A DNA stretch of 64,000 nt from the NCBI RefSeq assembly GCF_040938485.1, contig NW_027271834.1, positions 248,001-312,000 of the forward strand. Direction: 5' to 3'. This DNA comes from Diadema antillarum. Taxonomy: Eukaryota. The notes beneath the pieces are model-generated. The model saw only the letters and a list, made by a program, of their open reading frames with translations, had not been told where the DNA came from and searched no databases. Positions 1-64,000 of this stretch are shown here, piece by piece; the first letter of the stretch is position 1, and the number at the start of each line of letters is the position of its first letter. The position numbers and the translations under genes are program-made.

Positions 1-650
1 ACCCCATCCTCCGTCTGAATGTCGGCGTGCTATATTATGTGTAACCAATATTATTTTTATTCAGGCACTATTCTTCAAGTGATCCATTAACCTTCGGACT
101 GAGACTGTGCACATAATCAGGGGTAATTATCCTGGCCTCACGTTCCTTGGAATGAAAGAGAAACTGCGAAGTTGATTACTGTTTTGTTCCGGAAGCTCAC
201 AAATGAATAGCTCAAGCTCTTTAGTTAAGTTCAACAAAGGTCAGGTATACTTACCAGGTAATAAATTGACTTGCTCATTTCATATTTACTCTAATGTCAT
301 GTTTGCCAAACACTCACAAAGAAGCCTAAGACAAAGCATGTTATCTCGATATGGAATGGATAGAAGAAGAAAAAACCCGATTGTCTCATTTACAGATACC
401 TGTAAGAGACACCTTAAACACGGGTGACTCGTTTTGCTCCTTTTACTGTACCTTGTCCGAGAATGATGTGTTTAGACATACGAATTGCAAACATATACAT
501 TTCACAGTAGGTCTATTCAACGACAAAGTACATGGTTGCATTCATCTCACCCCCCCCCCCTCTTTTTTTTTTTTTTTTATGGGCTTCTGTTGATGCTCAC
601 AACTTGGGCAATACCATAACCAGTGTCATCAAGTGCCAGAAACATCATTT

Positions 651-653
<3 letters not shown>

Positions 654-686
<33 letters not shown>
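654..686. repeat. (CT)n microsatellite
   Basis: Direct reading. Confidence 0.95.
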
Positions 687-690
<4 letters not shown>

Positions 691-2789
691 GTGTGTGTAC
701 CGTGTCTTTTTATTTTAATTCCTTACTTGAATCCTTGCTAATGTGAAATTGTGTGGAGCAAAATTCCACTTTCTAATGAACTCTTTTTTTACGGTTTCGA
801 ATTATCAAAAAGTCTTGATTTTTTTCCCTCCCAAATTTCCAAGTGTCTGGTTATTTTCTTCTGACTCATATAGATGGTCCACGAAATCATAAATGCAACA
901 AAGATATCTCTACTGAATCAAAGATTGTATTTTTTTTTTTTTTGCAGGAAAATTACCCAGGATCTGATGGGTTAAAGGGAGGCCTTGTTGATGGATAAAT
1001 CCGCGTCGTGTTTACCGAAATGAAGTAGATGAAAACATTGTTTCTGATACTCTTTCGTACATAATGATTGAAAGAATATTATTAGGTAAGTATCAGCAGC
1101 AAATTAACCTTTTCTAGCCAAAATGTAGTATTGAGGGTGGCAGCAGCAGCAGCAGCAGCAGTAGCCGTGTGTTTAGAAATAATAGTCGTTGCTGTTATGA
1201 AGTTGTCTCACTATCTAGGACAGTAAAGAAGGTATGTCATAGAATTATTAGTAGCAAGAGCGAAAGAACTAGAAAGAATTGAAAGAGGATTTGAAGGGAG
1301 AAGTAGGCGGACAAGGAGTACAAAGCAGGGTTATAGGAAAGGAATAGAGGGCGGAATAGGAAGGGGGAAGTGGTCAGGTGGTGGACATGGTGGAGGAGGG
1401 GAAAAAGACGGGGAAATATATTGACTGAGAAACGAAAAGAAGGAGGAGACTAGGAGACTATGAAAGAGATCAAAGAAACAAACTCGTTTATTCAGCATGT
1501 TCAGAAAAACAAACATTCTCCTGGAAAGAAATCTGGGTGACACTCCGACAGAAAAGTATAAGTCATGAATTGCCAGAAATGAATGATTTGTCAGAAATTG
1601 AAATTTCCTGATAACTCAACTCTTCGTGGATCAACACTAAATCTGTCATTTTAGGGGTAGGGTTGGAGAACACAAGAATCGAGTTCAGCAATTGACGTCA
1701 TAATGACATAATTTACCATCTAATAAAAACGCACAAAAACAAAATAAAAGACAGAGAAGGCTATTGCAAAGGCAGAGATCTGCAAATATATCAGTGCCCA
1801 TACACATAAACCTATATTTGGACAAATGAAATCTGTCAACACATTAACTATAATAGTTACGTGACACTTGCAGGGCCCACCTGCAACTTATTTAACAACT
1901 AAGTTGATGCAAGATACAGTATCAGAGGAAATTACCCATTGACTCTCTTGATTTAGTTTTGTATCAATATTCTGCTGTGTAACGAATGAACCAGACACTT
2001 CACCACTGTGTCAATACAACGTTATGACTACGTTCTGTATTGTGATAACCAGAGAGAACTGGTCGTGAACTATAATGATTTAGGTCACTATACACTGCTG
2101 TATGGTGCATGTGTGTAAACAAGACGTTAAACCTACGTTTTGCCGTAGGAGTCTGAAGTTCGGTTGCCACCTACTGTTAGCAAATATGACGTTATGCTTA
2201 CGTTCGATACCTCAAAATCGGAATCTGGCCCGGAAATAACAACTTGAAAGTATCAAATATGGATCGAGTAAGAGAAAAGGGTTATGAAAGTTGTATAAGC
2301 GAGTTGCAATGAGCCCAGATTACTATCAACTCTCGCACTTTTGCTCCTCAAAAGAAAAATGTAATCAACAACAAAAAACTAATCCACCCGATTCAATTCA
2401 AATGAAATTTTGTTTACAAAAACACATTTTTGTTGTCGATACAAGTTCAAGGGAAAGAAAAGCATACCAAGAAACACAGAAAAAATACACGTAGATTACA
2501 TTACGCTGCCCTTCAAAGACATATAGACAAATGTACACGCACATTCACACTCATACAAACACACAAACCTGGAGACACACAGACACCAACACTCTGACAC
2601 AATTCCATAGTGCCACGAAATCATTCGTATATAAGCAGCCGAGTAATGGCGGGATTGGGAGAAGTGAGTGTGAACGACGAGTAGATGGGCCCGCGTCTGA
2701 GAGAAGCTGCATGTAACTCTGATAAAGCAAATGGATGAATTTATCTACATCATTTAAAGCTCGAAGGTGGATGTACCACAAAAAATATC

Positions 2790-3090
2790 TGTTACAGTAC
2801 GTTATTCCGAAGTTTCGTTGGTACGCATCTTGGCAAAAATGAATCCTTTATTTTCAGAGTAACGAACCTTCGGAAAAATAAACCTTTCATTTTGGATTGA
2901 CGAACCGTTGGAATAACGAGCCTTATTCCATTTTCATATTAACGAACCGTCGGAATAACGAACCTTGGGAATACCCCCTCAAACTTTCGGATTAATGAAC
3001 TCTTTTTTCATATTCGGATTAACAAAAATCTGTATTTGGGGAATTTGTGTGTTGCAGAACAACTTACCTTCGGAATGACGAACATCACCT
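2790..3090. mobile_element. Degenerate, internally deleted copy of the TTCGTTATTCCGAAGG foldback element family
   Basis: Ends GTTACAGTACGTTATTCCGAAG and CTTCGGAATGACGAACATCACC resemble the ends of the 45380-45840 copy. It has many AACGAACC(T/G)TCGGAAT units; no intact TSD. Confidence 0.7.
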
Positions 3091-4149
3091 AATAGCTACT
3101 TACAAACTGAAATCAATGATACAAAGGATACACTAATTGCTAATTGAAAGATGATTTGAACGTTAAAGTCTTCAAGAAGGTTACAGGTATCTTGACTACC
3201 AATTGGTCATCTACCAAGATATTCAACAGGGAACAATATATTCTGATCACATGACTCTGGCGCGTTTTGGCGTAACACTCTTGATGTTTACACCAGAAAT
3301 CTTTCGTCATTCTGGCACTAACAACCCCATATCTTTCAAATAAATGATGTATGACTTTCAATAAAGAAGTGCTGTTGGTTAATTCTAAGGATCTAAAGAT
3401 TAGGTTTAAAGAAAAGTCACTACATTTCAGAGGTGCTTAGGGGCTCATGGGCCACAAGCAAATCAAAAGTAATACCCAGTGAATATGATTGAACATTATG
3501 ACCCAGTCGTCGATCCCTGTCCATGTTACCACTTTGGCCAATTTCGAGTAGTTAGAAAAGTTTACTTAATTATTGTTGTTGTCTTTTTCATACCCTACCT
3601 AGAGGTAACCTTTTTTTTTCTCTCTGGGACATTTCCCATTTGTAGTCTGGAATATGTTGATTTTGCATCCGATGTCTATATCGTAGTGGATGTCTTGATA
3701 TTCTACCATAATTTCATGAAATGGAGTATCAGCTTACTCATCCCTGCAATGAAATGGAACAGAAAAAAACAAGAAGTTAGACAAAAAATAATGAATTACA
3801 AATACAGGCAGGTTAACAGCAAGACTCTTTGATCAGTACATTTGTATTTGTTCTACTGTATGTCTGATAGTGGCAACGTAAGGGCTACGTAAAATTTGCC
3901 GATGTAGCAAAAACTAGCACTGACTGTCCACCTTGTATTTTCTCTCTTCCTTTCTCCCATCAATTCGCTGTCTATTTCCTTCTGTTTTTTTTTTCTCTCT
4001 CTCGATATCTCCATATATTTCTTTCTTTCCCACACGCGCACCTTTTCCCTTTGTACTCATATATAGGACTTTAACCTCTGATACCCTGGAACAGTAACAA
4101 CTAGGGTATATGTGCAGAAAATTGCACCCAAACGATGATCCCTCAAGTG

Positions 4150-4157
4150 TATAAATA
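4150..4157 (+). promoter_or_regulatory. TATA box of PTGR1-A
   Basis: TATAAATA followed by GGGC, 116 bp upstream of the ATG at 4266. Confidence 0.55.
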
Positions 4158-4265
4158 GGGCAGATAGGTTGATTGTTGCGGTAGTTCTAAACACGAGCTC
4201 GCAGCTTCACCAGTCGCTCTATTTTCCCGGTTGTTCTCGACCACCTTTTACACCTGTCTGCCACA

Positions 4266-12283
<8,018 letters not shown>

Positions 12284-12335
12284 CGACCTCAGACCTCAAC
12301 TTTGAAATTCTCTTTGAAAACGTAGCAGTGTCGAA

Positions 12336-12341
12336 AATAAA
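12336..12341 (+). promoter_or_regulatory. Candidate polyadenylation signal of PTGR1-A
   Basis: AATAAA 53 nt after the stop; further AATAAA hexamers near 12901 and 12930. Confidence 0.35.
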
Positions 12342-12729
12342 CATATGGATTGATTGCTTTACATACTCGTTTTACATGATGCAAGATTTCCTTGATATTT
12401 TAACACCGTAATGAAGGTGGGAGATGGCGTCATGACTTTACATCATTATTTATTTCGCTCTTTTGTCTACATTGTGTAGCTGAAAGAAAGGAGGGTATCT
12501 TTTTTATTTCACTACAAACTGTTTAAATGCAAAACATAGTTGTATTTTGGGATGAATTCATCTTAATGTCGATATTCTGATTGTCGTGGAATTCAGCATT
12601 TATATCTTTATTCTTTTTGGGCGCAAGACCATGTAAGACTGTGAAATCTGCTCAAGGTCTTTGTTATTATGCTTCATAGAAACTGAGCATTATATTTTAA
12701 TATAACATTTTATATAATAATCATTCACA

Positions 12730-12767
12730 ATTATCATCATTATTATCATCATTATTATTATTATTAT

Positions 12768-12799
<32 letters not shown>

Positions 12800-12806
12800 C
12801 TATTAT
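12730..12806. repeat. (ATT/ATC)n microsatellite downstream of PTGR1-A
   Basis: Direct reading. Confidence 0.95.
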
Positions 12807-14338
12807 TTCTTTCTTTGTCAACCTTCAATCCATGGAACGTGGCCCACTGTCACGACTGTCTCCTTCTTAACAACTCTCTATATGTTGCGTACTAGCGAGA
12901 AATAAATACGAAGCTCCTTTCTGAGCAGCAATAAACCATTAATACTGATTAGTCTAATTTGGAAGTCGATAGGGACACCAAATTATCATGAATCTATTGC
13001 TTTTGCACAATACCATCGTATAAGCAACAACAACAAAAAAGGACTCCCGAACTATCTCTCATACATCTTTTTATCTCTCCAGTCTTTGTGGGTTGATCTA
13101 TCTATACTAACAAAAGGAAAATGGTAAAACTATGAATTGTGTCATATATTGTGAACTTCACAAAGCTGTAAAATATTAAATGAGATTCATTCAAATGTGT
13201 TACAACATGTGAGCACTGGGAGTATCAGCTCTGAAATTATTATTGAATAAACTAAAATGATGTGATTTTTTAAAGAGATTTTGAATACTATCGACAGGTC
13301 GATAGGTTAACGATATGGTTATGAAGAGTAGGCCTATAGGTTGAAACAGAAAAGACTACATGAAAAACAAAGTTTCAAATTGTAATCAAAATAAAGAAAG
13401 ACGATGATCAATGGATAGAGCACCATGCATGACCACATCATTTACATCAAGATTGCGTCGGTAACTGTTTGTCGTTGGAGGTTTACACAGACAGACAAGC
13501 CTGAAAAATTTGGTCCACTCCAAAGCACCTCAAATGGTTTAAATGAAATCCTGAAACAAGCACTTTTGTCTATTTGCCAATTGATTGCCAGTGTAAAAAA
13601 GAATTGCTTTGACCTCGAAAAGCAACTGGATATGACATTGGTGTATAGTAAATACGGCTCAAATTTGCTCGTGAATGTCGTAGGGTCCTAGGGGCTGTGA
13701 GTATTCAATCCGCGAATATCTAATACGCGGTTTCCCCATCAGCTCCGTTCACAGTACACTGCACTATTATGCGGTTTTGCTGGGTTATCACCAATGATCA
13801 TTGTTGATCAGAAGCATACAGTGGATAGCGATGCCATGAGAATCTTAATAAAGTGTTATACTTTGGTCAATTCTCACGTTCGTTTCGTTTCTCTATTTTC
13901 ATACATGACTTATTTTCACCTAAGAATAAGTTTCCCCCGGCCCCTTCCACGAAAGATACAAACAGACGCCACAGACGTTCCAGTCTGTGGGTGTGCGTGA
14001 GCCTATGTGTATGTGTGTGCGTGTGTGTGTGTTTCGCTGTGGATGTATCTCTGTATTTGATCGTTTTTATCTTTAAACTATTTTGTATCATATTTTTACA
14101 TCTGTAGATCAATTGTCACTTACTCACAATCAATTGACAGTGGACAATATTGTAGGCATGGTTTAGTGCGTAAGAAGTGTACTTGTCTGCAAAATGAGTG
14201 TCTATGTGCTTTTTACGTGTGTGTGTGTCTGTGTGTTTTCGATAACGCGCCAAAAAAAGAAAGAATATGGCATAGCATTCTGAGAGGGTCTCTTTAAACC
14301 TCTGAAACCTCTATAAAATGATCGTGCGTGTATGTGAC

Positions 14339-14373
<35 letters not shown>

Positions 14374-14392
14374 CTGTCTTCTCTAATTTTAA

Positions 14393-14848
14393 AGGGATGT
14401 TATACAGTTTGGGTTGGGATAAAGATTCAGGTCTTAAATTTTTGGTGGTTCCCGCTTTTTAAAGGAAACCAAAACCCAAAGAGAAATGTGGATTTGAGTG
14501 AAAGTAGTAACACTAGTAAAACACAACAGTGAAAGTTTGAGGAAAATCGGAGAGTCGATGCAAAAGTTATGAATTTTTAAAGTTTTGGTGTTGGAACCTC
14601 TGGATGAGGAGACTACTAGAGGTTATGACGTCATGTCTGGACAACAATATAAAGAAAATATAACGGGAATTCCACAAAAAACAACAACACTTTTCTAGCA
14701 TAATGAAAGAGCACTTGACTAGTGATTTGGGAATAATTGCTACCCTTAACTTCTATGTCAGTATCAAGTTGATGATGGGATGTGCAATTTTCATGAAAAA
14801 TGAATTTTTGTGGAATTCGATGTTGACACCGGTTTCTGAAGGTTTCCT
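14393..14848. mobile_element. Adjacent Kolobok-like fragments (family 2 stub plus TTAA|AGGAAACC element)
   Basis: TTAA|AGGGATG stub at 14393, then TTAA|AGGAAACC at 14463 ending GGTTTCCT at 14848. Its internal GTGAAAGTTTGAGGAAAATCGG...CAAAAGTTATGAATTTTTAAAG resembles 56915-57494. Confidence 0.55.
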
Positions 14849-15137
14849 GTATCAAAAAGAATTAGCGGGTCAAAAGTCTCAGTCAATCACTTTACGATAT
14901 CATGTATAATCACTTATCGCTGAGAGCCCACCTGCTCTGTTTACAGAGCAATGGAACCTTGTACAATGCTGTATAATGGGCTGACAGAGCTGTACAGTGA
15001 ATCAATGGTGCTGTGTTTGTTGGCAGTGCTCCTTGCACCGCAGTAATCATGGTAATAGGCAGTTTCTGGTGTGAAATGGAAGGAGCACGATAAGGGACTT
15101 AGGTATACACGTGAAGACAAGCTGATGTCAACGCAGA

Positions 15138-27920
<12,783 letters not shown>

Positions 27921-30900
27921 AATGTCCAGCTGCTGCCTCATGATTTGTTGGCAAAAAACTCCACCCAAGATAATTTTGTCAATACGGATGTATACTTTCA
28001 TTATTCTTTCTTCAGGAATAGGGACAACGTTCAGTCTGCACTGCAGATATCTTATTCTTTACTGTGATACACTTTTGTATACCCAATGCTAAAAACGTAA
28101 ATACCATACTAAAATCGATCCCCTTTCAGTAGGTTTCTCCCATCACTGCCCATCAAATTGAGTAAGATTCAGTTGTGATTGGACATATACTTTAATATGT
28201 TTCGTTTCCCCGCTACATCAACGTCATATTTTAAGACTGCCTCTTAGGTCGTATTTGCTTCTTTTAAGAATGGTAATCTCGTATTGTAATTGTCTATTGT
28301 ACAGCCGTATTAATGTGTCTTAATCATAATCAGTCAATGATTTTAATTTCGATTTCAATTTCAATTTCAATATATTTTCATATTTCTCACAAATAGGACA
28401 GAAAAAAACGTAATTATACAGCACAAAAACTATGCAAGGCAAAGATTAGATGAAACTCCACCGGAATGTTCAACAGTTTGTCTCAGTATAAACACAAGAC
28501 CTGTATTCATTAAAGTTGAGCTATGGTCATAAATGCGAAAAATGTTCCAAGCTTTGGTTTGTGTTTATTTTGTGGCGTATTCATGCATGAGAAAATAAAT
28601 GTGAAATTTGTAAATGTAAATCATTGTGAATGAAAATCTTAAAATCTGTGTCTACAGCATACTGAATATCATAAATATGTAGCAGGAGATCGATGTAATT
28701 GGGCAGATGTTGGGTGCATCTCCCTGTTTAAAATGTAAAACGTTTGGAGTGAGGAAACAACTGAACTACAAACATTGTTTTGAAACATTTTGCCTGGTCT
28801 AAATCGGACAAAGGATATACAAGACAATGCAATGAGAAGCCTAATGCACGCAATGCACCCAGCGGCTCACCCGCATTAAGAAATCTTGGAGGTACATTGT
28901 AATGGCCAGTCCCAAGATGGTGAACAAGTAACACTTTAGTGACTCCATGATCATTTCCAACAGTTTCGGCTCATTAATGATGGATTATCGTCAGAAGAAG
29001 CTATCACTGTACGTACGTTCATGAGAAACGAAAATTTGCGAAGATTCTGAGCTCTCGCTCTCGTCGTTCGCGCATATAAATGTGTATAAATAAATGTTTC
29101 TGAAAAGATAATGCACGACAATGTGACTTCTCTTATCTTAAGTCAATAATAGCGTAATACAAAATTTAGTTTTAAACATTTCTTTTTTTTTCACAGAGAA
29201 ATTTTATTCACCTAAACGTTCAGGTACAAAATAGATGTCACATACAATACATAAAGACAAATAATACAAAATTGGCAGGCAGCTTAATAATAGAAATAGG
29301 ATTCCAACTGATATTAGATACAAAACCTTTAGTTTCTTTTTCAGACATATTCGTCTACTTTCTTCGCTTTTTTATTTCTTACAGAAAATATAAAGTATTT
29401 TGCATACAAATAAACCACGTTGTAACACTGGATTTTCTGTGGAACCAAGTATAAAAGCACTTCTAGTAATTTGAGTTTGATTTTGTAACATAATTTCCTG
29501 TATTTGAGCAATAAACCATTGAGTAACATCGCATTCCAAAACAAAAGTGCAATTGTTTCTGTGGAGCTCAAACAAAACGCACAGAGGTCTGTTTAGTTAT
29601 AAGTCCCATTGCAAAAAGTAATTTATTAACACCAATATTCTTATGCAGAATTTTATACTGAAAATAACGAAGTCTTTGATTCATTGTAGATAGGTAATAT
29701 TTTAGTTCAACATTTATTCCCACTTCCCTTGAGATTTAGGTGGTTAAAATACACTATTACATAACATTTCCTGTATATATATATCGACATATCTTGGTTC
29801 TTTTGAAGAAATTATATAACGTATCTTCTTGTTGCGTTTTTATTTCATGATCATTTACTGATTTTTTATTCAATATATTTTTCCATTCCAAGGGGATTGC
29901 ATGAATAACTGAGAAATACTCTAAAAAATAACAACAAATTATAACACTATATTTAGCCCGAAACTGTTCAAAACTTTAAAAAGATAAACCATCCTCACTC
30001 AATAGTTGTTCAATCTTTGATATACCCCTTTGGAACATTGCTTTCTGAAAAACGATCTCATTACTTACACGAATTGATGAATTAAATCAGACTAACTGTT
30101 TTTTTTTTACTTGTTCTACGGATAAATTAGAGGATAGATTAGTGGAAGGTGAAACGCGTCACCTTGGTGAGTAGGATGACTGTGAATTAAGTCATTTTTT
30201 TTAACATGAAAGTAAAAACATCCGGTAGCTTCTTGGTGGAAAAATGATACATAAATATGCCGACGTTCTAACTGAATAAATATGATGTTTTTAGTATTTG
30301 TAGTTAGTCATTAGTATTGGTTGATATTGCTACCGGAACATTTTTGAATACGGAACATCACAACAAGTAGATTTCTAGTTGCATTCCCCAATATACAAGG
30401 TACCATAATGAAGATACGGAGTAATCAAGGCATAATAAAGATTAGCCAAAATTTGACTACAAAAAAAATATTCTTAAGTTTATTAAGAACACCCGTGTTT
30501 CTAGAGAGAATATTCCTTAAATAACTAACATGGGATTTCCAAGATAAATAATCACTATTAATGAAAAGCCCCCCCCCCCCTCAAAAAACTTTATGATTAA
30601 CTTGATTTTAGAATAATTTGATTTCATTGAACTTAATATGAAGGGGAAGATTTTAAAGATTGTTGCTAAAATGCATGCAAAATGTACAATGAGTTTTATC
30701 TGTATCAATTTTACAGAAAGATCTGTGAACTGAGATTTCTATCTATCATTTACCTAATCTACAAGAATAAGGTAACTTAATCACTATGTTTTTAGGTGGA
30801 GCAGCAGCACCACAGAAATTCACTGTCACGTGATAAATTACACATTACTTTGTAGCAAATGTAAACATTAATTTTGAACATATGTATAATACAGATACAA

Positions 30901-32285
30901 AAAAAAATGATTTTACTTTCTATGTGATAATTGCAAGTTTCAAATGGAACTCGCCTCATGGTAAACATCAACTGCCATGCAGCGTTGGTAAAGATAAGAG
31001 GACAAGCAAACAGAAAAAAAGAGAATAGCATTAAATTTTCATCTCATGTGCTTGAGGTGACGAAAATACACCATTATGCTAAAAAAATATATCCCTCTAA
31101 TAGGCTGTCTGTTTGGCAACAAAACTGATGGTGAAAAGTGTCTCTCGAAACAAGGACACCCTCCTATATTTTAACATTTAAATGTTTTAATTTGTATACT
31201 TTATAGGCTACATAAGAAATATTTTTTAATGAAAAGTTTGTTGAATATTTCTGAATGAATATCACATGTTAATCATTTACTGATATGTATGAATAATTGT
31301 GAGATAAAATCATTACTGGCGGCCATTTTGCACGCCATTTGTTAGGAAGAGCACGAGCACTTTAATCGGTACTTGCGTGCTTCAACATCTATCAATATGA
31401 TTTTTATTGTGTTCTTCATGCTTCAAAACATATAGGTCCTATTTGGATAGACATTTACATTTTGTATTTGGGTTACCTGATAGAAAAGTTATAAAAAATT
31501 CAGGAACGTGATGGCGGTCACTTTGGACGCCATCTTGAATTGCGAAAAACGCTCAAGGAGGATTTATTTTCAATGAGGACATTTTTGTTATTCTAGGCAT
31601 ATTCCTGGACCTATCCTGAAAAAAAAAATCAGCTTGCATGTTACGAGAAATGTCCAGGTTTAAGCCTATTTTTACCTAGTGCTCTTGGACTACTTTTCCG
31701 AAATTGTGAGATTTAAATATATGCTTCATTGTTATTATATTTAATTACATATTATTATGTTAACCGAGAGAATAAGCTATACAAACTTTTAGCTAAAGAT
31801 CACACTGTTATAACAGACAACTTCAAGATCAGAAAGGAAGACAAATGAAACGCTGACAGTCCTTGAACTCTTTTCCCCCTTCTTTTCTTTTTCTCGCTCC
31901 CTCCTCTTCGTTTTTCACGTTGTGCAGTAATCTATCACTACCGCGAATCTATGAAAATGCCGATTTTGACAATTGTTTTATATCGAAGCTATTCTGAATC
32001 AAAAAGAATAGCGGGGTCAAAAGTCTATGTTCATCGCTTCACGATAAGCATTTTTCCGCAGAGAGCCCACGCGCTCTGTTTACAGAGCAATGGAACCGTG
32101 TATAACCCAGTATACTCTGCTGACAACTAGAGCTGTATAGATCGAGTGAACCATGGGTGCTGTGTTTGTTGACAGTGCTCCTTGCACCGCAGTAGGCAGT
32201 TTCTGGTGTGAAACAGAAGGGGCACAACGCGTTGATTCAGAGACCCCAAAGTATACACGTCAAGACAAGTTGATACCAGCGCAGA

Positions 32286-42989
<10,704 letters not shown>

Positions 42990-44465
42990 AGGGCCCGTCC
43001 AGCTGCTGCCTCATGGCTTGTAAGCAGCCATGGAGAAAACTACACGCAGGATAATTATACCACAACAGATGTACTTCATTGTTCTTTATTCAGCAATAAG
43101 TACAGCGAATGCAGTCTGCACTTAGGAAACTTAACTTCTTTTTAGAATAGAATATATATTTGTCTACTTTTAAAACGACGCTTAAAATTTGAATACCCAT
43201 ACTAAATTTGTTGTTGATTGCTAAGACTTTCATCCCCCCCCCCTCCGATATATTTCATGAACAATGTATTCAAATACGTCATACCTTAAGATTATATCTG
43301 CTAGGTTGTATGTATTTGCTTCTTTTTTTTTTTAAAGACAGGTAATCTCTCATTGTAATTGTCTTTTGTGCAATTGTATTATTGTGCCTTAATTATACTC
43401 ATTCAATGGCATATGGAAAGGTTGTCTCTTTTAATACACACAGAACACGCGCGCGCGCACCCTGTGTTATAACCTATGGAGACGCACAAGCAAAACCCGA
43501 CTTACTGTCATTAATGGAAAAATATCATAAAGTAAGTAATGTCCGTGGACTTGTGGCTAGCGGTTTTCTAGTCTTAGGACATTTTTCTGTAGAATACTAA
43601 AATTAGAAGATAAATGGACTTCTAATAACGTCGGACTGGCTGCTCAAAAACAGCTTTGTGAGTTCACTACAGAATAACTGCCCCATAGGATTGTACACAC
43701 TTCCTGAAGTATTCGCCGTGTAATGCAGTGATACCTCCTTATATGAAAGGCTGTATCTCCGCAACCGAATGGTACATGAAGCTGTGGCTTCTACCATATT
43801 ACGCGCCAAAAAATTCTCTATCATATATGTCAAACTCATTGTGATTGGATTGTAGGTCTTGTCGGAATTGGCAAAAAACTGAGAAGGTCCCGTCCTCAAT
43901 CCAATCACAATCAGCGACTCAGAGAAGCTCATTATCATATGAAACATGACGTCACTGTTTATTCGTGGCTGCATTTGGACGAGTTATGATTTCATATACC
44001 GTGAGTTATAACGTAAATTGGATATGTATTTCTCATTTCTAAGTTTCCTGAAGTCAGTGGTGAACCCTTGTATTAACTGACCACCTACTGTACCAGTTAT
44101 GACTTTATATGTTGCTGAGAAGATATAGAAAACGGGAATTTTCTTCTTCGATGATGTTCGATGATCATATCTTTCTCGGCAAGCACATAATATATATACG
44201 CAGAGTGCACCATTGTGTAAAGGGGGTGAACGTGCCCAGGTAACCGCGAGTGGAGCATGAAGCACAGTGCAGTGTAGTGCCAGTGGAATTTGCAGTGGTC
44301 AACATTCCAACATGATTGTGAATCTACACTACAGCAGCTTTCAGTTTCTATTTGTGCATCTTTTAGAGTGTACTTGGGTTTTGCTATTAATTTACTGAAG
44401 TTGCTGCACATGACCAGAAAGCGACTGTCAGCAATATAAGATTGATACCTCAGTGAGTGTGTGCG

Positions 44466-44499
<34 letters not shown>

Positions 44500-45379
44500 A
44501 GTGTGTGGTCAGTTAAAAGCAGATAATGTAAACAATTTCATGAAAAGCATGTAATTCATGTTGTCAATGTAGATTTAACCCATATAATGCTATGTTTATG
44601 ACTGCCCCTGTATATGTTGTTTCTGCAGCATTTTACCCATATTCGACAATGGACCAGTCCGTATCACTGCTGTGTGCACGACGTGTGTGGCAGACCGTGT
44701 AGGCTCATGAATAATTCAAAACGTGCACCTTGGCGTTTTATGCGGGCAGCGTGCACTCTCAGCTGTAGAATGATTTTAGTAGACTTTTGGCCAAAAACCT
44801 TTCCATATGGTTCCAAGCGTCCCTGTGTTCATTATGTGGAATACTCATGCATGTGAAAACAAATGTAAATGTGTAAATGTGTGAATTATTGTGATTGAAA
44901 TCATTAAATCTGTGTCTACCGTAAAAATTATCATATGTTGGATGCACCTCCTCGCCCGCAATGTAAAAAAGTTTGGGAGAGCAAACAGCTGAAATACAAA
45001 CATTCATTTTGCTTTGAAACATTTTGCCTGTTACATAGATCGGACAAAGGATATACAAACAATGCAATGAAAAGTCAAGTCACATCAGTACAACATGTAT
45101 AGCAATCATTGGATGAAAATAAAATTTTGCCATTGTAACCTATACGCAAACGTGTTATCATTATGAATAAAAATAGTTCAGCCACAGTTTATCCCTCGCG
45201 TGGGAATGGTACGTGCAATTTCGAATTCATTGATTGTCATAGGATTCTCAGGGAGGTACTGTATGTCTTTTTACAGCGAAGTGTAGGTCCTAGTTTATCC
45301 CTGGGGTAAGACCATGGTGATTATTAACTCTTCATTCAATGCAACTAATGTTGCCTCACGACAAGAGAGTAGGACATAC

Positions 45380-45840
45380 GATTACAGTCCGTTATTCCGA
45401 AGGTTCGTTATTCCGAAGGTTTGTTACTCCGAAGATTCGTTATTCCGAAGGTTCGTTAATCCGAAAATGTAATAAGGTTTGTTATTCCGAAGGTTAATTA
45501 TTCTGAAAATGAAATAAGGTTCGTTACTCCGAAGGTTCGTTAATCCGTAAATGAAACAAAGCTCGTTATTCCGAAGGTTCGTTACGGACCCTATTTTATT
45601 GTCGGATCAACGAACCTTCGGAATAACAGACCCTATTTCATTTTCGGATTAACGAACCTTCGGAATAACGAACTCTATTTCATTTCGGATAAATGAGCCT
45701 TAGGAATAGCGAACCCTACTTCATTTTCGGATAAACGAACCTTCGGAATAAAGCCACAAATGTTCGGATTTACGAACCTCTCGGTATAGGGAATTTGTGT
45801 GTTTCGGATTAACGAACCTTCGGAATAACGAACAGCACCC
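45380..45840. mobile_element. Second copy of the same foldback family, inverted
   Basis: TSD GGACATAC at 45372-45379 and 45841-45848; its ends are the reverse complements of those of 41881-42414. Confidence 0.9.
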
Positions 45841-46350
45841 GGACATACGTGTCCGAACTTCAGTAATTGCTACCCTCAAAGTACAGTGGAAACTCAGCAT
45901 AGCGAGATCCTTGGGACCAAGATAAGATTGTTCTCTATACACTATCAGATATTTTGTTATATATCAGTTGTAAATAAACAATATAAAACAAAGAAAACAA
46001 ATTCATTGGAACTGGAAAAATTCGTTTTTATAGCAGGTATTTTGTTATATCAGATCTCTTCATACTGAATTTCCATCTGTATAATTATGCTATGATTCTG
46101 CTTTTGTTGTGTGAGCAGTCATTTACTCAAGCTACCAGAGCATTTTCACTTCGCTTTAATAGTCTAGAACCCGCATGTACAGAATTAATTGTACATGAAA
46201 GCAGTGTGGTGAAGCAATACACGTATTAAAACTTGAATTTCAAATGAACGCAAATTCCTTGTTAAAATGAAACTGTTGCAGATGCATTCAGAATGTCATG
46301 TGTGTGGTCTGTTCATTCATGTGACGTCCTTCATGGTTTGCCCCCCCCCC

Positions 46351-46372
46351 CACACACACACACGCACGCACG

Positions 46373-46411
<39 letters not shown>
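46351..46411. repeat. (CA)n microsatellite
   Basis: Direct reading. Confidence 0.95.
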
Positions 46412-46414
<3 letters not shown>

Positions 46415-47519
46415 TAAGCTTCTGTACAAAGGTTGACCATGTGTTACGTTTTAAAGTCAAGTAGAAAATGAAAACTTACCCAAGTGAAAAACAAGTGCTA
46501 GGTTTCGTGGGCATTTAGCATTCATGTCATCGGTGCAATGCATTCTCAGTTAAACTTTATGTAATACTGGTGTATCACTAGATAATCATCGTATCCAACT
46601 CCTATAACTGCTCAAAACAGTACGAGAGATCTGTGAAAGTTGATCACCATGGACTAATGCACACATGCCAAATCACAAGCATGCACTGTATAAACAATGC
46701 CTGGCCTGACACTACTGACAGGAAAACGTTAAAACATAAATGTTCACATACGTGTATAAGTATAAAAGAAGAAAGAAACGGTAAACACAAAGGTGATATG
46801 TTTAGGCTATTTTCATCTTTATTTTCCTGCCACATTCAGAATGACAATAACGATGCTATAACACCATGCCTTGAAATGAGGGAGATTGGAAGGTACTCAA
46901 TATGTTGAATAGCGCAACATCAAGTTCAGCTGAAAACGCTTCATGTGCATTGCACAATCATGGACCTACTACACATGGATGGTCATCACTCGTTAATGAA
47001 TTAATTCATGCACCTATTTCTGTCGAAAGCATTAAAATAACATTTTACACATGCTTTCCTGTTGAGATCTTTCATTTCCACCAACAGCCAGTCTGTATAA
47101 GAACAAGATGGCAAGTTGAGAAATCTAAAAACAACATGGTAGGGGGGAAAAAATCTTTAAAATCAAATAAAGATGTATGTGCAGTTGTAATGCATATTAA
47201 GGTATCATTGCGATTTCATTTACGAAATGCACAGGTACATTGTACTTCACAAGAGAAAGCAAATATTTTGGCATGGTGATTGCAATTTGAAATGTAATTT
47301 TTCCCATTTCTCACACATTGTTTTTAGAGACAGCAACGGTAGATGACATGCATGCTATATCATTCAGCAACTAATGTGCACAAATGTCCACTTCAGTAAC
47401 AGCCAATTTTGTGACAGGAAAATTGCCATGTTTTGAAGTTCTTTGCTCCCTTCCATTGGTGTTTATTCAAATGCAGTTGAGTCTGGAAAGGCACCTCAGC
47501 CAAATAAGATCGCAACATA

Positions 47520-47821
47520 GGCGTTTTCACATCAGCCCGATAAAAATCCAAGCTCGAGATATTTTTCGCGATCGCAATTTAGCGCTCTATTTCGTTTCCT
47601 ATTCACATCAGCCCGAACATTATCAAATAGCGCGCTAGTTCGCATAAATTATCCTGCTATTTCGGAAATTTCCCGAGTTGGACTCGAGAAATTTCCTCGA
47701 TCAATTAGCGCGCTAATTTGTATTCACATTATCAAATAGCACGCTATTTCGTGATCGGGTTAATTTCCCAAGTCAGAAAATAGCGCGCTACTTCGAAACA
47801 TCGGGCTGATGTGAAAACGCC
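47520..47821. mobile_element. MITE with 22-bp perfect TIR (PIF/Harbinger-like ends)
   Basis: GGCGTTTTCACATCAGCCCGAT ... ATCGGGCTGATGTGAAAACGCC flanked by TA; internal TAGCGCGCTA repeats. Confidence 0.8.
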
Positions 47822-47849
47822 TAGGGAGGGAAACGGTCATGATTACACA

Positions 47850-48936
47850 TAGTCCATGGGCCAAGACCCGAAAAATGGGTTGTTGGTACCATCTGAGGTG
47901 GCACAACCTTTTTGGTGTCAGTTTGTTTGTCGGGCATAGATATGCTTATCAAGCTATGATAGCATTTCCAAATGAGTAGCTTAGTCATGATAAATGAATT
48001 TTTAACCAATTTGGTCTCGTTTTTATATTCCTATACTTCTGAATCGAAACTAAACCGCTATACAAAGAAGAGCACTGCCTTCTGTATGTCCACAGGTGTT
48101 CTGTTATAAACGCGGTGCGCTTAGTCTTTATTCAAGGCAGCGAAGGGAATATCCAAAGGGTTATGATGTCCACAGCTGTCACGCGGTGCGCTTAGTCTTT
48201 ATCTAGACCAATGTACCGTTATCATATCTAAAGTTCCTCATAAAAGGGATTATCTATACTGTTTTTATACTACCCTATCAACAAATACATCAGTTTTAAA
48301 CAAAAATCACTCTGTTCATTTACAATATCATTCATTATAATGTATCGTAGTGTACCGGTACATTGTTTTTGCATTATCTTATATTGTTGGAGGGAAATAA
48401 AGCGACATTGGCGTGGTATCAGCGTTTTCACCGTAGCGTTTTCGCCGAAAAATGATAAATAATTGAAAGATACGGTAAAATTCACGAGGAATTGCTTTTG
48501 TTGTTGTTGTTGTTTTTAGATAAAAGGATATACACTGTATCATACGCTTTGGATATTCCCTTCGCCGTCTAGAATAAACACTAAGCGCTGTGGACATCAT
48601 AACCTTTGGATATTCCCTTCGCTGCCTTGAATAAAGACTAAGCGCACCGCGTTTACAATAGAACACCTGTGAACATACCATAGAGCTGCATTTTACAGCT
48701 CTATGGAACATACAGAAGACAGTGCTCTTCTTTGTATAGCGGTTAGTTTCGATTCAGAAGTATAGGGATATAACAATGAGACCAAATTGGTTAAAAATTC
48801 ATTTACTATGACTAAGCTACTCATTTGGAAATGCTATCATAGCTTGATAAGCATATCTATGCCCGACAAACAAAATGACACCAAAAAGGTTTTGCCACCT
48901 CAGATGGTACCAATATCTGGCCTGGCCCATGGACTA
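47850..48936. mobile_element. Academ-like non-autonomous element with ~360-bp TIRs
   Basis: ACA|TAGTCCATGGGCCA ... TGGCCCATGGACTA|ACA (TAG...CTA ends, 3-bp TSD). Arms ~47850-48208 and ~48567-48936 are near reverse complements. Confidence 0.85.
48679..48705. mobile_element. 27-bp palindromic micro-insertion with 8-bp TSD
   Basis: GAACATAC|CATAGAGCTGCATTTTACAGCTCTATG|GAACATAC; absent from the mirror position in the left Academ arm. Confidence 0.7.
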
Positions 48937-50097
48937 ACAATCATCGATCATTGTCCAAACATCTGAATGTACTTATTAAGATGCACATAATCAGGTGCCG
49001 GCGGTGATGATGGGATCAAAGAAAGACATTCCTTCAGTCCATCACCATACATGTAGCAGGTCTGCGGTACAATCATACAACAAACCGTCGAGTTGTACAT
49101 GTACATGCAGAATCCATGCATACTGCCGATGAGGTTAATCTGTTAACTACAACCTGTAACTTACATAACATAAAATATAATTTCACATTTTATATCTAGT
49201 TACTGTATGACACTTTACACTTCTAAGGCACATTTTTGTATCTTTCTTTTTTTTCGGGGGGGGGGGGGTCAGGAAGTAAATACTCCACTTAAGAAAAGCA
49301 TACAAACATGTCATGAAGGGATGTTTGAGCTACACTAAAAATTACACTGTATCTTTCTTTGCACGGATTTATCAATGCTTGTGAACTTGAACATGACCAT
49401 AATTATGAATATTGTGGGATCAGGAGTACATGTGACATAAATCAAGGACATTGAAATCCTTGAGACACAAAGTCAAGGGATAAGTACATACAAGTGGACA
49501 AGTAGCAATCATTGGACATAGAATTTCTTAGTCACATTCAAGGATCATTCATAACATATGCCATAGTACCATATATGCATTGTTGTATTCAAGTATGTGT
49601 ACGTCTATCTCTAGAATCACGGAAGGACACATGCACAAAGAATGACATTAGAATTTACATATGAGCACAACATCCACTGAAAATAGTCCAAACCCAGGAG
49701 AGTTAAAATTGTTTTGATTTATTATAAGCCTGCATGGGATTTTCCCCCCTATTTTCCCCCCATTTTTAAAATACGTTAGTTGGGTTTTGTTTTTGTTTTG
49801 TTTTTGATCGGGATGGGGGAAGGGTGAAAGGATAAAAGAAGTTTTCATATTGTGATGATGTGCATTCTTGAACCTAGTATTTACCGATAAGTCTTCTCAA
49901 CAGTATAATATGTTGCATATGGGGAAGGGGGGGGGGGGGGAGATGAGGATAAAAAAAATACCAAGAATTCATCGCGATAATGAGATAACCCCAACTGAAA
50001 TACGAAATACCAATGTGAGAAGGTTCCTTGTCAGATCTTTTACTGGTTTAAGGACAAAAGAGGTAACTGAACTATACAGCATCGCTGTCAGAAGTTA

Positions 50098-53000
50098 TCA
50101 GCGCTTTTCAATCAGTCGTAGTTGCTTCTTCTTCATTCTTTTCAGCTTAGCTGTATTCCGAATCTGGAAAAAAAAAAAGAAACATATGAACACAATTGTG
50201 CTGGAGCACATCGTAGTAGATTTAGTCAACAATTTATGTATGCACTTTATACACATGTACATGATGTATTATGCAAGATCGGGAAATCACATACATGTAT
50301 CAAATTGGTCATAGCAACAATTTTGAAGGAAGGCACATTGAATGTTCTCCAGTCCTGTAAAATACCTTGCACCTTAAACTTTATGTTTGTAGCCATTTGT
50401 CTGAACTTCTTATTAACAAAGTACATTGGAGTACTCGTTTGCATTTCTATTCAGGTTTTGTTTTCACAGCAAGTGTGTTTCCTTGTTGGGATTGAGTGAT
50501 TTCATGATCGGTTTCCCATCTCAATCCACTGTAATCAATACTGCAGCATTAACTCATTTATAAAAATTGAAAGCATATCTTAACCTCTTCGTATCCATCA
50601 AAAGTACAGATACAAGGATTAGCTCTGAGTATTAACCCTATTCTAACTGGGGGGGGGGGTCAAATTGACCCCCCCCCCGACATTTCGCGCCACAATTCCG
50701 CAACGCGCAAAGATTTTGCCGCGTCGTTTCATGACTTTTTTCATTGAAGTCTCCCGCATATTTTGAGACCAAATTTGCGACGTCCGGGTAGGCCATTCTG
50801 AAGTTACGCAATGTTTTGCACATGCATGTCAACCCGAAAACAGCTTAAATTCATGATCTCGTGTGCAAATCCGATGCAAATTGTGTTTTTTTGTTTAATC
50901 GATATAAATTAGATTATTTCAACTTTTGAACATTGAAATTATCAATTCTAATGTAGATAAGCTTGAAAAAGTGCCTGCAACAAATTTTGGCAAAAAAACA
51001 ATAAAAAACATAAGGTCGAAAAAACAATAAAATACATAAGAAATTAACAAAACAATAAGAAACAAAAGAAACTGATTTTGATTGCGCTATTTTTTTACAA
51101 GAAAATTGTTTGATGTATCTTGAGGAACTCTGACACAAAAATTTAGCAATCCTTCATTCTTTTTGATGGATTTATAGGTGAAAATATGATTTCATGTGTA
51201 AATTTGCATAGTTAATTTATTAAAAAATATAAAATCATCATTTCTCTATTGTATGACCATGAAGTCTTTTAGTTGACATCCGGCTCTATGTTCAGGCAAA
51301 ATTTTGCGGCGATCGGGCGATCGGCGGCCGAGATCTGAAGGGGGGGTCAAATTGACCCCCCCAGTAAAAACTTGGTCTCAAATAGCCCAGTTAGAATAGG
51401 GTTAAAGGAATGACTGGTGGTCCTGACAACCTTGTTGTAACGGGGGTCCTCTGTATGACAAAACAATAAAATGATAATACATTGTATACAAATACATATA
51501 TCATGTTTGTGCATTTATATGTGTTTCAGAGTGCCTGGGATGCTGAATGATTGCCTTTACAGTTAAATCAAACTGGTATGGGTTGACCTACCACTTGAAC
51601 AACTTCAGATTTTTTCTGGTTTTCCTCTCTCCTTTGCCTGTGCTCCTCTCTTCGTTGCTTCTTAAGCTGTTGGACAGAGGAAGAAACAGAACAAATAAAA
51701 AATAACTTCTCAGAGAGCATAAGATCCATAATAAGCAAATACAAACGTAACCACATTGTCTCAAAAGAATGTATACAACCCCCAGAGAATAATTATATTC
51801 AATGACAACTGCACAGAAAGTATAAACTTGTATTACCTGTATCATGTGAAATGGGAGAAACTGTCTTTATGTGCATTTGTAGGTCATACCTCAGAAATTT
51901 GTATCCTTAGAGTCTTGTTATGTATTGAATGTGATGTGCATAAAATGAAGCAGAATATTTTTCAGTCAATTCTTCAATTGAATTAAGAATCTCTAGGGAT
52001 GAAGGGCATTACATCGATTACAAAAAAAAAAAGAAAAACAAAACAAAAACAACTTACTATATCTGTAATTAGAAAAGCACTCAAGACCTCCACCAAGCCA
52101 GCAACTCTTTTCCATACATGCATGAAATTTCCCAAAATAGAAGCATTTTGTTTACGCCATTTCATGGTGCCTTGCCCGAGCAGAACATGCACTTGAGTGC
52201 GCGTATGCAAACCTCCAGTACGCACAGCCTGAACCCCAAGTTTGTTGACCTTGTATGCCAAAAGATGAAAAATCCTTCAAAAAATCCATAAAAATCCCCG
52301 GATCACTACCAAAATGGAATGAGGTCTTCCTTGTGCCAATAACGACTTTTCATGCAAGTTTCATTTTAATCCGCACACAACTTTTACCTCCTTAACTTCC
52401 CCCTTCCTTGGTAGAGGTAATAAATACACTGTATCAATCATTTCTCTTTTAATACAATAACAAAGCAATAGGACACTTTGTGAAGCAAAGCATACTCCAT
52501 ACTGTAGTGACAATTGTTTTTTGTGTGGCCTGAACAAAAATATACTATTCACTGTATATAATGTATGTCACACATATAGGACAGCACATTGCGTAATAAG
52601 AATGTCTGGTACACTAGCCACTTTATCAGCAGAATTTCAACCATCCAAATCCACATGGCTTATTACATTGGGAAAAACAAAACAGCAACATCAAAGATTT
52701 TTAAAAGCCTAGACCCAATCTCCCACCTAATGGCTAGAGAGTGCTCCTCCTGAATTTATGAATTGATGTCAAACATGTGCAATGCAAGTGAAGCTGAAAG
52801 GATTACCGGTATTTATTTATGCCTGCATCTGATAAAAAGTTTTAAATGGGAAGCTTTGATACCTGCAGTTTAACTCAATGGAGTTTACTGTCTTAGTACC
52901 TCCTCCATAGTAGAAACTTGAATTCAGTGATTTGCACTCAATGAAAATAGATTTTGTGAAAGCACACAAAATTCATTGTCAGGTTGCATCAAATGCACTG

Positions 53001-56000
53001 ATACATTCAAATCATTACCCCCCCCCCCAAAAAAAAAAAAAAAGACATCCTCTCGAGCAATATTGCAGTGTTTAACCCATCGAGGATGGGCTGATTTTGC
53101 TACAACACGCATTTCCCATAGACACTTGCCCGAGTATGGAGCTCGTCCTCAACGGTTTAATCTCCGCTAATACATGTACATACTGGCAATGCTTACCTCG
53201 ATTGCTTCACGTCTGGCATCAATCAGTTCTTGCTGGTACTTCCGAACGGAGAGTTTCTCTGCTTTCTGGGCCATTTTCAGTTGCCATGACGTTTTCAGAG
53301 GCTTGTCCTTGCGCAAATCGGAAAATCTGAAGAGATAACGATATTAGATGTGTTGAAGTTGAACATGGACCCATATATCCACAATCCTCCAGTTTACCAT
53401 AGAGGTGATTTGTGCATTTAATTGTTGTGATAATGTGCTGTACACGGTACAACATGTACATGTGGCTGAGACTAGTGAAACACAAGTATTCCACAAACAG
53501 CTTGTCCATATTGTCTCTTTTTTTCATCACGATTATATGAATGCAATGTAGAGAATACATGTATGCAGGGTACACAATATTATTTAGTACGCAAGGAGAG
53601 AGTGTGTGTGTGTGTGTGTGTATACATGTACACGAACATTGCACATATACAATGTACATAAAGCTGTTTTCTTTGCCTGTCAATCTTTGTGCGCGTTAAC
53701 GCATTTGGGAAGTTACTGTAAGTTAACTTACAAAAACACACCCTTTTGATATTTTACACTACATGTAGCACAGCAAGTTTCATGTACCGGTAATCTGTAT
53801 TACAGTCCTAATGCATCCGTGATATACAGTGTACATTGTATGTAGACTCCATAGCTTGCTGAATGTGGTAGTAACCAGTGCACACAGCCAGATACAGTGT
53901 ACACGTACCACAATTTTTCAATTTTTTCAATTTTTTCAATTTTTTTTCCCCCAGGAACATATGCCTTACATATTCTACATAGCCAGTTCAGGTCACAACG
54001 AAAATTTGAACATCCTGTTTACTGTGGATGACCCACTGCATTAAACTCCAGAACACACAACCATATTTCTATCTCGATGGTCTCACCTTGCCGTCTGCTC
54101 CGTTTTCCATTTTCTTCCAGACTTTGGCCTCCCCTTCATCTGTCTTTTCATGATTGACTCCTTCTTGTATGCCTCTTTGGCATTTCTCGCTATCTCCTCA
54201 TGCAATCTCCTGACCTCTGATGGGTCCATCTCTTTCTCCTCTGCCACATTATTACTCTCCTCGTCACCATGACAACTACCACGTTTCTGTCGAGAGGAAT
54301 CCGGAGGTGTTTTGGTGCTTTGCACTGATTCGCTGGTTGCAATTTTCTCAGTCAATTTTCCCACATGTTTTTCATGCTTTGATGATAAAGCAGGGCTTGA
54401 AGAATCAGATGCTACCTTTCCTTTGTGAACCACTGATCCACCTGTAGTTTTGCACGTGCCCTGTGCAGCATCTGTATTGATTCCTACTTGGTCAAGTGAC
54501 TTTGAGGTGGACTTGGGATGACTTGATTCTAGAAAGAGACAATGAAAAGGCGACAATGAATTCTGACAAGATAGCATATACACAGTTGTATGTGTATCTA
54601 ATGACTTCTTTATAATGTACAGAAACTGGAGCATCTACAGAGACTCCAACCCAAAACACCTTCTGATCTGGAGATTCTTCCGCCTGAAACCCCTAGCAAA
54701 CGGGAGATTCCAACTTGATGTGTGCGAAGCGCGAAGTTCCTAGGGTTCTAGATGCTCTCTTGTGCTATCTAAGGCTTATTTTTTCAACACACGATAGAAA
54801 TAAGTAAGAAATCCTTTCCAACGGGAGACAAAGAGCCAGGGCAGGAGAAATTAAATCTCAAACGGGAGAACGGGAGATTTTGCAAAAATGGGTTTTCGCC
54901 GGGAGATCTCCCGTCGAAAACGGGAGAGTTGGAGTCTCTGCATCTACTCTGTGGACAGTTATACATACAATTGTACATGGATTGCAATTGATGACTTCGA
55001 GAAGAAACACATTGAGAGACAGGCAGTCTTTCTATATCCTTTTTATACGCAGTGAAGCATCATCTTTTAATTCAAATTCTAACAAGAGTACAATCATCTG
55101 AATCCATAAACCTCTTGTACTTCAAACAGATGAGGTGTTTGTGCAATCTAATGTTCATTTATAATTATATATAAATGTATTCTTTTTTAACAGCACTCAC
55201 TGTGAATACAGATTCCAGAGACTGTTAAAACTAGAGCCTGTCAAAAAGCAGTTCACAGAAAAACCTTTTCAACGCATTGTGCCTTAATACATAGTTACAC
55301 TTGAATCAACCATATATATATCTTCATACTTGACATAATCGTATAGTACAATGACCTCCTGTATAACAAACATTGACCTTACAATGTTATTCTTGCGTCA
55401 ACAAAGCAAAAATTCAGTTTCAAAAATCACTATTCTATGATATACAATATACACTGTATATCTCTTTACATACTAAAATGTTTTCTGAAAAAAGAAAGAA
55501 AGAATGAATAAGTGCATAACAGTATACCAAATGAAAAATGCTGGTCCCAAGAACCTTGTTACAGTAGGAGTTGCCTGCATTGCAAATTTGTCTAAAACTC
55601 TCAAGTAAAGTACATGTATTTACAGTGACATTGTCACTGAATACCATCAAAGTCAGTCTGCAACATGTTATTCCATGTTAAAGGCATTAAAGTTGATTTT
55701 CTTATAGTGGAACTACTGGGGCAGGTTTATAAGAAAAATCTGTGAATTGCAGGTTTAACAAATCAGAAGGCAGACAGAAAGACAAACACACTGTTTGTAA
55801 ACAACAACAAAGAACTAAACAGCAAAAAAGTTGTATTATAATCCATGATTTGTGACCCTGCATTACAAAACCGACAAAAAGTCGCCAGACATCGATTTTT
55901 ACACAGTTCCTCCAAAGGACAGATACTGAGAGAGCAGACTCTAAGCTCTAAAATGATATTTATCAAATTACCATTAAAAGTTCATAAAAATTAAAATTGG

Positions 56001-58135
56001 ACTTCCCTAACCCATCTACAAAATGGACAGAATGCAATTGCACATACTCTGGAAAAGTGCTGCTGAGAAAAGAGGCTTTGAACTTTAGATTAGGGTCTAC
56101 AGTACAAGTATATTCAAGCACTTAATCTCACAAAGCTGCACTCTGTCCTTTGAATGGGACAAAAAACAGGATGTACATCTTGTAATACTCAGTAGCAACC
56201 ACAATGAAGGGATTATCGGATTAAGCTGTGAAAATCTTGGACACTCAAGAAGCACATTCTATTCATACTAACTTTCAAGGCAGTGGCTTCATCTTTTCAA
56301 AAGTTATTAGAGATGAAAGTGAAGATGTTCAGGGTTTTGTTTTGTTTTGTTTTTTAATTGATACGGAGCACCAAAGACTTACCTAATCACACAATTACAC
56401 AATTCTACAAAAAAGAAAAAACTCTGCTCTAAAAAAATTGCAAAAAACACAATTGTCCATTTGTTAATCATTATGATCTCAAACTTTCGAATAATGCAGA
56501 AGAATTGCACGGTCATGAAATATAAAAAGCTTAAGATTGACTAGGTTGACCCTTCACATCTTCAGTGGCTTCATTAAGTCCTCACATAAAATTGGCTTAT
56601 AAATGCGACTTTGGTTTTGAGATGCACAGTAACATGTTTATTTTATAATTAATAAATCCTGTTTTATAATTCTTTAATTAATAACAAATGCACAATTATT
56701 AATGAAAGTCATGTTTTGAGCCAAAATTTGACAATAATTTACAAACTCTAACCCTTTCTCCAACAACTCTGCACTATAGTCTCTGCATCATAGTTTAGTC
56801 TACAACTCTGTATATCTTGTAAAGGATACAGTGTATGTACAATTGTACATATGATACACAGGATATTTACATAAATGGGCCATCACAACAATACTCATCT
56901 ATCGATTCTATGATCTATAGTCCACCTTCATAGACACGTGGATTGAGTAAATGCAACAATATTAGTATAACACATCAGTGAAAATTTGGGGAAAATTGGA
57001 CAATCCGTTCAAAAGTTAAGAATTTTTAAAGTATCTGTGCAGTCACTGCTGGATGAGAAGACTACTGCAGTGTATTATGTCACATGCGTACAACGATATA
57101 AGGAAAATAAAAAGAGAATTTCACAAAACTTCACTTTTTTAATAAAGTGCACATTTCTTCAACTTTAATACTGACGTATGTTATTGTTAAGGGTAATATT
57201 ATTTCCCCTGCCTTCTGAAAGACAGCAGTCAAGTATTCTTTTGTTATGCGAGTAAAGTGAAAATATGTTGATTTTTCTTTTTTATTTCTTTACAGCATGT
57301 ATATTGTTGTACACATGTGACATCACAACAAGCTATAGTAGTCTTCTCATCCAGCCGTGACTGAGCTGAAACTTCAAGAATTCATAACTTTTGAACGGAT
57401 TGTCCAATTTTCCTCAAACTCTCACTGATGTATGTAGAACATAATAATTGCGGCATTCATTCAACCCACACAGATATGAAGGTGGACTTGTCCTTTAACT
57501 GGTTGTGGCAAAAAAACAAAAACAAACAAACAAACAAACAAAAAACTTTTAGCATGTTTAGTGAAATCGAACAATGTGATGTGTTCTTAAATACTGTAGA
57601 ATAAATAAAAGAAAAAAAAGGGGGGGGGGGAGAGAATAGGGTAAACGCACATGATACCGAAATTGCATTTAGTAATAATAGTCTAGATCTAGACCAGTTC
57701 TTTGTTTCTTGCAACTATTTATGCTTCTTAAGAGTTAAGTTCTTGTGTCTGGTACCACTCTATTGCCTATTAAAATCTGTGTTGTTTTGGCACATATCAC
57801 CTATTTGAAACGCTCAACTGGCACGCCAAGGTGCAGGCTGCAGTGAGCTGAGAAACACCAGCAATAGGCAGCATCTACATGATATTTCACAGCGACACTG
57901 TACTTTCATACATCACAGTCCACCTAAAGAAATAAAACGTTGTTAGTGGGTCCAATCACAGCTCCCACTTGAACGGGCACGTCCCCACAGCCACTGCACA
58001 GGGCATATCTGTACAACTTTTTCAAGAAAACAAAAATATCAGTTGTAATAAATTAGTTCCCTTACCACTTCCTTCAGCCACTGAATTTGACTCCGCAGCT
58101 TTGAGTCTGGAGCTTCGTCTTGTGCCAACAACCAT
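50098..58135 (-). CDS. CCDC86: Coiled-coil domain-containing protein 86 (Cgr1 family, nucleolar / ribosome biogenesis), 260 aa
   Basis: Minus-strand exons 58135-58066 (MVVGTRRSSRLK...), 54528-54087, 53326-53197, 51666-51592, 50163-50098 (783 nt); phases are compatible. The C-terminus KGRPKSGRKWK...[15 protein letters not shown]...[35 protein letters not shown] matches the recalled CCDC86/Cgr1 signature. Exon 1 is the least certain part. Confidence 0.9.
50636..51401. mobile_element. piggyBac-like non-autonomous element in the last CCDC86 intron
   Basis: TTAA|CCCTATTCTAACTGGG ... CCCAGTTAGAATAGGG|TTAA (perfect 16-bp TIR); subterminal GGGGGGTCAAATTGACCCCCC palindromes at both ends. Confidence 0.9.
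53076..53156. mobile_element. 81-bp mini piggyBac-like element
   Basis: TTAA|CCCATCGAGGATGGG ... CTCGTCCTCAACGGT|TTAA; TIR 10/15 match. Confidence 0.55.
54638..54940. mobile_element. hAT-like MITE with AACGGGAGA subterminal repeats
   Basis: TIR CAGAGACTCCAAC / GTTGGAGTCTCTG flanked by duplicated CATCTA (or GCATCTAC if the terminal base is counted in the TSD); several (A)CGGGAGA motifs. Confidence 0.75.
56915..57494. mobile_element. Kolobok-like long-TIR element in CCDC86 intron 1
   Basis: Right end GAAGGTGGACTTGTCCT|TTAA; left AGTCCACCTTCAT (outer bases lost); ~120-bp inverted arms including GGAAAATTGGACAATCCGTTCAAAAGTTA. Confidence 0.7.
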
Positions 58136-58477
58136 GATGATTTTGAGCAAAACTCCAAGAGCAATGACCTACCTAACTGGTGGGTAAGTGCAAGTGTTTA
58201 GTGTTAGACACCAATTGCAATACAAAATGTATGTACAGGGATACAGTGTACTGTATGTATGTCACGGCACACGCACGTGCTGTCTATCAGCCACATTAGA
58301 CATCACACTGTACAGTACTCAATCTAGCCTGCTTTCCAGGCAAGTGTAGCATGTATCCCCAATTGTCAGTGATTATTTATAACGACAAAAAGACACAAGT
58401 CAACGTCGATTCCAATGAACATCTACATATTTTTGGAGCTTATTATCATTATTTCTATTTCATTTGATATTACTCAC

Positions 58478-58773
58478 CTATTTCATATCAATTTTTTCGA
58501 GGGACGAGGAAAGAAGTGTCGAACTATCAAAGTAGCCTGCCGAACTGTACCACGATTTGTTTTGTTGACGATAAGTCTGGCACCCATAGCTTGACCCTTG
58601 ATACCCTCCATACGTAATCACGTTGCTCAACACATGTCACCCGGTATTCGGTCGTAATCCAGAATCAACGGTGTCGCGGTGTTTTTCCTGGACGAGCGCA
58701 GTGGCAGTGAACGTCACCGAACGACCACACAAATGCAGCGCGGCGGTACTACCGGTGCGTGATTTGCCGGGTG
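58478..58773. promoter_or_regulatory. Candidate bidirectional promoter and first non-coding exons (CCDC86 on minus; divergent plus-strand transcript)
   Basis: Minus-strand donor TAG|GTGAGT at 58478/58477 pairs with acceptor CCCACCAG at 58177, just upstream of the CCDC86 ATG. A plus-strand donor GTG|GTGAGT lies at 58773/58774. The stretch between them is CpG-rich. Confidence 0.4.
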
Positions 58774-59800
58774 GTGAGTCAGACCTTTGCCTTGCGCCTT
58801 TGTGAAAGAAAAGAACGATGAATCTGCGGTCTTTCTCACATGTCTTTATATGCAAGTCCGGTCTTTGCGTATATGTACGATGATCAGTGCTTGAAAACTG
58901 ACATTTTCTTGGCGTCAAGGAAGGAATCGATTTGATTTTGATAAGTTTTGATAACAACGTGCTGGTGAGTTCTTTGTCGTTGATAATGTAGTGGCTGGCC
59001 TTCTCGCCACTTTGTGTTTTGGTCAGTGACAGTGTTACCGATGTGATCTTGAGTTCTAACTGATTCTAGTGTTAGTGTTACGAGTGTGTGAGACTGATCC
59101 AGAAGAGCAGAGGTGTGATGATTAACTTTAGTGTGATATTTTACCACAACGTACAAACATAGTTACACCTTTTTTTGGACTTGGATACTTGTTGCTGTCT
59201 TTTCATACATTATAGGCTTATAGGTAATAGTTCGCTACCGTTGTGAATTGTGCATGTTCTGGACACGATGAATGAATTATTATTATAATAATAATTTAGG
59301 TTGTTAACCAGTGTTAATTAATTGCTATGAATTACGATGTCAAGTGAGGGGGAGTCCTCTAATCCTTTATTATTAGGGTCATACCAATCGTTGTGAATCA
59401 AACTATCCTATAAAATTTGCTTCAAAGGCAAAGCAGTGAACACATGGTCATTTTCAATTTTACAGTTGCCTACAGTCATCAGGCAGTTGGCCAGTGATTC
59501 GATCATCCAAGAACAATTATATTGGGCCTATGTTATGATGCATGCAGAGTGCCGAGATCTCTTAACTGTCAAGCTGAGCCTTGCCCCCTTTACAATAAAC
59601 TGTACAAACTTCTTGTACATAATTTGTAGGTCCATACATTGTATGTAGACCCTACCTTTTTGCAAACCCAATTCATTCATACTAACCATGCTAACCCTAC
59701 ATGATGTAGATTTTATGTTATACATTTTATATTAAATTTGTTCCCTTAAACAATATCATAATTCATAGATACAGTAATATACATGTAACATTAACTACAC

Positions 59801-59831
59801 GCAGCCGCTGTCGTGAAGCGACAGCGGCTGC
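59801..59831. other. Perfect GC-rich 13-bp hairpin
   Basis: GCAGCCGCTGTCG-TGAAG-CGACAGCGGCTGC. Confidence 0.9.
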
Positions 59832-60865
59832 ACGTCTACTCCTTCGCAGACGTTGTCATTTTTCAGTGGTGGTTGTGCGACTCCTTCATGAATATATTTT
59901 TTAATCGTGGAAAACTAAAATATAAGGAATCCCCGTAATCTATGATAATCATCCAATAATCGGTATGCGTATTTTTTTTTTAATTACGTCAAAAACCTAC
60001 CGAAATCCGTCCTTAAAATCAGGTCTGTGAGCGTCCGTATTGCTTCACTCCTCATCTTCTGCGTGTTATTGAATGGCAATCACTCTCCTATGCTACAACG
60101 TAGGTAGTCGGAGGTAGTCGGAGTGACGTCATATCATGAGAGCAGCACGCGCGGAAATACATGGTAGAAGACGACAAGCTTTACGTAACACACGAAACGC
60201 ACGGGCGTACGTAAAATGCAAACACGGTACCTCGGGTTGAGCGTTCGTGGCTGTTCGTTTAGTTTGTGAATCATCGTACAATCTACTCCGAAAAATTCAA
60301 CAATAAGGTTTGGATACCAACAAAACACCAAATTCAACTCAACCATCAGCAACATACGATATAGGTGGGTGGTATTACTGTTCAAATCAAACAAAATAAA
60401 AGACATTTTTGTGGTCTTGCCGTCAAAAGCGACAGTCGTTTACGTACGTTTAAACACTAGTACATGTCAGACTGCTGTGCTGTGCACAGCGGTCTGGTCA
60501 GGCTAATGTAACATATACATTCAAATGGAAATGATACAGTTGATGCAAAACACAAGTATTTATGAACAGGGAAGTAACACATGGGCTAGGGCTCACAAAA
60601 GTAATTAAGGTGTTTTAATTTTGCCCTTAGGCATGTAAGCCCTCATGTGATGCATTCCTGTACTCAGACACAATGTATAAAAAGCACATTAATCAAAAAG
60701 ACCATTAGCCTAATAATTTCCCCTTTTGTTGTTTATGTTTCGTTGCTGTTGACTACCTCTGAAAGACAGGCAGAAATTTTACAGTTTATCTTTCTCTTGT
60801 TGAAACAGTTCGCAATACATAAGTCGCCAAGCATCCACTAGACACCGATCTCCATAGATACAACA

Positions 60866-62902
60866 ATGGCTGATGTCCGACGAGTCCCCATTCAGCTCCG
60901 TCTGATGACCTACCTGTCGCCCGGTCTTCCGGTCGAGTTCTTCGAGATGATTGCTCATTACCTGGAAGAGAAGATGGGATGTCCCGTCTACCTAATCTAT
61001 GAAAGTCGCTGGTCGGGTCCTCCCAGCGATAGGACAGACCCCTTCACTCTAGATCACATTGATTTGGGTGAGTATGCAGCACTTGAAGGTGATAGAAATA
61101 TGTCCCTTAAAAAGTCAAAGCTTTTTCATTACAACTGATTGACAAATTCATCGACATAAAGAAAATACTGATTGCTTCAATACATTAAGTAGTAGCTGCA
61201 TTAAAACTTGATTTGTCAATCAGTTGTGATAGCAAACAACTTGACATACCCGGTAAACTCAATTTGAATTCACAGGCCATCAGTCGGGTGAAAACTTGGA
61301 AGTCTAGTGGATGTGATGCTTGTCTAGCAACTAGGAGGTCATGGGTTTGAATCTAACCCAAATATGTATGGCCCATGATTTTTGTCATGGCGACTACTCA
61401 ATACACCAAACAGTGTTTCTTTACATCAGCGAAAGGCATTATTGTCCGTATTGCGTAAGTTGCACTGAAAAACGACTCGACACAAGAATTACGAGTTTGA
61501 CAGGCAAAACTTGAAGTCCTCGTAAGAAATAAAGAAAAACACAAAATACAAAGCATGATTAAGTTGGATAGGGAGCACATACATGTAGGCCTCAATATTG
61601 TATCGACCTGTCTCACTGAGTACTCGAGAAAGAAGTGGTGGAGGTAACTTTGTGTCATTAGGAGATCAAGAGGAAAATGAGGCAAATTGGTTTGAAGGCC
61701 TTAGTGGCAGTAGCCATACTCCAGGGAGGGAGAGAGAAAGATGGGAAAACAGAAAGATTGGGAGAAAGAAAGAGGAATAGATAGACAGAGACAGACCAAA
61801 AAAAAAAAAAAAAAAAACAGGCAGGGAAAATAGTAAGATTACATGTATCAACAATTGCGAAGAGTTCGTATGAGAAAAGCTACCAAGCAGTAGAGGGAAA
61901 GCTTTTGATATACGGTGGACTCCCGTTGTAACGAAGTCCTCGGGGACCGGCGGTTTTCTTTCGTTATATCGAAATTTTGTTATAACCGAACAAATAAACA
62001 ATGAAATACTCGGAGCAGATAATGTTGCAGCCTCAATTTTTACTTCGTTGCAACCTGGATTTTGTTATAACTGTGTTCATTATAATGGGAATTCACTGTA
62101 TATGTGAATGGGGGTCTCTCTTCTGTGATAGTCTTGATAATGGTTTTTTTTCTTTCTGTTGCATCCCAAAAAGCATTCATGAATGCAGAGCCCTTTATGA
62201 AGCTGGTCAGTAGAGCCAAGGACAAGGCCGAGCTGCTTCCCGTGGCGCCGGTCTACCCTCACCCCAAATCGGACAACAAGCCAGTCTACTTCTCTGATGT
62301 CATCGTCCATGCAGACAACTGGTACAGCCCTTCTCACAGATCTTCCCCCTCCCCCCGCCCACCCCCCTTGTTGGCATGCTACCTGGATGTGTTCCATATG
62401 GGGCCAATCCCATGTGTTATTTGTTGATTACCAAGACACAATAATATAACTTCATTTTGGAGACAATAGTCACAAACCGAATGGCATGTAGAAAAGAAGA
62501 AGAGTTGACTCTACATCCTAACATGAAGACAATGTAGAGATATATGTGCACTTATGTGTTTATTCTGGTATTCAAAAATGATTTGATGTGCAAGCTCTGC
62601 TTCATAGATCATTTTGTCTTTCTCTTTGATAACCTGTAGATATGTTGTGATTACGTTTCTAGTTCCTTATCCATGATGACACTGATTGATATTATAGAAC
62701 ATTTCCATAACTTGGTTGCAGATATTATGTTATTGTTATCTTTCTGTTTTCTGTAGTGAAAAGTACAAAGAATTCAAGGACCTGCGAGGCGTGAAATGGG
62801 CTTACAGCGGGCCAGATTCTCCCAGCGGCGTCTACACGACTCTCAGGCAGCTGAAGAAGATGGGCGAAACTGTGATGTTCTTCGGGCACATCATTCAGTC
62901 AG
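60866..62902 (+). CDS. PhnD-like phosphonate/phosphate-binding (periplasmic binding fold, Phosphonate-bd family) protein; 5' part, 3' exons not found in the window
   Basis: Exons 60866-61067, 62174-62321, 62757-62902, in frame across GT-AG introns: MADVRRVPIQLRLMTYLSPGLPVEFFEMIAHYLEEKMG...HIDLAFMNAEPFMKL...PVYFSDVIVHADNCEKYKEFKDLRGVKWAYSGPDSPSG...FFGHIIQSG. The pattern Y-x-S-x-(V/I)-(I)-V...DL-x-G-x-x-x-A...S-x-S-G is typical of PhnD-family binding proteins (recalled). Confidence 0.75.
61301..61360 (+). mobile_element. Decayed tRNA-derived SINE head
   Basis: AGTCTAGTGG (A-box-like) ... GAGGTCATGGGTTTGAATC (B-box-like). Confidence 0.4.
61913..62098. mobile_element. Tc1/mariner-type MITE (same family as 9909-10103)
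   Basis: TA|CGGTGGACTCCCGTTGTAACGAAG ... CATTATAATGGGAATTCACTG|TA. Confidence 0.75.
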
Positions 62903-64000
62903 GTGAGTGGTGTTTCAGGCTAACTTACCCTGACCTGATGTAAGACTTACCCTGCATGAGGTACCGGGTGGTCCTAAGAAAGATCTCATGTCAGTTTTTA
63001 ACCTCTGACCATTCACATTTGTGTCTCTCTCACCCTAGGCTTTGGGGAAGAGTTCCCATCAGCAAGTCCAGGGGTCAACTTATATTCAAATAATCTGTCT
63101 TGTGCGCTCACATGAATGGGAAAGAAGCTCCTTGCTTGGTATTGCATACACGTCGTCAGCATGTGATCGGGATGCCTTGAGGCATCACAATGTCTAACTT
63201 TGATCCAAAGCCCAACAGGTATGCCCAGGGACAGAGGAGTTAGCCCCCTCCCCCCCCCCCCCCCCCCATCACTGGAACTTTCCTAGACATGGAGACAACT
63301 GCACAAGCATTGTTGAAGTTATCATTTCTGTGATGAAATGTGTGTGGCATCTGGATCAGAGTGCTATATAAATATCGTCGCTGGGGTGACAAGATCTTCT
63401 ATCTACAATTTTGGTGAAAATGACTTTTTTTAACTAATAGTCAAATAATGGGTTAAGTGATGTCCTGTCCAAATCCCAACTGTCTTACTCCAAAAATGAA
63501 GCCACCACGGCATGTCAAAGGAAAGGCTATCCCATTCGCTATAGTGCTTTGGCCGCCATGTTTTTTGGCTGTCCTGAACATTTGACATTTTGTAGATACG
63601 AGGGATATCATTTGTGGCAGCACTCTTGCTGCAATTACCATTACAGCCACCAGTCATAACTAAATAACAATCAGTGAGCCACCTATGGCATCCTATGTAT
63701 TGTGTACGGGGGTTCAAGCATTACTGGGTTGTGAGTGCAGGAAAATTTGAATGTGTCTTTGTCGTGATAGTATCGTTTCATTGTTGTCCTCTCTTTGAAG
63801 TTGTCTCCATTATTAATTGCAAAATCAGCTGTTTTCTGCAGTTAGTAGATATTGATATTGTAAAAATCATCTTGGCGGTATTTATGAATGTTAGTTCTGA
63901 CTTTAATGTAGAAAAAAAAAATTGTCCTTCTGTATTCCACAGTAACCACTTTTAAATGAAATAATCGACTATTGGGGTTATGATTTTGATTGTTGACTTA

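Follow-up and report, generated by a model that had tools for sequence, protein, structure and literature searches.

Does the genome of a sea urchin hold a genuine animal gene for a bacterial-type solute-binding protein, and what might such a protein bind without an export signal or a transporter? The question arose at the 3′ end of a 64,000-nucleotide stretch of Diadema antillarum DNA (the window), where the initial annotation had proposed three spliced exons encoding a PhnD-type phosphonate-binding fold. These exons were present, with the motif YFSDVIV in exon 2 and DLRGVKWAY and SPSG in exon 3, and they form the 5′ part of a five-exon gene with a 286-aa product. The exon translations and both split junction codons (A68 and C117) matched 100% to P0168, a 286-aa entry named 'uncharacterized protein [Diadema antillarum]', and the window was identical to contig JBFRCO010000946.1 of GCA_040938485.1 at 3135 of 3135 bases. 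The expected 3′ exons were recovered as exons 4 and 5, both beyond the window, by mapping P0168 onto the genomic DNA (L001), and every splice junction was checked by translating the 30 nt on each side. The features are the following.

60839..60841, + strand: in-frame TAG stop, 8 codons 5′ of the ATG (translation of 60626-61066)
60866..61067, + strand: exon 1; ATG at 60866, donor GTGAGT at 61068, phase 1; equals P0168
61068..62173, + strand: intron 1, 1106 nt, GT..AG, phase 1
62174..62321, + strand: exon 2, 148 nt; acceptor AG 62172-73, donor GT 62322, phase 2
62322..62756, + strand: intron 2, 435 nt, GT..AG, phase 2
62757..62902, + strand: exon 3, 146 nt; acceptor AG 62755-56, donor GTGAGT 62903, phase 1
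62903..64000, + strand: first 1098 nt of intron 3; donor GTGAGT, end at window-equivalent 64116
window-equivalent 64117-64296, past the window end, + strand: exon 4 (P0168 mapped onto L001)
window-equivalent 65006-65190, past the window end, + strand: exon 5 (P0168 mapped onto L001)

Splice sites were canonical across all five exons. Exon 1 codes for residues 1-67 and the first base of codon 68, comprising strand beta1, helix 1, and an ESRWSGPP...DPF insert that is also found in the nearest bacterial relatives. Exon 2 (residues 68-116) includes the pocket residues N71 and Y106, the latter within PVYFSDVIV, and exon 3 (residues 117-165) includes DLRGVKWAY and the anion-binding S138-P139-S140-G141 loop. 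A GSH-like His motif had been predicted to follow downstream, and it was found as S165-G166-S167-H168 across the exon 3/4 junction. No fourth coding exon was found in 62903-64000, and Rfam and tRNA scans of 58000-64000 gave no matches.

The family of the encoded protein was then examined at the level of sequence and fold. Exon 1 alone retrieved 184 relatives at E ≤0.001 among 1.84 billion proteins (best 2.5e-32), which chance could not produce. Taken singly, the in-window exons scored below the Pfam Phosphonate-bd cut-off, exon 3 being the sole exon with a family match, a weak one (19.1 bits, E = 9e-4; TIGR01098, E = 4e-4). Full-length analyses used P0168, which is identical to the three window exons. 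P0168 scored 107.6 bits on Phosphonate-bd (PF12974; E = 8.6e-31, gathering cut-off 27), and nine full-length relatives of animal, metagenomic, or bacterial-looking origin scored 72-114 bits. The AF2 model of P0168 (pLDDT 93.5, pTM 0.89) showed a two-lobed type-II periplasmic-binding-protein fold, and the top 43 Foldseek matches were all Phosphonate-bd family members, led by AioX and ArrX (E about 1e-22, TM 0.75-0.83) and followed by PtxB and PhnD. Thus, the protein is a bacterial-type solute-binding fold encoded by a genuine intron-bearing animal gene; the profile match to Phosphonate-bd was significant, and the fold model and Foldseek agreed with it. The name PhnD held at the level of the Pfam family but not for PhnD proper, since P0168 reached 89.8 bits on the PhnD equivalog TIGR03431 against a cut-off of 261.1, and ArrX and AioX, then PtxB, lay nearer. 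It also fell narrowly below the cut-off of TIGR01098, the phosphate/phosphite/phosphonate ABC binding-protein subfamily (102.6 versus 112.05 bits). Compared with solved proteins by sequence, it matched ArrX at E = 4.7e-13, AioX at 3.5e-8, PtxB at 5e-6, and E. coli PhnD at 7e-3.

ArrX, AioX, and ArxX are periplasmic arsenate- or arsenite-binding proteins of XSR sensor modules (PDB 6x6b, 6esk; PMC5908839). ArrX and AioX gave the best matches among solved structures in both sequence and fold, and the animal protein resembles this group in being a binding protein uncoupled from transport; identity, however, is about 22%, and the animal protein lacks a signal peptide. XSR modules co-encode a sensor kinase and a response regulator, whereas neither lies beside the animal genes, and among the bacterial relatives an adjacent response regulator occurred only at the distant P0191 locus. 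PtxB and HtxB (PDB 5o2j, 5lq1, 5me4), which bind phosphite and hypophosphite for ABC importers, share the Pfam family and the Ser-x-Ser plus His anion site as well as the fold (TM about 0.75-0.84), but they are secreted subunits and encoded with PtxA/PtxC, and the sequence match is weaker than that to ArrX. Methylococcus BstB (PDB 7t1m; PMC10942540), a periplasmic protein that binds sterols, belongs to the same Pfam family and shows that the fold can take non-phosphorus ligands; it is only 12% identical, and its cavity is hydrophobic, without the polar anion pocket conserved in the animal clade.

No signal peptide was present in the Diadema protein, as the initial annotation had held. Strand beta1 begins at residue 11 of P0168 in the AF2 model, the maximal 10-residue hydropathy over the first 40 residues was 1.3 versus 2.9 in a true lipoprotein PhnD, and the in-frame TAG lies just upstream of the ATG. 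In addition, in L090, an intronless 1298-nt Logan contig from another urchin whose protein is 81% identical to that of Diadema, the 114-nt leader ahead of the Met equivalent to Diadema's start contains in-frame stops. In textbooks, this family of solute-binding proteins supplies bacterial importers and sensors with their extracytoplasmic parts, and against that background a clade without an export signal in both bacteria and animals stands out. Among the nearest bacterial relatives, 31 of 80 loci had ≤20 codons between the upstream stop and strand beta1, whereas the canonical PhnD encoded in the same Rubrobacter operon does carry a lipoprotein leader. The earlier idea that the protein had been repurposed as cytosolic was therefore not borne out: since signal peptides are missing from its nearest bacterial relatives too, the intracellular state would be older than the transfer to animals. 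For the animal protein we infer a cytosolic location, and unconventional secretion or organelle import would be compatible with the missing N-terminal signal. The claimed absence of PhnC/PhnE neighbours also stood, the flanking genes being Cgr1/CCDC86-like upstream and Med21 downstream. PhnC/PhnE was likewise not found at the Asterias, Glandiceps, Lingula, and Liolophura loci; at the Darwinula locus zero neighbouring genes were called. A eukaryotic ABCB-type gene, unrelated, lies 4 kb from the orthologue in Asterias.

Orthologues were found in echinoderms, hemichordates, molluscs, annelids, brachiopods, and some arthropods. In the phylogeny with bacterial and eukaryotic homologues the animal proteins (31 rows) formed one clade with SH-aLRT support of 100, the internal order of which broadly follows animal phylogeny. 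The signal-less clade also comprises Rubrobacteria, Planctomycetota, Acidobacteriota, Rokubacteria, and Chloroflexota; these bacterial phyla formed a polytomy that picked out no sister group of the animals. Intron 1 is common in position and phase to Asterias, Glandiceps, Liolophura, and Darwinula, and introns 1 and 2 are common to echinoderms, a hemichordate, a chiton, and an ostracod. Intron 3 also occurs in Lingula, and intron 4 in Lingula and the chiton. An SH2B-like neighbour is common to the Asterias and Glandiceps loci. The single animal clade and the shared intron positions and phases indicated that the gene goes back to early bilaterians; the ancient acquisition and intronisation that had been proposed thus agree with four introns whose positions are kept across phyla. 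In animals, the clade has retained fixed intron positions since before the protostome-deuterostome split. The named matches included no chordate, pointing to loss of the gene from the lineages most used in laboratories.

The gene is under strong purifying selection, dN/dS between Diadema and an urchin transcript being 0.11 in exon 2 and 0.05 in exon 3. Full-length open reading frames were present on 1-3 kb Logan contigs of urchin, sea cucumber, mussel, and oyster (145 members in the oyster cluster), and these contigs of other species suggest expression in relatives of Diadema. Although the sequence is bacterial-like, an artefact (bacterial contamination, a pseudogene, or a wrongly modelled gene) is hardly credible and is effectively refuted by the four spliceosomal introns at positions common to several phyla, the animal genes on both sides within a 556-kb contig, the strong purifying selection, and the spliced transcripts in related species. 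The initial annotation had placed the family in other invertebrate annotations as apparently unstudied in function, which accords with orthologues across phyla and a silent literature: no paper was found on animal members of the Phosphonate-bd/PhnD family, and phosphonate is absent from the text of a compendium of metazoan HGT.

What the protein may bind was approached through its pocket, which was mapped by aligning pairs of sequences with HMMER and reading them against a structure-based alignment from the literature (PMC5908839), not by model coordinates. The AioX pocket consists of Tyr88, Cys106, Tyr131, Ser161, Ser163, His192, and Asp210 (PMC5908839). In the alignment, this whole pattern (aromatic-C-Y-S-S-H-D) was kept in 16 of 16 bacterial relatives examined and in most animals. 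Diadema reads W-N-Y-S-S-H-N by alignment only, keeping four of the seven, with Trp at the Tyr88 position and Asn at those of Cys106 and Asp210. Sea urchins depart from the pattern at two positions that are otherwise conserved, Cys71 to Asn and Asp186 to Asn; the Cys and Asp are replaced in a sea cucumber and in arthropods as well. These two altered pocket residues suggest that the ligand specificity of sea urchins probably differs from that of other animals. The anion-binding half was kept: Y106, S138, S140, and H168 align with PhnD Tyr93, Ser127, Ser129, and His157, a Tyr/Ser/Ser/His set common to PhnD, PtxB, AioX, and ArrX. The change from S-T-S to S-P-S, which had been noted as one that may alter the ligand, proved to be minor, the middle residue being Leu in most animals and Gln, His, or Leu in bacteria.

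At a rough probability of 60%, we favour a functional five-exon gene for a stand-alone, intracellular Venus-flytrap protein that derives from one ancient bacterial acquisition and acts as a soluble binder of a small anion. According to this explanation, the animal genes would descend from a single acquisition from bacteria, would have gained four introns, and would then have been inherited vertically under purifying selection. The two lobes would shut around a small anionic ligand gripped by Y106, S138, S140, and H168 in a pocket of the AioX/ArrX type (aromatic-Cys-Tyr-Ser-x-Ser-His-Asp). Because no membrane partner accompanies it, the protein would serve in the cytosol as a soluble binder that senses its ligand, buffers it, or hands it on, and not as a subunit of a transporter.

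The initial annotation had instead pictured a cytosolic carrier or sensor, derived from PhnD, of 2-aminoethylphosphonate (2-AEP), other phosphonates, or another phosphorus metabolite. Phosphonolipids occur in many marine invertebrates, and the Diadema protein shares with PhnD the Pfam family, the fold, and the four residues that hold phosph(on)ate oxygens. AioX has been crystallised with bound phosphate (PMC5908839), and in Rubrobacteraceae a phnDCE-like operon ends with the gene. E. coli PhnD, however, which binds 2-AEP and alkylphosphonates as part of PhnCDE (PDB 3p7i; TIGR03431), has a signal peptide and is partnered by PhnC/PhnE, and it holds the amine of 2-AEP through Glu177 and Asp205 (PMC5908839), which are Thr188 and Pro214 in Diadema; two further positions of its 2-AEP pocket are also altered (Tyr47 to Trp and Thr128 to Pro). 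This weakens the 2-AEP idea in particular. Together with the widely missed PhnD equivalog cut-off, with closest relatives that bind arsenic oxyanions or phosphite, and with the great diversity of ligands in the family, which extend to sterols (BstB) and to thiosulfate/tetrathionate (sensor domains), these replacements make such a phosphonate or phosphorus-metabolite carrier or sensor unlikely.

Could the pocket be catalytic instead? Binding-protein folds have repeatedly turned enzyme, as in Thi5, MqnA/MqnD, and cyclohexadienyl dehydratase, and Thi5 was a distant Foldseek match here (rank 50). An enzyme with catalytic Cys, His, and Asp would fit an intracellular, stand-alone protein in which these residues are invariant in the 16 bacterial relatives and whose gene adjoins biosynthetic enzymes in some bacteria. 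The equivalent Cys, His, and Asp nevertheless serve for ligand binding in the non-catalytic AioX (PMC5908839), and the Cys and Asp are dispensable in the animal lineages that have replaced them, a pattern that fits a shift of specificity better than the loss of catalytic residues. An enzymatic role is thus quite improbable.

Bacterial gene neighbourhoods bear on a different possibility, namely that animals inherited a bacterial module working with EgtB/SenA/OvoA-class sulfoxide/selenoxide synthases in thio-/seleno-histidine or selenium metabolism. In marine invertebrates, the protein would then bind a selenium or sulfur oxyanion, or a molecule of the hercynine, ergothioneine, selenoneine, or ovothiol type, and would be a hitherto overlooked part of animal redox-metabolite or selenium metabolism. 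Of the 68 bacterial loci with sufficient flanking sequence, 11 had an EgtB/SenA-like gene no more than about 2 kb downstream, and these loci fell into at least four separate clades; at five Planctomycetota loci and at L087 this gene was directly next on the same strand, and true EgtB was scored in two of these (575 and 536 bits, cut-off 360). In Rubrobacteraceae, the gene was the last of a LysR-PhnD-ABC-permease operon at eight loci, and the neighbours at L010 included SenA (519.7 bits, cut-off 420), SenB (417, cut-off 300), and SelD (323, cut-off 125). The secreted PhnD of this operon resembles TIGR04553 ABC_peri_selen (173 bits), a 'putative selenate' ABC transporter binding-protein family. 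Independently, a putative selenate transporter has been reported near sen clusters (10.1101/2022.04.13.486033), and PhnE and ABC_peri_selen are reported to be co-encoded with 3.1% of these synthases (PMC13674229). OvoA serves ovothiol synthesis in sea urchins and other marine invertebrates (PMC4768315, PMC8623360). ABC_peri_selen belongs to the same Pfam family as P0168 but has a lipoprotein leader; P0168 scored only 26 bits on it and was 20% identical to the operon's secreted PhnD.

Such adjacency was, however, confined to a minority of the bacterial loci, and the bacterial proteins most like the animal ones (P0290 and P0300) have unrelated neighbours. EgtD or SelD was sought beside the Planctomycetota pairs and not found, and a complete sen cluster was rejected there: only EgtB adjoins, with no SelD, SenB, or EgtD within about 5 kb. 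OvoA is reported in sponges and cnidarians, where the protein was not seen among the named matches, so the two distributions are not a simple match. Furthermore, the animal loci showed no synteny with OvoA, and the pocket chemistry gave no direct support for a histidine-betaine ligand. We consider this role rather unlikely. Two broader candidates were also discarded. Neighbours shared by all bacteria did not emerge, most being lineage-specific housekeeping genes (ArgRS, RlmH, Rho, and DapA), with unrelated contexts at P0290 and P0300; and an apparent ABC transporter across three phyla reflected generic ABC ATPase homology, only the Rubrobacteraceae operon being real.

The bacterial gene neighbourhoods (phnDCE-like importer, EgtB, and SenA/SenB/SelD) supply candidate ligands, ranging from phosphite-, arsenite-, and selenite-type oxyanions to thio-/seleno-histidines. 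Several such compounds are abundant yet poorly understood in marine invertebrates. The protein is a testable orphan, being small, soluble, and confidently folded with a defined predicted pocket, and nature provides pocket variants for comparison, with Asn/Asn in sea urchins versus Cys/Asp in sea stars and molluscs. The animal proteins end in a conserved C-terminal Tyr-Tyr.

Inspection of open reading frames over 60000-64000 of the window identified three plus-strand coding segments separated by canonical GT..AG introns, the spliced arrangement proposed in the initial annotation. The deposited 286-aa "uncharacterized protein [Diadema antillarum]" (P0168), which is the full-length product of this gene, was then compared with these segments. 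When each exon was searched separately, the translations of exons 1-3 matched P0168 with zero mismatches, and the junction-spanning codons A68 and C117 also agreed. The window was identical to contig JBFRCO010000946.1 (GCA_040938485.1) at 3135/3135 bases, and mapping P0168 on this contig recovered the missing 3′ exons, giving five in total:

60866-61067, plus strand, exon 1: ATG at 60866, donor GTGAGT at 61068
62174-62321, plus strand, exon 2: coding segment flanked by GT..AG introns
62757-62902, plus strand, exon 3: donor GTGAGT at 62903
64117-64296 (window-equivalent, outside the window), exon 4: from P0168 mapped on the Diadema contig
65006-65190 (window-equivalent, outside the window), exon 5: from P0168 mapped on the Diadema contig

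An in-frame TAG occurs eight codons upstream of the exon 1 ATG, and no further exon was found in 62903-64000 in any forward frame. The region contained neither runs of N nor sequence resembling human DNA. The 3′ "GSH" motif that had been predicted is present as S165-G166-S167-H168, straddling the boundary between exons 3 and 4. For the Diadema protein we regard gene, family, fold and history as nearly certain, and an artefact as extremely improbable. A second contig of the same assembly (JBFRCO010000035.1, 891542-915829) encodes an identical 286-aa protein next to the same Cgr1 neighbor with different intron lengths, and is a haplotig or very recent duplicate. Intron 1 contains a 20-nt poly-A run (61800-61819) and, at about 61335-61360, a stretch resembling a tRNA T-arm, in which ARAGORN called no tRNA and which may be a SINE remnant; intron 3 contains a poly-C run of about 24 nt (63246-63269).

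A single exon offers too little sequence for a family scan, and only exon 3 gave family matches, both weak (Phosphonate-bd, E = 9e-4; TIGR01098, E = 4e-4). Because a word-based search is blind to full-length relatives of a 48-67-residue query, an exhaustive protein search was run with exon 1. It retrieved 184 proteins with E no greater than 0.001; the full-length relatives (280-295 aa) aligned to exon 1 from their residue 4-20 onward. P0168 passed Pfam Phosphonate-bd (107.6 bits, cut-off 27), narrowly failed the broader TIGR01098 subfamily (102.6 bits, cut-off 112), and failed the curated PhnD equivalog (89.8 bits, cut-off 261.1). An AlphaFold2 model built with 44 relatives as input was confident (pLDDT 93.5, pTM 0.89), and Foldseek placed the arsenic-oxyanion binding proteins AioX and ArrX on top (E about 1e-22, TM 0.75-0.83), followed by PtxB, PhnD, HtxB and BstB. 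The sequence E-values ran in the same order, ArrX (4.7e-13) and AioX (3.5e-8) being the best matches, ahead of the phosphite binder PtxB (5e-6); E. coli PhnD belongs to the same Pfam family but matched weakly (7e-3). Therefore, the PhnD fold claimed initially holds at the family level only, and the nearest characterized proteins are arsenic-oxyanion and phosphite binders.

The AioX pocket comprises Tyr88, Cys106, Tyr131, Ser161, Ser163, His192 and Asp210, and PhnD shares all of these except Cys106 and Asp210, which are confined to the AioX group; the PhnD amine-binding Glu177 and Asp205 correspond to AioX Tyr212 and Pro240 (PMC5908839). By pairwise alignment, the P0168 equivalents of the AioX pocket would be W49, N71, Y106, S138, S140, H168 and N186, and those of the PhnD amine-binding pair T188 and P214. 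Among 44 relatives, the pattern aromatic-Cys-Tyr-Ser-x-Ser-His-Asp was found in 16/16 bacterial proteins and most animal ones. In Diadema and S. purpuratus, Asn replaces both Cys and Asp, and in the transcript of another sea urchin (L090) Ser and Asn, respectively, stand at these positions, suggesting a lineage-specific double pocket change in urchins. Holothuria and arthropods have Ser instead of Cys. The S-P-S loop, taken initially as a possible ligand-altering change, does have a Pro unique to urchins, but its middle position is itself variable, being Leu in most animals and Gln, His or Leu in bacteria. The retained Tyr, Ser, Ser and His residues suggest that the anion-binding half of the site is intact, and the 2-aminoethylphosphonate amine site appears to be absent from P0168. 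A carrier of phosphonates or other phosphorus metabolites, as the initial annotation proposed, shares the Pfam family and the anion-binding residues, yet with the PhnD equivalog failed it is improbable; an enzyme on a binding-protein scaffold is quite improbable. We favor, at a probability of roughly 0.6 for the whole statement, a soluble intracellular Venus-flytrap protein that would bind a small anionic ligand, is of bacterial origin and is ancient in bilaterians; its ligand class and role in Diadema are what we infer.

The proposed lack of a signal peptide and of transporter partners was borne out. Strand β1 of the P0168 model begins at residue 11, and 16 animal orthologues have 4-18 residues ahead of the first strand. 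Their maximal 10-residue hydrophobicity within the first 40 residues was 0.7-2.0, versus 2.9 for the lipoprotein PhnD of a Rubrobacteraceae operon (leader ending LVGC). L090 is a 1298-nt intronless Logan contig (run SRR6173504) encoding a protein 81% identical to P0168, with a 3′ UTR and a 114-nt leader that has in-frame stops just ahead of the same Met. This indicated that a spliced mRNA exists in that urchin without an upstream coding exon that could add a signal peptide; Diadema itself presumably expresses the gene. The Diadema gene is flanked by a Cgr1/CCDC86-like gene upstream (minus strand) and Med21 downstream, and no PhnC/PhnE-type gene was found at the Diadema, Asterias, Glandiceps, Lingula or Liolophura loci; at the Darwinula locus, zero neighboring genes were called. 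The upstream neighbor is a divergently oriented 183-aa ORF (54083-54634, minus strand) with a Cgr1/CCDC86-like basic C-terminal domain, and on the matching contig Pfam Cgr1 is assigned to the called gene. Farther away, an ORF at 23245-23637 (plus strand), probably one exon, has a motif typical of prostaglandin reductase/zinc-type alcohol dehydrogenases. In Asterias, an ABCB-type transporter gene lies 4 kb downstream, probably by coincidence.

Scanning one prokaryotic genome per species yielded 247 loci, and the best 80 of the 247 were analyzed; they included 36 from Rubrobacteria and other Actinomycetota, 21 from Acidobacteriota, 12 from Planctomycetota, 6 from Rokubacteria/Methylomirabilota and 2 from Chloroflexota. 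At 31 of the 80, at most 20 codons, in several as few as 2-7, separate the nearest upstream in-frame stop from the first strand, too short a span to encode a leader; at the other loci, the part of the ORF that extends upstream consists of Arg/Pro-rich noise such as high-GC DNA produces. The nearest bacterial counterparts of the animal proteins have the exon 1 "SGP...DPF" insert too. Being signal-less as well, they imply that the intracellular state is older than the transfer, so the cytosolic repurposing once envisaged becomes unnecessary.

All ORFs lying up to 5 kb from any of the 80 loci were clustered, and most of the recurrent neighbors were lineage-specific housekeeping genes. At eight Rubrobacteraceae loci, the signal-less gene is last in a same-strand operon (gaps 20-90 bp) after a LysR regulator, a secreted PhnD, an ABC ATPase and a PhnE-type permease; the secreted PhnD has a lipoprotein leader and scored 212 bits with TIGR01098 and 173 bits with the "putative selenate" TIGR04553. 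Of 68 loci with enough flank, 11 (five Rubrobacteraceae, five Planctomycetota and the bacterial locus L087) have an EgtB/SenA-type synthase gene no more than about 2 kb downstream, and they represent at least four clades in an 81-row maximum-likelihood tree; the synthase gene is directly next, on the same strand, in the five Planctomycetota loci and L087. It scored as a true EgtB in two of these six loci, L066 and L085 (575 and 536 bits, cut-off 360). In a Rubrobacteraceae MAG (L010, from CAWJAM010000005.1; positions 8927-12412 of L010), SenA (519.7 bits, cut-off 420), SenB (417, cut-off 300) and SelD (323, cut-off 125) form a complete selenoneine cluster beside a phnDCE-like importer with a LysR regulator, making this locus a good bacterial system for studying the signal-less protein. 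A connection with selenium metabolism or with thio- or seleno-histidines would fit these adjacencies, as well as independent reports that many sen clusters have a gene for a putative selenate transporter nearby (10.1101/2022.04.13.486033) and that 3.1% of such synthases are co-encoded with PhnE and ABC_peri_selen (PMC13674229). It is nevertheless unlikely: the adjacency occurs in a minority of loci, neither EgtD nor SelD accompanies the Planctomycetota pairs, and where the bacterial protein is closest to the animal clade, the neighboring genes are unrelated. We take the adjacency as a lead for ligand candidates.

As the initial annotation noted, similar uncharacterized proteins occur in other invertebrates. 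Named relatives were found in echinoderms (Strongylocentrotus, Asterias, Acanthaster, Patiria, Amphiura, Holothuria), hemichordates (Glandiceps, Saccoglossus), a brachiopod (Lingula), molluscs (chiton, limpets, abalone, periwinkle, mussels, oysters, clams), annelids (Capitella, Owenia, Dimorphilus) and arthropods (the ostracods Darwinula and Cyprideis, Artemia, Timema, Plodia), each labeled "uncharacterized" or given the automatic name "PhnD2" or "PtxB". Only about one-quarter of the database proteins are named, and among the named matches chordates, cnidarians, sponges and non-animal eukaryotes were not seen. In the 81-row tree, 20 named animal proteins and 11 unnamed ones that grouped with them formed one clade (SH-aLRT 100), whose internal branching (hemichordates; echinoderms; arthropods; Lingula, molluscs and annelid) broadly matches the relationships of the animals themselves; the tree did not resolve its bacterial sister group. 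Diadema, Asterias and Glandiceps have four introns at the same positions and in the same phases (1, 2, 1, 1), and their inner exons are identical in length (148, 146 and 180 nt). Introns 1 and 2 also occur in chiton and ostracod, introns 3 and 4 in Lingula, and intron 4 in chiton. Compared with the urchin transcript, exons 2 and 3 gave dN/dS of 0.11 and 0.05, respectively, and for exon 1 dS was saturated. Directly upstream, on the opposite strand, Asterias amurensis and Glandiceps talaboti share an SH2B-type adaptor gene (Phe_ZIP/PH/SH2), a microsynteny kept between sea star and acorn worm and lost in Diadema. Monophyly, common introns, this synteny and low dN/dS together argue for one acquisition before the protostome-deuterostome split, in line with the ancient, intronized acquisition first proposed, and indicate that introns were gained afterwards and that the gene descended vertically under purifying selection, with several losses.

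In the literature searched there was no publication on the animal proteins, whose gene models are already public, nor any account of a signal-less clade that includes both bacteria and Bilateria. P0168 is a well-defined orphan, not yet a new mechanism, to which concrete, cheap experiments are open.

A Cyprideis torosa protein (P0117, CAG0905013.1) fuses the N-terminal half of the animal protein to a Tpt1/KptA RNA 2′-phosphotransferase domain and is probably a chimeric model. From ENA, two long proteins without names, P0020 (646 aa) and P0082 (1700 aa), matched exon 1 in 7 and 5 separate stretches, respectively, suggesting tandem copies or run-together models. Finally, a C-terminal Tyr-Tyr (…VYY, TYY, AYY) is present in nearly every animal orthologue and has no counterpart in the bacterial relatives (alignments A1, A2, A5); in P0168 these are residues 285-286, encoded by exon 5 outside the window, in a tail modeled with low confidence.
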